Sequence record: OP617745.1
Length of the DNA stretch: 64,000 bases
Reading direction: 5' to 3' (one strand)
A program made the translations under genes and the position numbers. Numbering within the stretch: position 1 is the stretch's first letter; the number at the start of each line of letters is the position of its first letter. Of this stretch, positions 1-64,000 are shown one piece after another. The notes beneath the pieces are model-generated. The model was not told where the DNA came from. It was given only the letters and a program-made list of their open reading frames with translations, and did no database searches.

Positions 1-2
1 TG

Positions 3-200
3 TTGATTAATAAAGAAGAACACCCAGAAATATATTTGTACGACTATTATGATAAATGCGTATATTCATACGATTCAGTACTGAAACAATTCACTGAAGT
101 ATTTTTTGTTCCTACCCCTCATGGAAACTGGACTGGAATAGGATCAAGAAATGCAGAACCAAAACATTTAGAACATTTTAAAACATTTTTCAAGGATTAA
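3..200 (+). CDS. Hypothetical protein, probably 5'-truncated at the window edge
   Basis: ORF from the track; stop is 2 nt before the thyA start. Confidence 0.6.
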   Translation: MINKEEHPEIYLYDYYDKCVYSYDSVLKQFTEVFFVPTPHGNWTGIGSRNAEPKHLEHFKTFFKD

Positions 201-202
201 AA

Positions 203-1756
203 ATGAAACAACTATTAGACTTATATGATAAAATCTTGAAAGAAGGAGTACAAAGTACAGACCGAACAGGTGTAGGTACTATTAAACTCATAGGTCAACA
301 AATGCGTTTTGATTTGAGTAAAGGGTTTCCAGCAGTAACTACCAAAAGGTTAGCATGGAAAGCAATGGTATCTGAATTACTATGGTTTATTGAAGGTTCC
401 CATGACGAGCGTCGTTTGTGTGAAATTCTTCATGGTACTCGTGATTCGGAAAAGAAAACTATTTGGAGCGATAACTGTTTAGATCGTGCGAAAAATGATC
501 CGAACAGATTTAATGGTGAAATTGTTGGTAATATGTATGGTATGAATTGGCGTTATCAACCATCTGAACCACATAGTTATCAATTCATTAAGAGAAAATC
601 TTATATTGATGATTATGTTGAAAAACATGTTTGTCCAGAAATTACTAGTGAATTTAATGGCATTAAAATACACCAGTCGGCTACATGTGGTGAATATGAA
701 GTTGTTGGAAAGCAAAACAATAATATAGTTATACGTTTTTTAGATACCGGATCTTATAAAATAGTAAAAAGAACTTCAAGAAGTATTAAAGATTTTTTTA
801 AACCATCAATAGAAGGGGTCGGATATTTAGGTGGTGTAATTCCTGATACATTAACTGCGAGAAAATTATATCAAATTTGGAAAGATATGATTATAAGAGT
901 ATATAATCCTAGAAAAAATCATGTATCATATAAAGACGTAACTGTTTGTAAACGTTGGCATAATTTTATGAATTTTTATAATGATTCCTTTTCATTATGG
1001 GGATTCCAAGAATTTGTTGATAGTGGTTATTCGCATCAACTTGATAAAGATTATTATGGTTCAAACATTTATTCACCTGATACTTGTATTTTCATATCAT
1101 CATCATTGAATAAAACATTAAATGGTGGTGGTTATGGATTTAAAATCTATATTTACAAAGATAATATATTTTATTCAATAACCGATTTACAAAAATATCG
1201 TGGATTATCAAGAAAAGCACAACTTCCAAAAGAGTTAACTATATTAGAAGATAATGAAACTCATGTAGTAAGGCCAAAAATATATATTGATCAACTTCAA
1301 CGTTGTATTGATTTAATAAAAAATGACCCAGATTCTAGAAGAATTGTTATTACATCATGGAATTCTAGAGATATTGAAAATGCAGCATTGGGTATGTGTC
1401 ACCCATTAGTTCAATGGTTTGTTATTAATGGTAAATTATCATGCATATTCTATATGCGTAGCACAGATAGCTTTCTTGGTTTGCCTTTTAATATTGCATC
1501 ATATGCACTACTTACCCATATGATAGCACAAATTACTGGATTAGAAGTAGGTGAATTAATTTATAATGGTGGTGATTGTCACATTTATTTGAATCATATT
1601 GAGCAAGTGAAAGAACAATTACAACGAGAACCAATGGAATTACCAAAATTATGGTTAGATCCCACTATAACCGATATTGAATCGTTCACAATGGGTTCAT
1701 TTAAACTATTGGATTATAATCCAATGCCAACTATTAAAGCACCAATGGCAGTATAA
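203..1756 (+). CDS. thyA: Thymidylate synthase with in-frame HNH endonuclease insertion
   Basis: TS motifs DRTGVGT, FPAVTTK, ELLWFI, YGxNWR, IDQL, DSRR, catalytic MCH, YMRSTDSFLGLPFNIASY, GDCHIY and C-terminal MAV; 517 aa against ~270-290 for a typical TS. Confidence 0.95.
   Translation: MKQLLDLYDKILKEGVQSTDRTGVGTIKLIGQQMRFDLSKGFPAVTTKRLAWKAMVSELLWFIEGSHDERRLCEILHGTRDSEKKTIWSDNCLDRAKNDPNRFNGEIVGNMYGMNWRYQPSEPHSYQFIKRKSYIDDYVEKHVCPEITSEFNGIKIHQSATCGEYEVVGKQNNNIVIRFLDTGSYKIVKRTSRSIKDFFKPSIEGVGYLGGVIPDTLTARKLYQIWKDMIIRVYNPRKNHVSYKDVTVCKRWHNFMNFYNDSFSLWGFQEFVDSGYSHQLDKDYYGSNIYSPDTCIFISSSLNKTLNGGGYGFKIYIYKDNIFYSITDLQKYRGLSRKAQLPKELTILEDNETHVVRPKIYIDQLQRCIDLIKNDPDSRRIVITSWNSRDIENAALGMCHPLVQWFVINGKLSCIFYMRSTDSFLGLPFNIASYALLTHMIAQITGLEVGELIYNGGDCHIYLNHIEQVKEQLQREPMELPKLWLDPTITDIESFTMGSFKLLDYNPMPTIKAPMAV
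563..1285 (+). mobile_element. HNH homing-endonuclease domain inserted in-frame in thyA (approximate borders)
   Basis: PSIEGVGYLG, WKDMIIRVY, VTVCKRWHNFMNFY and QLDKDYYGSNIYSPDTCIFIS..LN are typical phage HNH motifs; they lie between TS motifs YGMNWR and IDQL. Confidence 0.8.
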
Positions 1757-1757
1757 T

Positions 1758-1788
1758 AAAAAAGGGAGACATTAAGTCTCCTTTTTTT
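1758..1788. terminator. Bidirectional intrinsic terminator
   Basis: A-tract, GGAGAC-attaa-GTCTCC, T7, between convergent genes. Confidence 0.85.
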
Positions 1789-3319
1789 ATACACCGACAA
1801 CACAACGACCGAGGAATCTCATATCAGGTTCCATCGGAACTTGTAGTTTTACTTTATCCAGTTCAATTGACATATTCTCTACTGCAACATTTTCATAAAA
1901 CCCATTTGACATAAGTTCTTGTACCTGTACTGACTTTGGTTCATCTACGGTAATGACCAATTCATAGTTGATACCATCACTTGAAGGTACCCACGAAGAC
2001 ATGTCAGAAATGTTTATTGTTTCGGAACCACTAATACGTTTCCATTTACCACTGATTTTTTGAATTAATGTATTAAAGCTAGGAGAAAAAGCTAACATGC
2101 CATTTTCACCTAAAGTATTATTGGATGCATCAATAAATGGTGGTCTAAACCCAATCTCTGTTAATTTAGTTTCCCCATTATAGCCATCAACCGTCGGATT
2201 TTGTGGGAAAAATAAAATTTCAGTATTTTTCCAACGCTGAACTTCTTTCGATGAGGCAGTTGCAGAAAACTCACCAGTTACCGAACCCCTGTGATATAAA
2301 CCAGTACTACTATCAGACCATTTACTTGGGTCAATTCCGGGGTTTTCAGTTGGATCATAGGTCTTGTTGTTAAATGTAATCGCTGGTTTATCAACAGTAC
2401 CATATATTGCTGCAAAACGTCCCTCAGCTTCTGAAATACCATCATCATACATTGCATCACCGGTTCTACGTAAACCATCTAAACCATATAAATCAAGTAC
2501 GGATTGTACATCGGAAACTGATGTTGGGAATTGTCGTCCATATGAATTTACTAGTTTATTATCAAATGTAACACTTGTGGCTGCAATACGGGTAGCATAC
2601 TGACGAAGACTTTGCCATTTAGTACCAGTACTGATGATCCAGTCACTATCACGTAAGCCTGGGTCATAACTAGCATTACCAACCTCGAATTGTTCTGTTA
2701 GATCTGGGTCTGATGTTAATGATATAAGACCTTCATGACCAGTAGTTGGGATTTGATCTACATTAAATCTTGCATAAGCAGAGGTAACTGATTTAGAACC
2801 ATTACCATCTGTGGTAAAATAATATTTAATTTCCAACCAGTCACCCTCACCTGATGGGTTAGTTGGTGTGAATATAACTGGTGATGTTGAAGGATTTGTA
2901 GTACTCATGTGAGTAGTAGCTATATCAACAATACCACGAGTTACGTAATAATCACCTGAATTGGTTGAGTCCGTTGGCGGTAGATTATCGTAAACCGAAA
3001 TTTCTGATGGTGGATCTACATCATCGGTATTTGGATTAAAAGTACCTTTATATGTCATACCATTCAATAATGTATCTGGTAAATTTGCAATTGAAATTTT
3101 ACCATTAGCATCTAATTGAACAAAACGTCGATATTCCACTGTATCATCTAATAATTGTAATGTACCTTCAAAAGCTTCCCATTCACTATTATAACGAATC
3201 ATTCCCGGACGTTTAATGTCATTTGGTGGATTTTTCAATAGTGCTTTTGGTAATTCCAAGAAACCATTAGTACTATCGATAATAACACCAGAATCACCAC
3301 GTATTCTATATATACTCAT
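1787..3319 (-). CDS. Putative virion structural (tail/baseplate-associated) protein
   Basis: 510-aa ORF rich in T/S/D/G; GMTYKGTFNP motif; ATAAATA late promoter upstream. Confidence 0.6.
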   Translation of the reverse strand: MSIYRIRGDSGVIIDSTNGFLELPKALLKNPPNDIKRPGMIRYNSEWEAFEGTLQLLDDTVEYRRFVQLDANGKISIANLPDTLLNGMTYKGTFNPNTDDVDPPSEISVYDNLPPTDSTNSGDYYVTRGIVDIATTHMSTTNPSTSPVIFTPTNPSGEGDWLEIKYYFTTDGNGSKSVTSAYARFNVDQIPTTGHEGLISLTSDPDLTEQFEVGNASYDPGLRDSDWIISTGTKWQSLRQYATRIAATSVTFDNKLVNSYGRQFPTSVSDVQSVLDLYGLDGLRRTGDAMYDDGISEAEGRFAAIYGTVDKPAITFNNKTYDPTENPGIDPSKWSDSSTGLYHRGSVTGEFSATASSKEVQRWKNTEILFFPQNPTVDGYNGETKLTEIGFRPPFIDASNNTLGENGMLAFSPSFNTLIQKISGKWKRISGSETINISDMSSWVPSSDGINYELVITVDEPKSVQVQELMSNGFYENVAVENMSIELDKVKLQVPMEPDMRFLGRCVVGV

Positions 3320-3354
3320 TTATATATTTCCTCAATAAGTAATATTGTATATGG

Positions 3355-3361
3355 TATTTAT
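3355..3361 (-). promoter_or_regulatory. Putative late promoter ATAAATA
   Basis: About 35 nt upstream of the start at 3319. Confidence 0.6.
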
Positions 3362-3483
3362 TTTTCGATAATAAAAAAAGTTATTCTTGGAATTATATGT
3401 TTACACACAAACTACGGTACTTTTTCCATGAAAAATATATTCTTTATTTTTAATAAATTATTATATCAAAATCTTGAACCGTA

Positions 3484-3831
3484 TTATACAGATGGTATAC
3501 TAATAAGGGGTTTCCATATACCGCCGTCTTTGATAAAAATATTAACGATGTTGGTTGTATCAATTTGGTAATATACATTACCATCTTCACCTGTACTGGA
3601 ATCTGGAATATCTGTTCCTCGTAATATAGTACTGTTTAATTTAGTATTAAGATGGTTTAATGTAACCAGATGTTGATCTTTGGTAGGTTCACCAGCTTCC
3701 ACTGGCATTAATAGTGTGCCTTCGTAATTATAAATTTTTACATCGGTACCATCTGTACTTAATTTTGCACCATTTTTACCAAGAACAAAATCCTTCTTCA
3801 TAGTCCCTTCTAAGTTAGAAAAAATTGCCAT
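3484..3831 (-). CDS. Hypothetical structural protein
   Basis: 115-aa ORF, GGAG RBS; GTDIPDSSTGEDGNVYY motif is common in fibre proteins. Confidence 0.6.
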   Translation of the reverse strand: MAIFSNLEGTMKKDFVLGKNGAKLSTDGTDVKIYNYEGTLLMPVEAGEPTKDQHLVTLNHLNTKLNSTILRGTDIPDSSTGEDGNVYYQIDTTNIVNIFIKDGGIWKPLISIPSV

Positions 3832-3843
3832 TATAAAATCTCC

Positions 3844-4959
3844 TTAGATATTGTCGCTAATAGGCAGAGTTGGTGCTTGCCATGATAGTGTACAAATAAT
3901 TGTCATATTACCATATGAACTTAAATTAACTGATTCATTAAAAATACAAGAAATTATTTCGTCTTTATCAGAAACAGTGTGATTTGTTTCATTGATTACA
4001 TATCTACTTTGCATTGATATATCAAAATAATCATAACCAGCAATAACAGTACCACCAATATCCTCATTTGCTTCCCCACTGAAACGAATTTTCATATCAG
4101 TTACTGGTGGTTCATACCCCTGTGTTACATTTACTTCGATATTAGTGACAAGATATCCAGCAGGACAAGTACCAATAACCAGTACTGTATTAGTGTATGA
4201 ATGATCGATAGTGTTCACTATAACAACTATATCCTTACCGGCATCTCCTTTATCACCCTTCTCACCTTGCAAGCCTTCTTTACCACGAAATTCAATGCCA
4301 GTGCTCCATTCTTTTTGTACTGGATCTGTATTTTCCACAATATCTACATAATATAATTTACCATCACTTGTGTTATAGAAACAATAATCTTCTGGAAGAT
4401 TAGTAATATCAGGGAAAGTGCTTCCAGTACTATCAATGTGGAATCTACCGCGTGGACCTACTTCACCCCTGAAGCTAATACCGCTCGACCACGTTTGAGT
4501 ACTGGAATCATAAAAATAAAGTTTTCCATCATTGGTATTATAGAAAGTATAACCATCAAATAAACCAGAAGTAGGGAATACCGTACCAGAACTATCTATA
4601 TGGAATGGTTTACCCTGTTCACCTTGCTCACCTTTTCCAAATTCAACCGAATTCCATGTGCTTGACTCGCCTGGATTTGAAGTTTTAAAATACAAAACAC
4701 TTGTGGAATTTGCTAAGCTCAGATAGCTCCACCCAATAGTTTTATCTGTATTAAAATCACTGTCAGGTATTTCAAAACCAATTTCGTTTGGATAAAAATT
4801 ACTTCCATCAGAACCGTCATGACCAACAACCAGACCTAAATCTTCAATGGTATTATCTGCATAAGTTACAATCAAATGACCATCTGTGCTGATTTTCATA
4901 CTTTTAATACCAGAATTATTACATGAGCAATTGGACCCATTATTAAATGAAATTGTCAT
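3844..4959 (-). CDS. Collagen-like (Gly-X-Y) repeat virion protein
   Basis: GEQGEQGKP, GEVGPRG and GKEGLQGEKGDKGDAGKD, alternating with a repeated FHIDSxGxxFP..FYNTxDGKLY module. Confidence 0.7.
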   Translation of the reverse strand: MTISFNNGSNCSCNNSGIKSMKISTDGHLIVTYADNTIEDLGLVVGHDGSDGSNFYPNEIGFEIPDSDFNTDKTIGWSYLSLANSTSVLYFKTSNPGESSTWNSVEFGKGEQGEQGKPFHIDSSGTVFPTSGLFDGYTFYNTNDGKLYFYDSSTQTWSSGISFRGEVGPRGRFHIDSTGSTFPDITNLPEDYCFYNTSDGKLYYVDIVENTDPVQKEWSTGIEFRGKEGLQGEKGDKGDAGKDIVVIVNTIDHSYTNTVLVIGTCPAGYLVTNIEVNVTQGYEPPVTDMKIRFSGEANEDIGGTVIAGYDYFDISMQSRYVINETNHTVSDKDEIISCIFNESVNLSSYGNMTIICTLSWQAPTLPISDNI

Positions 4960-4991
4960 ATTTATATCCTTTAATGAATATCATCTAGAAA

Positions 4992-4998
4992 TATTTAT
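4992..4998 (-). promoter_or_regulatory. Putative late promoter ATAAATA
   Basis: About 33 nt upstream of the start at 4959. Confidence 0.6.
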
Positions 4999-5035
4999 CC
5001 AGTACTATACTCTTTTGGTTAGTATATAAAGCACA

Positions 5036-5042
5036 ATAAATA
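5036..5042 (+). promoter_or_regulatory. Putative late promoter ATAAATA
   Basis: About 34 nt upstream of the ATG at 5076; divergent from the site at 4992. Confidence 0.6.
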
Positions 5043-5075
5043 AGTTAAAGTTCATAATAAAAGGGCTTAACGATT

Positions 5076-5573
5076 ATGGCATTACGTTCAAAAAATTTTC
5101 TATTCAACAGAAAAGACAGAGATGGAGAATATAAAGATTTTCCAAATAGTGATGTGTGGTATCCAAACAATGTAGATTATTACTGGGATGAGCAATCAAC
5201 TCCAATGGCAAGTGGTGGATATTATGGAAGTACTACAGGTTTGCACACAATTTCTTTTACACTACGAGAATTCACTGGAAGAATTTATGTACTTGCTACA
5301 CTAGCAAGCAACCCCACAGATCAAGACTGGTTTCCAATTAAATTTAAAGAAAGTTGTAAATATTATCTTGAATTTACGGATATGTCGGTTTATAACCCAA
5401 TTACCGCAGAAATAAACCGCGAACGTGGTACAACTGGTACTTTTGCTGAAACATTAACTGGTAATTTTACATACATTAAAATTGGTATTGATAGAGATTA
5501 TATCAGTGAAAATCCAAGTGATATACAAAAAGGTGCAGTAGGGTACTTAGAATCTATATTAATTAATTTTTAA
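5076..5573 (+). CDS. Hypothetical virion structural protein
   Basis: 165-aa ORF behind a late promoter, first gene of a 3-gene operon. Confidence 0.6.
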   Translation: MALRSKNFLFNRKDRDGEYKDFPNSDVWYPNNVDYYWDEQSTPMASGGYYGSTTGLHTISFTLREFTGRIYVLATLASNPTDQDWFPIKFKESCKYYLEFTDMSVYNPITAEINRERGTTGTFAETLTGNFTYIKIGIDRDYISENPSDIQKGAVGYLESILINF

Positions 5574-5583
5574 GGAATAAGAA

Positions 5584-6189
5584 ATGCTACACAAAGAACA
5601 ACCAAAATTATTTGTAAAAGGACATGTATTAATAACTGATATCACGGATCCAAATAATGTTATTACAGTTTTAGATCGTAGTAATGCGATTCACAGTGAA
5701 AATATGTCATATGCAATAGCGAATTCATTATCATATGTTCAAGATAGTACTGGGGTTCCTATTGGATCTATTAGTTCTATGCATTTTGGTAACGGTGGTA
5801 GTACTATCATCGGTACTGGACGTATTTTATATAAGCAGCCAAGAGTAACATCTTTTGGTGGATTATATTCAGAAACTTATAAAAAAAATATTAATGCCAG
5901 AATTAATCCTGGAATTGATGAACAGTACAACTATATTAGTACTGTTCATATCCCAGGACAATCATACTCAGATGTTGTATGTATTTGTACTCTAGGTTTA
6001 GGTGAACCAGTTGATCAAAACGCAAGTAGTAGTAATGATTTAGATGGTACCTATGTGTTTGATGAATTAGGTCTGTATACTGATGGTGATAGTGGTTCAC
6101 CACTGTCTCATATTATTTTCCACCCAGTGGAAAAATCAGCCAACCGTGTTTTGCAAATTAAATACACTGTACGCATTCAATTACAATAA
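5584..6189 (+). CDS. Putative baseplate/tail-fibre attachment structural protein
   Basis: FDELGLY...SHIIFHPVEKSANRVLQIKYTVRIQ C-terminus resembles myophage baseplate-associated proteins; AAGGA RBS. Confidence 0.6.
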   Translation: MLHKEQPKLFVKGHVLITDITDPNNVITVLDRSNAIHSENMSYAIANSLSYVQDSTGVPIGSISSMHFGNGGSTIIGTGRILYKQPRVTSFGGLYSETYKKNINARINPGIDEQYNYISTVHIPGQSYSDVVCICTLGLGEPVDQNASSSNDLDGTYVFDELGLYTDGDSGSPLSHIIFHPVEKSANRVLQIKYTVRIQLQ

Positions 6190-6202
6190 TAAGAGGTATA
6201 TA

Positions 6203-7315
6203 ATGGCAACGGTTAATTATGTAATCAAAAGAAGTGATGGTACTACATATGCTACCATCCCCAACGATGTTATACTAGGTCCAAATCAACCTGGTAGCAA
6301 CCCAGTACCTCTTAATTTTGTAGGAAGGAATAAGGTTGGATATGGTCAGGCATCAAACGAAAACTTTCTACACTTAGTTGAAAACTTCACAAGTTCAAAT
6401 GCACCTTATGGTAACGTTAAAGGGCAATTATGGTATAAAGCCACTGGGAGTACACCTGGTGAATTTCTTTTAGCATTGCAGGATAATGCTCAACAACCCG
6501 TAGATACTGCAACAGAAGGACAATGGGCTTCTATACCAATGATTACATTGTTTAATACCATACCAGATGGTACTAACAGTGTAATGGGTAGAATGATCCT
6601 CACCAATAATGGTGATACTCTTCGTGTTCTTATGAAAAATAAAGAATGGAGGGAAGTTTTAACTCGTAAACCACAAGCAAAAGAATATGAAGCACTGCTT
6701 GATATTAATTATGATAGTTCAGTAAATTATATTGAATTCACACAAACTAACAGTACTAAACCTATTGCTTATTTTAATACTGGTGGTGATATGAGCATTG
6801 ACTCAAATGGTTGGGCTAGTTTTGAAACAGGCAATGGTGTGTTCCAATTTGGAACTAACTATTTTTATGAAATGAAAATAATGTTCAGGGAAGTTTCGAT
6901 GGATAGTGGCTCATTATTATCTGTCCCTTCTAACTACAAAACGTGGAAAATTAATGGTAGCTTTTATGTTGATAATAAAGGAACCATTACACCGGGTTCT
7001 GTTCCGTGCAGTGATTTACCAGATCCACGTCGTATTGCAAGTTTGGAAACTATTAAAGATGTAATCACCAGTGCTACACTACAAAATGACTGGGACGTTA
7101 GTATGGTAATTAATGATATAGATTCATCCATTCCTAACCCTACTGGGGTTACTAAAGCAGCATATGAACAATGGGTTATTAATTCACTTAATAGTAGCAA
7201 AACACTAGGTTTTAGAGTAGATGGTACTGTATCAGGATTAAGTACTGGACAAACTGTAAAAATTCAACCTAACATTTCAATTAAAATTCTTGGGATCCCG
7301 GCACTCGGTGTATAA
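6203..7315 (+). CDS. Putative baseplate wedge-associated structural protein
   Basis: Start reassigned to ATG 6203 (GAGG RBS; the track start 6083 overlaps the previous gene); GRNKVGYGQASNENFLHLVENF..GQLWY motif. Confidence 0.6.
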   Translation: MATVNYVIKRSDGTTYATIPNDVILGPNQPGSNPVPLNFVGRNKVGYGQASNENFLHLVENFTSSNAPYGNVKGQLWYKATGSTPGEFLLALQDNAQQPVDTATEGQWASIPMITLFNTIPDGTNSVMGRMILTNNGDTLRVLMKNKEWREVLTRKPQAKEYEALLDINYDSSVNYIEFTQTNSTKPIAYFNTGGDMSIDSNGWASFETGNGVFQFGTNYFYEMKIMFREVSMDSGSLLSVPSNYKTWKINGSFYVDNKGTITPGSVPCSDLPDPRRIASLETIKDVITSATLQNDWDVSMVINDIDSSIPNPTGVTKAAYEQWVINSLNSSKTLGFRVDGTVSGLSTGQTVKIQPNISIKILGIPALGV

Positions 7316-7322
7316 CAAAAAC

Positions 7323-7351
7323 AAAAAAAGGAGCCAATCGGCTCCTTTTTT
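7323..7351. terminator. Bidirectional intrinsic terminator
   Basis: A7, GGAGCC-aatc-GGCTCC, T6, between convergent genes. Confidence 0.85.
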
Positions 7352-7352
7352 G

Positions 7353-7826
7353 TTAAAAATATGGTTCACTATTTAAACTGTTGACAAACACAGTCCCTTT
7401 CTTTATACTTTCATACAGAGATTTAAAATCCTTCATTAAATTTTCATTAAGTAGTGTGCTTTTAGCACCAGGATGTAATCTTAGACTTTTATACGAACCA
7501 ATTTCTACCCAAGAATATCCAGAGCTTTCGTGATTCAGTACAGGAATAAATTCATTTTCAACTACTATAACAAATGAATAATATTTGAATTTACCATTTT
7601 TAGTACTGAATACATCAAAAGGTATAATATCTTCAATATCGGGAACAGAATTACCTAATTCTTCTTGTATTTCTCTGTACAATGCTTGTAATGGTGTTTC
7701 ATTATTTTGAAGTTTTCCTCCTACAAATCCCCAGTTATTACTATAGGTAGCACTTTCCGAACGTAAATTGAGCATCATTCTTCCTGTATTCTTGGATAGG
7801 AATATAGCACCAACTGCTTCATTCAT
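7353..7826 (-). CDS. Nudix hydrolase
   Basis: Nudix box GGKLQNNETPLQALYREIQEELG. Confidence 0.9.
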   Translation of the reverse strand: MNEAVGAIFLSKNTGRMMLNLRSESATYSNNWGFVGGKLQNNETPLQALYREIQEELGNSVPDIEDIIPFDVFSTKNGKFKYYSFVIVVENEFIPVLNHESSGYSWVEIGSYKSLRLHPGAKSTLLNENLMKDFKSLYESIKKGTVFVNSLNSEPYF

Positions 7827-7838
7827 AGAAACTCCTTG

Positions 7839-9164
7839 TTAGTTTTTATCACGAAATGTAATACGCCAATAACCAGCAGTGTATTTTGGTTTAACCGATC
7901 TAGACCAACCCAAACGCTTATTATATTTGTAATAATGAGTATCATCTCTGTTATAGATATAATTTGATACAGTTTCTGGATCAATCAAATCTGCACCTGT
8001 GTTGGTTATTTTAAATAGCATATTAGGTTCAATTGATGTATCTTTGTATTGAATAGAACATTTTGAATTATTAACATAATATTGTTCTGGTATAGCATTA
8101 TTTAGTTCAGAAATTTTAGATACTAATTTGATAATATTAAAATTCGTACTATACTGTAAAGGATCAATTTCAACTGTTAACTTATTTGCATCATCACCAC
8201 TACCAATAGATGTTACTATCCCCTTTAATGGGTTAGTTTCTTCGATTGCAGTTTGGAATCTTATGGTAATTTCCTTATCTTCATAATCTGGATCTAAATA
8301 CTGGAAATATTTTTTCCATGAATAAATCCCACCAGTATCTGCTTTTGGACTTCCTGATTGAGAGATTAAAGTAATTTCAAAAATATTATCAGTTTGTTCT
8401 TCAGTACCTATACCCAAATTCTTTGGTGTAAAAACATCAACGATTGGATCTTCAAAATCAAAGTTCATATCTTTTTCAGGAATATATGTTGTCATATTAG
8501 TGTTGATTTGGTTAATTAGTTTTGGTTTTTCAACCCTAGCAGGTAAAGAAAACCATATAGTAGTTTCGAATTTAAATACTGCAATATCCAAATCAGTATC
8601 ATTACCCTGTGGTACACCCCTTGTACTAAATGTTGTATCTACCAATTCCACATTTTCAATACTGGTCCAATCAAGTGGGTTATTGGACATTTGCATTTGT
8701 ACACTTGGTGCAAAGAGTGTACAAATTTGTTCCCACAATTCCATTTTAGCTTGCAATTGTGTAGTCCATATGTTAAGATTGAATACAAATTTATATGGTA
8801 CTGGATTGTGTCGTGTAACTTTGTACATTTTATCGATTTCGTGTATATAATTACCATTATCATCAGTTTTATTAGTTGCGAATACTGAAATATCATCTGC
8901 ATTAGAACGCGTTGATTTTCTATCCACATTTAAGCTTTCTACACTGATAGTCATAATAGGTGCTGAATTTATGATATTTTCACTACCACTATTAATAATA
9001 TAGGCAGCCATTTTTGAAATATCTGCATAACGAACCGGAACTTCTCGGTATCGTGGTTTGCCTTCATCATCAACACCATTTTGTACAGTAAAACCACTGA
9101 ATAAACGAATAAGATGAGTTAATTCTCTATGAAATTGTCCATCATAATAATAATCTAGTTTCAT
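7839..9164 (-). CDS. Tail completion / sheath stabilizer (T4 gp15-like)
   Basis: YYYDGQF..LIRLFSGF, NPVPYKFVFNLNIWT and ELWEQICTLFAPS; directly follows the gp14-like gene. Confidence 0.7.
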   Translation of the reverse strand: MKLDYYYDGQFHRELTHLIRLFSGFTVQNGVDDEGKPRYREVPVRYADISKMAAYIINSGSENIINSAPIMTISVESLNVDRKSTRSNADDISVFATNKTDDNGNYIHEIDKMYKVTRHNPVPYKFVFNLNIWTTQLQAKMELWEQICTLFAPSVQMQMSNNPLDWTSIENVELVDTTFSTRGVPQGNDTDLDIAVFKFETTIWFSLPARVEKPKLINQINTNMTTYIPEKDMNFDFEDPIVDVFTPKNLGIGTEEQTDNIFEITLISQSGSPKADTGGIYSWKKYFQYLDPDYEDKEITIRFQTAIEETNPLKGIVTSIGSGDDANKLTVEIDPLQYSTNFNIIKLVSKISELNNAIPEQYYVNNSKCSIQYKDTSIEPNMLFKITNTGADLIDPETVSNYIYNRDDTHYYKYNKRLGWSRSVKPKYTAGYWRITFRDKN

Positions 9165-9166
9165 TG

Positions 9167-10630
9167 TTATTCTTTCCTATATTTTGGTGTACTTGCAATA
9201 TCATGCAATGGCATTCTATCTGAACTGTTGACGAAATTTACAAGTTCTGGGTCTGAACCTAACCATGGAATTCTGTTACCATAATCGAATACTACCCATG
9301 ATTGACTGTCGGCATTGTATTTCCAACATGTGACCGGATTATAGTCAGTTCTGAAAAAATATTCTCCATCAGTTGGTGTAGATGGAAACTCGGTACCTTC
9401 TGGTACTGAACCCCTTTGTGGTGGAATTTCCGGTCTGTAGTTATTAGGAACATCAATAATATCATTAATATTAGAAGTATTGAAATTAAATTTTCCTGGG
9501 AAATTAGATGGAATAATCCACAAATCATCTTTGTATTGATATACTTGTGAATCACTATATTTTACATAAAACTCTATGTTATTCTTAGGTTGTTTATCTT
9601 CCTTACTATATTCAACATCACATAGCAACCAACTATTACTTGAGTTATCGTACTGGTACAATGAAAAACCACTTACATTAGTACTATCTTCTTTAAAGAA
9701 GAAATCACCATCAGTTGGATTGGATGGGAAGTTAATATCATACCCAGTACTGACAACATTCCACATATCATCAACATTCTCTTTAAGTACAGGTTTAGTC
9801 TTTTTAAGATATAGCATATTATTAGCTGGTTCTTCTGGGAAGTCATATCCATTTAGCATACTTTTAGATAGGTCTACATAGTCAATTCGTGGATCATAAA
9901 ACTGTTCATTATCAAAATTGAGATAAGGTACATCATTTTCAGCTATTGTGATTATTTTATTCATTATATCCATTTCATTTTGATAATTACTGTTGTTATT
10001 ACCATTACCGTTGCCATTATTTGGATCATCTGGGTTATCTGGATAACTATTGTTTTGTAGTAAATCTGAGTATTCAGGTGAATCAGTAATGGGTTTGACT
10101 CGAATTTTCCATATATGAGCTTGCCACGTGGCAGAATATCCTTCATATGTTTTAAAAGCATCCTGTACTACATAAAAACGGTTTATACCACTATCTTTAC
10201 CAATAACATCGAAATCACGTAAATTTGGTAGTTCAATAACATCACCCGGAAGAATCTTTCTTCCTAAACGTTTCATCATATCGTTATAATGAACAGTTAT
10301 ATCCATTGTATTAAAATCAAAAAACAGGCCAGGGAGTTTCATGTCGGGAGTTGCTTCTTGCACTTGATAGACACATGAAAATGTGATAGCCTCTAGATTA
10401 TATTTTCTATTCGAGGTGTCACCAAAAACCCAATCGCTAACACTGTTGATATCAAAGCTTGACTCTGAACTGGAAGTTGTTGTATAATCACCAGTACTGG
10501 ACGTTGGTTTTTCACCACAGTACGCGTAAAGCCACATGTCAACGCCACCTATGTTGTATTGTTCGGCAATGGCAGAATCAATAAAAGAGTAATCATTCGT
10601 TCTGCCTTTTTTCCACATCTTATAAGCCAT
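9167..10630 (-). CDS. Neck/head-completion protein (T4 gp14-like) with C-terminal extension
   Basis: NDYSFID..EQYNIGG, HYNDM..LGRKILPGDVIELPNL, HIWKIRVKP; repeated FPxxPxDG motifs in the C-terminus. Confidence 0.7.
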   Translation of the reverse strand: MAYKMWKKGRTNDYSFIDSAIAEQYNIGGVDMWLYAYCGEKPTSSTGDYTTTSSSESSFDINSVSDWVFGDTSNRKYNLEAITFSCVYQVQEATPDMKLPGLFFDFNTMDITVHYNDMMKRLGRKILPGDVIELPNLRDFDVIGKDSGINRFYVVQDAFKTYEGYSATWQAHIWKIRVKPITDSPEYSDLLQNNSYPDNPDDPNNGNGNGNNNSNYQNEMDIMNKIITIAENDVPYLNFDNEQFYDPRIDYVDLSKSMLNGYDFPEEPANNMLYLKKTKPVLKENVDDMWNVVSTGYDINFPSNPTDGDFFFKEDSTNVSGFSLYQYDNSSNSWLLCDVEYSKEDKQPKNNIEFYVKYSDSQVYQYKDDLWIIPSNFPGKFNFNTSNINDIIDVPNNYRPEIPPQRGSVPEGTEFPSTPTDGEYFFRTDYNPVTCWKYNADSQSWVVFDYGNRIPWLGSDPELVNFVNSSDRMPLHDIASTPKYRKE

Positions 10631-10660
10631 TTGAATTCTCCAAATGCATTTTTTATATAG

Positions 10661-10667
10661 TATTTAG
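10661..10667 (-). promoter_or_regulatory. Putative late promoter CTAAATA
   Basis: About 30 nt upstream of the start at 10630. Confidence 0.5.
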
Positions 10668-10684
10668 AGAAGATAAAAAAAGAG

Positions 10685-10714
10685 TTGACATTGCAATTTA
10701 ATTTCTGATATAAT
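10685..10714 (+). promoter_or_regulatory. Sigma70-type promoter for clpA
   Basis: Perfect TTGACA, 18-nt spacer, TATAAT, with an extended -10 TG. Confidence 0.85.
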
Positions 10715-10762
10715 GTAATCATAGTTCAATACAAAAAGAGACATTTTACAAAAGGAAAATCA

Positions 10763-13072
10763 ATGAATCTACAAAAACTATTTAAAGTAAGCGATGATCT
10801 GGCAACTTCTCTTGGTCATACATATCTTACTATTGACCATATTAGTGCTACACTTCTTGAAGTTGATAGTATTGTAGAACTATTCAATACCATGAATATT
10901 GATACAAATAAACTTCACAGTCGTGTGATGAATTTTCTGAAAAGTACTGAATATCCAAATCAACCGGCTAGTATGTCAGCTAATGGGACTAACAGTAGTT
11001 CTTTGTTGGTAAATCGCGTATTCAATGAACTGTCAAAAAAATCAGTTATTGAACAACTTAAACGTGATGATTTTACAATTGATTCATACTTTGTACTATT
11101 TGAATGCTTGTCTTTCCCTAATACAGCACTAGAAGCTGCGTTAAAAGAAGAAGGCGTGTCTCGCACTGAAGCAGCACGTGCATTACAAAAACATGTGGCG
11201 AAAATCGATAGTTCCATCAATCTACAAAGTATTGCTGAAGATCCTAATTCATCAGATAAGAAAGCGACGGCGGGACAAATGAATGCAATTAAACAAAAAA
11301 CTCTAGAAGATTTTACTGTAAACCTGACTAAACTTGCACAGGAAGGTAAACTTGACCCAATGATCGGTCGCCAAAAAGAACTTCAATCACTAATTGAAGT
11401 AATGGCACGTAAAAACAAAAAGAATGCTATTCTTACTGGTGATGCAGGAGTCGGTAAAACTCAGATCGTCGATGGTTTTGCACAAGCCATTGCTGATGGT
11501 GACGTACCTGACTATCTGAAAGGTGTTGAGGTATTATCTCTTAACGTTTCTGCTGTAACTGCTGGTACAAAATACCGTGGTGAATTCGAAGAACGTATGG
11601 AAGGTATTATTAAAGAACTTAAAAAACGAGAAAATGTAATTTTGTTCATTGATGAAGTACATATTATGATGGGTGCTGGTGGTAGCAGTACTGGATCTAT
11701 GGATATGAGCAATATCATGAAACCAGCACTTTCACGTGGTGATATTCGTGTTATCGGTGCAACAACTTATGAGGAATATCGCCAGAACATTGAAAAAGAT
11801 GCTGCATTTTCCCGCCGATTCACCAAAATTGATGTAGTTGAACCTAGTATTAACGAAACACGTGAAATTATTAATGGACTGAAAGGTACTTATGAAAAAT
11901 ATCACAACGTAACATTCAGTACTGAAACAATTAACTCAATTATTAATCTGAGTTCTAAATTTTTACAAAATAAAAAGTTTCCAGATAAAGCAATTGATCT
12001 GATGGATAGTGCTGCTGCTAAAATTCGTTCAGAAAAACGTTCAGATCTAAAAGTGACGGTACGTGATATTGAAGAAGTTGTGTCCAGAATCACAAACCTT
12101 GATATTAGTGTTATTTCTTGTACTGAAAGTGAACGCATGAATAATCTACCAGATGTTCTACGTTCGCGTGTATTTGGTCAAGATGAAGCAATTGAAAAAT
12201 TGGTCGATAACGTTATGGTTGCACGTGCTGGGCTACGTGATAAATCAAGTGTTCAGGGTGCTTTCATGTTTGTTGGACCATCTGGTACAGGTAAAACTGA
12301 AATCACAAAAGCACTTGCTGAAGCAATGGGTTCTGAGCTAATTCGTTTTGATATGTCAGAGTTTTCACAAGATCACACTGTATCTAAACTTATTGGTTCA
12401 CCTCCTGGATATGTAGGTCATGAAACAGGTAATGGTCAGCTTCTTGATAAAGTTGAACAATTCCCTAATGCAGTACTTCTACTGGATGAAATTGAAAAAG
12501 CACATCCAAAGGTACTACTGACATTCCTACAAGTATTGGATGAAGGGCGTTTGACTGGTTCACAAGGTAAAACAGTTTACTTTAATAATATTACGGTTAT
12601 TATGACTACAAACCTTGGAGCAGCAGATTCCAATAAACGTAGTATCGGTGTAAGTACAGTGGATTCTGCACAAGAAAAAGCTATTAAAGCATTTTTACCA
12701 CCAGAATTCATCAATCGCATTGATAGTATTGTTAAATTCAATGAACTATCATCAGAAGCAATTGATAGTGTAATTGACAAGTTTATGGGGGCATTGCGTG
12801 AACATGTTAAAGAACGTGGAATTGAAGTGGTACTGACCAAGCGTGCACGTGAATACCTAGCAGAGAATGGTGTTCAGAACGGCATGGGTGCTCGTCCAAT
12901 GAAGCGTTTGATTGAGCAATGCATTCGTGTACCTTTGGCAAAAGAAATGCTTCTAGGCTCTCTGGTGAACGGTGGTAAGGTAACGTTTGATGTGATTGAT
13001 GGTAAGATTGCAATTAAACAAAAAGTTAAAAAAGCCACAAAGGAAATTGATTCAGCAGAATTAGAGGCATAA
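10763..13072 (+). CDS. clpA: ClpA-like Hsp100/Clp AAA+ ATPase
   Basis: Two AAA modules: Walker A GDAGVGKT and GPSGTGKT, Walker B LFIDEVH and LLLDEIEKAH, pore loops KYRGEFE and GYVG; no ClpB middle domain; IGV loop. Confidence 0.9.
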   Translation: MNLQKLFKVSDDLATSLGHTYLTIDHISATLLEVDSIVELFNTMNIDTNKLHSRVMNFLKSTEYPNQPASMSANGTNSSSLLVNRVFNELSKKSVIEQLKRDDFTIDSYFVLFECLSFPNTALEAALKEEGVSRTEAARALQKHVAKIDSSINLQSIAEDPNSSDKKATAGQMNAIKQKTLEDFTVNLTKLAQEGKLDPMIGRQKELQSLIEVMARKNKKNAILTGDAGVGKTQIVDGFAQAIADGDVPDYLKGVEVLSLNVSAVTAGTKYRGEFEERMEGIIKELKKRENVILFIDEVHIMMGAGGSSTGSMDMSNIMKPALSRGDIRVIGATTYEEYRQNIEKDAAFSRRFTKIDVVEPSINETREIINGLKGTYEKYHNVTFSTETINSIINLSSKFLQNKKFPDKAIDLMDSAAAKIRSEKRSDLKVTVRDIEEVVSRITNLDISVISCTESERMNNLPDVLRSRVFGQDEAIEKLVDNVMVARAGLRDKSSVQGAFMFVGPSGTGKTEITKALAEAMGSELIRFDMSEFSQDHTVSKLIGSPPGYVGHETGNGQLLDKVEQFPNAVLLLDEIEKAHPKVLLTFLQVLDEGRLTGSQGKTVYFNNITVIMTTNLGAADSNKRSIGVSTVDSAQEKAIKAFLPPEFINRIDSIVKFNELSSEAIDSVIDKFMGALREHVKERGIEVVLTKRAREYLAENGVQNGMGARPMKRLIEQCIRVPLAKEMLLGSLVNGGKVTFDVIDGKIAIKQKVKKATKEIDSAELEA

Positions 13073-13076
13073 AAAC

Positions 13077-13106
13077 AAAAGGAGAGCTTTTATGCTCTCC
13101 TTTTTT
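13077..13106. terminator. Bidirectional intrinsic terminator
   Basis: GGAGAGC-tttat-GCTCTCC (6-nt loop ttttat), flanked by A and T tracts. Confidence 0.85.
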
Positions 13107-13107
13107 A

Positions 13108-16100
13108 TTATATAACATTTAACAAGTTATTGAGTACCAAACCGTCAATTTTCAATGAATTAGCATACACACTTACATCAATTGGTTTGTAATAATTTTT
13201 ATAAACACTAAAATTAAGTTCAACACCAAGATTGATACCAGTGAATGTATATGTTTCACCTTTAGCAAAATAGTGTTCAGCACTATACATATCTGAACGA
13301 AGGATATTGTTATTATTTCGCACATGAACTTTTTCATATCCAAGTACGATAATATCATCATAACTAGTACTACCAGTAATGATATTATCCTTAACACTAT
13401 ATGTACCAACTGAAACTGGCTCCACCACATAAGTGGTATTTTCATTCTCAACTTTAGTAACACTGGTTACTGTACAAGTTGTATCACCGATATACACTTT
13501 ATCTGTTAAATCATATGAGTAAGTCCATCTTACACCATCGAACACAGGTTTAATATCATCGACGTCATATTCATATACAGTAAACTCTAAACTTTCTGGA
13601 GTTCCAATACGAACCAGTTCATCTAATGTACCAACACCGGTATTTGGCATGAAATATCCACTATCAACCACACCATCAGAAGTTTCAACTAACTCATTAG
13701 AGATTAGCCAAACATCCAAATCTAATGGATCTATTTCATCCGTGTAATCACCATTATTCAAAGAAATATCATAGAATACATCATAGTCCATAACATCAAC
13801 TCTGTAATTTCTTATACTTTCATACAACAAATCACCATTGTTATTGAACTCATGGTCTGCAAAACTTCTAATACGAATAACATTTATACTTGTTTTTGTA
13901 TAAGGTTCACCAGTATTATTAGTGGTTAAATTATTAAACTCAAGTTTATTTCCATTTGAATCAACCAAAGAATAAACTCCGTTATTAAGCTCAACTTCAA
14001 ACATAATAGGTCGATCATTCTCTTTGATTTTATCAGTACTGAGAATAAGTTCATGAGTAAAGTTCTGGTATCTGTAATAATCATCACCATCTGGGGTAAA
14101 CACCATAACTTTATCACCACTATTGAGATTACTATTTTTCATCAAGAATTCAGTACTGCTTATAATACTATCAATAGTACTGATATAATTATAAGAGTCT
14201 TTCTTAATTACTGTGCGGTTTACATAGTTTTGTACCAGACTATATGGAGGAATGCTCACAATAGCTTCTGTACGCTTGTATGGATTGAGAACAACAAAAC
14301 CCTCTATCTGGAATCGACTAAAGTCTTTAATCTGCTGTAGAGATGTAGAATCGTTACTATAACCATCTACTGTAAAACGCATTTGTGAAATAGAATTAGC
14401 ACTTGGGTTCAACTCGGAAATATCAATGAAAACTGATTCAGTCAAATCACCTTCGTAGCTCAGTGCGACAGTTTTATATTGAGATTCCAAACCTAAATTA
14501 TCATAAGCATTCATATCATTATAATACTTCTGCCCCTTGATTCCCTCAAGTACAACCATGTAGTCACTGTACATTGGATTATTATCATCCATTTCCAGAT
14601 CATCCATATCAATCTCAACTGCTGTAACTACTGAACCATCAGTAATGAAAAGATCTTCCATATATTCATCAATGCTACGATCATCAGGAATACTAACATA
14701 ACTACCGTTAATATTGAATCTAATATATTTTCTCGGGATCATTACAAATGCCTGAATATCCATTGATTTACGATTACTATTCAGAATATCCTCTGCATAT
14801 GCATAAGGATCATCACTGTCTTTATCAAACGTGTTACGAATAGCAGTTAGTACATGAATAGCATCTTTGTAATAACGACCCTGAGAATCAATATCATATT
14901 TGAAACAATAGATACCGTATTCAATTTCCATTACGCTTCTGATGGTTTCTTCATCAGCATCTGGTGTTTCTTCCAAAATAAGTTCTCTATAATGGGCGAA
15001 TAAATCCTCACTAATTTCAAAATATCCCATGTTAAAGTCAGAACTTGAACTAAAACCAAAAGGCAATCTCGTATTCGGATTATCATTGTAAATTTCACCA
15101 CTCAGACCACAACCAATGGTATCATGGATTACATCTGAACTCATTGAACTATAAAGTTTTAATCTATTACTCAATGTATTATATTGTGAATACATTCTAA
15201 CATCTTGTGTTAAGTTAGAAGTACTATACAATTCAGAAGTGATTCTGTCTAAATCAGAAGTGAAACTTTCAGTTCTTTCAGCATCATCAACGTTCAATTT
15301 ATACCATGCATTGATAGCATCAACTAAATCCAGACTTGTATCAAAATCAGAATATAGTTCAAACATATCAACAGAAATCTGAGTATAAATTTCATCTACC
15401 TCAACAACTGGTAGTGTATACTTGAAACGCTGGATTTCATAGTACTGTACATTATCATCAGAATTACTTACATACTTAGCATTGTTCTCTTCCAGACTTG
15501 TAACATCATATAAATCACTATCAGGCTGGCATTGAACATTATCAAATTGCATTGAGATATCAATTTCCTGGAATTTTCTATCTGGGTAAACGAAGTCGTT
15601 TGGTATTGAACCAACTACCACCCATTGTCCAGTACTTTCATTATATTCAGCATATTCATGATCCCAAATATCAGATTGTGTTTTAACCCAAATTGTACCG
15701 TTATATTCATAACCATTTGGATCTAAATCATTACAAACACCATAAACATAATCAGTGTCGGATGTTTTCTGTTCAATTTGAGAACGAATTTTAGTCCTGT
15801 ACGGTTTAACTTCATTGAAATATTCAATAATCTGATTAATCAATTCGTCATTAGTGTAATTTTGTTTAAGTGATTGTTCTAACCCAACAATATAAATGTA
15901 TGAAGTTTTGAATACCCAATCAACCACACCCTGTTCAACGTGTACGTATTTAACCATGTCAAATACAATATTACTTTGAGCTAAATCGAATGTATTTTTG
16001 ATTAAATCTAATGCACTTCTTACATTAATTTCCTTGTTGCTTAAAGAACCATCACTGTTATAAACTTCATACCCATCATATAAAGATGAATTAAGAGCGA

Positions 16101-19100
16101 TTGTGCTGTTTTGACGCCCAATAGCATTCCAGAATACAGTATTACGTGATGATGTTTTCACATACATTGTCCATCCATCTGAATCAGTGATTCGAATAAC
16201 ATCACCAACTTGATAGTTTTTGGTATTAGCTATATCCAGGCTGGCTTCCTGAGTATAATCAGTATTTTCATCATACCCATCACTATACCAGTCAGCATAT
16301 TCCCAGTACTGGGTCATGTCAAGAGAAGTACCAAGTGATTCAACATAATCACTCTGTTTAATCATACTATGTTGTCCTTCACCTAGACCTTCCAGTGTGA
16401 TTGTTGATGGATTAGCATCAGTACTCTTTGTAGTCATGAATCTTATATAACCATTACTATCGTAGTGGACGAAATATACTGAAGTTGTATCTAGCGGGGA
16501 TGGTAATACACCAGTACTACTCAAAATTACTGCATCGTTTTCATCGAATTTATCAAAATCAGTTGAGACAACAAATTCGTTATTGTATGCCAGAACCCTG
16601 AATGTAACTGAATTTTCATTCACCTCAGTAGTTTTAACCTTGAAAACTTCACTCATTAATACCGTATCAGTTATGATATTTTGTGTTTTGTAATAATTAT
16701 TTGCACTATCTACAAACGTTCTGCGAGCTTCAATCAAATCCATAAACCAGGTTTTAGATGAACCCAACCCTAATTCTACACCAGGATAAACAATTTCATT
16801 TACTACACCACTCTTCGTGGTTTCGTGTCCTTTCAGAGAATTCCACAGAGAATTCCATATATCTGAATTGAAATTGTAGCTATCTCCTTCTTTACATAGC
16901 TGATATTGTTCATGTTTAATAATATCAACACTATCTTCATGATAAGAAACTGTCAAAATGCTGGTATCATCAGTAATTTCATATTGCATATTACTAAGAA
17001 TGAATGAATTCTCGTTAATTGGTGCAAACCAAGGAACGTCCAGTAAATGTGGATCTTTAATAATACGTGCAATATCAGTACATGATTTACTTCTGGTGTT
17101 AATTGGTGGTACATAAATTGTATCTCTTACCCAGAAATAATAATACGTAACATATGAATCAGTTGTTTCATCATACTCAATGAATGAAGTATAATTATCC
17201 ATGATTGCAGTACCAGAAGGTATATACATAGTGTTATTTTTATTATTTTTAGTTTGTTCCTGACAGTATTTGTCCCAATTATATGGCTGTACTGGAGATT
17301 TAACCCACTCAAGAACATTAATATCACTATGTGGTAGCAATCTACCCCAGTTATAACGACGATATTCATTTGTAGCATCTTCATCAATGTCACCATTCTC
17401 ATCCAGTACTGGGCGAGTGTAATCCAAATAAAATGCAGTACTGGTGTCCCACCATACTTGACCAACTTTCTCAGAACCCCATGCTTGAAGAGTTTCTCCA
17501 TTGCTATTGTACTGAGCAGGGTCTACTGGAGAGATATAAGATACATCTTTCATTGCAGTCCCAGGTAAAACACCATTAATTGGGTCAAATATATTAAGAT
17601 ATAATTCAGTAATGTTTGTTTTTGAATTATAAGTAGATGGTCTATCAAATAAAGTACTATCTGGAACATCAAAACTGTATTTTTTATCAATATATGCCTG
17701 GCGTTCGGTTGTATCACTGAATCTGGATGTATATTTGTACAGTTTTGGTCTTGTATCTGGATCAGTGAAATTAATTGTGATACTTGTATCAAACGGAACA
17801 ACAATTTTAGTTTTATCATCACCTGCCGTGAAATATTGACTTTCTACTGTTAATGCATCTGGCATAAAATATGTATCATCAACAAAATAATAATAATCAC
17901 CATCATCTAATGGAGCTTCGGCATCTAATTGAACAGTACAGTACTGTTCAGCATAAGTATCAGTATTTTCAATTGGAGTAATTGATAACATAGATACACC
18001 AGTATCAACTAAATCAAAAATGTTCCATTCCTGATTCATATCAACGAACATCCACACTGAATCTGGATTTTCACCATTATTTTTAATATAATTCATGCGG
18101 TCTTCATATGAATCCTGATAAGTCCATGTAGTATAAGATACTTCATTTAAATTAACTGGGCCAATATCAGGTAAATGGATATTACCACTCTTCCCTGAAC
18201 GCATCGGGAAGCGGAATTTACCTTTAGGACGAGTAATCCATCTGGAATCTTCACCTTGTGAACCATAATAAACTATTTCAGTACTACTTGTACTTGTATT
18301 AACATCTTTATCAAACGTAACCAGTTGTGGTTCTTGTTTAAAATCACTGTTAATTAATTGAAATTGTAAATTTTTCTTGGCATTAACGTTTCCATAAGTA
18401 CCAACTTTAAAAGCCCACTCTTGTAGTGCTTTATATTCATCAGTATTATATGATTTAGATACACGAAGAACGCGTTCCATTACCAAATTAGAGCCTTTAT
18501 CTCTAATAAAACCACGATAAAAATCAACACGGTTGGGATTATTAGTGATCATTTGCTGTAAGTAATCACGAGTTTGATATCCAATAACATGAGTACTTAG
18601 ATCATACAGTTGAACATCAGAAACAGGATCATTTGAATCATAATAATGTTGGAAATTAGTAACTAATGTTTCAAATGATGGTAATGTACCAGCTTCAAGA
18701 ATTATAAATCCGGGTGCTTGTAGGCGACCAACCCAGTTATCAGTGATATAACCGTACATTTTCACCAATTCCTGAATAGAACCGAATGTAGGTTGATAAA
18801 TGCTATCACCAAAAATAGTTTTATCATCAAATACCACTGCATGTTCCCATGAACATACACCTAAACGAACCAACGCCATGCGTTTATCGGCATCTTCATT
18901 AACTCTAACAGTGAAAACATTACCAATTCTTGATGTTTCAACTTCATATGGGTAGATACCACTGTTATCATCGTCCAACAGACTCCAGACACCACCATTT
19001 GTTTCACTAATACTTTGTACTGAGCCAAAATAAGTTCCGAATTTGGCATTTTTAGAGCTTGGTGTACATGAAATGTAATCACCAATGGTTAAATCTGTGG

Positions 19101-22100
19101 TACTCCATTGTAAAAAGTACTTAGCAATAGTAGACCAGTCCTGTTGTACCCCAGTGTCATCAACATCTTCAAAAATCCATCCATGTTCAACAAGATATTG
19201 ACCATATCCACACAGGAATGTATAAACATCCTGGAATGTGTTAAGAATAGATCCATATTCAAGCGTATCATCTTCTTTCCATTCCATATAATGAACAACA
19301 GTGCGATTTCCTTCAGTTACGGTTACTTTTTTACCATTTTTAACTGGTAATTTATAAGTAAACGTAGCATTAACCAAATCATAACCTTTAATAATATAAT
19401 TACTACCATTGAAAGTGATTTTAACTGCACTAAGAACTTCATTTTTGATATTATTAGAGCGTACCAGTCCGATTGTTTGGTTTTCTTGTGAAATTAAACC
19501 AAACGATTCAGATGTAAATGTTAATTCATTGCTCTTTGTAAATCCACCAAGCTTGTGTGCAATACTGATGTATGAAGTTCTAACTAAATCACCATATTTT
19601 GAAGTAATATTCTTACTTTGATAGGTTAAGTAGTTACTAACAGCCATTTGATAACCAAGAACACGAGTATTATTCTCACCATGAACCACCGTATCTGAAT
19701 TAAAATTCAGTCTAGTTCTGGTTTCTTTGTACTGCAATTGTAAACCACCAGTTTTTACAGTTTTTAGTGTATCATTTAGTGTATCCCAGAAATAATTACA
19801 GAATTGTGCTGGTTTTGCACGATATATCTGCATCATTACATCATAACTAAACATTGCGTTATTCATATAGGTGAATTCGTTGTCACCCATATCACCATAA
19901 GACCATGGTGCACTGCGTTCTTTGATCGTACCTTTTACTAAACCAAGAACGTCAGGTTGAATATAATCAACGGTACAAATTTCTTTACCATTAGTTGAAT
20001 ATTCACCGGTTTTAGTAATTACAAATGGTTGAGTACCAAAACGCTTGTACTTATCATGCTGTCCCTTACGATCTCCATATAAAATGGTACCAGTACTGGC
20101 ATCACCTTTAACACCATTAACATCCCAAAGACCACTTGGTACTAATTCACCACTTTCATTAACAACCAATGCTTCATATACATATAAAATGTCATCTTCA
20201 TTCGTGCCTACCTGAACTTCAGTTGGTTCATATTCCTGATTCCACCAGGTTGGACGAACACCAAAGCCAAACATTTCCCATGGATGAGTTGCAGGGCGAT
20301 AAGTCCCGAACTGATCAGTATATATGGCACGCCAAGAACCACGTGCAGGAAAATCAGTAATTACACCATTAACTGTATAATAGGTACCACTATAATTCCA
20401 CGTCATCCAGTTTTGTTGGTCATAATTATGAGTAGTACTGTCAATTCCGTTGGTTGCAATGAAGTTAATATACCCACGTAGTAATAATTCATCACGTTCT
20501 TCTGCACTATACTCAGTATCCCTGTAATATGGTGTTGGAAACAGATCTGAACTATCAAGTTCAGGTTGATAATCTTCATCTTTGAAAGTATTATCAATAC
20601 TGTTATAAATTCTATTCTCAAGTTCATAGATAACATCATCCATTTTATCTACACCGTTAATAACACGATAAGATTTGGTAATTTCACCAGTATGACGAAT
20701 ATTATACGGTACTTGTTTGGATGCAGCAGTCAGGTATACAGTTTTTTCTGGCTTATGTACTTTAAGAACACCCATAAATTGTGGTGTAGGTGGAATAAAA
20801 GTACGAATTGTAGTTGTAGTACTCCCTACGCCATCGTAATAGAACGCAAAAGTAGAATCTTTACCAACATTGATGTTACTCAAAATAGTATCACAAATAT
20901 CACTACTTGAAGTGCTTAAAAATTTACTTGGGTCTTCTTTATACATATTAAGCATGTAGTTTTCAAATCTGTTATTAAAACGAAGATATTCACCTTGTAA
21001 AAACATTAATGCTTCAAAAAGATCAATATCACTATTAGCAGTATGTGCCATTAGTGGAAGTAGTGATCCTTCGTTTTGAATAATTTTAGTACCAACAGCG
21101 TTATCAACTAACCCTTGTTCAAGACGTTCTTCATAATCATTGATATTATCCACGGCACCAGATGTGATATTTTTTTGTACAATTTCCTGAAAATGTAAAG
21201 TATAATTACTTTGATCAATATAAGAAATATTATCACTATATGGGTTATTTTGTAAATTTACTGGAATTTCATAACTACCAAGATTGGTATCTGGTACTTC
21301 AGTACTACTATAAGTTCTGATTTGAATCACACTTTCAGAGTCCAAATCAACAGAGTCACCAATGGTGATGCTTTGTACTTTACCATTAGACACATTTCTT
21401 GTATAATCTTCAACTACAACACCATTGACCTGAATTTCAATAATATCTGAACTTCCATCAATGACTTTTTGTGCCAGTTCATAACTGCGGTTATACAATT
21501 CACTCTGAATACCTTCAGTGTTTACCATATGCCAGTCATAATAAGTTTCAGATTCTTCTTTGTAGTATTGATAGGTTGCATTGGTTTCAATAACATATGC
21601 ATACATACCATCAATGGCTTGACTGGAAAAGCTTTCCATTTCATATACAGTACTGAACACTCTGTACATATCAGTGCGTTCAATTTGAGGTGTTTGTTTT
21701 ACAAATTGTTTAGAAAATTCAGTACTACGAACCCAGTCAGTTTTTAATACACTATCTTCATCACCAATGATATTGTAATAATAAAATCCTGGGATTTCTT
21801 TAGTTTCACCCGAACTGGTGTATTCATAACGAGTACTTTCAATAAAATTTTCGTATATATAATAATTATAATCACCCAATTCTACATTATATCCATAATA
21901 ACTATCAACTTTGTAGTTGTAGTTAATTTTTAGTCCAAACAGAGAAGAACCACTGAAGGTACTTGACGGATATACAGTACTATCTTGTAATTTTACACCA
22001 TTTCGATCATATAACTGGAAAAGAGGGAATGCATTTGTTCCATTCTTTTTCTGAGTTGCAATCCAGTTATGCCCATTCCAGTACATAGTGGTATTTCCAT

Positions 22101-23088
22101 AAACTTTACCACTTTTAATTAATACAACATCACCATCAAGTGGTTCACCACTTACACGTTCTGGTGTTTCTTCATCTGGGTCTAATGCTAAACCATAAAC
22201 GCGAGTACCATCCTGCATTTGGTTGATGTATACTTTATAAATTCTGTTATTTTCACCACTGTTACCAATGCTGGTAAAAAGAATACGCATTCCGTCTAAT
22301 GGGATTTGTCCATCAATACGAATACCCTGATTAATATCTTTTTGTACGATATCTTCTGGTTTTAATGAATCACTTAGTAGATCCACCACACCACGGAACT
22401 GTGTACCAAAATTCATTAGTTCGATATCTTTGTTATATTCAATAATTGGTACTTGTGCACGTACAAAACGATTATCATATGATAATTCATCATTCAGTAC
22501 TGAACCATCTGGTAAAGTATCACCAATGGTATACCAGAAGTTTTGTAATGACCATAAGTTTCCGTTTTTAGCATTACGTTGCATTACAACATAATCAGGA
22601 CTAGTGATACCATATTCATTTTCAGTATCCCAAAGATATGAACTAAAATTAATCATTTTATTTGGATTAATTGGTGGAGTCCATGAATAAATTCTTGAAT
22701 TAAACAGTCGGCTTTGATTATCAGTAATTGCACCATAATGATTCATATAAGAAACCAGATCATCATAGAATTCAATACTACGAATACTTTGATCTACATT
22801 ACGGGAGACATAAGCTGGAGATAACTGATATGCTTGGCGTGGTTGTGTTGATTCATTAACGAAAATCTTACCACTCGCTGCTGGAGAACCCATATCACCA
22901 AGATACCCATCAACTATTTTTTGTTCAGTTGGATTAAAGAATTGTTGAATAACATCATCACATACCTTTTGGATATCTTCCAAGCCTTGCATCCATTCTG
23001 GTAATCTCTTAATGAACAACTTTTGTTGTACTGCTTCAGCCGTTTTTGTTGGTTGAAACTTAAAATCATTAGCCATGTTTAGCTCCAT
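13108..23088 (-). CDS. Giant (3326 aa) virion structural protein, probably baseplate wedge
   Basis: Uninterrupted 10-kb ORF directly downstream of the gp6-like gene; IIEYFNEVKPYRTKIR motif; late promoter upstream. Confidence 0.7.
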   Translation of the reverse strand: MELNMANDFKFQPTKTAEAVQQKLFIKRLPEWMQGLEDIQKVCDDVIQQFFNPTEQKIVDGYLGDMGSPAASGKIFVNESTQPRQAYQLSPAYVSRNVDQSIRSIEFYDDLVSYMNHYGAITDNQSRLFNSRIYSWTPPINPNKMINFSSYLWDTENEYGITSPDYVVMQRNAKNGNLWSLQNFWYTIGDTLPDGSVLNDELSYDNRFVRAQVPIIEYNKDIELMNFGTQFRGVVDLLSDSLKPEDIVQKDINQGIRIDGQIPLDGMRILFTSIGNSGENNRIYKVYINQMQDGTRVYGLALDPDEETPERVSGEPLDGDVVLIKSGKVYGNTTMYWNGHNWIATQKKNGTNAFPLFQLYDRNGVKLQDSTVYPSSTFSGSSLFGLKINYNYKVDSYYGYNVELGDYNYYIYENFIESTRYEYTSSGETKEIPGFYYYNIIGDEDSVLKTDWVRSTEFSKQFVKQTPQIERTDMYRVFSTVYEMESFSSQAIDGMYAYVIETNATYQYYKEESETYYDWHMVNTEGIQSELYNRSYELAQKVIDGSSDIIEIQVNGVVVEDYTRNVSNGKVQSITIGDSVDLDSESVIQIRTYSSTEVPDTNLGSYEIPVNLQNNPYSDNISYIDQSNYTLHFQEIVQKNITSGAVDNINDYEERLEQGLVDNAVGTKIIQNEGSLLPLMAHTANSDIDLFEALMFLQGEYLRFNNRFENYMLNMYKEDPSKFLSTSSSDICDTILSNINVGKDSTFAFYYDGVGSTTTTIRTFIPPTPQFMGVLKVHKPEKTVYLTAASKQVPYNIRHTGEITKSYRVINGVDKMDDVIYELENRIYNSIDNTFKDEDYQPELDSSDLFPTPYYRDTEYSAEERDELLLRGYINFIATNGIDSTTHNYDQQNWMTWNYSGTYYTVNGVITDFPARGSWRAIYTDQFGTYRPATHPWEMFGFGVRPTWWNQEYEPTEVQVGTNEDDILYVYEALVVNESGELVPSGLWDVNGVKGDASTGTILYGDRKGQHDKYKRFGTQPFVITKTGEYSTNGKEICTVDYIQPDVLGLVKGTIKERSAPWSYGDMGDNEFTYMNNAMFSYDVMMQIYRAKPAQFCNYFWDTLNDTLKTVKTGGLQLQYKETRTRLNFNSDTVVHGENNTRVLGYQMAVSNYLTYQSKNITSKYGDLVRTSYISIAHKLGGFTKSNELTFTSESFGLISQENQTIGLVRSNNIKNEVLSAVKITFNGSNYIIKGYDLVNATFTYKLPVKNGKKVTVTEGNRTVVHYMEWKEDDTLEYGSILNTFQDVYTFLCGYGQYLVEHGWIFEDVDDTGVQQDWSTIAKYFLQWSTTDLTIGDYISCTPSSKNAKFGTYFGSVQSISETNGGVWSLLDDDNSGIYPYEVETSRIGNVFTVRVNEDADKRMALVRLGVCSWEHAVVFDDKTIFGDSIYQPTFGSIQELVKMYGYITDNWVGRLQAPGFIILEAGTLPSFETLVTNFQHYYDSNDPVSDVQLYDLSTHVIGYQTRDYLQQMITNNPNRVDFYRGFIRDKGSNLVMERVLRVSKSYNTDEYKALQEWAFKVGTYGNVNAKKNLQFQLINSDFKQEPQLVTFDKDVNTSTSSTEIVYYGSQGEDSRWITRPKGKFRFPMRSGKSGNIHLPDIGPVNLNEVSYTTWTYQDSYEDRMNYIKNNGENPDSVWMFVDMNQEWNIFDLVDTGVSMLSITPIENTDTYAEQYCTVQLDAEAPLDDGDYYYFVDDTYFMPDALTVESQYFTAGDDKTKIVVPFDTSITINFTDPDTRPKLYKYTSRFSDTTERQAYIDKKYSFDVPDSTLFDRPSTYNSKTNITELYLNIFDPINGVLPGTAMKDVSYISPVDPAQYNSNGETLQAWGSEKVGQVWWDTSTAFYLDYTRPVLDENGDIDEDATNEYRRYNWGRLLPHSDINVLEWVKSPVQPYNWDKYCQEQTKNNKNNTMYIPSGTAIMDNYTSFIEYDETTDSYVTYYYFWVRDTIYVPPINTRSKSCTDIARIIKDPHLLDVPWFAPINENSFILSNMQYEITDDTSILTVSYHEDSVDIIKHEQYQLCKEGDSYNFNSDIWNSLWNSLKGHETTKSGVVNEIVYPGVELGLGSSKTWFMDLIEARRTFVDSANNYYKTQNIITDTVLMSEVFKVKTTEVNENSVTFRVLAYNNEFVVSTDFDKFDENDAVILSSTGVLPSPLDTTSVYFVHYDSNGYIRFMTTKSTDANPSTITLEGLGEGQHSMIKQSDYVESLGTSLDMTQYWEYADWYSDGYDENTDYTQEASLDIANTKNYQVGDVIRITDSDGWTMYVKTSSRNTVFWNAIGRQNSTIALNSSLYDGYEVYNSDGSLSNKEINVRSALDLIKNTFDLAQSNIVFDMVKYVHVEQGVVDWVFKTSYIYIVGLEQSLKQNYTNDELINQIIEYFNEVKPYRTKIRSQIEQKTSDTDYVYGVCNDLDPNGYEYNGTIWVKTQSDIWDHEYAEYNESTGQWVVVGSIPNDFVYPDRKFQEIDISMQFDNVQCQPDSDLYDVTSLEENNAKYVSNSDDNVQYYEIQRFKYTLPVVEVDEIYTQISVDMFELYSDFDTSLDLVDAINAWYKLNVDDAERTESFTSDLDRITSELYSTSNLTQDVRMYSQYNTLSNRLKLYSSMSSDVIHDTIGCGLSGEIYNDNPNTRLPFGFSSSSDFNMGYFEISEDLFAHYRELILEETPDADEETIRSVMEIEYGIYCFKYDIDSQGRYYKDAIHVLTAIRNTFDKDSDDPYAYAEDILNSNRKSMDIQAFVMIPRKYIRFNINGSYVSIPDDRSIDEYMEDLFITDGSVVTAVEIDMDDLEMDDNNPMYSDYMVVLEGIKGQKYYNDMNAYDNLGLESQYKTVALSYEGDLTESVFIDISELNPSANSISQMRFTVDGYSNDSTSLQQIKDFSRFQIEGFVVLNPYKRTEAIVSIPPYSLVQNYVNRTVIKKDSYNYISTIDSIISSTEFLMKNSNLNSGDKVMVFTPDGDDYYRYQNFTHELILSTDKIKENDRPIMFEVELNNGVYSLVDSNGNKLEFNNLTTNNTGEPYTKTSINVIRIRSFADHEFNNNGDLLYESIRNYRVDVMDYDVFYDISLNNGDYTDEIDPLDLDVWLISNELVETSDGVVDSGYFMPNTGVGTLDELVRIGTPESLEFTVYEYDVDDIKPVFDGVRWTYSYDLTDKVYIGDTTCTVTSVTKVENENTTYVVEPVSVGTYSVKDNIITGSTSYDDIIVLGYEKVHVRNNNNILRSDMYSAEHYFAKGETYTFTGINLGVELNFSVYKNYYKPIDVSVYANSLKIDGLVLNNLLNVI

Positions 23089-23114
23089 AAATTCTTTCTT
23101 ATATCATATGTTTT

Positions 23115-23121
23115 TATTTAT
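23115..23121 (-). promoter_or_regulatory. Putative late promoter ATAAATA
   Basis: About 27-40 nt upstream of the giant ORF start. Confidence 0.55.
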
Positions 23122-23125
23122 TACA

Positions 23126-23152
23126 TAAAAAGGCGTCCACAGGGGACGCCTT
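23126..23152 (-). terminator. Intrinsic terminator after the gp6-like gene
   Basis: AAGGCGTCC-acagg-GGACGCCTT; T tract follows on the minus strand. Confidence 0.65.
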
Positions 23153-23155
23153 AAA

Positions 23156-26100
23156 TTATGAACCAATATTGATATTAGTCTTAGCAAGGGATTTGACAAT
23201 TTGTACATTATCAACTGTTGCAGTACTAATAAAAATCTGATCACTTTGAGATGGTATTTCAAATAAAGAACCAAATTTAGAATCTGGATTTTGTGATACA
23301 ATAACGATTGTACTAATATACCTACCTAAATTACTTTGAATATAAGTACACAAATCAGTATAATAAAAACTTTCACCAAAGTCCCAGTTATCTATACTGA
23401 AGTATTCATTACAAAGAGAAATAACATTTTGTCTTATTTCATCATCACTCATAGTAGTATTTGGTAGTGGTACCACTTTGAAATCAGCCCTGTATGATTC
23501 ATCTGCACTATCACCAAATAAAGGAAGATATCTTGCACTGTGCCAAATTAAACTATCACTGATTACACTCCTTAACTCAACATCGCTAAATGTTTGTTTA
23601 AGTTCAACTGAAGTTGGTGGTTTAGGAATAGTACCACTTGCACCATTCTTAATCCACAATTGTACTTCATCATGATAAGATGTTGTTAATACATACATAT
23701 CAATTAGGTTAGTTTTACTTGGATCTATGCGATTATCATCTGGTGCATAATGTTTCCAGTGGAAATATACACCGCTTCTTGCACCAACTTTAACATCGTA
23801 TTGAGTACTTACATCATCATATCCATAATAACTGAGTTTTTGGTTTTCATCAACATCGGATGAACCGTTATTCATAATAGCTCTATAAAACGCAGTTTCT
23901 GGTGTAATAGCCGAAGTATCATCAGATGAAGTCATATTTGTAATTAAATTATTAAGACGATCATTGTTATTTCCAACATTTTGTTCAATAAAGTAATAAT
24001 TATCATTGTACACAAATCCAATAACAAAACCTGAACCTTTATTGAACAAATCACTCAATAAGGTACTTCTGATTTCCACGTTTCTGGTAAATTCTTTTCG
24101 TTTATATGCATTGGTTTCTGCTAATGCATCAGAATTAGTATATTTCCATGAAGAATCTAATAAAGTAAAATCATCATCTGGTAAATTTAATGCTTCTACA
24201 GTGAAATCTTCATTTTGCTGGAATATCAAAATTGCACCATATTTTTTGAGATCAGTTGATTCCCAGTCCGGTACTATATTACTGAATTGATTTGGCTCAA
24301 GTGGGATACCATTGGTATCTATTTTAGTACTACTGATAACTACACGAGAACCATCTATATAACCATTATCCTGTTCAATATTATCAATAATCTGGAACTG
24401 GATATCACTAGACAGACCCAAATTACTGGTATCAGTAGTATTTGAACTTAAAATTGTTATTTTATCGTTCTTTACTGTACCACTGTTGATATCATTAATT
24501 TTATTTGGGTTAACAAAATAAAAACGAACTTTAGAACCACCAACGAAGATATATTCAATACCATTTGATTCAAAACTCCATGATTCAGATGTGTACTTGA
24601 TATTAACCATTACTGGAACAGTAATACCCTGATATGAGATTTCTTCTTCATCAGTACTGATTTCAACTGGAACCCAACGTGAAATAGATGTATCATAAAT
24701 GAGTACAAAATCAGTTTTTTTATCCAGTTCAGCGGAAATAGATTGAATTTCGACTGAATTAAAACTAATTCGGTAAGGTTTGATATATTCCTGAATATAC
24801 ATAGATGTAGGAACAGTAGTACTTAAAATATAATACCCATTCTCAAGGACATTAGTGATACTACTCCATATCGTCGTGTTTCCATCAGTGAATAAAATTA
24901 AAGTACCAACTTGGTAATCATACAAGGTCTTTCCTGTACTATCAAGTATTTTACCATATGTATTGTTTGTATAATTTGAATTATATTCAGGAGTCCAGAT
25001 ATTTCTCAATTCAAGTGTGACAGTATTACTTGGATATGATTGATATTTCTGTATAACTGCATTTTCACCAATTAATGGTTGGATACTATCAACTACTATA
25101 CTTGCATTTGGTTTAGATGTTGGCAATGATACTGTATTTTTATAAGTAACTTTATCTTTATACATACTACCATCATCACTGAATACATCAGTGTTTTGAT
25201 ATTTCCCGGTTGGGTCATTAATGTCAATGAATCGTGACTGACCACTATATATTCGGTTAATAGCTTTTGCTTTTTGAACCAAATTACCCTGACTTAATGG
25301 TGCAATATCATAATCCTCACCATTGACAAATCGGTTTTGGGTGTAATATAATTGTGGAGCACGAGCTTTAATCTGTTCCAGAGTTTCAGCACTTTGTGCA
25401 CGACTACTTTCGTACTGTAATGTAAATTTAACTTCAAGGATACTCTGTTCGTAGTTTGATTGTGCATTAGTTCTGTACTGATATTTTATACTTTTATTTT
25501 GGATATCAGTTGTTTTAATACTGTATGTCATCCCATTACTAACACGATACCACGTTCTGAATGTTCCACGTGGAACAACACCACTTCTTGAATCAGGAAA
25601 CTTAATACTAATTTGATCATTATCACGCGTGGTTACAGCGAAAATAGTTTGTTTTTTTCTGTCTACACTGTTATAAGCAACACTTTCCATTGCAGGAACT
25701 TTAGTCCATTTGGTTCTTACTAAACCGTCCTGATTAATTTCTTGTACCCAAACATCTGTTTCATTAATATTATTAACATTAATATCCTGTAAACGGTTTT
25801 CAATACTCACACTATAATCGAAGTCTTGTTTAGAAAGTGTGCCTTGTTTGAAATAAACGAAAAATCCAGTATTGATTGAATTAAAACCATTACCATCATT
25901 CTGATAAATGATATATTTTTGTTCTTGTGGTTCAGGATGGCGTTCATCTACACCAGAAGAGTTAATATCAGGGTTTACTACTTCAAATTTCATACTTTCA
26001 CCATTTACGTTTGCACTAAATGGGATAGCTGGTGATTGCATTTGATTAGTATTCATTTTATACAAATGAGTACTCAACCCATTCACATTAGTTTTCTTAA

Positions 26101-26620
26101 CTGGATTGCCAAACTGGTTGGTACTCACAAAAACATTGTTCATAACCAGAATAAAATTCTCGTACCAGTTAGGATCAGTAGGGTCATTCCATCTAATCGT
26201 TTTATCTTTAAGTGATTTATTAAAACTATTTCGTACATCCTGGTTTGTTTTTATTTCAGTGACTTTAGCTAATGCACGACCTGGATATGAACGTCTTGGA
26301 GCATAAGAGATCATTTTAGCAAGTTTAAGTACCGAAGCCCTGCGGGTTGCAGTATCCATAAAGTTTTCACGAGTGTTCATGTCCATACGAAATGCAAGGT
26401 TTTGACCAAGCATGGCAATCGTGTCCAGAATGAATAAAAATTCATCATTTGCAATCCAGTCATTGAATGTATCAGGATAGTTAGTACTAAGATAGTCAAC
26501 CATACTTTGACGTATACTATCGAAATCATATGAATTCAATGAAATTTGATAAAAACTTTCATATATTTGCGACCAGTCTTCACCAGCGTATAAATTAGAT
26601 TGTCTTCTTTGCTGAGACAT
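23156..26620 (-). CDS. Baseplate wedge subunit (T4 gp6-like)
   Basis: DFDSIRQSMVDYL, NLAFRMDMNTRENFMDTATRRASVLKLAKMISY, QNRFVNGEDY and WDFGESFYYTDL. Confidence 0.85.
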   Translation of the reverse strand: MSQQRRQSNLYAGEDWSQIYESFYQISLNSYDFDSIRQSMVDYLSTNYPDTFNDWIANDEFLFILDTIAMLGQNLAFRMDMNTRENFMDTATRRASVLKLAKMISYAPRRSYPGRALAKVTEIKTNQDVRNSFNKSLKDKTIRWNDPTDPNWYENFILVMNNVFVSTNQFGNPVKKTNVNGLSTHLYKMNTNQMQSPAIPFSANVNGESMKFEVVNPDINSSGVDERHPEPQEQKYIIYQNDGNGFNSINTGFFVYFKQGTLSKQDFDYSVSIENRLQDINVNNINETDVWVQEINQDGLVRTKWTKVPAMESVAYNSVDRKKQTIFAVTTRDNDQISIKFPDSRSGVVPRGTFRTWYRVSNGMTYSIKTTDIQNKSIKYQYRTNAQSNYEQSILEVKFTLQYESSRAQSAETLEQIKARAPQLYYTQNRFVNGEDYDIAPLSQGNLVQKAKAINRIYSGQSRFIDINDPTGKYQNTDVFSDDGSMYKDKVTYKNTVSLPTSKPNASIVVDSIQPLIGENAVIQKYQSYPSNTVTLELRNIWTPEYNSNYTNNTYGKILDSTGKTLYDYQVGTLILFTDGNTTIWSSITNVLENGYYILSTTVPTSMYIQEYIKPYRISFNSVEIQSISAELDKKTDFVLIYDTSISRWVPVEISTDEEEISYQGITVPVMVNIKYTSESWSFESNGIEYIFVGGSKVRFYFVNPNKINDINSGTVKNDKITILSSNTTDTSNLGLSSDIQFQIIDNIEQDNGYIDGSRVVISSTKIDTNGIPLEPNQFSNIVPDWESTDLKKYGAILIFQQNEDFTVEALNLPDDDFTLLDSSWKYTNSDALAETNAYKRKEFTRNVEIRSTLLSDLFNKGSGFVIGFVYNDNYYFIEQNVGNNNDRLNNLITNMTSSDDTSAITPETAFYRAIMNNGSSDVDENQKLSYYGYDDVSTQYDVKVGARSGVYFHWKHYAPDDNRIDPSKTNLIDMYVLTTSYHDEVQLWIKNGASGTIPKPPTSVELKQTFSDVELRSVISDSLIWHSARYLPLFGDSADESYRADFKVVPLPNTTMSDDEIRQNVISLCNEYFSIDNWDFGESFYYTDLCTYIQSNLGRYISTIVIVSQNPDSKFGSLFEIPSQSDQIFISTATVDNVQIVKSLAKTNINIGS

Positions 26621-26838
26621 ATATGTTATTCCTTTAAAATTATGTTGAATGTATTTTTAAAGTGCTGTATAAGTACTGAAATATGATTTTCATCATATCT
26701 AATTCTCAATAGTCATTCTTTATACACGTAATTATGTTTTCTAATGATTCATTATTACTTTGGTATTGTAAATTGATTCATTTAACCATATAAAATACTA
26801 TCCAGTACTATATTCTATGAAGATATTTATAAAATAAT

Positions 26839-26861
26839 AAAGGCTCCATATCGGAGCCTTT
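26839..26861 (-). terminator. Hairpin/terminator after the gp25-like gene
   Basis: AAAGGCTCC-atatc-GGAGCCTTT. Confidence 0.6.
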
Positions 26862-26868
26862 AATGTTA

Positions 26869-27258
26869 TTATGAAACAACATAAGATGACATTTTATCAG
26901 TGTTTCTGTTATCAAATACCATACGAAGAGTTTCAACTGAATTTAGAATTACATACTTCAGTTGTAATTCAACTACATAACCGTAATCAATTTTTTCGGC
27001 TGCAATATTCAATAGTTCAACTCTTGGTTCTTCATACACAATTCTCCTACAGTCAGCTTCAATAAGATTGAGTGTGTTGTAGCTATCCAGTGAGAAGATT
27101 AAATCCCAACCAATAAACCCGTAGTTAGCATCAAATGCTCTCTCTCCTTTTCTGGTATTGAAGTGATTGAGAAGGTCTTGACGAATCAATTCTTCATTGT
27201 ATAATGTTTTTGTTCTACCCTGTGATGGAGTAGAGAATCCTTTAAAAACAACAGCCAT
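26869..27258 (-). CDS. Baseplate wedge subunit (gp25/GPW-like)
   Basis: DLLNHFNTRKGER..NYG..WDLIF...EPRVEL is the gp25 signature. Confidence 0.85.
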   Translation of the reverse strand: MAVVFKGFSTPSQGRTKTLYNEELIRQDLLNHFNTRKGERAFDANYGFIGWDLIFSLDSYNTLNLIEADCRRIVYEEPRVELLNIAAEKIDYGYVVELQLKYVILNSVETLRMVFDNRNTDKMSSYVVS

Positions 27259-27272
27259 ATATTAATTTCCTG

Positions 27273-27761
27273 TTATGCAGCAGATTCGACGATTTTAGCC
27301 ATTTTATCTGCACGAGATGTAGTTTGACGATACCACAGTGAATCACGCATCTGACGTCCTGCTTCTTTATAATCAGCACGACCTAAAGCAGCAAGTGCTT
27401 TTTTGAAGTTAAGCACTTTTGATTTACCCATTTGAAATACCATTAGCCATAGAACACGCTGTACGCTCTCTGGAGCAGTCATACCGAATTGTTGATAGAT
27501 TGCCTTAGCATCATTGTATGCTTGCTTAGCGTCCTTCAGGAGCAGTGCATCAGCCTCTTTTTCAGTTAGTCCGTTTTTAAAGTTCTCGCCTTTTAAAACA
27601 AGATGACCATAACCAATAGTATCTAGACCTAAACTGTCTTTGTATACCCAGAATTTGTTATTTTTAAAATAACCAAGTTTAGACTGATACGCGATAGTAC
27701 CTTCAAACTCTTTGACTTCAGTAAAAAACTGTTTATCATCACTAGAAATAGACCAGCCCAT
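27273..27761 (-). CDS. T4-type (GH24) lysozyme, stand-alone
   Basis: EFEG...YKDSLGLDTIGYGHL, MVFQMG, A...MRDSLWYRQT..RA. Confidence 0.9.
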   Translation of the reverse strand: MGWSISSDDKQFFTEVKEFEGTIAYQSKLGYFKNNKFWVYKDSLGLDTIGYGHLVLKGENFKNGLTEKEADALLLKDAKQAYNDAKAIYQQFGMTAPESVQRVLWLMVFQMGKSKVLNFKKALAALGRADYKEAGRQMRDSLWYRQTTSRADKMAKIVESAA

Positions 27762-27797
27762 ATTTTTACCTCTTTTACTTAAATTTACTTGACTTTG

Positions 27798-27804
27798 TAT
27801 TTAT
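27798..27804 (-). promoter_or_regulatory. Putative late promoter ATAAATA
   Basis: About 37 nt upstream of the lysozyme start. Confidence 0.6.
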
Positions 27805-27871
27805 ATTAGAGTACATTTGTGTAGTAAAAATATTTGAATACTAAAAGTTGTTAATTATTTAAGGTGTTTAA

Positions 27872-28294
27872 ATGAGATATGATGTTATAAATGATGTTAG
27901 ATCTGTTTCTGTGGTTAATAAAAAGTACTTCTATAAACCAAAAGGTAAAAACAATAAGAAGTATGAAACCATGATTGATGAATACGGAACAGAAGTGATT
28001 TGTAGTGATGTACCACTTGATTTACCAGAATTATCATATGAATACAATTCTTCAATTGAATACAATGGTGTTGAATTTATTTATAGAACGTATATTCGTG
28101 ATAATTATGAAATAGAAGATGATGTAATATACAGACGTATGACAGATTACACTGAAATGGATGAAGATGAGCTATTCCAGTACTCATTGGTATTCGAGAA
28201 TGATAATTTTTCATTTCATGATGCAGTTAAAATACAAAAATGGTTAATTATGAGATATCGTGTTGTTAATACCACGATTAATGTGGATTTATAA
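27872..28294 (+). CDS. Hypothetical protein
   Basis: 140-aa ORF with AAGG RBS. Confidence 0.6.
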   Translation: MRYDVINDVRSVSVVNKKYFYKPKGKNNKKYETMIDEYGTEVICSDVPLDLPELSYEYNSSIEYNGVEFIYRTYIRDNYEIEDDVIYRRMTDYTEMDEDELFQYSLVFENDNFSFHDAVKIQKWLIMRYRVVNTTINVDL

Positions 28295-28305
28295 GAGAGA
28301 TTATA

Positions 28306-28764
28306 ATGCCTGGAAAACCAGAGAAAATTTATGACAATACAGAATTAACCATTATACTGAAAAATGTAAACAATTACAAGAATCTAAGTCCAGAAGCAAG
28401 GGAGATATTCAAAGAAACGAATATCAAGTACAAACCGAGCGGTGCTGAAAGACCCTATGATATGGATCATATTTACTATATGATTAGAGTTCTAACTGAG
28501 GTGTCACTTGATTCAGTACGAAAGAGTTTAATTCTAAGGACAGGTGTAGTATTATCTAACAAGTCAATACAAAGATATAAGCGTGTTGTAATAGAAGTAT
28601 CAAAAGCATTGTTATGTACACACAGAAATGGTATTGCTTTGCATATCAAAAAAGAAGAAGGAAAACACTATTTGACAGATCAACAAAGTTCCAGATTGAA
28701 CACTTTAAGGAAAAAGGGTGTCCCTATTGAGGACATGATAAATTACCTACAGAAACTGCTCTAG
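28306..28764 (+). CDS. Hypothetical basic protein (possible DNA-binding)
   Basis: 152-aa Lys/Arg-rich ORF; its stop abuts the repeat locus. Confidence 0.55.
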   Translation: MPGKPEKIYDNTELTIILKNVNNYKNLSPEAREIFKETNIKYKPSGAERPYDMDHIYYMIRVLTEVSLDSVRKSLILRTGVVLSNKSIQRYKRVVIEVSKALLCTHRNGIALHIKKEEGKHYLTDQQSSRLNTLRKKGVPIEDMINYLQKLL

Positions 28765-28920
28765 CCCAGTATTCATGCGGGTTGTAGGAATTAGGGACAC
28801 CTTTTTGTGTGTTTTTTTGGTGCAGTGTCCCTAATTCAGACCAAGAACCCAGTATTCATGCGGGTTGTAGGAATTAAGGACACTCTATTATTAAATTCAT
28901 ACTTTTCCTGTCCTTAATTC
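28765..28920. repeat. Two 36-bp direct repeats (28765-28800, 28848-28883), each completed by a downstream inverted arm
   Basis: CCCAGTATTCATGCGGGTTGTAGGAATTA(G/A)GGACAC twice, 35/36 identical; arms GTGTCCCTAATTC (28825-28837) and TGTCCTTAATTC (28909-28920). Confidence 0.9.
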
Positions 28921-29180
28921 AATAGGTCGCTACGCTCAAATATTGATCTTCGTCACTCCGTTCCTCGATCAATATTAAAATCGGCAATTTGCGTTTTGTT
29001 CTCGATTCGCAAGCGAACCAATCACAAACCAGCAGCGAATTGCGAATCTCCCTTCGGTCAGTCAGTAATACTGCTTTTGGGAGAAAGCAACTCTCGGAGT
29101 GATGAAAAAAACGAATTCCATTCGCCTCATGAAAAACCAACGAATAGTCGGTTCTGTTGAATTACTTGAATTATAATTGT

Positions 29181-29487
29181 CTGTATTCACTTCTAAGGAG
29201 TTTTATACACTTCCTTAGTGGTTCTATGTATTAAACAAGAAAACACATCAGAATGCGATACAGGAATTCTCGTAGCTATTATCAAAGCAGTTACTATCCA
29301 TTGTAATATCTGCTCCATTAAAAGGACGCCCAATTCAGTACTGAAAAACTTTTGTGAGTAAGTCATTTCAAACTGATTAATTTAAGGACACCCATTCAAA
29401 TTAGCTGTATCCACTTCTAAGAAGTTTTATACAATTCCTTAGTGGTTTTATGTCTTAAACAAGAAAACGCATCAGAATGCGATACAG
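29181..29487. repeat. Two 83-bp direct repeats (29181-29263, 29405-29487)
   Basis: 77/83 identical; each bounded by CTGTAT...ATACAG and holding internal hairpins. Confidence 0.9.
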
Positions 29488-29513
29488 AGCGTTTTATGTG
29501 GTGTTACAGAAAT

Positions 29514-29548
29514 AACAAAAGGAGCACAAGGCTCCCTTTGTTTTTTTT
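29514..29548. terminator. Intrinsic terminator
   Basis: GGAGC-acaag-GCTCC with A and T flanks, next to the gp5-like stop. Confidence 0.7.
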
Positions 29549-29549
29549 A

Positions 29550-32210
29550 TTACTGACATGCCTCAAGACGGCGTGCCATAAACTCGGCACGTCTTGTTGT
29601 TTGACCATACCATGCAGAGTTGCGAATGTGTGCCGCCGCCAGGCGATAGTTTCCCTGTGCCATAGCACCAAGCATACCCGTAAATTGTTGTACGCCACCT
29701 TTACCCATCTGGAATACCATCTCGACTAGTACAAGTTGAGCCATATATGGGGTTTTCATCTTATAAGATGCATAGATAGAACTGGCATCGTTGATTGCCT
29801 TTGTACTATCACGAACCAACATTGCATCAGCTTGTTCTTCAGTAATACCTGAACTGAAGTTTTCACCACGTAATACTAGGTGTCCATAACCAATAGTTGG
29901 AAACCCTCTACTATCAGTATAAGTCCAGAATTTATCATTTCTAAAGTACCCTTTTGCTTGTTGATATTGTTTAGTACCTTCAAACTCTTTGAGTTCTGGC
30001 ATTAATGTAGAATCACCCGGTTTTATTTGCCAATCCACCGCAGTTTTATCTACTGTACCAATATTCATTTCTTGTGGGGAGTAATTAACCACTGTACTGC
30101 TTTTTGATGTTCTTGGTCGTCTAACCGGAACATGACGAGACCCACGTTGTGCATAACCAGAACCAATTGTTTGTATCTTGGTACTAACAACCAGTTCATT
30201 ACTATCATTACCAGACACCACTACTGTGTTAGATGATGTTTCTTTAGTAGCTTTACCTTGTATTAGTGTTTTATTTGCACATTCTGAACCCGTACCAGTT
30301 TGGGTAGCATAGAATAGACCAGGATCTACCGTACCACTAAAACCATATAAATTGGCTGAATCGACGCGAATTTCAAATTTCAAAATACCACTTGCAGTAC
30401 CAATTTCCTGTCCTTTTTGTACTACATCTTTACTATACAATGAAGTTTTCAAACCATAAAATACTGATTTATACCCAGAATTATGTACAATATACACTGC
30501 ATTATTATATATACCAACTGTACCGGCATCAGGTGCAACTACAGTAGAATTACATTGTATTTCCCAGCCATTATGATCTGTTGTACTTCCTTTATTATCA
30601 GTTATATTTTTACCCCAATACCCGTACTGACGAATAATACCATTACATGGCATTAACATGTGAAGACCTTCATATGTTTGGGAATAACCATTCATACCAG
30701 TATCAGTCATTAAATCTTGTGTCTGCACTTGAGATGTTTCTGGGGCGTATGAGATGAACTGTACGGCCTCCTGTTGTTGAGCCTGTACCAACTGTGGCTG
30801 GACGTCATTCGCAGGTTGTGGATGTACTGGTGCCGTAGTTGAACCACTTCCTGAACCATTGTAACCTGTATCTACGGTACTACCATGATTTGATGCATCC
30901 TGCCAGTTTGAAATATTATGAATATGTTCATTAAGTCCAGCATTTGGTGTTTTAAAGTCCGGTGCCATAAATTCAGCAGTACCCTTATTACCTGAAGCAT
31001 CAACTGTAAGATTCTGCCCACCACCACTGATATTAGTGGATGAATCACCGATGATGTTAGCAGTTGAACCTTTCATGGAAACATTACTACCAGCAGTCAC
31101 ATCAGTACTACTACCGCTTTGTAAACGTAAAGAAGCAGCCGTCACCAATCGTAAATCTGCACCACTATTGATAACTACTTGTCCTTCTATTTTAGAATCC
31201 AATGAACCAAGTAATTCAAGTTTAGTATTACCACTAATACGAGCATTAAGATCCTGTCCAGTTTCTATATTACATGATCTACCAGCAACCATATTAATAT
31301 CCTGACCAGCACGAATGTTAATATTTTTATCGCAGTGAATATTAATATCTCCATCACCGGTAAATGATATACGAGCAGTACCATCACGATTGATTAATAA
31401 AATATCACCAGTTGCCTCAGATAACATCAACTGAGCACCACTACGAGTACGCAAAACAATACCTTCATTGGTTCTTGCTCCCACCCTGGTATCATTTACT
31501 GGGTTGTTGAATTGTGTATCCTGATAAGTATCTGGATCATCATCCCATGAAGGAACATTAAGTTCATCATCGGTATATCCATCATCTAGTACAAAACTAT
31601 TACCCCTTGGTGTACTCATACCATATACTGTACTAATCATTTGTCTGGTACTACTTCTGTTAGCTACACCAGCTTCTTTGTCGTATAAAAGGTTTTGTTT
31701 TTTTAAACCTTCAACGATAGGAACATTGACATATTTTTCATTTTGATCAGTACTGATGGTATTTCTGTCATAATCGGTAACTGGTAATGGAGAATCTGTA
31801 CCACTATATTGTGATGTAGTGGAAGTTGCCATACCTGGAACCATTGTGTTCATTCGTTGTTCGTATATACAACCAATCCAGTAAGCTTCATGTGATCTAC
31901 CCTGAATGAATATAACAATTACTGGACAGCCTACATCGGGAGGTACCGCCCAGAATCCATAACCTTTTGGATACTGACCGTATGCATCAGCACTCGGTAC
32001 ACCTGGGGTTTTACCTGCAAATGGAGACATATAAGAACATTCAATCCATGATTTCTTATCGTCTCGTTCACTTTGTGAACCCTGAACCCATACTTTAATT
32101 TTACCACTCATAGTAGGATCTCGGTTGTCCATAACAATCGCTACCTGTGGATAAGCTGGGTCAAAACGACCCAACTGTTCTTTTGCATACTGTTTACTTG
32201 TATCTACCAT
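29550..32210 (-). CDS. Baseplate hub/tail spike (gp5-like): OB-fold, beta-helix, degenerate M23 domain, C-terminal lysozyme
   Basis: DNRDPTMSGKIKVWV..YGFWAVPPDVG, LRTRSGAQLML, GxxN/S repeats, HNGWEI..VAPDAGTV..VQKGQEIG, EFEG..YTDSRGFPTIGYGH. Confidence 0.85.
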   Translation of the reverse strand: MVDTSKQYAKEQLGRFDPAYPQVAIVMDNRDPTMSGKIKVWVQGSQSERDDKKSWIECSYMSPFAGKTPGVPSADAYGQYPKGYGFWAVPPDVGCPVIVIFIQGRSHEAYWIGCIYEQRMNTMVPGMATSTTSQYSGTDSPLPVTDYDRNTISTDQNEKYVNVPIVEGLKKQNLLYDKEAGVANRSSTRQMISTVYGMSTPRGNSFVLDDGYTDDELNVPSWDDDPDTYQDTQFNNPVNDTRVGARTNEGIVLRTRSGAQLMLSEATGDILLINRDGTARISFTGDGDINIHCDKNINIRAGQDINMVAGRSCNIETGQDLNARISGNTKLELLGSLDSKIEGQVVINSGADLRLVTAASLRLQSGSSTDVTAGSNVSMKGSTANIIGDSSTNISGGGQNLTVDASGNKGTAEFMAPDFKTPNAGLNEHIHNISNWQDASNHGSTVDTGYNGSGSGSTTAPVHPQPANDVQPQLVQAQQQEAVQFISYAPETSQVQTQDLMTDTGMNGYSQTYEGLHMLMPCNGIIRQYGYWGKNITDNKGSTTDHNGWEIQCNSTVVAPDAGTVGIYNNAVYIVHNSGYKSVFYGLKTSLYSKDVVQKGQEIGTASGILKFEIRVDSANLYGFSGTVDPGLFYATQTGTGSECANKTLIQGKATKETSSNTVVVSGNDSNELVVSTKIQTIGSGYAQRGSRHVPVRRPRTSKSSTVVNYSPQEMNIGTVDKTAVDWQIKPGDSTLMPELKEFEGTKQYQQAKGYFRNDKFWTYTDSRGFPTIGYGHLVLRGENFSSGITEEQADAMLVRDSTKAINDASSIYASYKMKTPYMAQLVLVEMVFQMGKGGVQQFTGMLGAMAQGNYRLAAAHIRNSAWYGQTTRRAEFMARRLEACQ

Positions 32211-32221
32211 TATTATTTCCT

Positions 32222-34555
32222 TTAATTGGTATCAGAATTAGAATTTGATGTAGAATCTGAACGTTTTAATGCACGAACTACTAATGCTGCCTGAAGTTGT
32301 TGTGTAAATGAACCGCCATTAGAGAACGTACTAACTACTTTATTAACTCTATAAAAAGAACTATTAAAAATTGTTGGGGTACTTACATCCAAAATACCGG
32401 TATTATCATTAATAGAAACAACTGGTTTAATATTAAGTAAAAGATATGCTTCAGTATCCAGATAGTTAGCATAATAAAAATCATCAACATCCAATGATAT
32501 TTCTTGTCCATCCTGAACAATTTGTTTAATGTATTTTAAAAAAGAATAATCACTCCATCCCAACCAGTAAGGATCTCCAACAACTTTCATGTCAAGATTC
32601 ATTAGAAAAGGGCGAACATAATAATTATCACGCATGTTACGCCTAATCATTTCTTCTGAACTACTATTATCATTAACGGAAGCACTTGTGGTAGTGTAGT
32701 TATTCTCTGCTTCAGTAGGAACTGCGTAAATTAAATTATCACGAGTGGTAATATTACCAGTATCGCTTCCAGTACCACTGTGCTCAGATGAAACGTTGTC
32801 ATTGTAATCTTCTACGTATTCTCGGTTAACTTGAACTTTGAAGTTATTAAGTTCATCCTGTTCTTCTTGTGCTCCAACTTTTTGTAATGGAATAAGTGAT
32901 TCATTAACTTTTTTAACGAATTGTTTTTGTTCATCTGTTAATACAGTACCAAGTTTTTCTTTTGTTTTTAAATCATAAGCAACTTCCCATGCATCCGGTA
33001 GTGTTTTGTACTGAACACCGTCCAGAATAAACGGAGTACTGGCATGAGTACCACCAATATTTTTAGTGTCTTGTATTGGTGTGGGGTTACGTGTTGTAGC
33101 AACAAAAAACTGTTGATCGAATTTTAAATCTAAATTTAAAATTTCCTGGTTAAGACCAGTAAAATGATAATTATAAGTTTTGGCTTTTATTTTTGTTTTG
33201 TTATCACTTGGATCTATATATTTCTTAGCCTCATTAAAAAATGTTTCAAAATTAAATCTTTCTTTTTCCAAATCTTTCTCATGAACAATATCACCGAGTT
33301 TATATGGTAAAATATTAAAAATAACTTTATATACAGTAGTATTTCGATATGGATCAAACCCCACATATTCCTGTACTGGAATGATATTAACAAATTGACG
33401 AACACTTTGTACATCTGCTGGATTACCACAGTTATCAAGTACATCATCGATTATTCTTGAAACTGGAGTACTGGCATTCCATGACAAATACTTTGAACCT
33501 TGTTGACCTGTACTTGTCTTACCTACTTCGGAACTTTGTTTAGAATCATAATTGATATATAAATCTTTAAGAGAAGGAGTGACTCTTAATTCAAAGAATT
33601 TTTGATCAGAAAGTTCACTAAACAATGGGACAAGATATCCATATTGTCTCATTGACATTTCATTTAATTTATCTTCTAAATCAGCACATAATTCGTCAAA
33701 ATATGCAGCAGTGCAGTTATATTGTTCTTTTAGTGTCCATGAATTATTATCAACTAAACTTCTTGTGTTAGCCACTAATTGCATATTGTATTTCATTACG
33801 CTACCAGTTTGAGAAGCCTGTGCCAGTACTTTAATCATACGCACTGACCATTTTCTGGTAATATCAGGAATAACTGTTGGTGCTCCATCTTTATATCCAA
33901 TAAATTTTAATTCGAGAATAAGAGGTACATCACCAAATTTCTTATAGCCAAGTTTGTTGCTTAATACAATTAATGTATCATATAAACTCATACTATTATT
34001 TTCAGTAACAGAAATTTCATATGTATTAGAACTATAACAAGTGGTTAAACCTGGAGAAGCTGGAACTGCGTTAGTAATTTTAACATCAGTAATACTATAA
34101 TTAGAGGTAACACCACTTTCAGCAATAATATATTCTTGTGATTCCCAGTTTGGCTCTTTGTTAAACATTTTGAAATCATCCGGTGATAATGCATAAAGGG
34201 AAAAATGCCATGTGTAATTATCATACTGTAATAGAACATTTTCATAATTAACTACATAGTCATTAAAATCTTTTCCATAAAATACACCATCTAATGGTCT
34301 ATCTGTGCCATTATTTTCTGGTTGTGGGTTCGCCGCAAATTTGTTATTACTAATAGCACTAACATCATTTTTAAAAGAATTTACTTTATTTTGTAATATA
34401 GAAGAAATGTCTTTTGTAGCACTACTTTCGGATGTTGTAGTACTTGTTGAGTTTGATACACTGCTTGTAGTACTACTTGATGCTGTTTTAGCTTGTTCTA
34501 CATCATCAGCAAATGTTTGTGCCTGTTTTACTAGATTACTTAAATTGAATGCCAT
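32222..34555 (-). CDS. Putative baseplate hub / tail-associated protein
   Basis: 777-aa ORF between the gp53-like and gp5-like genes; LDMKVVGDPYWLG motif. Confidence 0.55.
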   Translation of the reverse strand: MAFNLSNLVKQAQTFADDVEQAKTASSSTTSSVSNSTSTTTSESSATKDISSILQNKVNSFKNDVSAISNNKFAANPQPENNGTDRPLDGVFYGKDFNDYVVNYENVLLQYDNYTWHFSLYALSPDDFKMFNKEPNWESQEYIIAESGVTSNYSITDVKITNAVPASPGLTTCYSSNTYEISVTENNSMSLYDTLIVLSNKLGYKKFGDVPLILELKFIGYKDGAPTVIPDITRKWSVRMIKVLAQASQTGSVMKYNMQLVANTRSLVDNNSWTLKEQYNCTAAYFDELCADLEDKLNEMSMRQYGYLVPLFSELSDQKFFELRVTPSLKDLYINYDSKQSSEVGKTSTGQQGSKYLSWNASTPVSRIIDDVLDNCGNPADVQSVRQFVNIIPVQEYVGFDPYRNTTVYKVIFNILPYKLGDIVHEKDLEKERFNFETFFNEAKKYIDPSDNKTKIKAKTYNYHFTGLNQEILNLDLKFDQQFFVATTRNPTPIQDTKNIGGTHASTPFILDGVQYKTLPDAWEVAYDLKTKEKLGTVLTDEQKQFVKKVNESLIPLQKVGAQEEQDELNNFKVQVNREYVEDYNDNVSSEHSGTGSDTGNITTRDNLIYAVPTEAENNYTTTSASVNDNSSSEEMIRRNMRDNYYVRPFLMNLDMKVVGDPYWLGWSDYSFLKYIKQIVQDGQEISLDVDDFYYANYLDTEAYLLLNIKPVVSINDNTGILDVSTPTIFNSSFYRVNKVVSTFSNGGSFTQQLQAALVVRALKRSDSTSNSNSDTN

Positions 34556-34564
34556 AATAACCTC

Positions 34565-34891
34565 TTATTGGACGTTTCTCGAAGTCCCAAGATACGTTTG
34601 AATTCTTTGTGGTGTGGGTACTTTAATAACTAAACCACTTTTAAAATTATAAATTGGATCTTCACCTAATAAATCTGGATTAAGAAGTGCAAAAATATAA
34701 TACAAACGTTCATTGCCGTATAATTCATATGATAATCTCCACGGCTGTTCATCGTATTTGGCAGGAATTTCGTAATCCTGATCACTATCCGCCGCCACCA
34801 TATCTCTTGGTAAATTATAATCCAGATACCATGTCTTTTCAGTCTTTGCATATGGAGAAAATTGGCTTGGACTTGCATTAGAATTAGACAT
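34565..34891 (-). CDS. Baseplate wedge protein (gp53/LysM-like)
   Basis: YEIPAKYDEQPWRLSYELYGNERLYYIFALLNP..DPIYNFKSGLVIKVP. Confidence 0.75.
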   Translation of the reverse strand: MSNSNASPSQFSPYAKTEKTWYLDYNLPRDMVAADSDQDYEIPAKYDEQPWRLSYELYGNERLYYIFALLNPDLLGEDPIYNFKSGLVIKVPTPQRIQTYLGTSRNVQ

Positions 34892-35622
34892 TAAATAAAT
34901 CCTCCTTTGCGTAATAAGTCTCCACGCTTAAATGAATTAAGATTAAAATTTTTGGTAACATAATCCGATGTAGGTTGTTCTTCTAATTGGATAGTTACAG
35001 GGACTTTGTGTGGAACCCATACTTCGTTTTGTTGATTCATATAACCATTACTTCTTAATTGATCAAAAAAAGTTCTGGTATCCGCATCACTTAAATTAAA
35101 TGTAGTAGTGCTACTATCTACTGGAACCTGAATATAATCAACATCGTTGGTTAAAGAAAAATTATAACTTTTTAAAATAACAGGAATATCATTATATACA
35201 TATCTTCCATAAGCACTTAGTAGTAAAATCGGTGGAGGTGCACCAGCCACCGCATAATCATTATTACTGCTCATAGCAGCCTGTCTACCAAAATCCATCA
35301 AAGATACACTTCTTATGAAATGCATACATGCTAAAGTATACAGTGCTTCTGTTGGTGTATTACTAACGAACTCACCTTGAATATTAAAAATAGTATTACT
35401 CGTATTTTTATAATTATTATAATTTGAATTTGAATGTACAGGTGATTGTGTTTCATAAACTACTGAACGTTGTTCTGTAATAGTTGGGGTAACATTCCAT
35501 ACTAAACCATTAGAACTTCTAAGAAAGGATAGTAACGTTGGTGTGGAAGCATCTCCATAATCACCGTATACATAATTCGCACCCGCATCCTTTGGTCTTA
35601 ATCTTACACGGCGGTCAATCAT
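34891..35622 (-). CDS. Putative baseplate-tail tube junction protein
   Basis: TPTIT...Y...PVHSN..Y..Y.NTS, GAPPPILLLSAYG.YVYNDIPV; first gene of the baseplate operon. Confidence 0.55.
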   Translation of the reverse strand: MIDRRVRLRPKDAGANYVYGDYGDASTPTLLSFLRSSNGLVWNVTPTITEQRSVVYETQSPVHSNSNYNNYKNTSNTIFNIQGEFVSNTPTEALYTLACMHFIRSVSLMDFGRQAAMSSNNDYAVAGAPPPILLLSAYGRYVYNDIPVILKSYNFSLTNDVDYIQVPVDSSTTTFNLSDADTRTFFDQLRSNGYMNQQNEVWVPHKVPVTIQLEEQPTSDYVTKNFNLNSFKRGDLLRKGGFI

Positions 35623-35650
35623 TTTTATTTCTCCATTAGGACATTTATAA

Positions 35651-35657
35651 TATTTAT
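35651..35657 (-). promoter_or_regulatory. Putative late promoter ATAAATA
   Basis: About 29 nt upstream of the start at 35622. Confidence 0.6.
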
Positions 35658-35739
35658 ATTTGAATAAAAACTATTTTTTGTACTATAATATATACAATGA
35701 TCCATATTATGGACAACGTGCAATCAAAAGGATTTGTAA

Positions 35740-36609
35740 ATGACACGCCAACGCAGAAAAAAATATCTCAATAATGCAGATCTATTGAGAGAAATTCAAA
35801 AAAGCAAAATAACATATTGTTCTGTAATAGATCCTATATACAATATGTATGATTTCATTGTTTTTGATGAATCAGAAATCAATGAAGAGATTCTACAAAA
35901 AGCAAAAACTGCAAGAATCAAACGTCTAAATAATGAAATCCTCGAAAATACAAGAAATGTTTTGAATTGTGGAACTAAAAAAGCTCGTGAACATTGCATT
36001 GAACAGGATTTATTCTTAAAAGATGTACCAGATGATGAAGTTGTTATTAGAGTAATCACAAATGAACACATTCCAGAAGGAACACGTACAAATTTCGAAG
36101 CATTTAAACAATACATTATCAGTACTAATGGTGAATTGATTGAAGTTGCTAGAAGCCATTGGAAAGGAGATTTCGAATCAGGTGAGTTCAGTACTAGTCA
36201 TGGTAAACTTACTAATGAACTTGGTAAAATGTTTATTAAATTAGTAGAAGAAATTTCTCATAAAGCAAACTTTAGAAATTATACTTATCTTGATGAGATG
36301 CAGGGTGAAGCACGTATTCAGTTAGTAAAAAATGCATTATTATTTAAAGAAAGTATTTTCTATAAAAAAGAAAATCCATCAGCACAGCTTAACCCATTTT
36401 CATATTATACTAGCTTTACTACGAACAGTTTCCGCTCAATTTTAAACCAAGAACGAACTGTTAGAAATATACGTGATGACTTATTAGAGATTAACGGATT
36501 TACACCATCACATACACGCCAGCTTGATATCGAAATTGATATGATTAGAATAAAAAAGGAAAATGATGAGCAAAAAGCTAACCAAGATGGAAGTTCTTTC
36601 TATAATTGA
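35740..36609 (+). CDS. Late-transcription sigma factor (T4 gp55-like)
   Basis: YLNNADLLREI, LGKMFIKLVEEISHKANFRNYTYLDEM, NPFSYYT..NSF; lies upstream of gp47/gp46 as in T4. Confidence 0.85.
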   Translation: MTRQRRKKYLNNADLLREIQKSKITYCSVIDPIYNMYDFIVFDESEINEEILQKAKTARIKRLNNEILENTRNVLNCGTKKAREHCIEQDLFLKDVPDDEVVIRVITNEHIPEGTRTNFEAFKQYIISTNGELIEVARSHWKGDFESGEFSTSHGKLTNELGKMFIKLVEEISHKANFRNYTYLDEMQGEARIQLVKNALLFKESIFYKKENPSAQLNPFSYYTSFTTNSFRSILNQERTVRNIRDDLLEINGFTPSHTRQLDIEIDMIRIKKENDEQKANQDGSSFYN

Positions 36610-37735
36610 AGAATCTTGTAAAAGGCATTCATTGATATTTGTTCCAGATTTTGAATATAAAAATATTCAAACTGAAGTAGAAACTGAATGTTTGGTATGT
36701 AAATATAAATTCAAACGTAGTGTGTTTTCATTCAAATACAATGATTATGGATGTGCTGATTGTAATGGTCAAATACCATACAGTATTGAAAATTTAGTGG
36801 AACGTTTTTATAGAAAACGTCCACCACACAAAACAAATATTATTCTGTTATCTATACCTAAAGAATTTTCTTTGGGTAATAAAACATTGTTGGAATTAGC
36901 TTGTCTTGAATGTGGATTTACTTGGGATTGGTATAATATTAATAATTATTTTGATAAAAAATATGGTTGTCCTTGTTGTACTGGTAAAATTCAATATAAT
37001 CAGGAAAATTTACCATTCATTATGGAGTATGTGAGTAAATTACCAAGTAATATTAAAATTATTGGTAGACTTGATGAAGTATCACATAATGAATCTAAAG
37101 TTGATGTCAAATTTGAAGAATGTGGACATACGGAAGAAAAATCAATTAGACGATGTGTTGCTGGTAATGTTGCTTGTACAGAATGTATGATTAATAAAAA
37201 ATTCACACGCGAAAATGTTTATGAACGTGTATATGCAGCAAAACCATATGAAGAAACTGGAATAAGACTTACATTTGTTCCTGATGATATTGCTTGGGAT
37301 TCTTATATTGGTTTGACTGCTGATTGTTGTGGTATCGAATGGAGAACAACTATTTTATCAAGTTATATAGCAAATGATATCCCTTGTCAGATATGTTCTA
37401 AAAATAAAAGTAAAGGTGAAAACCTGATAAGAGAATATTTGGATAGTCACAATATTAAGTTTGAAGAACAAAAGAGATTCCACGATTGTAGAAATACGTA
37501 TCCTTTACCATTTGATTTTTATCTTCCTGATTATAATACGTGTATTGAATTCGATGGAAGACAACATTTTGAAATAGTTGAACATTGGGGTGGTGAAGAA
37601 GCATTTAAATATATTATTAAGAATGATTCAATAAAATCACAGTACTGTAATGATAAAAACATCAATTTGATAAGAATTAAATATGATGAAAATTTGATAG
37701 ATGCATTGAAAAGGAATTTAGATGAAATTATTTGA
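36563..37735 (+). CDS. Putative homing endonuclease: CxxC repeats plus C-terminal PD-(D/E)xK/DUF559-like domain
   Basis: Repeated CxxC...GCxxC units; SKGENLIREYL, LPFDFYLPDYNTCIEFDGRQHF, LIRIKY; overlaps both neighbours. Confidence 0.75.
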   Translation: MMSKKLTKMEVLSIIEESCKRHSLIFVPDFEYKNIQTEVETECLVCKYKFKRSVFSFKYNDYGCADCNGQIPYSIENLVERFYRKRPPHKTNIILLSIPKEFSLGNKTLLELACLECGFTWDWYNINNYFDKKYGCPCCTGKIQYNQENLPFIMEYVSKLPSNIKIIGRLDEVSHNESKVDVKFEECGHTEEKSIRRCVAGNVACTECMINKKFTRENVYERVYAAKPYEETGIRLTFVPDDIAWDSYIGLTADCCGIEWRTTILSSYIANDIPCQICSKNKSKGENLIREYLDSHNIKFEEQKRFHDCRNTYPLPFDFYLPDYNTCIEFDGRQHFEIVEHWGGEEAFKYIIKNDSIKSQYCNDKNINLIRIKYDENLIDALKRNLDEII

Positions 37736-38753
37736 TAAAGCGATAACATTCACCGATATTCATTTCGGAATGAAGAATAACAGTAAACAACACAATGAAG
37801 ATTGTGTTAATTTTGTCAAATTCATGATTGAAGAAGCAAAAAAGAATGAAATAAAAGTTGCTATTTTTATGGGTGACTATTTTCACAACAGAAGTAATAT
37901 TAATATTCAAACACTTAATTACGGTCTTGAAGTTCTTCAGATGCTTAATGATAATTTTGATAAAGTTTACTTTCTTGTTGGCAATCATGATATGTATCAC
38001 AAAAATAAACGAGATATAACCAGCATTAATATGGCTAAAGTATACAATAATATTGTATTCATTAATGAAATTACAACAATTAAAGATTGTACTTTTATCC
38101 CGTTTATGATTGATGATGAATATAAACAATTACCACATATTAAATCCAAATATGTTTTTGGGCATCTTGAATTGCCTGGTTATTTGTTGAATAAAATGGT
38201 AGAAATGCCTGATTGTGGAAAAGAGAATGAAGATTCTTTTAGTTCATGTGAATATGTTTTTAGTGGACACTTTCATAAACGTCAGGCTAAATTAACCAGA
38301 CATGGTACTAAAATTGTATACACTGGGAACTGTTTCCCTCATAACTTTTCTGATACATGGGACGATGCTCGTGGTGTTATGATTCTTGAACACGGAAAAG
38401 AACCACAATTTAAAGCATGGGAACATGCACCCAAATACAGAACATTCACATTATCCGAATTTTTGTCCAACCCACAATATTATGCCCAAGATGATACTAT
38501 CAACAAAGTGTTAATTGATGTTAATATCAGTACTGATGAAATTAGTTTCATTCGTGAAATATTCAGTTCTCAATATAATATCAGAGAATTTAATGCTGTT
38601 GCTAATAAACAAAATATAAAAGAATTACTTGAATCTGAACAGGAATTCGAAAATACAGAATCAGTCGATGAAATTGTAATTCAACAAATTATGGAACTTG
38701 ATAGTACAATGTTCGATAAATCACTACTTATACAAATATATAATTCTTTATAA
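37722..38753 (+). CDS. Recombination nuclease subunit (T4 gp47/Mre11/SbcD-like)
   Basis: Metallophosphoesterase motifs TDIHFG, GDYFH, GNHD, GHLE, SGHFH. Confidence 0.92.
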   Translation: MKLFDKAITFTDIHFGMKNNSKQHNEDCVNFVKFMIEEAKKNEIKVAIFMGDYFHNRSNINIQTLNYGLEVLQMLNDNFDKVYFLVGNHDMYHKNKRDITSINMAKVYNNIVFINEITTIKDCTFIPFMIDDEYKQLPHIKSKYVFGHLELPGYLLNKMVEMPDCGKENEDSFSSCEYVFSGHFHKRQAKLTRHGTKIVYTGNCFPHNFSDTWDDARGVMILEHGKEPQFKAWEHAPKYRTFTLSEFLSNPQYYAQDDTINKVLIDVNISTDEISFIREIFSSQYNIREFNAVANKQNIKELLESEQEFENTESVDEIVIQQIMELDSTMFDKSLLIQIYNSL

Positions 38754-38762
38754 GGAAATAAA

Positions 38763-40907
38763 GTGTTAACATTTAAACGTATTACTATGCGAAATTTTTT
38801 CTCCTTTGGTAATGCACCACAAACAATTGATCTAGATAGTCCAGATATTACACTTGTTCTTGGTCAAAATAATGATGCAGTTATTGAAGGAAATGATAGT
38901 TCAGGAAGAAGAAATGGTGTTGGTAAATCCGCTATTATTCAGGGAATTGTTTTTGGTTTGTACGGAAAAAGTATTGCAAATGAAATTAAAATTCCCAATT
39001 TAGTGAATAAAATAAACGGAAAGAACTGTGAAGTAAAAATTGAATTTGAAAAAGATGGAATTTCTTATATTGTAGAACGTGGGCGTAATCCTGCGTTTTT
39101 TAATTTCATTAAACTCAGTGATGATCAAATAAATGACGAAAGTCGTGGTGAAAAGAAAGATACACAAGAAGATTTAAATGAAATTTTGGGTATTTCACAA
39201 TTTCTGTTTGAACACATTGTAGTACTGAATGCTAATGTCGAACCTTTTCTTTCTATGTCTGTACAAAAACAACGTGATATGATCGAAGAACTTCTCGGTA
39301 TTACGCAATTAACCGAAAAAGCACAACTTCTTAAAGATATGCAGAAGGAAACTAAGCGTTTAGCAGAGCAAGAACGTTTTAAAAATGAAACTATACAAGC
39401 AAGTAATGAACGAATTCAAAAAAGTATAGAAACTCTTCAGGAACAGGCAAATAAATTCGAAATTGACAAGTCAAACCGAATCAGTGAACTAGAAAAACAG
39501 ATTGAAACCTATTCTGTTCTAAATTTCGAAGAACTATATGAACAAGCCAATATAAAAGAAGAATCATTAATTCATAATGCTAAGAAATCCAATTTAGAAA
39601 ATCGCGTATCTGATTTAGTACTTAAATATGAATCGTATAAACGAGATATTGAACATAATAAAGCAATACTAAAGATTAATATCGAACGCCTTCAACAAGT
39701 TGACATTGTAAGTGAATTAAAGAATCATGAAGAACTTGAATTGTGGAAACAACTTGAATCTATACTAAAAGAGAACATAACACAAAAGAATTATAAAGAA
39801 CAAAAAATAAATTTATTAAAAAGTACGTTACAAAGTTCTAAATCTTCTCTTGAATTGGAAAAAAACAAACTAGATGTGGTACTGAATAGCAAATGCCCAC
39901 TGTGTAAATCAAGTCTAGAGCATAATGAGCATAGTTCTGATATTAAATCAAAAATTCTGAAAACGATTACTGATATTGAGAACTCTATATTAAGTACTGA
40001 ATATGATATTAGTATACTTTATGAAGAAGTTGATTCAATTGACGTGTTTGATATGCCCCCTAAGCCTGAAACTGTGTATAATACACTGACTGAAGCACAA
40101 ATGCATGAGCATAAGTTACAGGAGTTAATTAAACAGTACGAAATTGATCAAATCAATATTTTTGAATCAGAATTAATGTCATCATATGAAGAATTAAATT
40201 CTTTTGAACTAAAAGATGTACCAGATGCACTAACCAAGACTGAAGTTCGTGAACTGGAACTTGCTTATGATTCATTAAAACAACAATTACAACGAGAATT
40301 TAGTACAGTAAACACATATATTAGTCAAATTAACACACTTCAGAATGAATCCATTGTTGTGGTTAATTATGACTCTTATAATGAACTGGATAAGCTACAA
40401 AATCATCAAGATTTTATGGTTAAACTTCTTCTCAATAAAGATTCATACTTGAGAAAGCGTATCATCGAACAAAATATTTCATTTTTAAACAACAGACTTC
40501 AGTACTATATTGATATGTGTGGTTCAGAGCACAATGTTAAGTTCTTGACTGATTTGAGTGTTGAAATTGAAAAGAATGACCAGTACTTTGACTATAAACA
40601 ACTTAGTCGTGGTGAACGTACTCGTGTTAATATCGCACTGTCTTGTGCCTTCAGGGATACATATGAATCATTATATCAAAATATCAATTTAATTTGTTGT
40701 GATGAGGCATTGGAAACTGGCTTGGATGCTAGTGGTGTATTGAGAGCATGGATGATATTTCAGGACATGGCATCAATCAGAAATAAAAATGTCTTTGTTA
40801 TTTCACACAGAGATGAACTTATTTCAAAAACCGAAAATATCATGAAAGTTACTAAAGAGGATGGATTTAGTACTGTTCAGTACTGTACATTAGACGATAT
40901 ATATTAA
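38763..40907 (+). CDS. Recombination ATPase subunit (T4 gp46/Rad50/SbcC-like)
   Basis: GTG start; Walker A RNGVGKS, coiled coils, CPLC zinc hook, LSRGE signature, Walker B CCDE, ISH. Confidence 0.92.
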   Translation: MLTFKRITMRNFFSFGNAPQTIDLDSPDITLVLGQNNDAVIEGNDSSGRRNGVGKSAIIQGIVFGLYGKSIANEIKIPNLVNKINGKNCEVKIEFEKDGISYIVERGRNPAFFNFIKLSDDQINDESRGEKKDTQEDLNEILGISQFLFEHIVVLNANVEPFLSMSVQKQRDMIEELLGITQLTEKAQLLKDMQKETKRLAEQERFKNETIQASNERIQKSIETLQEQANKFEIDKSNRISELEKQIETYSVLNFEELYEQANIKEESLIHNAKKSNLENRVSDLVLKYESYKRDIEHNKAILKINIERLQQVDIVSELKNHEELELWKQLESILKENITQKNYKEQKINLLKSTLQSSKSSLELEKNKLDVVLNSKCPLCKSSLEHNEHSSDIKSKILKTITDIENSILSTEYDISILYEEVDSIDVFDMPPKPETVYNTLTEAQMHEHKLQELIKQYEIDQINIFESELMSSYEELNSFELKDVPDALTKTEVRELELAYDSLKQQLQREFSTVNTYISQINTLQNESIVVVNYDSYNELDKLQNHQDFMVKLLLNKDSYLRKRIIEQNISFLNNRLQYYIDMCGSEHNVKFLTDLSVEIEKNDQYFDYKQLSRGERTRVNIALSCAFRDTYESLYQNINLICCDEALETGLDASGVLRAWMIFQDMASIRNKNVFVISHRDELISKTENIMKVTKEDGFSTVQYCTLDDIY

Positions 40908-40936
40908 AAAAAGGGGAGCATTAGCTCCCCTTTTTT
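40906..40936. terminator. Bidirectional intrinsic terminator
   Basis: A-tract, GGGGAGC-atta-GCTCCCC, T6; overlaps the last codons of the 40921 ORF. Confidence 0.85.
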
Positions 40937-41952
40937 ATTATTGTCATAATTTCATTCAAAGATGTAGGTGATACGGTTTCGGTCCACCCATCACCGAATA
41001 ATTCTTTTGTTAAGTGTCTTGCTTTTATGGTTCTTTTTATTTCTTTTTCTATGTTAAATGCATCATTACAATTTTCATATACTTTGTGGTATACAACATT
41101 CAATTTGTACTTACATTTATTTTTATATGAACCCATTCTGTGTTTGATATTCTTTGTTATACCGAATTTATAACCAACTATATTATTATAATCATCAGAT
41201 ACTTCTAAAATGTATATACCTGAACTAAAATCAGAAGATTTATAACCATTTTTGTAACTAACAGAATTACACAAAGGACACCCTTTATCTCGCATAAAAT
41301 TGTCATATGTCATAGACCATGTATAATTGCATTTACAAGTTAAAATGACTTTACTAAAAACACCATTAAAGTTCTTTTCATCTATTAATTCAAATTTAAT
41401 GCCAGTTTCTTTGCTTTTAATTTTTAAATTCTCATTTAATTCATTTATACTGTATTTGTGAGTACCTGAACATTTCAAACAACCAATATTATTACTGAAA
41501 AATGAGTCATAAGTGGTAGTATTCCATTCGTATGCTTCAGAATGTTTAGTATTGTCATTGCATTTTAGTTTTAAATATGTTTTTGTTTTATTATATTCAT
41601 CAAAACCGAGGAATTCCAGTGTCCCACCTCGTTTAATGCATTCATTTTCCACATTTTGAATTAAAATTTCAGGTGTTAACTTATTCAATGAAGGCTTTCT
41701 GAACTTTTTTGATTCTATATTTCTCAGATATCTATATAATTTGTTAATTCTGTAATTATTATAAGTTATATTATCATGTGTTATTGAAGTAAGTGTATTA
41801 TTACCTAACCATTTTTCTTCAATAATGAATCCATTGAATTTTATATTAAATTTGGATAACCTTTTCGATAAATCGTTGAAATATTCCAATGGAGTTCTGG
41901 AATTATAGTTAATGTGAACTAAAATAATATCATCTGGTAAAGATATTATCAT
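40921..41952 (-). CDS. Putative homing endonuclease with C-terminal GIY-YIG-like domain
   Basis: CxxC repeats; GIYILEV...YKFGITKNIKHR...E..IK...FGDGWTET. Confidence 0.7.
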   Translation of the reverse strand: MIISLPDDIILVHINYNSRTPLEYFNDLSKRLSKFNIKFNGFIIEEKWLGNNTLTSITHDNITYNNYRINKLYRYLRNIESKKFRKPSLNKLTPEILIQNVENECIKRGGTLEFLGFDEYNKTKTYLKLKCNDNTKHSEAYEWNTTTYDSFFSNNIGCLKCSGTHKYSINELNENLKIKSKETGIKFELIDEKNFNGVFSKVILTCKCNYTWSMTYDNFMRDKGCPLCNSVSYKNGYKSSDFSSGIYILEVSDDYNNIVGYKFGITKNIKHRMGSYKNKCKYKLNVVYHKVYENCNDAFNIEKEIKRTIKARHLTKELFGDGWTETVSPTSLNEIMTIIKKGS

Positions 41953-42443
41953 TTTTGATCTCTTTTTATATCATTCATATTCAATTTACCACTTTGTATT
42001 AGCTTTCTGGCTTGTTTAGAACGTTCTTTGATGTTACTACCTGGTACTAACCCAAAATCACTAAGAATTTCACTCTGTTGGTTTGCTGGAAGTCGTTTGA
42101 AGCGATTTACATCAACGGTAAGTGCCGTGTGATGAATAACTTGTTCATCTGGTGAAACAGAATCGTGGTATTCCAGATAATCTGCTAAATTTCTCAATAC
42201 TTCGTATAACGGTTTATCTGTTAAATGTTTACAATATCGGTGGAAGCTATTATAAACTTTACCTTCGAACGCATTCACCTCATTTTGTAATACTCCCCTA
42301 CAACTCTGTGTATCATAATGTCTGTGATCAAGAACGGGTCTTATTATTTTAATTCCAATAATTGGATCAATGCCATTTTGTTCCTTCAGTTTTCCATTTC
42401 TATATTTGGCAGCTTCATTGCTATTTTTTAATCTACGTTTCAT
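41949..42443 (-). CDS. Recombination endonuclease VII (T4 gp49-like), Cys-less variant
   Basis: QNG....VLDHRH...RGVLQNEVNAFEGK matches Endo VII LDHDH..RGLLCxxCNxxEG. Confidence 0.8.
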   Translation of the reverse strand: MKRRLKNSNEAAKYRNGKLKEQNGIDPIIGIKIIRPVLDHRHYDTQSCRGVLQNEVNAFEGKVYNSFHRYCKHLTDKPLYEVLRNLADYLEYHDSVSPDEQVIHHTALTVDVNRFKRLPANQQSEILSDFGLVPGSNIKERSKQARKLIQSGKLNMNDIKRDQK

Positions 42444-42568
42444 GATATAATCTCTAATATTATATATCTAATAAATTTATTTACTTCAATAAATACCTAT
42501 GTAAATAATCTTTCTGTATAATGCATAATTCAATACATAATTTCTTGATACGTTGGGTACAGAATAAC

Positions 42569-42607
42569 AAAATAGGTCAGTACTGAAAAGTACTGACCTA
42601 TTTTTTT
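42569..42607. terminator. Perfect 16-bp hairpin with GAAA loop and T tract
   Basis: AAAATAGGTCAGTACT-gaaa-AGTACTGACCTATTTT. Confidence 0.8.
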
Positions 42608-42613
42608 CTGATT

Positions 42614-42829
42614 TTATCGCCCCTCATTTTGTTTACGGACTTTCTTGTTGTATGCTTTAACCATCAAGTCTCGTTCAGTTACTGGCATATTAAGTAACAT
42701 TTCATACGAGGTATTATCAATATATACAGCAGCTTCCATTAATGCTTGTTTAATTTCTTGCTGATTAAACTCTATGTCTCGTATGTATTTTTCTATTTCA
42801 GTTGCCTCTAACTGGAGAAGCTGAGATCG
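42614..42829 (-). CDS. Unannotated -1 frame extension (71 aa) of the gp26-like chaperone
   Basis: Open -1 frame RSQLLQLEATEIEKY...MPVTERDLMVKAYNKKVRKQNEGR*; no plausible start of its own; opens at the slippery heptamer T TTT TTC (42835-42829). Confidence 0.7.
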   Translation of the reverse strand, partial: RSQLLQLEATEIEKYIRDIEFNQQEIKQALMEAAVYIDNTSYEMLLNMPVTERDLMVKAYNKKVRKQNEGR

Positions 42830-43683
42830 AAAAAACGGGTAATATCATACACCAAATCTTCAATAACCCATTCATGATTACATTCACTACATTCAACCTG
42901 CATCGTGTGTTCAACACCAGTATTTTGCATTGTGTTGATTTCATCCTGAATAGTTTTAAGAACGTCTTTTGACTGATCTCCTACCCATTCTGAAATAAAT
43001 TCTCGTTCAGTCACTTCATCCCCGTCTGGAGTGATAATTTTAGAGATACTATAAACGATACCGTCGAAGTTAATTTTAGTGATAGGTTCAAAAATATCAG
43101 AAATGAATAGTTTTGCTCGGTCTTCATCACTTAACGACTCATCTAAATCGAGATATTTGGATTTGGACTGAATATTGAACATTCGCTCATTTATATCACA
43201 TTGTTCTTTCCATGTAAGTGGTTTAAGTTCAATACTTAATCCATTATTTAAAACTACAGTAGGGATTTCTTTAATATATTTTACTGTATTCAATAGCACA
43301 TTCAAATCACGTTCGATACGACCTTCATGGTCACATTCGGGACATTTTACATTAATATCATAAGTATATTCTTTGGTTGCAACTTTAATTGCAATAAGCA
43401 GTTGTTCGATATCATTGATGTATAATTCATCTGCATTAAGGACGTTCGGGCAGCAATTTTCAATAACTCGTGATACCGCATCCCCGGACATAAGCATATC
43501 AGGAGTATTCAGTACTATTTCATCACGAGCACTGCGAGCACATACCCCAACTTTAATACCTTTATTTCCTAATACACCATCGGGATATTTAATTACATCA
43601 TTTGAAATAAGTTTAGCACTAAGTACTTCAATTTTTGTGTACTTGGCTAGTGGGTTCATCTTACTCATAAAGACTCCAATCAA
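42808..43683 (-). CDS. Baseplate hub / tail assembly chaperone (T4 gp26-like)
   Basis: NPLAKY, DEIVLNTPDML.SG, D..QLLIAIKVAT, CPEC and CSEC, FF near the C-terminus; true start may be a downstream ATG (MSKMNPL). Confidence 0.75.
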   Translation of the reverse strand: MIGVFMSKMNPLAKYTKIEVLSAKLISNDVIKYPDGVLGNKGIKVGVCARSARDEIVLNTPDMLMSGDAVSRVIENCCPNVLNADELYINDIEQLLIAIKVATKEYTYDINVKCPECDHEGRIERDLNVLLNTVKYIKEIPTVVLNNGLSIELKPLTWKEQCDINERMFNIQSKSKYLDLDESLSDEDRAKLFISDIFEPITKINFDGIVYSISKIITPDGDEVTEREFISEWVGDQSKDVLKTIQDEINTMQNTGVEHTMQVECSECNHEWVIEDLVYDITRFFDLSFSS

Positions 43684-43691
43684 TGAACAAA

Positions 43692-43717
43692 ATAAATAAT
43701 CTATATGACATATTTAT
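43692..43717. promoter_or_regulatory. Divergent overlapping late promoters
   Basis: ATAAATA at 43692-43698 (+) and at 43711-43717 (-), each about 40 nt from its gene. Confidence 0.55.
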
Positions 43718-43738
43718 AAATGTTTAAAAGGATAAAAA

Positions 43739-45901
43739 ATGGCTGGTACAAGTACGGATTATCTATTACAACAATTGTTAACCAGTAATGAAAAAGCTAA
43801 TGATAATTTATCTGCGATGAGAGATTTATTATCAGAAAATTTGAAAAAAAACGGTTCAAATAATAACAATAATAATAATCCAGGAAACGGAAATAATAGA
43901 AGAAAGAAAGAAAAGATATCATTAAATGATGCTTTAAAAAATATATCCAGAGATGTTAGTGGATTTAGTAGAACTCTCATTAACGGTAGTGCGGATGTTG
44001 GAACTGTTACGAATTCACTTGGTACCGGAATGAGTAGTGTAATCGGTACATTAGGAAAGGCTGTTCCAGCTATTAGTGGTGTAACTACTGCATTCCAGTT
44101 ACTAATTGAAGCAGGACTATCTGTTTATAATTATCTAAATCAACAACTGGAAATGTATAATAAAATTAATTCCAGTGGTGTTAGTTTATCAAATGGTATG
44201 AACTCTATTCGTACTGGTAGTGCTAATGCGTTAATGAGTATGGACAAATTCGGTAATTCCGTAGTAAAACATGCTGGTGTTATTGCACAATTAAATGGTA
44301 TATACGGTGATGGTGTTAAGGAATATGGTGATTTGCTTGGAACATTACAATTAGCACAGGATAAAATAGGTATATATGGTGTATCACAGGAACAAATGGC
44401 AGACTTAACCGCGAGGAATATTAAATTCCAGAAACAATTTGGTGGTGCAGAATTAATTAGACAAACTAACCAGGAAAAAAGCACACAAGAATTTATTAAA
44501 AATATGACATCTTTTAGTAAATCAATGGGTGAATCAGTTGATGCAATTTTAAAGAAAACTCAGGATTTTGATAATTCACTTGATGCTCGTGGTTTAGAAG
44601 CTGCATTGGAAAACTGGGCTGGATTAAGTAATAAAGCTGCTACATTAACTACTGATGCATTTATTCAAGCCGCTGCTGGTATGGGCGATGCAGGAAAATC
44701 TTTTTTTAAAATAATTTCATCACAAGCTGTCACTGGTGCATTACCCACTGAATATATGACTGGTGTTATTGCAGAATTTGCCGAAGAAAACAAAAAAATG
44801 TTTATGGGTGGTATTACTGATGCAAAGGAAATACGCTCAGCTAACATCAAATGGGTTAGAATGCATAAAGATCAGATTAAGCGTGACATGATGAACCAGA
44901 TACAACTTGGAAACATCGAAGCTGCTAACTTCAACCGAAATCTTCTTGATCTGGAAGCGTCTGCAAATGATCCAAAAAATGGACCAAAACAACGTTTAGA
45001 GGAATTAACTAATAGATTTAATAATTGGATTAGTAATACATTTATAAAGCCATTTAATCTTTTAATGGATGCTGGGGTTACATGGTTATTAGATATTTCA
45101 GATCAAACAACATCATTTAACCAATTTATATCTACTGTATTCAGTCAGGGAATCGACAAAATAATGAGTATGGTAACTAACTTTTTTAAGAACTTTCCAG
45201 TACTTAGTGATATAGGAAAAACTTTATTCGGTGATTCTTATAATACATTGGTTGATAATGTTGGTGGTTTTATTGGTAATTTAGTAAAAATACCTATACA
45301 ACTGATATCAGTTGTAACAGATATATGGAATGGTAATTTAGCTGGTGCAAGGGAAACTGTACAAAATGCAATTGCTTCATTTAAACAGAATTTCTTGGGT
45401 ATGTGGGAAGGTATAAAAGATATCAAATTCAGTTTCAGTGACGTTAAAGACCGCTTGGTTAATATTGTAGAAACACTAAAAAATAAATTAATTAATGCAT
45501 TTGACATTCTTAAATATGTTTTCGGTGTCAGTGATGAAATGCCAAAAACTGAAAATACAAAAACACCAAGTGCTGAAAAACCAAAAAATGAAAACATAAA
45601 TACACCCAGTAACAGTAAACCGACTGTTAATGATAATAACAGAAAACAACCACAAGTTGATCAAAATGCTTCTAATTATACCCCACCAACTCGTGTGGAT
45701 GAAGCTCAAGATAATTACAAAAAATCTCCTGATGATGAAAAAGTTGATAATAATTTACAACCAGTAAATTACGATGAATCAATGGTTGAATTATTAGGAC
45801 GTGTAACATCTGCGTTAGAAAAAGCTAACGAATACAATGTACAGAATTCAAATTATCTTAGAACTATATCTGATAATACTCAAATACAACGTAATAGTTA
45901 A
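43739..45901 (+). CDS. Putative tape-measure / baseplate hub (gp29-like) protein
   Basis: 720-aa, predicted helical, Ala/Gly-rich with periodic W/F; adjacent to the tail chaperone gene. Confidence 0.55.
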   Translation: MAGTSTDYLLQQLLTSNEKANDNLSAMRDLLSENLKKNGSNNNNNNNPGNGNNRRKKEKISLNDALKNISRDVSGFSRTLINGSADVGTVTNSLGTGMSSVIGTLGKAVPAISGVTTAFQLLIEAGLSVYNYLNQQLEMYNKINSSGVSLSNGMNSIRTGSANALMSMDKFGNSVVKHAGVIAQLNGIYGDGVKEYGDLLGTLQLAQDKIGIYGVSQEQMADLTARNIKFQKQFGGAELIRQTNQEKSTQEFIKNMTSFSKSMGESVDAILKKTQDFDNSLDARGLEAALENWAGLSNKAATLTTDAFIQAAAGMGDAGKSFFKIISSQAVTGALPTEYMTGVIAEFAEENKKMFMGGITDAKEIRSANIKWVRMHKDQIKRDMMNQIQLGNIEAANFNRNLLDLEASANDPKNGPKQRLEELTNRFNNWISNTFIKPFNLLMDAGVTWLLDISDQTTSFNQFISTVFSQGIDKIMSMVTNFFKNFPVLSDIGKTLFGDSYNTLVDNVGGFIGNLVKIPIQLISVVTDIWNGNLAGARETVQNAIASFKQNFLGMWEGIKDIKFSFSDVKDRLVNIVETLKNKLINAFDILKYVFGVSDEMPKTENTKTPSAEKPKNENINTPSNSKPTVNDNNRKQPQVDQNASNYTPPTRVDEAQDNYKKSPDDEKVDNNLQPVNYDESMVELLGRVTSALEKANEYNVQNSNYLRTISDNTQIQRNS

Positions 45902-45913
45902 GGAAGTTAATAA

Positions 45914-47647
45914 ATGTCATGGAAACGTCACATGAGTACTGCTCGACCACGAGTATCAGTACAAAAAAATACAAGTTCAGATAAAGCGGCAGGAAGCAAG
46001 TCAAATTTTGCTTCTTATCTTCCACAAGTATATCAAGGATTACCAAATCGAACTGATCGATATCGACAATATGAAGAAATGGATCAAGATCCTGAAATCA
46101 GAACTGCATTGAATATCATTGCTGATTTCTGTACTCAGAGTGATGTTGATTTTGGATTACCTTACAAAATTAAGTACAAAGATAATATCGGTGATACTGA
46201 AGTTACTACAATCGAAGACCGCCTGGATGCATGGACTGACCAGAATGATTTTAAAATCAGAATGTATGAAATTGTACGCGGTTTGTTGAAATATGGTGAT
46301 CAATTTTTTATTCGTGATCCAGAAACTTATGATTGGTACTGGGTTGATCCTAGTAATGTTGAACAGGTATTTGTAAACCAAGCAACAGGTAAAAACCCTG
46401 TAGTTTATTATATAAGGGATGTATCTTTGAATCTAAAAGATAAAGTACTTAGTAATGTACATATTGGATTTAACCAAAGTGCTTATACTGGTGCTGCACC
46501 TAATTTACTTGGTTCTAATTCATCCGCTGCATCAGTTGGTGGATTGGCTGGTATTACAAGTTCTGGCTCTTCTGGTTCATCAGATCCATTTAATACAAGT
46601 GGTAGAATGGATGTATTACCAGTTGCTGCTGAACACGTCATTCATTTTAGTCTAAACACAGGACAAGATGGTGTGTGGCCATTTGGTACCAGTATTCTGG
46701 AAAATGTTTTTAAAACATATAAGCAAAAATCACTTCTTGAAGACAGTATTATTATATATCGAGTACAACGTGCACCCGAACGCAGGGTATTTCGTATTGA
46801 TGTAGGTGATATGCAAACTCATCAGGCAATGGCTTATGTTGAACGTTTTAAAAATGAAATTCATCAACGAAGAATCCCTTCAAATAAAGGAGGAAGTACT
46901 TCAATGATGGATGCAGCATATAACCCATTAAGTATTTTAGAAGATTACTACTTCCCACAAACTGCTGATGGTCGTGGTTCATCCGTTGATACATTACCGG
47001 GTGGCGATAATCTTGGGCAGATTGATGATTTGAGATACTTTAATAATAAACTTATTAGGGGATTACAAATTCCTTCATCATATCTACCACAAGGTCCAGA
47101 TGATGGAGGTGTTTCATTATTTGGTGATGGTGCAACTCAGGCAATGGCAAGTGAAATTCGTTTTAATAATGAATGTATGCGTTATCAACGTCTGGTAGCA
47201 AAAGTATTCGATGCTGAATTTAAACGATTTATGCTACATAACGGTTATAACATAAGTACTGCATCATTTGAGGTAGTATTGAATGCTCCAATTAACCTTG
47301 CAACTTATCGTAGAGCGGAATTGGATGCTAAATTGATTACTACTTACTTACCTCTTAATGATTTACCATATATGGCAAAACAAACCATTCTACAAAAAAT
47401 GGGCTTTGAACAGAAAGATATTGTACAGAATGAAGAATTACTTCGTCAGGAACTTGGTATGGATATTAACACCGCTAATAGTACTGAACAAGCATCACTT
47501 CAATCAGTCGGTATTGAAGCACCAAATAATTCTGAACAAGATCTCGGTGTAGATGAAAATGGTGAGCTAGAAAGTGCAGATAAAGAATATCAGGATTCAC
47601 AAGAAACATCAAATTTTAACCCAAATGGTTTAGGTGATTCTTTTTAA
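45914..47647 (+). CDS. Portal protein (T4 gp20-like)
   Basis: LEDSIIIYRVQRAPERRVFRIDVG, LEDYYFP..GRGSSVDTLPGG.NLGQIDDLRYF. Confidence 0.95.
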   Translation: MSWKRHMSTARPRVSVQKNTSSDKAAGSKSNFASYLPQVYQGLPNRTDRYRQYEEMDQDPEIRTALNIIADFCTQSDVDFGLPYKIKYKDNIGDTEVTTIEDRLDAWTDQNDFKIRMYEIVRGLLKYGDQFFIRDPETYDWYWVDPSNVEQVFVNQATGKNPVVYYIRDVSLNLKDKVLSNVHIGFNQSAYTGAAPNLLGSNSSAASVGGLAGITSSGSSGSSDPFNTSGRMDVLPVAAEHVIHFSLNTGQDGVWPFGTSILENVFKTYKQKSLLEDSIIIYRVQRAPERRVFRIDVGDMQTHQAMAYVERFKNEIHQRRIPSNKGGSTSMMDAAYNPLSILEDYYFPQTADGRGSSVDTLPGGDNLGQIDDLRYFNNKLIRGLQIPSSYLPQGPDDGGVSLFGDGATQAMASEIRFNNECMRYQRLVAKVFDAEFKRFMLHNGYNISTASFEVVLNAPINLATYRRAELDAKLITTYLPLNDLPYMAKQTILQKMGFEQKDIVQNEELLRQELGMDINTANSTEQASLQSVGIEAPNNSEQDLGVDENGELESADKEYQDSQETSNFNPNGLGDSF

Positions 47648-47649
47648 AA

Positions 47650-47656
47650 ATAAATA
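47650..47656 (+). promoter_or_regulatory. Putative late promoter ATAAATA
   Basis: About 25 nt upstream of 47681. Confidence 0.5.
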
Positions 47657-47680
47657 AAAGAGTACAAAAGGAATACTATC

Positions 47681-47911
47681 ATGCTTTTTAAAGATATTTT
47701 TGAGAGTACCAATGATTCAATGTACGATCCAGAAGACGATAAAAGTGTATATAAAATTACAGATACTCGCAAACCAAAATTAACTTTGCAGGCTCTGAAT
47801 AATCTACGCAAGTACAGAGAATTTAAAGCTAAAGAAGACCAAAACCGAGATGCAAATGTAGCTGCTCTGTATAAATCTTCTCATGCTGCACCGAATAACG
47901 GTGAAATGTAA
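47681..47911 (+). CDS. Small head-morphogenesis protein (putative)
   Basis: 76 aa between portal and core genes; DTRKPKLTL..LN.LRK motif. Confidence 0.6.
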   Translation: MLFKDIFESTNDSMYDPEDDKSVYKITDTRKPKLTLQALNNLRKYREFKAKEDQNRDANVAALYKSSHAAPNNGEM

Positions 47912-47964
47912 TATATAAAAATGGCATTTTTTAAGCTCTTTTAATAATGCCATTTTTCATTAAA

Positions 47965-47971
47965 CTAAATA
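47965..47971 (+). promoter_or_regulatory. Putative late promoter CTAAATA
   Basis: About 37 nt upstream of 48008. Confidence 0.5.
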
Positions 47972-48007
47972 CTACATATTAATGATTAAAATCATTAGGA
48001 GAATATA

Positions 48008-48790
48008 ATGGCTAATCTAAAACTACTACAAGAAGCGATTCAGGCTTTTGCAAATGGCGAGCAAGAAGTCGCGGATACTAAAATGCGTCAATATTTCATT
48101 GAAGCTGCAAGTGATATTAATAAAAAACTTGAAGAAGAAATGGAAGACGAAACTGACGAAACTGACGATGAAGTAATGGAAGACTTCTCTATGTCTCCAT
48201 CTCAAGATCTGAATACCGATGTACAATACCCAATGGAAGAAGCTGAAGAAGAACCAACTGACGTTGAAGTTGATTTCCAAGCTGATGATGAAGGTGCAGA
48301 TGATTCTGCTGAAGCAGAACTACCAAGTGCTGATCAATGGGCTGATATCCAGGATGCATATCGCGGTCTACAGAAAATGTTTGATGAAATCGCTGGTTCC
48401 GACGAAGTTGAACTAGGTGACGAAGAAGAACCTACTGAAGACGGTTTCGAAGATGTTTCTTTTGGTGACGAAAAAGTTGGTGAATCTTATAAAATGAAAG
48501 ATGCTCCAAGTGTAGATAAAACTGAAAAACCAGGAGTTAACAAAAAGTCTCCAATTGCTTCTACTGCTAAGTCTCCAGTACAAGGTGTTGAACCAATTAA
48601 AACTGGTAAAAACACCACTCCAGTAGTTGACGATACTTTTGACGGTGCTGATGCTGAATCTTTCACTATCCCACGTGATAATGACAATGTTCTTAATAAA
48701 GCAACTGATGCAATGAAAGATGCTAAGCAACCAAAAAATACCGCTACTAAAGCTAGTTCAGTACTACCTAAAAAAGCACCTAAACTATAA
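48008..48790 (+). CDS. Acidic prohead core protein (putative)
   Basis: Very Asp/Glu-rich N-half and Lys-rich tail; immediately precedes the prohead protease. Confidence 0.6.
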   Translation: MANLKLLQEAIQAFANGEQEVADTKMRQYFIEAASDINKKLEEEMEDETDETDDEVMEDFSMSPSQDLNTDVQYPMEEAEEEPTDVEVDFQADDEGADDSAEAELPSADQWADIQDAYRGLQKMFDEIAGSDEVELGDEEEPTEDGFEDVSFGDEKVGESYKMKDAPSVDKTEKPGVNKKSPIASTAKSPVQGVEPIKTGKNTTPVVDDTFDGADAESFTIPRDNDNVLNKATDAMKDAKQPKNTATKASSVLPKKAPKL

Positions 48791-48814
48791 TCATAAAAGG
48801 GAGATCATTTAAAT

Positions 48815-49435
48815 ATGAGTATGCTACGTGAATGGTCTTCATTCGAGGATTCTAAAGTACTAACTGAATACAGAGATAATGGTGTAGGTGGTAAAGATTG
48901 TTATCTGCGTGGAATTGCTATTCAGGCAGATAAAAGAAATCACAACGAACGTGTATATCCACTGAACGAAATTACTAAAGCAGTCCAAAACATGCAACAG
49001 CGTATTGCCAGTACTGGTGGTATTGCTGTTGAATGTGATCACCCAGAATCATTGAACATTAATATGGATCGTGTTGCTGGTATGATTACTAAAGTGTGGA
49101 TGGAAGGTTCTAATGGTATGGCTGAAATTAAACTATTCAATACTGATCATGGAAAAAATATTCGTGCGATGATTGAAGGTGGTCTTCGTCCTGGTGTTAG
49201 TTCACGTGGCTCTGGTAATGTTGATTATAATGGTGTTGTTAGTGATTTCGAAATTGTTACTATTGATATTGTAGCTCAACCTAGTGCTCCTGATGCTTAT
49301 CCAATGGCAGTATTTGAGTCTCTTAATAATAAGTATGGATATGGACAAACGCAGAAACCTGTTAATGAATCAAAGTCAGTTTCTAAAAATATGGATTCTG
49401 AAATCTATGATTTTTTCAAGAAATTAAAAGGTTAA
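48815..49435 (+). CDS. Prohead protease (T4 gp21-like)
   Basis: NHNERVYP, ECDHP, GVSSRGSG, DIVAQPSAPDAYP. Confidence 0.92.
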   Translation: MSMLREWSSFEDSKVLTEYRDNGVGGKDCYLRGIAIQADKRNHNERVYPLNEITKAVQNMQQRIASTGGIAVECDHPESLNINMDRVAGMITKVWMEGSNGMAEIKLFNTDHGKNIRAMIEGGLRPGVSSRGSGNVDYNGVVSDFEIVTIDIVAQPSAPDAYPMAVFESLNNKYGYGQTQKPVNESKSVSKNMDSEIYDFFKKLKG

Positions 49436-49448
49436 TATTTTTATAAAC

Positions 49449-49455
49449 ATAAATA
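49449..49455 (+). promoter_or_regulatory. Putative late promoter ATAAATA
   Basis: About 25 nt upstream of the scaffold gene. Confidence 0.55.
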
Positions 49456-49479
49456 TTTGTATATTAAAGGAGATGTAAA

Positions 49480-50592
49480 ATGACTAAATTGGAAAAGCTT
49501 CTAAAAGAATCATCCCTTTCTGATGAAGCAAAACAACTCATCCAGGAAGCATGGAATGAAGAAAAAAATAATCTAGCCGCAGAAATGCGTCAGGAAATGA
49601 AAGAACGTTATAAACAAGATCTTGCTGAACTAACTGAAGGTCTTGACCAGATGATGAGTACTGTTATCGCCGAAGAAATGAATGCGGTATATGATGAAAA
49701 ACGCAAACTTGTTGAAGATCGCGTAACTCTTCGTAAAACTCTGAGTAATTTCTCTGGTTTTGCTAATTCAGTACTAGCTGAAGAAGTGAAACAAATGCGT
49801 AATGAACGTAAACTTATTAAAGAAAGTATGAATAAATTCGTCAATTTCTCTAATAACATTCTTGCAGAAGAACTTAAAGAATTCCACGTTGAAAAACGTC
49901 AACTGGTAGAAAGTCGTGTTAAATTGCTTGCTGAAGGTTCTAAAAAAATCAATGAAGCTCGTGATAATTTTATTAAACGTACTTCCGAAAGTGCTGCAAA
50001 ATATATTACGGAAACTACACAGAAACATCTTAGTGCACTAAAACAGGATATCGCTGAAGCTAAGCAAAATACTTTCGGGCGTAAACTATATGAAGCATTT
50101 TCTAATGAATTTTATTCACAACAATTCAATGAAAATGTCCTACTACGTTCACTGAATGAATCTCTGAAAACTAAAGAAGATGAAATTGTTCAAGTTAAAC
50201 AAGCTCTTTCAGAAAGTACTAAAGCAGTTAAAGAAGTTCAACATAAACTTCGTGTTATGGAAGATACTCAAGCACGAAATGCAATTATCTCTGAACTAAC
50301 TAAACCACTTAATGTACAACAAAAGCAAATTATGGAATCACTTCTGGCTACTTCTCCAACTGAAAAGCTAAAAGACGATTTCAATAAGTACCACAAGTCA
50401 GTACTAAATGGTACTAAAGTAACAGAATCTGTAAAAGACGTTCAACCTAAAAAGAAAACTCTTTCAGAAGGTTCAGTTGTTACCGGCAATCGCCAACAAG
50501 CAAAAGTTATCGTTGAAAATTCAGAAATTGATGAAGACGATATGAAGTACCTCGAAGAACTATCTATTCTAAGTGGTATTATTAAAAAGTAA
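49480..50592 (+). CDS. Prohead scaffolding protein (T4 gp22-like)
   Basis: Coiled-coil, rich in (L/I)xE cleavage-like sites; between protease and capsid genes. Confidence 0.8.
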   Translation: MTKLEKLLKESSLSDEAKQLIQEAWNEEKNNLAAEMRQEMKERYKQDLAELTEGLDQMMSTVIAEEMNAVYDEKRKLVEDRVTLRKTLSNFSGFANSVLAEEVKQMRNERKLIKESMNKFVNFSNNILAEELKEFHVEKRQLVESRVKLLAEGSKKINEARDNFIKRTSESAAKYITETTQKHLSALKQDIAEAKQNTFGRKLYEAFSNEFYSQQFNENVLLRSLNESLKTKEDEIVQVKQALSESTKAVKEVQHKLRVMEDTQARNAIISELTKPLNVQQKQIMESLLATSPTEKLKDDFNKYHKSVLNGTKVTESVKDVQPKKKTLSEGSVVTGNRQQAKVIVENSEIDEDDMKYLEELSILSGIIKK

Positions 50593-50631
50593 TATTTTTA
50601 ACGCATATTTTAACCACCTTTTTCAGTACTG

Positions 50632-50638
50632 ATAAATA
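50632..50638 (+). promoter_or_regulatory. Putative late promoter ATAAATA
   Basis: About 50 nt upstream of the capsid gene. Confidence 0.6.
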
Positions 50639-50687
50639 ACTTTATATTGAAAAAGATTTTAATAAAATTATCTAAAGGAGACTTTAA

Positions 50688-51869
50688 ATGTCTAATAAAC
50701 TACTAACTGAATCTCAATGGGCCGCGACCAAAGAACGTATTACCGAAGGTCTAAAAGGCAGTCGTAAACGTGTGATGGATATTACTATGGATAACTATCG
50801 TCGTGAGCGTGCACTATTTGAATCTGCTACTGCTGGTGCAACCACTGCTGGTAACATTGCTTCTGTTAACAAAGTAATTCTACCAATCATGCGTCGTGTA
50901 ATGCCAACCGTTATCGCTAACGAAATTATTGGTGTACAACCAATGACTGGTCCATACTGCCAGATTCATACTCTACGTGTTCAATATGCAACCAATGCTC
51001 CAGGCGTTGCTGCTGGTGAAGAAGCTCTATCTCCATTCAAAATCGCCAAATCTTATACTGGTGAACTGAATTCTGATAACACTAGCCCACAAGCCGCTCC
51101 TACTTCTCAACTAGAAGGTACTATGGGTCGTCAGGTAAACATCAACATTCTACGTGAAATCGTTGAAGCCAAATCCCGTCGTCTCTCTGCTCGTTGGACT
51201 GTTGAATCTATGCAAGATGCACAATCTCAACACGGTGTTGATATTGAAGCTGAACTGGTTAACGCAATTGCTCAAGAAATTACTGTAGAAATCGACCAAG
51301 AACTACTTTCTCGTCTACGTGCACTACCTGGTGCTCCAGCAGTGACCTATGACCAAACCAAAGTAACTGGTGTTGCTACTTTTATTGCTGATGAACACGC
51401 TTCTCTGGCAATTCTAATCAACCGTCAGGCAAACGAAATTGCTCGTCGTACCAAACGTGGTGCAGCTAACTGGGCTGTTGTTTCTCCAGAAGCACTATCT
51501 ATTATTCAGTCTGCAACTACTTCTAGTTTTGCACGCAGTACTGAAGGTACTTTCGAAGCACCAACCAACGTTAAATTTGCTGGTACTCTAAATGGTACTA
51601 TGCGTATCTACGTTGATACCTATGCTTCTGATCTGGAAGATATCCTGATTGGTTATAAAGGTGCTAACGAAACTGACGCTGGTGCATTCTATTGCCCATA
51701 CGTTCCACTGATGGCTACCGGTACTGTAATGGATCCAAATACCTCCGAGCTAGTGACTTCCTTCCTGACTCGTTACGGTTATCTGGAATTCGTGGATTCA
51801 TCCTCTTCCTTTGCAAACTCAGCCGATTACTTCAGCAAAATTGCTGTTCGTAACGTTACTTTCATGTAA
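50688..51869 (+). CDS. Major capsid protein (T4 gp23-like)
   Basis: RRVMPTVIANEIIGVQPMTGP, VEAKSRRLSARWT, AFYCPYVPL, TRYG; strong codon bias. Confidence 0.95.
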   Translation: MSNKLLTESQWAATKERITEGLKGSRKRVMDITMDNYRRERALFESATAGATTAGNIASVNKVILPIMRRVMPTVIANEIIGVQPMTGPYCQIHTLRVQYATNAPGVAAGEEALSPFKIAKSYTGELNSDNTSPQAAPTSQLEGTMGRQVNINILREIVEAKSRRLSARWTVESMQDAQSQHGVDIEAELVNAIAQEITVEIDQELLSRLRALPGAPAVTYDQTKVTGVATFIADEHASLAILINRQANEIARRTKRGAANWAVVSPEALSIIQSATTSSFARSTEGTFEAPTNVKFAGTLNGTMRIYVDTYASDLEDILIGYKGANETDAGAFYCPYVPLMATGTVMDPNTSELVTSFLTRYGYLEFVDSSSSFANSADYFSKIAVRNVTFM

Positions 51870-51912
51870 TAAAATAAAAAAACTAAAAATAATATAAAAT
51901 ATTGTATTTTTT

Positions 51913-51942
51913 ATGGGACTTCACTTTGAAGTCCCATTTTTT
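51913..51942 (+). terminator. Intrinsic terminator after the capsid gene
   Basis: ATGGGACTTCA-ctt-TGAAGTCCCAT then T tract. Confidence 0.85.
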
Positions 51943-51953
51943 ATAGCATTAAT

Positions 51954-53210
51954 TTGTTGAACAAAGTAACAAGGATGTTTTATATGATGACATTTGATGA
52001 AGTGCATGAACAATTTATTAAAATTGGTAATAAGAGAGAACCATCTTATTTTAAAAAAATAATTTTAAAAGAAATTGAAATGTATAATTTAAATTATGAA
52101 TTTATTGGGTTTAATATTAATTCTATTATTGAATTTAAAGGAGCAAGAACGAAGTTAGTACTAAAATGTCCAGTACATGGTATTTTTTCTGATTGTACTT
52201 TCAATAATTTTACAAAATCTAATGCACAGGGTCGCCGCTGTCCCGAATGTTCTAAAGAATCTAAATCTTTGAAACAACGTTGTTGTACTGAAGAATTTAT
52301 TGAAAAATGTAAAAGAGTACATAATGATTTTTATGATTACAGTAAGACTATATACGGAAAAAATGCTCATGAACACGTTGTTGTTACCTGTAAATTACCA
52401 AATCATGGAGATTTCAAAATACGTCCTTCATGTCATTATAATAAAGCACAAGGTTGTCCTATATGTGCAAAAGAAAAAAGAAAAATTGATGAACAGGATA
52501 TAATAACCAGATTAAATGAAATACATAATAATCACTTTGGATTTGATAAATTCGTATATAATGGATCGGAAAATAAATCTATAGTAACTTGTTTAGTGCA
52601 TAATAAAAATTATGAAGTTAAAGTTGGGAGTTTACTTTATGATCATGGCTGTGCATTGTGTTCAACAAGAGCAAAACACACAAAAGAATCATTCATATCG
52701 ATGGCAGTACTGAAACATGGTAATGTATATGATTACAGTAAAGTACAATATGTAGATTTATTCACTAAAGTTGAAGTTGTTTGTAATAAAGATAATCATG
52801 GTTCATTCTTTATTACTCCAACAAGTCATATACATGGTTTAAAACCAAATGCATGTCCAAAATGTTCAAAATATGGATTTCAACCAAATAAACCTGGATT
52901 CTTTTATATTCAAAAAATAACTAATTCATGTAAAGAAGTTATATCTTATAAGTACGGTATTACATGTGATTTAATAAGACGATTGAATGAGCATAACAGA
53001 AATTCTATATATGTGCATGAATATATTTTTCATGAATACTTTGATAATGGGTATGAAGCAATTGAACTTGAAAAGCTTATAAAAAAATCAATTCCTTCTT
53101 GGTATTTGAATTCTAATGAATTTGGTGATGGTTTCACTGAAACATACGATCCTAAATACCACAAAGATGTTATTAATATAATCAAAAAACAACAAAGGAG
53201 AAATCCATGA
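51954..53210 (+). CDS. Putative homing endonuclease: CPxHG..GCPxC repeats plus GIY-YIG-like domain
   Basis: Four Cys/His repeat units; GFFYIQ...YKYGITCDLIRRL...E..IK...FGDGFTET; likely start is ATG 51984 (AAGGA RBS). Confidence 0.72.
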   Translation: MLNKVTRMFYMMTFDEVHEQFIKIGNKREPSYFKKIILKEIEMYNLNYEFIGFNINSIIEFKGARTKLVLKCPVHGIFSDCTFNNFTKSNAQGRRCPECSKESKSLKQRCCTEEFIEKCKRVHNDFYDYSKTIYGKNAHEHVVVTCKLPNHGDFKIRPSCHYNKAQGCPICAKEKRKIDEQDIITRLNEIHNNHFGFDKFVYNGSENKSIVTCLVHNKNYEVKVGSLLYDHGCALCSTRAKHTKESFISMAVLKHGNVYDYSKVQYVDLFTKVEVVCNKDNHGSFFITPTSHIHGLKPNACPKCSKYGFQPNKPGFFYIQKITNSCKEVISYKYGITCDLIRRLNEHNRNSIYVHEYIFHEYFDNGYEAIELEKLIKKSIPSWYLNSNEFGDGFTETYDPKYHKDVINIIKKQQRRNP

Positions 53211-53560
53211 AAACTGTAGTAGTATTCAAAACAATTAAAGAAGAATACATAAAAAGCTCAGTATCTAATATGAAAACGTTTGTTCCACAAGGAACACTTG
53301 TTGCATTTGATGAGAATGATTCAATACTGTATTATTCGGATGATAGATTAGAATTCAGTACGGAAAAATTTATAGATATTGCAATGATAGTTGATACTGA
53401 AGAAATGGAATACTCAGAGTACATGAAAAAGTACAAAGATTACCTTATGAAGTTTCATGGTAATGCACCTGTGATTAAATTACATGAATCCAGTGAATTC
53501 TCCCCACATAACCCGTTTCAACGTTTGGTTGATTTGGGTGTGTCCTTCAAACTTTTCTGA
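53207..53560 (+). CDS. Hypothetical protein
   Basis: 117 aa, AAGGAG RBS, overlaps the upstream stop. Confidence 0.65.
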   Translation: MKTVVVFKTIKEEYIKSSVSNMKTFVPQGTLVAFDENDSILYYSDDRLEFSTEKFIDIAMIVDTEEMEYSEYMKKYKDYLMKFHGNAPVIKLHESSEFSPHNPFQRLVDLGVSFKLF

Positions 53561-53619
53561 ACAAAAATTACCCATATGATATAATTTGCGAGAATAAAAT
53601 TAAAAAAAGGAAATTTTAT

Positions 53620-54354
53620 ATGGGTACTTATATACTAAAGCATACTTTGTTTGATAATCAGATAAACAAAGGATATACTTATCTTCCATCTTGTATCATT
53701 GAACTTTATAAAGAAACAGAAAATAATTCATTTCTGAGTATTCGTTATCAGGGAAAATATGATAATAAGGTAAAAATAAAAAATGAACTGATTATTGATG
53801 ATTTAATTAAACAAAACATCATTACACAAGATATTCTATCTGAACTGTTTATTGATAGATTTTTATTGAATGCATCCAAAACATTATCATCTTCAGTCAA
53901 GTCTATACTGAACACCGATAACAGAACTATTTGTATTAACCCGTTTCTGGTTAAAGAGTTTTTGAAATACAAAAAACAATATAACATTGATATTAATAAT
54001 ACGATACTTAATAATGCAATGCTTGAAAATGTTAAGTATGAATTCATGGAAGTGGCAACGTATAACAAATCGCATGTAGGTAAAACTGCAAAACAAATTA
54101 GCAAAACTTCAGAAGAAAAACGATTCACATCTTTGCTTGATGATAATTTTATTGATTATGATGGAATAGAAAAATATCTACCTTTTGTGTTTGATGTATT
54201 CAAATTTTCATTATCTGATAATGAATTTACATCAAACGGTAGATTGAAACATAATGGATATTATTATTCCAATAAAGCCAGAGTTATTAAATTCAGGATT
54301 AATGATGATTCATCCATTGAATATGTCAAATTATCAAATGAAGAAATTAAATAG
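53620..54354 (+). CDS. Hypothetical protein
   Basis: 244 aa, AAGGA RBS. Confidence 0.6.
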   Translation: MGTYILKHTLFDNQINKGYTYLPSCIIELYKETENNSFLSIRYQGKYDNKVKIKNELIIDDLIKQNIITQDILSELFIDRFLLNASKTLSSSVKSILNTDNRTICINPFLVKEFLKYKKQYNIDINNTILNNAMLENVKYEFMEVATYNKSHVGKTAKQISKTSEEKRFTSLLDDNFIDYDGIEKYLPFVFDVFKFSLSDNEFTSNGRLKHNGYYYSNKARVIKFRINDDSSIEYVKLSNEEIK

Positions 54355-54368
54355 ATTAATATCTTATT

Positions 54369-54375
54369 ATAAATA
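54369..54375 (+). promoter_or_regulatory. Putative late promoter ATAAATA
   Basis: About 32 nt upstream of 54407. Confidence 0.6.
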
Positions 54376-54406
54376 ATTAATATACATATCGAAAAGGATT
54401 TTAATA

Positions 54407-56194
54407 ATGAGTATTAGTTTTAATCACCCCCAGAATACTATAACTAGTACTGGAAATTCTGGATCATTAAATCTAGTGGTTCTTGGTGGTTCTCCTACAA
54501 ACCCAAGACCAATACGTTTTAATTCTTCATCCGTTATTATGCCTGTGCAATCACTACCCACAGGTGAAGCTGGTGCTATTGTTTTTGACAAAAGCACAAA
54601 AACCATGAAATATCATGATGGCTCTAACTGGGTTGAATTATTAAGTGCTTCCGATGTTGTAGCACCTCTTAATGTTCAAATCAATAACATTATCAATTCA
54701 ATGGGAACAAAAATTGATACTGTTAATTATTCAAGTGCTGCAATACCGATGGCTAGTATTAGTGGTACTAATTTGAATATAGTATTTCCTAATTCCAATC
54801 CAACTGTTGGAAGCACTGGATTATATACCAGTGCAAAAACTGGCAGTATTATGTACTATAGTTTAGCGTCAGGCCAAACATATGCCAGTATTCGTGAACA
54901 AATGTCAGGAAAAACCAATGGTCAAAGTGGTAGAACCGGTTCTCAAACTTCTCCGTGGTTAACTTCAGATGGATGGTGTCTGGCTGATGGTATGTGGTGG
55001 ACGTGGCAAGGCGAGAATGGTACAGTACTAAAACAAACACCAAACCTGAATCAAAGTGCATATTTTAAGGGTTTATCTTCTGGTGGAATTACAAAAACTG
55101 ATTCACCAATTGGACAAAGTGGTTCTCTTGATACCTATACATTCACAATCCCAGATCATTATCACGGTGTAGGCCAAATGAATGGAAATTCTGGACCTAC
55201 TGGTGACGATGGTTCATTTATATTTGGAAGATCTTGGAATGATGGAAATTCATATAGAGGACTTACTATTACTGGAGATCTCAACCGACGTGAAGAACGT
55301 TCGATTAATGGGAGTGATCCAAATATTGCATTGAGTACAACGAATTCTATTTATTTAAATGCATCTCAACGTACAATTTCACACTCACATAACTTACAGA
55401 ACTTCGACGTAGCACACTTCAATGTTGCAGTACTGTATAATATTGCTGAACCAAGCTTGGCATTATCGGAAAGTGTGGCAAATACAAAATTCGTACTAAA
55501 ATCCGGTGATACTATGACTGGCAACTTGAATGTAGCCAACACTCTTAGAATCGCAGGTAATAGTACCAACATTCAGTTATATTTTACCAACTCTACTTTA
55601 TCTGAAAGAGCAGCAATTTATCACCAAAGTACAACAAATACATTAAGACTGCGTTCAAATGGTGGTTCTGAAGTATATATTAATGGTGATGGTTCTCTGT
55701 ATGTTCCAGGTTCCACAACCGTTACTGGCAATTTTGTATCACAAGGTTCCGCAACTGTTTCTGGTAACATTATATCACAGGGTTCTGCAACAGTTTCTGG
55801 TAACATTACATCACAAGGTTCTGCAACTGTCTCTGGTAACATTACATCACAAGGTAGAAATGTAGTAAGAGCTATTAATGGGATAACTGCTGATGGTAAT
55901 GGAAACTTAAATGTAACGAATTCTAGTGGTACTACTTCCGGCTGGCATAAAGATGAAGGTACCGGTATTATCACACAATGGGGTTACATCCAAAGTACTG
56001 GTAATGATATCCATGTAAACTTTCCACGAACTTTCAGTTCAGCATGTTACTGTGTAACATTGGGTCAAATTTTCAACTCTCATGCTGACCAAGGACGAAC
56101 TGCACGTTTATTAGCACCTGCGTCAGTTTCTGGATTTGATTTTTATATCGGTTCATCAGAAACTGGGTGTTACTGGCAAGCAATCGGTCGATAA
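54407..56194 (+). CDS. Tail fibre-like protein
   Basis: Collar-like GWCLADG..PNL, FVLKSGDTMTGNL, VRAINGITADGNGNL and C-terminal GIITQWG..FPRTFS..C..V..YWQAIG. Confidence 0.75.
   Translation: MSISFNHPQNTITSTGNSGSLNLVVLGGSPTNPRPIRFNSSSVIMPVQSLPTGEAGAIVFDKSTKTMKYHDGSNWVELLSASDVVAPLNVQINNIINSMGTKIDTVNYSSAAIPMASISGTNLNIVFPNSNPTVGSTGLYTSAKTGSIMYYSLASGQTYASIREQMSGKTNGQSGRTGSQTSPWLTSDGWCLADGMWWTWQGENGTVLKQTPNLNQSAYFKGLSSGGITKTDSPIGQSGSLDTYTFTIPDHYHGVGQMNGNSGPTGDDGSFIFGRSWNDGNSYRGLTITGDLNRREERSINGSDPNIALSTTNSIYLNASQRTISHSHNLQNFDVAHFNVAVLYNIAEPSLALSESVANTKFVLKSGDTMTGNLNVANTLRIAGNSTNIQLYFTNSTLSERAAIYHQSTTNTLRLRSNGGSEVYINGDGSLYVPGSTTVTGNFVSQGSATVSGNIISQGSATVSGNITSQGSATVSGNITSQGRNVVRAINGITADGNGNLNVTNSSGTTSGWHKDEGTGIITQWGYIQSTGNDIHVNFPRTFSSACYCVTLGQIFNSHADQGRTARLLAPASVSGFDFYIGSSETGCYWQAIGR
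55739..55855 (+). repeat. 36-bp coding tandem repeat, 3 copies plus a partial (SQGSATVSGNI[I/T])
   Basis: TCACA(A/G)GGTTC(C/T)GCAAC(T/A)GT(T/C)TCTGGTAACATTA(T/C)A repeated. Confidence 0.9.
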
Positions 56195-56231
56195 TTTTTT
56201 TTGAACGAAAATAACATATAACGATATAATT

Positions 56232-56262
56232 AAAGCATCTGACACACAGTCAGGTGCTTTTT
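56232..56262 (+). terminator. Probable terminator after the fibre gene
   Basis: AAAGCATCTGAC-acaca-GTCAGGTGCTTT then TT. Confidence 0.6.
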
Positions 56263-56292
56263 ATATAATAATGACAAAGAAGGAAATTAATT

Positions 56293-56586
56293 ATGGCTAA
56301 ACATGAAGACAAAGTACAAATTGAAGATCTAAATAATGAACAACGCAAACGTCTTAGTGACGGTCTGAACAATGCAGTAGTTCAACTTACTTTTATTGAT
56401 GATACCAAAGCCTCACTGAAAGATTTTATTGATTCACTGGCTGACGAACTCGGTATCGATGCGAGTGATATCAAACAAGCCGCTAATACTATCTATAAAC
56501 AAAACTTCTTCGATAAATCCAGTAAGCATGATAAAATCGAAACTATTCTAAGTATTACTGGTAATCTTCCACAAGCCGACGATTAA
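56293..56586 (+). CDS. Putative dsDNA-binding protein (T4 DsbA-like)
   Basis: 97 aa; LKDFIDSLADELGID..IKQAANTIYKQNF resembles T4 DsbA IKDI..RAKDELGVD..FNRLLALYHK. Confidence 0.55.
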   Translation: MAKHEDKVQIEDLNNEQRKRLSDGLNNAVVQLTFIDDTKASLKDFIDSLADELGIDASDIKQAANTIYKQNFFDKSSKHDKIETILSITGNLPQADD

Positions 56587-56598
56587 TACATTATAAAT

Positions 56599-56626
56599 AA
56601 AAGCCTCCTTTTCTGGAGGCTTTTTC
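56599..56626 (+). terminator. Intrinsic terminator
   Basis: AAAAGCCTCC-ttttct-GGAGGCTTTT. Confidence 0.75.
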
Positions 56627-56661
56627 TATCTGTTAAGTGCAATTAAAAATAAGGAAATTTA

Positions 56662-59190
56662 ATGTATATTGATGCATATATGGAACGAAAACGTAGTGGT
56701 GATGTGTTGCACGTAGTAGAACGAAAAAATGGAAAGCGTATTCTACGAGAATTACAACCACTATATGAGTATTATGTAGAAAATGTTAATGGTAATCACA
56801 AAACCATTTATGGTACTAAAGCAGAAAAACTGGAATTCGATACTGCATCTGAACTAAAACGAAGTATAGAAAAAAATGTAGCAAATGGAATCAGAACATT
56901 TGAAGGTAAATTCAATGTTGTATTCAAAACACTTGCTCAATATTATATGGGTACTGAATCACCAGATTTAAACATTGTATTCTTCGATATAGAAACTGAT
57001 TTTCATAAGAAATTTGGTTATGCATCTCCATCTAATCCCTTTAATCGTGTAACAGCCATTTCATTATATCAGTCATGGACAGGTAAAGATTATGTACTTA
57101 CCCTTGCTCCAGAAGATATGACAACAACAGAAGCACAGGATATTGTCAATAAACTAAATACGGAAACTAATGATCCAAATTCAAGTGTAATTCTTTATAC
57201 TGATGAAAAGGAAATGTTCATGGATTTCTTTAGTCTAATTGATGATAGTGATGTATTATCTGGATGGAATAGTGAATTTTTTGATATTCCTTACATGATT
57301 AACAGAACCAAAATTATCTTCAATGAAGCCATGACTGCTCGTTGGTGTTTATGGAATAAAAAACCAATTGCACGTGAAGCGGATAACTTTGGTAAATTGG
57401 TACAGACATATGATTTGGTTGGTCGAGTTCATCTTGATTATCTTGCTCTTTATAAGAAACACGCCGCTCAGGTAGAGCAATCGTATAAACTTGATTATAT
57501 CGCAGAAAAAATCACAAAAGAAAATAAAGTACAGTACGAAGGATCTCTGGATAAATTATATAGAGAAGATTATATGACTTTCCTTCGATATTCTAAACAG
57601 GATAGTATTCTTCTCAAAAAAATCGATTCTATTCTTGACTATATTAGTCTGCATAACCGACTGGCACATAAAGAATGTGTTCTCATCAAAACTACTATGG
57701 GTTCAGTAGCACTGATTGACACTTCAATTATCAATCTAGCACACAAACGTGGTGAAGTGGTATTTGATAAAAAAGAAGAGGTTGAAATTGATCCAGAACT
57801 TGAGTACTATGATGGATACGATGATGATGAAGACAATAATGATTCAAAACTCAGTGCAAAAGCAGCAGGTGCATGGGTACAAGACCCAATATTAGGATTA
57901 GTTGAATACTTGGGTTGTACTGACTTTAACTCACTTTACCCAACTGTACTTCGAACTCTAGGAATGAGTACTGAATGTATTCTTGGGCAAATTAGACAAG
58001 ATTATACAGAAAAATACTTAGAAGAACGTATATCTGAACAAAAAGCAAAGTCTAAATCAAAATCATTTGAACCGGAGTGGACAGCAGCATGGCATGGTTT
58101 ATTCGCCGCTGTGGAGTTTACGATGGTACATGAAAGAAGTGAAAAACTACTGACTATTGATTTAGAAGATGGCAGTTCTTTCCAGGCAACTGGTTCACAG
58201 TTATATGATATTATATTCAGTCCAGAAAGTACTATTGTACTTAGTGCAAATGGAACACTATTTGATAAATCAAAATATGGTGTTATTCCAGATATCCTAA
58301 CGCAATGGTATTCTGAGCGTAAAGCCCAGCAAAAAATGGTAATTGATTATAAACATATGGCTTCAGATGGTTGGGAAATTCCATCACCTGATATTGTTCA
58401 AAATATGTTTTCACAATTCAGTACTAAATCATACTATAAAACAAACCTTCATGAAGAAGATCCAGTATATCTTCTACGTAAAGCTATAGGTGATAATAAT
58501 CTTGAAGAAATTGCTCGTCTTATTGTAGAAAATAATTTAGTACTAAAAGATGGACGTATTTTTTGTTCAGATGAGGATAAAAAATATTTCAAACAACAAA
58601 GTGCCTTCTGGAAACAAAACCAGCAAATTCGTAAAATTCTTCTAAACAGTCTTTATGGTGCACTATTGAACAAAGGAAGTACTTTCTTTGATAAACGACT
58701 TGGACAATCAGTAACACTAACTGGTCGCTCAATGACAAAACACATGGCAAGTCGCATTAATGAAATTACTACTGGAGTGTATAATCACACTGGTGGTAGT
58801 GTTATATATGGTGATTCTGTAACTGGTGATTCTGTAATTGATGTAATCATTGATGGAAAACCACAGTCTATTCCCGTTGAAGAACTTTATGAAATGTTTA
58901 TTAGTACTGAATATAATGATAAGGGTGATAAAGATTATGTTAAACTTGAATTGTTGGTAAAAACATTTAGTAAATCAGATAATTGTGTTTATTATGATTC
59001 TGCAAAAACTATTATGCGTCATAAAAACAAAAATGATTTATATGAAATAAGTACTGAATACAATAAAATCAAAACTACATCAGACCATAGTATCATTGCT
59101 GAAGTTGATGGTGAAATTGGTGAATATACTCCATTGGAAATTGAAGAATTAATTGAAAATGATTGTGATGTATATATGATAATATCGTAA
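56662..59190 (+). CDS. DNA polymerase B (gp43-like), N-terminal part fused to split-intein N fragment
   Basis: ExoI FFDIETD, ExoII WNSEFFDIPY, region II DFNSLYP, region III KILLNSLYG, then YGD followed by intein start SVTGDS. Confidence 0.93.
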   Translation: MYIDAYMERKRSGDVLHVVERKNGKRILRELQPLYEYYVENVNGNHKTIYGTKAEKLEFDTASELKRSIEKNVANGIRTFEGKFNVVFKTLAQYYMGTESPDLNIVFFDIETDFHKKFGYASPSNPFNRVTAISLYQSWTGKDYVLTLAPEDMTTTEAQDIVNKLNTETNDPNSSVILYTDEKEMFMDFFSLIDDSDVLSGWNSEFFDIPYMINRTKIIFNEAMTARWCLWNKKPIAREADNFGKLVQTYDLVGRVHLDYLALYKKHAAQVEQSYKLDYIAEKITKENKVQYEGSLDKLYREDYMTFLRYSKQDSILLKKIDSILDYISLHNRLAHKECVLIKTTMGSVALIDTSIINLAHKRGEVVFDKKEEVEIDPELEYYDGYDDDEDNNDSKLSAKAAGAWVQDPILGLVEYLGCTDFNSLYPTVLRTLGMSTECILGQIRQDYTEKYLEERISEQKAKSKSKSFEPEWTAAWHGLFAAVEFTMVHERSEKLLTIDLEDGSSFQATGSQLYDIIFSPESTIVLSANGTLFDKSKYGVIPDILTQWYSERKAQQKMVIDYKHMASDGWEIPSPDIVQNMFSQFSTKSYYKTNLHEEDPVYLLRKAIGDNNLEEIARLIVENNLVLKDGRIFCSDEDKKYFKQQSAFWKQNQQIRKILLNSLYGALLNKGSTFFDKRLGQSVTLTGRSMTKHMASRINEITTGVYNHTGGSVIYGDSVTGDSVIDVIIDGKPQSIPVEELYEMFISTEYNDKGDKDYVKLELLVKTFSKSDNCVYYDSAKTIMRHKNKNDLYEISTEYNKIKTTSDHSIIAEVDGEIGEYTPLEIEELIENDCDVYMIIS
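58816..59190 (+). mobile_element. Split intein N fragment (124 aa)
   Basis: Block A SVTGDSVI directly after YGD; block B TTSDHS (TxxH); acidic tail, then stop. Confidence 0.88.
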
Positions 59191-59216
59191 AAATGTGATA
59201 TGGTGATGGATTAACA

Positions 59217-60230
59217 ATGGAATGTATCACCATACATAAAAGGATTATTAATATGGCTAAAAAAATCAATACATTTGATGAGTATTTGGAAAGTTTTAAG
59301 AAGTCATCAAAACTGAATAGAAATATTTTATCTGAATTAGAAATAGAACAACTTAAAGAACTTTATAACAAATTTAATATTGAAAAAGTTACATATCTTG
59401 GAAAATCACCAATAAGATATGCATATAATTTTATAAATTATAATGTCAATAGTAGTACTTGGATTTCTGACATTAAACGCATAATTGAACTTGGGAATAA
59501 AGCAAATAAAGAAAAAATGATTCTTATGTATGGAAGTGAACATGGTAATGAAAAATGGAATAATTATTTAAAAGTACAATCTGAATCAAATACATTTGAA
59601 TATAAAAATAAAAAATTTGGAATGACCAAAGAAGAATTTAAAGAATATAATTCCAGAAGATCTGTAACTCTTAAAAATCTTATAAAACGACATGGTGAAG
59701 AAATTGGTTTAGAAAAGTGGAATGAATATTGTGACAGACAACGATATACTACGTCACTTGATTATTTCATTGAAACATATGGTGAAATTAAAGGAACTGA
59801 AAAGTATGAATCGTATATTGAAGTTGTATCTAAAAATATAAAATACTGTTTCAAAAATAAAATTGTGTCAAATTTGGAAAATGAAGTACGTAATGAAATT
59901 GAAAAATATTTCAGTACTGAATCGCAATATATAATTGAAACTGATATGAAATGCTATTCATCTGCTTTTGATATCTATATACCATCAAAAGAACTTTTGA
60001 TAGAAGTACATGGTGATTATTGGCATATGAATCCAAAAACCCATAATCCTTCTTATATCAATCCTACAACAAAAATGTCAGCAAAACAAAAATGGCATTT
60101 GGATAAAGTTAAAGTTGGTTTTGCAAATAAAAATGGTTATGATGTTATTGTTATATGGGAATCAGATTGGAAGACTGACAAAGATAATATTATGGAGAAT
60201 ATTATAAAATATGAAAAAACAAGAAACTAA
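59217..60230 (+). CDS. Free-standing Vsr-like/PD-(D/E)xK homing endonuclease between the split-intein halves
   Basis: Three (Y/H)GxExGxEKW/Y repeats; FDIYIPSKELLIEVHGDYWH and GYDVIVIWESDW; start may be ATG 59253. Confidence 0.8.
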   Translation: MECITIHKRIINMAKKINTFDEYLESFKKSSKLNRNILSELEIEQLKELYNKFNIEKVTYLGKSPIRYAYNFINYNVNSSTWISDIKRIIELGNKANKEKMILMYGSEHGNEKWNNYLKVQSESNTFEYKNKKFGMTKEEFKEYNSRRSVTLKNLIKRHGEEIGLEKWNEYCDRQRYTTSLDYFIETYGEIKGTEKYESYIEVVSKNIKYCFKNKIVSNLENEVRNEIEKYFSTESQYIIETDMKCYSSAFDIYIPSKELLIEVHGDYWHMNPKTHNPSYINPTTKMSAKQKWHLDKVKVGFANKNGYDVIVIWESDWKTDKDNIMENIIKYEKTRN

Positions 60231-60576
60231 TATTATAAGTAATGAAGATTATCGTAAAGTTCAATCTATGGTTATGAATCAGTATAATAAATCAAACTTA
60301 CATCCTGATGTTCATTTGGAAAATAATCAATACAGAATTGATGGAATTTCGCATCTTAGTCAAGATGTTTTACTAAGATTGAAAACAAAAGTGTGTGTAG
60401 ATTTATTAAAAGAAATAATCAGTACTGAATGGAATTTAGATAAATCAAAAACTACGTATAAAAAAGAAAAAATTGTTAGTGTAAAAAATATTGGTAGTAC
60501 TGATGATTATGTATATGACATTAGTATGGGTGGTATTAATCATTATTTCTTTGCTAATAATATTTTAGTACATAAT
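60211..60576 (+). mobile_element. Split intein C fragment (122 aa, ends His-Asn)
   Basis: KIVSVKNIG..DYVYDISM..NHYFFANNILVHN|T. Confidence 0.88.
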
Positions 60577-61425
60577 ACCGATTCTGTGTACTTCAGCGTT
60601 GTTCATTATTTAAAAGAACAAAACATTCCATGTGATCTAAGTAAAGAAGAGATTGTGGATATGTATATAAAAATTGGTGATGAAGTGGGTGAGTCTTTTC
60701 CTGAATTTATGGACAAAATGTTCAATACTGGAATCGAAAAAGGTAAAATTGTAGGTGCTGATCTGGAAATGGTTGGCTCCCGAGGTCTGTTCCTTAAAAA
60801 GAAACGTTATGCTATACTGAAATATTGGGAAGATGGGTTCCGTAAAGATGTTGATGGTAAACCTGGTGAAATCAAAGCAATGGGGCTTGAGATTAAGCGT
60901 TCAGATACACCAAAATACATCCAGAACTTCCTTGAAGAGACTTTAATGGCATTACTGGTAGGGGAGTCCGAGAGTGAATTAAAACAGCGTGTACGTGATT
61001 TTAAGGCGGTATTTAAGGACAAACCAGCACACGAAAAGGGTTCGCCTAGAACAGTGAAAAATTATTCAAACCTTGAAGCTGATTTTAAAAATACTGGTAA
61101 ATGTCATGTAGGTCACGTCCTCGCTGGTATTCAATGGAATATGTTACGCAATGCATATGATGATAAAACTGTGCCAGAAGTTACTGATGGTACTAAAGTG
61201 ATTGTATGTGATTTGAAACCAAATCCACTTGGAATTACTAAAATTGGTTATCCAATTGATTGTGCTGAGTACTTACCTGAGTGGTTTCTTGAATTACCGT
61301 TCGATACAGATAAAATGGAAGAAATTATCTTAACTAAAAAACTGGATAATATCTTTGGTATTCTTGATATGGATATTGGTATTCATGAAAAAAGTACTGC
61401 ACAGGATTTTGGATTTTTCTCGTAA
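60211..61425 (+). CDS. Split-intein C fragment fused to DNA polymerase B C-terminal part
   Basis: Block F VYDISM and block G FFANNILVHN, then extein TDSVYF; PolB motifs KKRYA and KAMGLEIKRSDTP. Confidence 0.93.
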   Translation: MKKQETNIISNEDYRKVQSMVMNQYNKSNLHPDVHLENNQYRIDGISHLSQDVLLRLKTKVCVDLLKEIISTEWNLDKSKTTYKKEKIVSVKNIGSTDDYVYDISMGGINHYFFANNILVHNTDSVYFSVVHYLKEQNIPCDLSKEEIVDMYIKIGDEVGESFPEFMDKMFNTGIEKGKIVGADLEMVGSRGLFLKKKRYAILKYWEDGFRKDVDGKPGEIKAMGLEIKRSDTPKYIQNFLEETLMALLVGESESELKQRVRDFKAVFKDKPAHEKGSPRTVKNYSNLEADFKNTGKCHVGHVLAGIQWNMLRNAYDDKTVPEVTDGTKVIVCDLKPNPLGITKIGYPIDCAEYLPEWFLELPFDTDKMEEIILTKKLDNIFGILDMDIGIHEKSTAQDFGFFS

Positions 61426-61437
61426 TGATGGTGATAT

Positions 61438-61800
61438 ATGTTTGAAGATGAAATTCAAAGGAATAATGAATTGTATGAAGAGTATAAAAAAATGAAATCT
61501 GAAACAAAACAAAAGAACATTAACATAAGAATTACAGAATGTCTAATGAGTAATACTATCGATTCAGTACTGGCATATGATGCAATAGATGAGGACATTC
61601 TAACCAAGAATGGTTTCGTTAGAACAGGAACTATTTCTTTGTGTAATGAGATTGTTGGTGTTTATAGAAACCCAGTAAATAAAAAAACTTTTACTATAGA
61701 AATTGGTGATGATGTAGAACATCCATCAAATTTCATTGAAAAGGTTAACAATGAAATAATTAAAAAATCAGATAAACACTATCTGTACAACTGGAAATAA
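61438..61800 (+). CDS. Hypothetical protein
   Basis: 120-aa ORF. Confidence 0.55.
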   Translation: MFEDEIQRNNELYEEYKKMKSETKQKNINIRITECLMSNTIDSVLAYDAIDEDILTKNGFVRTGTISLCNEIVGVYRNPVNKKTFTIEIGDDVEHPSNFIEKVNNEIIKKSDKHYLYNWK

Positions 61801-61912
61801 TTATTTTTTTATTAAAAAATCTGAACAAGACAAGCATTTGTGATAAAATGCTTGTGTTGGAAAAGCAAAGAAACAACGATTAAATTTATAAAATAACAAA
61901 GAGGAATTAAAT

Positions 61913-62656
61913 ATGGATCTACGCAGTGTACTACGCGATCTGATGAACACTACTTCTAGTATGAATTTTGATAAAATTTCCATTACTAAAGAAGATCGTG
62001 GCGATGGTGAAAAAATTTATATGGAAAGTAAAGCAGATCAAAATGCTATTGTAATGCGTGCGTATGTAAAAGAGTCCGTACCTGAACTGGTTGAACTAAG
62101 TGGTCGTTTTGGTCTAGGTCAACTAGGTTTACTACAAGGTCTTCTGAATCTTAATACATTTAAGACTGAAGACACAAAAATTGTACCAATTATCAAAGAT
62201 GGTGCTGTTAAAAGTTTAACCTTTACATCACCAGAAGCAACAACAAATTTTGTTGTTATTTCTGATAAACTAACACCACAGGCTGTTAAAGTTGCTGAGC
62301 GTGGTTATGAAATTCAAGTAACACCAAGTGCTTCTAAAATTCAGGAACTCAAAAGCTTTAGTTCTCTGTTCAAATCAATGAGTACTAAAATTACTCCTTA
62401 CACCGAAAATGGGACTCTATATTTCTCTTGTGGTGAGAAAAATAAAAATACTTCAGGTGGTGTACTTGCATTCTGTCTGTGTGATGTTGAATACCCAATG
62501 CTACAAGGCTATGAAATTGATTCAGTACTATCAGCTACTGCTCGTGTAGCAAACGCAGAAAGTACTGAAATGTTTATTACAAATAAAGGTCTAATGAAAA
62601 TTAAAGTTGATACCGGAATTGCAGTATACGAATTTTTCATGCAAGGTTCAGTATAA
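61913..62656 (+). CDS. Putative sliding clamp / polymerase accessory protein (gp45-like)
   Basis: 247 aa (clamp-sized), near polB, strong GAGG RBS and high-expression codon usage; family call is inference. Confidence 0.5.
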   Translation: MDLRSVLRDLMNTTSSMNFDKISITKEDRGDGEKIYMESKADQNAIVMRAYVKESVPELVELSGRFGLGQLGLLQGLLNLNTFKTEDTKIVPIIKDGAVKSLTFTSPEATTNFVVISDKLTPQAVKVAERGYEIQVTPSASKIQELKSFSSLFKSMSTKITPYTENGTLYFSCGEKNKNTSGGVLAFCLCDVEYPMLQGYEIDSVLSATARVANAESTEMFITNKGLMKIKVDTGIAVYEFFMQGSV

Positions 62657-62667
62657 GTAATAACTAA

Positions 62668-62692
62668 AATGGGGAAAATGAATTTCCCCATT
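62668..62692 (+). terminator. Hairpin/terminator
   Basis: AATGGGGAAA-atgaa-TTTCCCCATT. Confidence 0.6.
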
Positions 62693-62715
62693 ATAATAAA
62701 GGAGAAAATATAAAA

Positions 62716-62922
62716 ATGCCAATTTATACTTATCGTTGTAGTACCGAAAATTGTACTAATGTAGAAGATAAAATTGTTAAATATTCAGAACGTGAAAATC
62801 CAAAAGACTGTAAAGTGTGTGGTTCTGAAAAATCAATGCATTTTGAAAATTTCACACCGGGTGACAAAGGTGCAGCTTTTAACTACAAAGGAAATTGGTT
62901 GAATACCACAGGGAGATATTAA
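62716..62922 (+). CDS. FmdB-family zinc-ribbon protein
   Basis: MPIYTYRC....C...CKVCGS. Confidence 0.8.
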   Translation: MPIYTYRCSTENCTNVEDKIVKYSERENPKDCKVCGSEKSMHFENFTPGDKGAAFNYKGNWLNTTGRY

Positions 62923-62923
62923 T

Positions 62924-63223
62924 ATGAAATTAAAAATGATTAATGATTATGTACTGGTAAAACTTATTAAAGCAGAGGATACTAGTGCTGGTGGTATTAT
63001 TCTAAGCAATGTTGAACCGCCTTGCGTCGGTCTTGTATTGTCAGTAGGTAAGGGTAAAGTTCTACCTAATGGCGAAATTGCTGAACATGATATTAAAGAA
63101 GGTGATATGGTTATTTTTGGTAAATCATCCCTTAATATACCAATTGAAGAAGATCTTGGTGGTGGAAAGGATACTTATCATGTAATGAAAATTGAAGAAG
63201 TGTTTGGTAAGAAATATGCATAA
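62924..63223 (+). CDS. groES: Co-chaperonin GroES
   Basis: INDYVLVK, mobile loop TSAGGIIL, VLSVGKG, IKEGDMVIF. Confidence 0.9.
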   Translation: MKLKMINDYVLVKLIKAEDTSAGGIILSNVEPPCVGLVLSVGKGKVLPNGEIAEHDIKEGDMVIFGKSSLNIPIEEDLGGGKDTYHVMKIEEVFGKKYA

Positions 63224-63923
63224 GAAAAAACGTCTCTTTCCATTTTGGTTAATTCCAGCCCATTGGGGATTAACTGGAAAAGCAAAAGAACTCGCTAAAA
63301 TCAATTATTATTATTCAGGAAAAGATGCTGATCTTATGAGTGCAGAACATATGTACTTAACTCCATATGAAATTGATAAAGCCAAAATGGAAATCAACAA
63401 AAAATATGATGATATTAGTGAACTACTATATCGTATCGGTGTTGTTGATTTGGATTTAAAATACAATCGAATTTCTAAACTGGAGCACAGTAATTTAGTA
63501 CTGGACATTCGATATGAATTAAAAGAACTGGATGAAAAAGAGTACGAAGCTCAAAAAATCGAATTACTTCCTGATGGTGTGGAAAAGAAATTAGCTGCAA
63601 TTGAATATTCATATAAGTATCATGAGATTACTGAAAATGAATATCATAAAGAAATCGCAACTATTAACAAAGAACCATGGGGTCAATTATATTCATCATA
63701 TAATCCAGAAGAAGGATCAATTGAATTTTCTTTTGATTATAATGAATATTTTTGGAAAAAACTAAAAGCTGATGGTCATCCGGGTAATGACGAAGATGAG
63801 ATTATCGATAATTATATCAGATATTGTTGTCGAAACATTGCACAGGATGATAATGAAGTTTCTGAAAGTGATGATGTGGTAATTCCAGACATTCTTCCAG
63901 AAGGATTTAAATCTTACAAATAA
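63216..63923 (+). CDS. Hypothetical protein
   Basis: Track ORF 63192; likely start is ATG 63216, overlapping the groES stop. Confidence 0.6.
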   Translation: MHKKKRLFPFWLIPAHWGLTGKAKELAKINYYYSGKDADLMSAEHMYLTPYEIDKAKMEINKKYDDISELLYRIGVVDLDLKYNRISKLEHSNLVLDIRYELKELDEKEYEAQKIELLPDGVEKKLAAIEYSYKYHEITENEYHKEIATINKEPWGQLYSSYNPEEGSIEFSFDYNEYFWKKLKADGHPGNDEDEIIDNYIRYCCRNIAQDDNEVSESDDVVIPDILPEGFKSYK

Positions 63924-63924
63924 T

Positions 63925-63958
63925 AAAAAAGGAGAATCATTTTGATTCTCCTTTTTTT
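63925..63958. terminator. Intrinsic terminator
   Basis: A6, GGAGAATC-atttt-GATTCTCC, T7. Confidence 0.85.
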
Positions 63959-64000
63959 ATATATTAAAAATTAGCTTACCAGAGCAGGGATCCATTTATA

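Follow-up and report, generated by a model that had tools for sequence, protein, structure and literature searches.

A predicted -1 frameshift in gene 26 of a Klebsiella jumbo phage very probably yields a longer protein corresponding to T4 gp51

Many long-tailed phages share a conserved frameshift in the tail assembly chaperone gene, as in lambda gpG/gpGT (Xu, Hendrix and Duda 2004; summarised in PMC5009743). [quoted passage not shown] In T4, gp26 and gp51 are listed as hub assembly chaperones, and gp51, the 'hub assembly catalyst', is required for assembly but absent from the particle (PMC3004832). T-even phages encode the two as separate, divergently transcribed paralogous genes. A 'short gp51' (T4-GC_12) of cyanophages and marine vibriophages was described as a truncated stand-alone gene about 20% of normal length, and gp51 as 'missing' from Aeh1; no recoding was proposed (Sullivan et al. 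2010, PMC3037559). Slippery heptamers of the U_UUU_UUC type are also used by IS3-family transposases and other bacterial -1 frameshift sites (PMC4066793), which usually rely on a downstream pseudoknot or hairpin, or on an upstream SD-like stimulator. We found no description of a frameshift in gene 26 in full-text literature searches, which did not cover subscription papers, or in targeted reading of frameshift reviews and tools (PMC5009743, PMC10885494, PMC3711429) and T4 papers, nor a counterpart of the frameshifted chaperone pair described for T4-like phages.

We analysed a 64,000-nucleotide stretch of record OP617745.1 (the window), which is Klebsiella phage Muenster/RaK2. The initial annotation had noted, from the sequence alone, an in-phase slippery heptamer and an unlisted -1 frame at the end of a gp26-like gene; this observation is correct to the base. 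The features of the locus are as follows.

43711-43718, minus strand: T4-type late-promoter-like motif TATAAATA, about 43 nt upstream of the gp26 start codon
43674-43677, minus strand: Shine-Dalgarno sequence GGAG, five bases before ATG 43668
42808-43668, minus strand: gp26 homologue, zero-frame product (short form, 286 aa, stop TAG 42810-42808), a T4-type baseplate hub assembly chaperone with two conserved Cys pairs
42845-42847, minus strand: TGA closing the -1 frame 9 nt upstream of the heptamer
42829-42835, minus strand: slippery heptamer T_TTT_TTC in X_XXY_YYZ phase, six codons before the zero-frame stop; proposed site of the -1 tandem slip
42614-42829, minus strand: -1 frame ORF, 71 codons (42829-42617) plus TAA (42616-42614), encoding the gp51-C-terminal-like domain of the long form
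42614-43668, minus strand: inferred span of the predicted long form, 280 zero-frame codons then 71 codons in the -1 frame (about 351 aa; the joined sequence was not written out)
42569-42604, no strand assigned: 16-bp terminator-like hairpin with T-runs on both strands, 10 nt after the -1 ORF stop
43739-45901, plus strand: divergent neighbour, a 720-aa virion structural protein, putatively the tape measure or gp29 analogue

The first ATG, GTG or TTG of the -1 ORF is codon 31 (ATG 42739), so that a listing of open reading frames shows only a 41-aa ORF. We tested whether the arrangement could arise by chance. The long ORFs of the window hold 19,090 codons and 114 in-phase X_XXY_YYZ heptamers. After an arbitrary codon the -1 frame stays open for a median of 3 codons (mean 5.7), and for 71 or more codons in 0.19% of cases. 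The heptamer at 42835-42829 is the only one of the 114 followed by a long -1 ORF; the next best is followed by 28 codons. The arrangement is thus far beyond chance.

The initial annotation had proposed that loss of the heptamer and of the -1 frame in relatives would count against a frameshift, and we therefore examined their conservation. Both are present in every non-T-even relative examined (about 190), down to about 21-27% protein identity. All 24 named jumbo phages, 80/80 related metagenomic loci, 80/80 cyanophage-type loci, four named cyanophage or T4-like genomes and one Aeromonas phage have an in-phase slippery heptamer at this spot (T_TTT_TTC, T_TTT_TTT or A_AAT_TTT) and a -1 ORF of 56-82 codons. 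In 18 named jumbo phages the heptamer lies 1-11 codons before the stop, and the -1 frame is closed 0-42 nt upstream and then open for 69-79 codons. The same holds in Phosso, RsoM2USA, SCTP-2, CM1, Xoo-sp13 and the cyanophage S-BM1, in a KVP40-like vibriophage and Aeromonas AS-yj, and in S-CAM22 and S-8S56. It also holds in the 80 IMG/VR loci, at 25-100% identity, and in the 80 cyanophage-type loci; related loci were collected with an alignment and with a single cyanophage protein as queries. A tblastn search with the -1 peptide found 74 phage records at 51-100% identity, all overlapping the 3' end of a gp26 gene.

The heptamer is kept as a signal, and not only as Phe-Phe. It is identical at every base in 15 of 15 aligned enterobacterial and Vibrio jumbo phages, and is invariant at synonymous and flanking third positions while the preceding amino acid varies. 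One clade (19 loci) has replaced it with a different slippery heptamer, A_AAT_TTT, which changes the amino acids but stays slippery. The one T-even examined, which has a separate gp51, keeps Phe-Phe but encodes it as TTC TTT, which is not slippery. All three heptamers belong to the H_HH.U_UU.Y class, among the most efficient -1 motifs in E. coli (PMC4066793). The coding-frame signature switches at the heptamer: nucleotide variation upstream of it peaks at position 3 of frame 0 (0.43 against 0.32 and 0.31), whereas downstream, including the first 33 nt, it peaks at position 3 of the -1 frame (0.58 against 0.41 and 0.26).

It is possible that the downstream ORF is an ordinary separate small gene, as most GenBank records annotate it, translated by its own initiation or by termination-reinitiation coupled to gp26, with the heptamer merely encoding a conserved Phe-Phe. 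Independent initiation had been named in advance as the other outcome that would overturn a frameshift. In favour of a separate gene, many records annotate a small 'hypothetical protein' or 'gp51' here, an ATG overlaps the gp26 stop in several genomes (TAATG or ATGA in 121Q, Turkey5, XbC2, Kaldavass, BF and Yen9-04), a start codon lies at codon 4 of the -1 ORF in 39 of 80 cyanophage loci, and Phe-Phe is an invariant protein motif even in the T-even. However, the annotated starts disagree between genomes, and the first start codon wanders from codon 2 to codon 49: there is none before codon 31 in the window phage, none before codon 32 in AS-yj, none before codon 49 in some metagenomic loci, and none at all in PA5oct. 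Yet the peptide is conserved from its first codon, and best in its first 12 residues (median pairwise identity 0.33 over residues 1-12 and 0.18 over residues 1-38). Independent initiation therefore cannot explain the ORF. In addition, the Phe-Phe codons and the preceding third base are fixed as a slippery heptamer in about 190 loci, and in the named phages the -1 frame opens only 0-42 nt before the heptamer. We consider a separate small gene unlikely, although a free small peptide could be made in addition in relatives where an ATG overlaps or lies near the gp26 stop (121Q, Turkey5, XbC2 and BF).

An artefact, such as an indel error in a homopolymer run, where such errors are common, or a decayed fusion gene, is effectively refuted by the distribution of the arrangement. 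The same frames are seen in ten independently sequenced RaK2-like genomes and in about 190 divergent loci from many projects, both frames show coding-type variation, and none of 68 protein homologues is a fused, in-frame long version.

It is also possible that the long form is made by transcriptional slippage, the RNA polymerase adding one extra U in the T-run, so that a fraction of mRNAs carry the -1 ORF in frame. The site is a homopolymer of 6 T here, 7 T in XacN1, CM1 and Xoo-sp13, and 9 T in RsoM2USA, and runs of U are noted as prone to such slippage (PMC4066793). The product would be identical, so the comparative data do not separate the two routes for T-run sites. Six T is, however, short for efficient slippage judging by reported cases, although this was not tested here. 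In addition, the 19 A_AAT_TTT loci have no long homopolymer but a classical tandem-slip heptamer, and the phase of the motif relative to the zero frame is strictly kept in all loci, which matters for ribosomal but not for polymerase slippage. Transcriptional slippage is thus unlikely.

We next looked for elements that might stimulate a ribosomal slip. No significant RNA structure was found downstream: the single-sequence fold was not better than shuffles (z = -0.25), and the alignment fold of 13 phages gave -0.55 kcal/mol with no covariation. A short Leu-codon/Glu-codon hairpin seen by eye was not in register between genomes and was dropped. No SD-like element was seen on reading the upstream sequence. 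The efficiency of the shift may therefore be low, although a stimulator is not obligatory for phage chaperone frameshifts.

We analysed the relationship of both parts of the gene to known families. The zero-frame product matches Pfam PF12322 (T4_baseplate) at E 2e-20 (73.8 bits against a cut-off of 24.5) and phrog_150 at E 1.6e-30. Its residues C109, C112, C260, C263, F279 and F280 are invariant or nearly so across jumbo, cyanophage, vibriophage and T-even members, and it is about 80 aa longer than T4-type gp26. Its AlphaFold2 model has pLDDT 89.2 and pTM 0.86, and BFVD fold matches to T4-like hub assembly proteins reach E down to 1e-22. RaK2-like genomes hold only one PF12322 gene. T4-type gp51 itself matches PF12322 (E 1.2e-55 over residues 1-201) and then has a C-terminal helical domain in the same frame; it is thus a gp26 paralogue plus that domain, a natural in-frame fusion.

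The -1 pieces match this C-terminal domain. Pieces from relatives hit phrog_634 at E 1.8e-30, 8.7e-20 and 1.7e-11, and hhalign against T-even gp51 gave E 2e-7 for cyanophage pieces and E 1.6e-5 (probability 79%) for jumbo pieces. The latter match runs end to end at the C-termini but covers only the last 37 or so columns. It became significant only with a 33-sequence gp51 alignment, a comparison with a single gp51 sequence being uninformative, and the jumbo profile matched the cyanophage -1 profile more weakly (E 0.0016). The window piece has no direct HMM hit to phrog_634, and its small-ORF relatives carry no precomputed match to Pfam PF28602, the entry for the gp51-type C-terminal domain; it falls instead in a different, unnamed family, phrog_18291 (E 5.5e-31). 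The cyanophage and vibriophage 'short gp51', and the 'missing' gp51 of Aeh1, are the same -1 ORF behind the same heptamer. The link that the initial annotation had drawn between gp26/gp51-type genes and frameshifting chaperones is thus borne out as far as gp51 is concerned, and its interpretation as a whole is supported, with 'G/GT-like' holding as a functional analogy only.

Indeed, neither sequence nor fold places gp26 in the lambda/HK97 chaperone family. No chaperone family appeared among the Pfam, PHROG or NCBIfam hits (NCBIfam has no model for either part), and PDB sequence searches with the gp26 and -1 profiles found nothing below E 0.1. Foldseek searches of the PDB with two confident models found no significant match: the HK97 chaperone 2ob9 was returned at E 1.6 (probability 0.41, TM 0.49 on the target), and was not recovered with the gp51 model. 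We therefore make no claim of fold homology. The protein is also twice as large as the lambda-type chaperone and has two Cys pairs, and the partner of its long form is unknown. Gene order leaves the comparison undecided: in the window the gene is adjacent to, but divergent from, the putative tape measure gene, and not between the tube and tape measure genes, whereas in S-BM1 the gene that follows directly weakly matches a tape measure family (phrog_167, E 2.6e-5).

Taken together, these results suggest, with high confidence, that gene 26 of this phage is decoded in two ways. In this view, most ribosomes read the zero frame to TAG and make the 286-aa chaperone, while a minority pause with tRNA-Phe in both the P and A sites on T_TTT_TTC, both tRNAs re-pair one base back, and translation continues for 71 codons in the -1 frame. 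The long form would comprise the whole PF12322 domain plus a small helical C-terminal domain, and would be the equivalent of T4 gp51, the short form corresponding to gp26. The pair would work like lambda G/GT: a fixed ratio of an abundant short and a rare long chaperone, sharing one body and differing by a C-terminal adaptor, acting in central hub and tape-measure assembly. The anatomy of the site, its conservation, the switch of coding frame at the heptamer and the homology of the -1 piece to the gp51 C-terminal domain are direct results of our analysis; that the shift is ribosomal, how efficient it is and what each form binds are inferences. All the evidence is comparative: there is no protein, ribosome-profiling or transcript evidence, the virion proteome table of phAPEC6 could not be mapped to this gene, and neither binding of the short part to the tape measure and of the long-form extension to the tube protein nor the absence of both forms from virions was assayed. 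None of the roughly 30 records inspected annotates a slippage, and our reading corrects the annotation of this gene pair in every non-T-even T4-like and jumbo phage genome examined. It gives the T4 superfamily a counterpart of the frameshifted chaperone pair of other long-tailed phages, and turns the old question of what gp26 and gp51 do in hub and tape-measure assembly into a testable short-form/long-form model. It also explains why cyanophage and vibriophage 'gp51' is only about a fifth of normal length, why gp51 seemed absent from Aeh1-type phages, and why T4 gp51 is a paralogue of gp26 that acts without entering the virion.

A broader possibility, which we regard as somewhat more likely than not, is that a single frameshifted gene 26 is the ancestral and still dominant state of the whole T4 superfamily (cyanophages, KVP40-like and Aeh1-like phages, and RaK2-, PA5oct-, Atu_ph07- and XacN1-type jumbo phages). 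The T4 arrangement of separate genes 26 and 51 would then be derived, made by duplication and fixation of the shifted frame. If so, the puzzling 'catalytic', non-structural role of gp51 is simply that of the rare long form of a G/GT-type pair, and T4-like phages would follow the general rule of a frameshifted tail assembly chaperone, using an unrelated, zinc-ribbon-containing fold. BFVD shows the gp26 fold also in SP-15, CP220, phiRSL1 and Ackermannviridae.

The 720-aa divergent neighbour matches phrog_14121 ('virion structural protein'), and the RaK2 annotation notes similarity to a tape measure protein; its role as a tape measure was not tested here. A large virion protein gene sits in the same divergent position in many of the jumbo relatives examined. 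The phage encodes a gp55-type late sigma factor, but the late-promoter-like motif TATAAATA is not enriched in the window (8 found, 14 expected), so that only its position is suggestive. The terminator-like hairpin follows the -1 ORF, with none after the zero-frame stop (2 terminator-like sites found against 0.5 expected in shuffles).

The region is 100% identical to Klebsiella phage Muenster and at least 99% identical to RaK2, K64-1 and seven other Alcyoneusvirus records, which are 346-kb jumbo myoviruses with a T4-like morphogenetic core. Nearby genes include those for the portal gp20, the prohead protease gp21, the major capsid protein, gp46/gp47 and the late sigma factor gp55. A 343-aa ORF after endonuclease VII (40921-41952, minus strand) carries MUG113/T5orf172 (GIY-YIG-like) and treble-clef zinc-finger domains; as it is absent from this position in several relatives, it may be a mobile homing-endonuclease-like insertion.

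We first analysed the anatomy of the proposed frameshift site, treating the two frames as separate pieces. It consists of the following elements.

ATG 43668 to TAG 42810-42808, minus strand: a 286-codon gene preceded by GGAG, which matches Pfam PF12322 ‘T4 bacteriophage base plate protein' (E 2e-20) and phrog_150 ‘baseplate hub'.
42835-42829, minus strand: T_TTT_TTC in X_XXY_YYZ phase, six codons before the stop of that gene; the -1 frame has a TGA 9 nt upstream.
42829 to TAA 42616-42614, minus strand: a -1 ORF of 71 codons, in which the first ATG/GTG/TTG is codon 31.
42604-42569: a 16-bp terminator-like hairpin that follows the -1 ORF; there is none after the zero-frame stop.

The initial annotation had described an in-phase heptamer six codons before the stop of a gp26-like gene, a TGA closing the -1 frame just upstream and a 71-codon -1 ORF without a good start of its own, and every one of these elements is present. 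To estimate how often such an arrangement would arise by chance, we scanned the long ORFs of the window, which contain 114 in-phase X_XXY_YYZ heptamers in 19,090 codons. In this 33% G+C genome the -1 frame stays open for a median of 3 codons, and for 71 or more codons in 0.19% of positions. The gp26 heptamer is the only one of the 114 followed by a long -1 ORF; the runner-up, a G_GGA_AAC at 29649-29655 (minus strand), lies 32 codons before the end of a long ORF and is followed by a -1 ORF of 28 codons.

Loss of the heptamer and of the -1 frame in related phages had been named in advance as an outcome that would count against the frameshift; we found the opposite. The 71-aa -1 piece, searched alone, finds 74 phage records at 51-100% identity, and each match overlaps the 3′ end of a gp26 homologue. 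We compared 18 divergent genomes (Muenster, 121Q, Turkey5, A4, EJP2, Hallingskeid, Munch, CBB, GAP32, XbC2, Kaldavass, BF, Yen9-04, XaC1, Vibrio 2.275.O, Atu_ph07, PA5oct and XacN1), all of which have an in-phase T_TTT_TTC (T_TTT_TTT in XacN1) 1-11 codons before the stop, with the -1 frame closed 0-42 nt upstream and then open for 69-79 codons. Phosso, RsoM2USA, SCTP-2, CM1 and Xoo-sp13 behave the same way, with -1 ORFs of 76-82 codons. Of 80 IMG/VR loci at 25-100% identity, 80 have the arrangement, 56 with T_TTT_TTC, 5 with T_TTT_TTT and 19 with A_AAT_TTT. In the latter metagenomic clade (loci L051, L056, L058, L064 and 15 others, at about position 1990-2000 in each) the zero-frame stop follows one codon later, and the -1 ORF has 77-79 codons in those loci not cut off by the contig end. 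The amino acids of this clade differ, but the sequence is again a classical slippery heptamer, a natural swap of one such heptamer for another. All three heptamers fall in the H_HH.U_UU.Y class, which Sharma et al. found among the most efficient -1 motifs in E. coli (PMC4066793).

Independent initiation of the small ORF, which had likewise been set out beforehand as a possible refutation, is not supported by the comparison, and we consider a separate gene very unlikely. GenBank annotators either leave the region empty (RaK2), call an opposite-strand ORF (Muenster), or call a small ORF with a different start in each genome. The Muenster call, a 39-aa ‘hypothetical protein' with an RBS (42645-42764, plus strand; 10037-10156 in L001, the Muenster locus), lies inside the conserved -1 ORF and is probably a spurious call filling the unannotated gap. 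The first possible start codon in the -1 ORF is codon 2, 3, 5, 6, 13, 19 or 31 in the named phages, is absent in PA5oct, and is as late as codon 49 in metagenomic loci. Yet the -1 peptides align colinearly from their first residue, and their first 12 residues are the best conserved part, with a median pairwise identity of 0.33, against 0.18 over the first 38 residues, in 77 distinct sequences. A hydrophobic residue occupies position 5 in 70 of 77, and an acidic residue position 11 in 71 of 77. The zero-frame tails after the heptamer vary in length (1-11 codons) and in sequence. Across 15 genomes, nucleotide variation peaks at codon position 3 of frame 0 upstream of the heptamer, and at position 3 of the -1 frame downstream of it, already within the first 33 nt; the heptamer and the next base are invariant.

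We then asked how the -1 piece relates to gp51. Cyanophage S-BM1 has the same heptamer at the end of gp26, with a 64-codon -1 ORF, only the last 31 codons of which are annotated as ‘gp51'. The whole -1 piece matches phrog_634 ‘baseplate hub assembly catalyst' from its second residue (E 1.8e-30). The same holds for a KVP40-like vibriophage and for Aeromonas phage AS-yj, where the 56-codon -1 ORF (2193-2366 of the AS-yj locus, L028) is unannotated, has no start codon before codon 32 and matches phrog_634 at E 1.7e-11. Of 80 cyanophage-type loci, 80 carry T_TTT_TTC, have the zero-frame stop exactly one codon later and have a 60-68-codon -1 ORF, as do S-CAM22 and S-8S56. Sullivan et al. (2010) noted that cyanophage and vibriophage gp51 lack the first 200 or so residues and that Aeh1 lacks gp51, but did not propose recoding (PMC3037559); the AS-yj ORF probably explains why gp51 was reported missing from Aeh1-type phages.

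In the one T-even examined (IME339), gp51 (249 aa) and gp26 (208 aa) are separate, divergent genes, and gp25 starts at the gp26 stop. The gp26 Phe-Phe is encoded TTC TTT, so there is no heptamer and no -1 ORF. T-even gp51 is itself a PF12322 protein (E 1.2e-55 over residues 1-201), followed by a C-terminal domain predicted as four helices (residues 196-249; model pLDDT 91.7). Precomputed domain tables list a Pfam family, PF28602, on the C-terminal region of T-even gp51 homologues (P0069-P0166); it is not recorded on the small-ORF relatives of the window's -1 piece, and its definition was not examined. Profile comparison places the -1 pieces on that C-terminal domain: cyanophage pieces give a probability of 94% and E 2e-7, and jumbo pieces a probability of 79% and E 1.6e-5, with the C-termini aligned end to end. 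RaK2-like genomes contain only one PF12322 gene, and no homologue in the protein database is a fused long version. The -1 ORF is therefore their only source of a gp51-type C-terminal domain.

The best reading of the mechanism is tandem -1 slippage of two tRNA-Phe on T_TTT_TTC, which would yield a minor long form of about 351 aa beside the 286-aa short form. We found no stimulatory RNA structure, which fits a low, fixed ratio but leaves the efficiency unknown. Transcriptional slippage on the T-run would give the same protein and cannot be excluded for this phage; in Ralstonia phage RsoM2USA the site is a run of nine T (1968-1976 of its locus, L021), long enough for transcriptional slippage, and the 82-codon -1 ORF there is unannotated and has no start before codon 48. 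The strict phasing and the A_AAT_TTT clade, however, argue that the ribosomal route is the general one.

The function of the two forms is inferred, not shown. T4 gp26 and gp51 are listed as hub assembly chaperones, and gp51 is needed for assembly but absent from the particle (PMC3004832), which parallels the short and long forms of lambda G/GT (PMC5009743). The window gene lies next to, but divergent from, a 720-aa virion protein that RaK2's authors likened to a tape measure. In S-BM1 the large gene directly downstream of the gp26/-1 ORF pair (2745-4198 of its locus, L025) matches ‘endolysin' families strongly and a tape measure family only weakly (phrog_167, E 2.6e-5), which would give a chaperone-then-tape-measure order like lambda G-T-H. 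The interpretation in the initial annotation, that this gp26 behaves as a G/GT chaperone and links gp26/gp51-type genes with frameshifting chaperones, is supported, but as a functional analogy only.

None of the roughly 30 GenBank records inspected annotates a slippage, and our searches of the full-text literature, including the main recoding reviews and prediction papers, found no description of it, although subscription literature was not covered and prior description cannot be excluded. The conserved chaperone frameshift is already known; what appears to be new is its occurrence in a protein family for which no relationship to those chaperones was found. The result added here is that, in this view, T4 gp26 and gp51 are the two forms split into two genes.

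The gene is a member of the gp26/gp51 family (PF12322), but it is not shown to be a member of the lambda/HK97 chaperone family. No sequence match to the latter was found, and a confident model (pLDDT 89) has no significant PDB neighbour; the HK97 chaperone appears only at E 1.6 and does not recur with the gp51 model. It would, thus, work like G/GT but is a different protein. The fold itself is widespread in large myoviruses (76 BFVD matches at E <= 0.001), including many non-T4 ones such as Bacillus SP-15 and BCD7, Campylobacter CP220, Ralstonia phiRSL1, Ackermannviridae, Leptospira LE4 and Erwinia Special G, whose genes were not checked for a frameshift. Some gp26 homologues (662-1537 of L007, the locus of Yersinia phage fHe-Yen9-04, and the proteins P0032, P0040 and P0042) are misnamed ‘Lead, cadmium, zinc and mercury transporting ATPase' or ‘ribosomal protein S27E', presumably because of the two Cys pairs, which are zinc-ribbon-like.

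Follow-up and report, generated by a model that had tools for sequence, protein, structure and literature searches.

Genetic organisation of the polB locus

We analysed a window of 64,000 nucleotides from the 358-kb genome of the Klebsiella jumbo phage KP13-7 (Alcyoneusvirus, record OP617745.1). The family-B DNA polymerase (PolB) is spread in this window over two genes that lie on the plus strand in the same frame. The first (56662-59190, 842 aa) consists of 718 aa of polymerase followed by a 124-aa N-terminal intein fragment (IntN), and the second (60211-61425, 404 aa) of a 122-aa C-terminal intein region (IntC region) followed by 282 aa of polymerase. The polymerase part of the N gene stops at YGD and is directly continued by a serine (SVTGDS...TTSDH), and the intein part of the C gene ends in VHN before TDS. 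The middle ORF ends at 60230 and is in a frame that differs from that of both polymerase genes; it has 325 aa when read from 59253, or 337 aa from an alternative upstream ATG at 59217, which lies within a hairpin. This anatomy, first proposed from the letters of the window, was borne out by the ORFs and by the alignment with the polymerase of the relative RaK2 (Table 1).

Table 1. Features of the split polB locus of KP13-7, in window coordinates.
Feature	Position	Strand	Basis
N-extein, family-B DNA polymerase, 718 codons (exonuclease domain and polymerase domain to YGD, motif C)	56662..58815	+	Pfam DNA_pol_B_exo1, DNA_pol_B
IntN, 124 aa and stop codon; Ser1, NX Arg68-His69, block B Thr88..His91, acidic tail	58816..59190	+	Intein-model and PDB matches
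Whole cassette (IntN, spacer with hairpin, endonuclease gene, IntC region), 1761 bp	58816..60576	+	Empty-site comparison
RNA hairpin, immediately 5' of the ribosome-binding site of the endonuclease gene	59194..59238	+	Folding vs shuffles
Free-standing putative homing endonuclease gene, 325 aa	59253..60230	+	Family, profile and fold matches
Vsr-like (EDxHD-type) nuclease domain, C-terminal, ~residues 220-325	59910-60227	+	
N-terminal extension of the IntC polypeptide, residues 1-83	60211..60459	+	Conservation, AF2 model
Canonical IntC, residues 84-122; block F (Asp103, His111), block G (His121-Asn122)	60460..60576	+	PolB16 intein match
C-extein of PolB, 282 codons and stop, first residue Thr+1 of TDS	60577..61425	+	RaK2 identity
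Presumed co-conversion tract, the span between four carrier-private extein substitutions	58776..60693	+	Seven-genome comparison

Relatives with an uninterrupted polB

The original prediction had called for a comparison with polB of related jumbo phages, and near-identical relatives turned out to have it in one piece: in RaK2, K64-1, Muenster, RCIP0023 and W12-3 polB is a single contiguous gene of 1000 aa. The record OU509535 gave a two-piece match (71%) like that of the insert-less relatives, known from the match pattern alone. Beyond the polB genes compared base by base, six records gave the shorter two-piece match, RaK2 and K64-1 each being represented among these by a duplicate accession. 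When the two pieces were compared apart by blastn, the flanks abutted precisely in the RaK2 locus (L004), the left one ending at L004:6313 and the right one beginning at L004:6314; the insert itself (587 codons) had no blastn match in this locus. The insertion point falls precisely after the GAT and before the ACC codon of YGD/TDS.

The exteins are close to identical to the intact protein. Residues 1-718 of the N gene match the same residues of RaK2 PolB at 716 of 718 positions (two substitutions), and residues 123-404 of the C gene are 100% identical to its residues 719-1000. At the nucleotide level, the N-extein differs from RaK2 at 15 sites (two non-synonymous) and the C-extein at seven (all synonymous). 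Such a ratio, 22 nucleotide differences for only two amino-acid changes, suggests that the polymerase is functional. The GC content of the insert is 0.252 vs 0.342 for the exteins, nine points lower, which we count in support of a probable foreign origin. The polymerase frame contains 21 stops across the insert, hence no single sequencing error explains the split.

The endonuclease gene and its hairpin

The middle ORF belongs to an endonuclease family of more than 100 protein clusters, some of them named Vsr by the sources. Across 43 homologues D240, E251 and H258 never vary, and D284, W302 and E303 hardly do. The family profile matched E. coli Vsr with an E-value of 0.055, the catalytic residues aligning with the Vsr active-site region. 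The AF2 model (pLDDT 91) was matched by Foldseek with a probability of 1.00 to 1vsr, 1cw0 and I-Bth0305I (3r3p_B), with target-normalised TM-scores of 0.60, 0.57 and 0.72, respectively. As the alignments cover just a third of the model, the E-values of these matches were weak (0.01-0.06); the N-terminal 215 residues form an all-helical repeat region. We found no match to the NUMOD motif in the KP13-7 endonuclease, and PF07460 was matched in some distant homologues. The fold match upholds the earlier description of the ORF as Vsr-like, and the model supports its assignment as a putative Vsr-like (EDxHD-type) homing endonuclease with the Vsr/I-Bth0305I fold; I-Bth0305I is itself the prototype of the EDxHD endonucleases (PMC3239194).

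The hairpin ahead of this gene has a minimum free energy of -17.5 kcal/mol (z -3.7), and none of 200 shuffles folded as well. An analogous hairpin is found at the same place in the related locus L008 (-17.6 kcal/mol, z -4.4), and the endonuclease gene overlaps the C gene by 20 nt in KP13-7 and L008 alike. Hairpins 5' of free-standing endonuclease genes have been described in fractured genes (Dassa et al., PMC2677866). Five of the eight related split-PolB loci are without an endonuclease gene, and mobility is accordingly no fixed trait of this intein.

Two carriers of the same cassette

The three genes also occur together in the phage phiKp_21, isolated independently in Japan. K. pneumoniae is the named host in the deposited record of each carrier, one phage coming from Israel and the other from sewage in Japan. 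We compared polB base by base in seven Alcyoneusvirus genomes, two of which have the insert. Only four sites in 3003 nt of extein are private to the carriers (58776, 58779, 60678 and 60693); all are synonymous and none is more than 120 nt from the junction, a clustering with a probability of about 4e-5 by chance. KP13-7 and phiKp_21 differ at one of the 1761 nt of the insert vs 21 of the 3003 nt of the exteins (Fisher p = 7e-4), i.e., the insert is about tenfold more conserved than its flanks. The single difference between their endonucleases is one amino acid, and the 21 extein differences make four amino-acid changes. Elsewhere in polB, the two carriers are not each other's nearest relatives. 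The confinement of the private sites to the junction, together with an insert more conserved than its flanks, points to recent homing of the cassette into polB.

The cassette could instead be a fixed and immobile relic, inherited vertically, with the intein-less Alcyoneusvirus genes arising by precise loss and the endonuclease decaying or domesticated. The loss, or original absence, of the endonuclease gene at most related split-PolB loci fits such a history, as do the intein and extein divergences, which are similar in size across the wider clade as long vertical descent predicts. We nevertheless consider it unlikely, given the presence of the insert in a minority of the Alcyoneusvirus polB genes compared, the two-piece matches in further records, and the signs of recent transfer just described. 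The low GC of the insert also speaks against a relic, and so does an endonuclease ORF that is intact, keeps its catalytic residues and has hardly changed between the carriers.

The intein halves and probable trans-splicing

Comparison with intein models and structures, another check put forward in the original prediction, gave matches to inteins of known structure for both halves. IntN scored 27.0 bits with the intein_Nterm model TIGR01445 (cut-off 24.5). The scores with the Pfam profile Intein_splicing (PF14890) were 26.1 and 18.9 bits, under its gathering score of 35.8, with an E-value of 8e-6 for IntN. IntN also matched the inteins 7oec, 5bkh, 9hth and 2lcj of the PDB (E-values 1e-4 to 8e-4), and residues 87-121 of the IntC region matched the PolB16 intein 8cpn (E 1.5e-5); models of the intein C-terminal splicing region had no match to IntC. 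The break of the intein falls between motifs N4 and C2, the interval that usually takes the endonuclease insertion, with 83 extra residues ahead of C2. The IntC fragment described earlier is a region of 122 aa, of which the canonical IntC comprises the last ~39 residues only, the length of the region being due to a conserved 83-aa N-terminal extension. When modelled alone, the canonical IntC gave a low-confidence prediction (pLDDT ~50), as expected of a half-domain.

We studied the invariance of the splicing residues in eight relatives that are only 52-76% identical. In IntN, 32 positions are invariant, among them S1, H69, T88 and H91. Ser1 directly follows the N-extein, at a boundary set by the empty-site alignment, and T88 and H91 form the Thr-x-x-His of block B (TTSDH). 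The NX motif is R68-H69, with Arg or Lys before the histidine in five aligned relatives, and a NX histidine preceded by Arg/Lys is a signature of Ser1 (oxyester) inteins (PMC10189870). In the IntC region, V101-I104, N110, D103, H111, H121 and N122 are invariant. Thr+1 is the residue that follows YGD in RaK2, and was found in all eight relatives by construction, because the HN-TDS junction served as the boundary anchor. The dN/dS was 0.12 for IntN (against locus L005) and 0.11 for the canonical IntC. The invariance of splicing residues in diverged relatives and the low dN/dS of the intein regions (0.11-0.28) suggest selection for splicing. The prediction of a Ser1/Thr+1 split intein at motif C is supported by the empty site, the matches to intein families and the invariant catalytic residues, and the sequences support its assignment as a class 1 intein (HINT splicing domain) in split form.

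It had also been proposed that the halves pair by opposite charges. The acidic IntN was recovered (net charge -15, and -8 to -19 in all eight relatives), but a basic IntC was not: its net charge is ~0 in KP13-7, and neutral to slightly acidic in the relatives (-3 to +2 per part). With a non-basic IntC, KP13-7 may not rely on electrostatic 'capture' in the manner described for other split inteins.

The two PolB halves are most likely rejoined by protein trans-splicing, judging from these sequence features. In family-B polymerases, motif C carries the catalytic aspartates. An unspliced complex broken within YGD/TDS would keep 246 intein residues inside this catalytic motif, which makes unspliced activity unlikely. 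This weighs against intein halves that serve for non-covalent docking only, in a polymerase that works as a two-chain enzyme, as do the fragmented NrdA of phage Aeh1 and, in some T4-like Aeromonas phages, the split gp43, which has no intein. Equally against it is the invariance of the chemistry residues (Ser1, NX His, block B Thr/His, block F Asp/His and terminal His-Asn) in diverged relatives. Two-subunit phage PolB and NrdA split by endonuclease genes do exist (PMC2677866; see also PMC3045599), yet for KP13-7 we regard docking without splicing as decidedly unlikely. Related PolB split inteins (Aes123-derived, PolB16, LCGC14) trans-splice experimentally (PMC12707363, PMC10189870, PMC11923092), the nearest of the tested inteins being only ~30% identical to KP13-7 in IntN.

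An inactivated polB, with replication taken over by another polymerase, is very improbable: the exteins are under strong purifying selection, both relative to RaK2 and between the carriers, both halves are complete to the final residue, and the split architecture persists in at least eight diverged phage lineages. An assembly or sequencing artefact can practically be dismissed, given an insert of identical size in two independent isolates from different countries, homologous arrangements in independent metagenome assemblies, the many stops in the polymerase frame, and a coherent middle gene with a confident fold.

Comparison with known systems

The arrangement is of a kind already known, and KP13-7 is a further member of it. 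In the 'fractured genes' that Dassa et al. (2009) described from ocean metagenomes (gp41-1, NrdJ-1, IMPDH-1, DnaE etc.), the gene order is IntN, endonuclease, IntC; the endonuclease gene is free-standing, of the GIY-YIG or Vsr-like type and preceded by a 5' hairpin, and coding frames overlap (PMC2677866). KP13-7 shares this defining arrangement, i.e., two same-strand ORFs with intein halves, an endonuclease ORF between them, the hairpin and the overlap. It differs in that PolB is not among the fractured host genes of that study (gp41, IMPDH, DnaE, NrdA, NrdJ, ligase and terminase), whose inteins use Cys and have a short and basic IntC; nor were they linked to cultured phages that have sister genomes lacking the intein.

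The same PolB architecture is known in Pseudomonas phage MIJ3 (PMC6892783) and Campylobacter phage CP21 (PMC12707363), and the GenBank features of Aeromonas phage Aes123 read gp43B1 / VSR endonuclease / gp43B2. The candidate new intein pair of the original prediction thus has a known architecture, present in the PolB of Aes123, PTm1, MIJ3 and CP21. Three traits set KP13-7 apart: an insertion site two codons upstream, which results in Thr+1, the 83-aa IntC extension, and the non-basic IntC. In Aes123, MIJ3 and PTm1 the N-exteins end in DTD and the C-exteins start with Ser, whereas KP13-7 has YGD, then TDS.

Aes123 also has a PolB split in motif C by a Ser1 class 1 split intein, with a homologous Vsr-like endonuclease gene (30% identical, E 3e-33) between the halves and overlapping the C gene. 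Its IntN is similar in length (120 vs 124 aa) but only 31% identical; its IntC has 39 aa against 122 aa in KP13-7, the canonical parts being 50% identical. The site is DTD/S with Ser+1, two codons downstream of YGD/TDS with Thr+1, and we rejected an allele of the Aes123 PolB1-type intein on this ground. The Aes123 PolB carries an additional upstream split, into gp43A, and its locus is the source of the engineered cysteine-less CL/CLm inteins.

The Tenacibaculum jumbo phages PTm1/PTm5 have the same gene order, already annotated as 'intein-containing split DNA polymerase precursor', 'VSR endonuclease' and 'DNA polymerase'. Their IntN is the closest among cultured phages (34% identity), and the PTm1 endonuclease is homologous (28%, E 1e-22) but shorter (261 aa). 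They differ by the DTD/S site with Ser+1 and an IntC of 43 aa. In the Pseudomonas jumbo phages MIJ3 / PA5oct, a putative split intein with Ser1 interrupts PolB at motif C, and an endonuclease gene ('HNH', PMC6892783) lies between its halves. The canonical IntC of MIJ3 is 57% identical to that of KP13-7, and a part of its larger endonuclease (560 aa) aligns with the nuclease domain of KP13-7 (34%, E 3e-7). Again the site is DTD/S with Ser+1, and the IntC region (85 aa) is without similarity to the KP13-7 extension.

More distant parallels exist. The naturally split PolB intein of Nanoarchaeum equitans and PolB16 OarG (PMC10189870) are Ser1 inteins of family-B polymerases, and PolB16 shares with KP13-7 the NX-motif histidine and a similar IntC. 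The halves of the N. equitans intein are unlinked and without an endonuclease gene, and PolB16 is split atypically (15 + 168 aa) at a GDTD/S site. In T4-like Aeromonas phages, gp43 is likewise encoded by two genes, and the insertion that separates them may harbour a homing endonuclease gene (work of Petrov, Karam and co-workers cited in PMC2677866); this gp43 differs in having no intein halves, working as two chains and being broken elsewhere.

Proposed mechanism

Taken together, polB of KP13-7 is very probably a 'fractured gene', split by a mobile intein/endonuclease cassette presumed capable of homing, with an enzyme that we infer to be rejoined by trans-splicing. The N-extein-IntN and extension-IntC-C-extein polypeptides would associate through their intein halves. 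Ser1 and Thr+1 would then carry out oxyester trans-splicing and Asn122 would cyclise, releasing a 1000-aa polymerase with motif C intact. During co-infection, the endonuclease would cut intein-less polB alleles near the insertion point, a step to which the carrier-private substitutions beside the junction lend indirect support, and repair would copy the whole cassette with ~40-120 nt of flank. The hairpin ahead of the endonuclease gene may limit its translation.

The extension of the IntC region

The extension is predicted to form a helix / beta-hairpin / helix module (AF2 pLDDT >90 for residues 11-70), and its first 20 nt overlap the 3' end of the endonuclease gene. Its conservation in 13 relatives runs from end to end, 19 of its positions are invariant in the eight relatives used above, and its dN/dS is 0.28. 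It had no Pfam match and no fold match in PDB or BFVD, and in a search of 1.84 billion representatives was seen only in PolB C-halves. By this conservation, the extension is a selected part of the system. It could interfere with the assembly of the halves, or regulate it.

One tentative reading, which we hold to be rather doubtful, is that the extension is a new accessory domain of split inteins, present in at least 13 split-PolB lineages under purifying selection and without relatives in sequence or fold. If true, it might replace the missing electrostatic pairing by capturing the very acidic IntN, or alternatively time splicing or endonuclease expression. The intein, its halves both long (124 + 122 aa), would then represent a split architecture outside the 'typical' and 'atypical' classes, and KP13-7 and RaK2 would provide a natural pair of occupied and empty sites for studies of intein homing in cultured jumbo phages.

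An insert splits polB within motif C

In a megablast search, the region 56000-62000 matched Klebsiella phage KP13-7 (OP617745.1, Alcyoneusvirus, 357.7 kb) at 100% and phage phiKp_21 (LC768491.1, Japan) at 99.6%. Eight further records (two accessions each of RaK2 and K64-1, and one each of Muenster, RCIP0023, OU509535 and W12-3) matched only 71% of the query, as two pieces. The original prediction had proposed a comparison with polB of related jumbo phages. This comparison revealed a contiguous gene: RaK2, K64-1 and Muenster have a single 3003-nt gene annotated "DNA polymerase" at the place where the records of KP13-7 and phiKp_21 have three genes, all labelled "hypothetical protein". The annotation gained is that of the two halves of the replicative polymerase and of a homing endonuclease.

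Features of the split polB locus
Feature	Coordinates	Strand	Description
N gene	56662-59190	+	842 aa
Insert	58816-60576	+	1761 bp, 587 codons
Hairpin	59194-59238	+	-17.5 kcal/mol, z -3.7
Endonuclease gene	59217 or 59253 to 60230	+	337 or 325 aa, other frame
C gene	60211-61425	+	404 aa, same frame as the N gene

BLASTP against the 1000-aa PolB of RaK2 aligned residues 1-718 of the N-gene product with residues 1-718 (two substitutions), and residues 123-404 of the C-gene product with residues 719-1000 (no substitutions). At the DNA level, the insert starts directly 3' of the GAT codon of YGD and ends directly 5' of the ACC codon of TDS. When the flanks were compared apart, the left one ended at position 6313 of the RaK2 polB locus (L004:6313) and the right one started at L004:6314. 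The insert had no match in this locus, and its GC content is 25.2%, against 34.2% for the exteins. It contains 21 stops in the polymerase frame, which rules out that a single frameshift or read-through joins the halves, and the insert of phiKp_21 is the same but for one nucleotide. The split is therefore real, and an assembly or frameshift artefact is excluded, because the edges relative to RaK2 are exact, the stops are many, and the same insert is present in phiKp_21. The predicted ORF layout and the break between YGD and TDS were thus borne out by the ORF coordinates and by the protein and DNA alignments with RaK2. A group I intron or another RNA element in the insert was rejected after an Rfam E-value scan of 56000-62000, which gave only two sub-threshold matches to Phe_leader, both on a hairpin at 56599-56624.

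This hairpin, located between a 97-aa ORF and polB, has a perfect 10-bp GC-rich stem flanked by T and A runs and resembles a bidirectional terminator. Further 5', a tail-fibre-like gene (54407-56194) encodes tandem near-identical peptide repeats (units of the SQGSATVSGNI type, 55621-55974) and shows internal 75-nt repeats with 83-84% identity in blastn comparisons with RaK2. The gene just 3' of polB (61438-61800) encodes 120 aa in KP13-7, phiKp_21, Muenster and RCIP0023, and was called with 90 aa in the RaK2 record (L002:5175-5447), probably a difference in start-codon annotation.

The intein halves are conserved and carry an additional domain

The 124-aa IntN scored 27.0 bits with the NCBIfam intein N-terminal model (cut-off 24.5), and matched Pfam Intein_splicing with a score below the gathering score. 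Archaeal polymerases have inteins in motif C. IntN matched solved inteins of archaeal polymerases (E 1e-4 to 8e-4) and, in the same range, a 173-aa intein chain named "DNA-directed DNA polymerase". In the 122-aa leader of the C-gene product, the final 36-39 residues matched the PolB16 intein 8cpn (E 1.5e-5), and the canonical IntC is 57% identical to the IntC of phage MIJ3 and 50% to that of Aeromonas phage Aes123. Protein searches retrieved four N-halves (IntN 56-76% identical) and 11 C-halves from metagenomes. In eight lineages, with inteins 52-76% identical, Ser1, Thr88 and His91 (block B), Asp103 and His111 (block F), and His121-Asn122 (block G) are invariant. So is His69, directly preceded by Arg or Lys; this NX motif is a reported signature of Ser1 inteins (PMC10189870). 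The catalytic nucleophiles are Ser1 and Thr+1, with no Cys among them, and the three cysteines present are non-catalytic. Relative to the closest relative (L005), dN/dS was 0.12 for IntN and 0.11 for the canonical IntC.

We infer that the halves still splice in trans, mainly because selection keeps the residues of the chemistry and not the binding ones alone. The second argument is position: with the break inside motif C, which is catalytic, an unspliced complex would keep 246 foreign residues there. The charge pairing that had been predicted between the halves stood for one partner only: in all eight relatives IntN has a strongly negative charge (-8 to -19), whereas neither part of IntC is basic, both ranging from neutral to slightly acidic.

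Residues 1-83 of the C-gene product are outside the canonical intein. This extension is conserved over its full length in 13 out of 13 aligned relatives, with 19 invariant positions in eight of them, and has a dN/dS of 0.28 relative to L005. Its predicted fold (helix, beta-hairpin, helix) has a pLDDT >90. It belongs to no Pfam or PHROG family, has no fold match in PDB or BFVD, and has no sequence relative outside PolB C-halves in a phmmer search of 1.84 billion representatives. One match (P0112) is a low-complexity repeat protein and spurious. We considered that the extension might be a degenerate HNH remnant and found no evidence for it. The IntC of characterised PolB split inteins have 39-46 aa (PMC12707363), and those of Aes123 and Tenacibaculum phage PTm1 have 39 and 43 aa, against the 122-aa leader of KP13-7; the annotated C gene of MIJ3 has a 48-aa leader that is unrelated to the extension. 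The extension would depart together with the intein, because the module sits before Thr+1.

A Vsr-like endonuclease and a hairpin separate the halves

The 325-aa product has more than 100 homologous clusters, some of them named G:T-mismatch or Vsr endonuclease at their source. An alignment of 43 sequences showed that D240, E251 and H258 are invariant, and that D284, W302 and E303 are nearly so. Sequence-only searches of PDB gave just chance matches, and a profile and a fold search were required: the profile aligned the region of these residues to Escherichia coli Vsr (E 0.055), and the AlphaFold model (pLDDT 91) matched Vsr (1vsr, 1cw0) and the catalytic domain of I-Bth0305I (3r3p) with a Foldseek probability of 1.00 and target-normalised TM of 0.57-0.72. 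The separate Vsr-like ORF that had been noticed between the halves thus has the fold and the catalytic residues of these enzymes, and its product is predicted to be active. The N-terminal two thirds consist of helical repeats throughout and presumably bind DNA; none of the NUMOD models matches them. The closest homologues in named phages (36-42% identity) are encoded by the unannotated genomes of Prevotella Lak megaphages (MK250015-MK250029, e.g., MK250024.1:514648-515361).

The hairpin is directly 5' of the AAGGA ribosome-binding site of the start at 59253, and contains the upstream ATG at 59217. Among the metagenomic relatives, L008 alone shares the endonuclease gene (49% identical). A hairpin occupies this position in L008 too (z -4.4), and its endonuclease gene likewise overlaps the C gene by 20 nt. 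Dassa et al. described both characteristics, hairpins and overlapping frames, for fractured genes (PMC2677866).

The cassette was probably copied recently

For the two carriers and five Alcyoneusvirus genomes with an empty site, we compared the extein DNA with each piece handled separately. Among about 60 variable sites, only four were common to both carriers and unlike all five others. All are synonymous; two precede the junction, by 40 and 37 nt, and two follow it, by 102 and 117 nt. The chance of all four lying within 120 nt of the junction is ~4e-5. Away from the junction, polB of the two carriers groups with different empty-site genomes. The carriers differ from each other at 1/1761 nt in the insert and at 21/3003 nt in the exteins (Fisher p = 7e-4). 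The private sites at the junction, the low divergence of the insert, the mixed grouping and the low GC content of the insert fit a cassette that was recently copied into polB genes of different background, together with short stretches of co-converted flank. Homing driven by the endonuclease would leave such a pattern. The donor is absent from the databases, where the nearest IntN is 76% identical.

A pseudo-palindromic target like that of I-Bth0305I was sought near the empty site, and the consensus was not matched. The best local pseudo-palindrome (10/14, at -41) is not significant; it happens to contain both upstream carrier-private sites and is only a lead. In the C-extein of phiKp_21, 177-210 nt downstream of the junction (60753-60786), five private substitutions within 34 nt are found in none of the six other genomes, and resemble a short patch recombined from an unsampled allele.

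The split intein looks old in its clade, where only some loci have the endonuclease gene

All eight related split-PolB loci have RaK2-like surroundings that include DsbA-like, Cpn10, zinc-ribbon and RNase H-like genes. The endonuclease gene is present between the N and C genes in KP13-7, phiKp_21 and L008, and absent from five relatives (L005, L006, L009, L010 and L011), where the two genes are spaced by -1 to 92 nt. The split intein looks old in this clade, because the divergences of inteins and exteins are similar across it. The endonuclease gene is gained and lost within it, as the gene-breaking model of Dassa et al. describes.

In the remaining case, two contigs of one sample (SRR31860671), the first contig (L007:5001-8402) has the IntN-bearing N gene and, behind it, not the C gene but a tail-fibre-like gene, 59% identical to the N-terminus of the tail-fibre gene at 54407-56194, and the matching C gene is at the start of the other contig, behind an unrelated partial ORF (L012:1-1936). 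The tail-fibre gene may separate the halves. Alternatively, the two contigs, which share no overlap, may belong to two phages. L012 also encodes an intein-containing large terminase (893 aa, running past the locus end) with a LAGLIDADG_3 match (L012:7626-7936), in agreement with the Hint and LAGLIDADG intein reported for the RaK2 and K64-1 terminases (PMC5259590). Small genes (~100 aa) of the T5orf172/MUG113 family, GIY-YIG-like and often mobile, are encoded 5' of the tail-fibre gene in several relatives (L005:376-702, L006:2205-2507, L008:1995-2300), with none at the corresponding place in the window.

Comparison with known split PolB systems

Arrangements of this kind are already known. The definition of fractured genes dates from 2009 (PMC2677866), and the record of Aes123 (GenBank JN377899) annotates a putative VSR endonuclease between gp43B1, which has the N-intein, and gp43B2, which has the C-intein; PTm1 is annotated likewise. 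Engineered cysteine-less inteins are derived from the Aes123 intein (PMC12707363, PMC11923092). The split PolB of MIJ3/PA5oct was described in 2019 (PMC6892783), and tests of the PolB split inteins of CP21 (PMC12707363) and of two from metagenomes followed in 2025. The KP13-7 intein is another allele than those of Aes123, MIJ3 and PTm1. In the latter the N-extein ends in DTD and the C-extein starts with Ser, whereas in KP13-7 and its relatives the intein is two codons upstream, after YGD and with Thr+1; IntN is 27-34% identical to these known inteins. We found no mention in the literature of a PolB intein in RaK2-like phages, for which only terminase inteins are noted. The empty-site, intein and endonuclease evidence shows that the original prediction was correct in its overall reading, with trans-splicing as its probable outcome. 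The locus departs from the known kind most clearly in three respects: the register of the insertion, the extension on IntC, and an IntC that is not basic.

These results add a split intein pair of the Ser1/Thr+1 type, found in a Klebsiella phage that is easy to grow. The pair is part of a family in demand for protein ligation, of which few efficient members are known (PMC12707363). The results also provide an unusually clean natural comparison between genomes that are >99% identical and differ by the presence or absence of the cassette, and the pairing of occupied alleles, with their short private flank tract, and empty genomes is useful. Together with the metagenomic relatives that have lost the endonuclease gene, the carriers represent several stages of the proposed fractured gene cycle in one phage clade.
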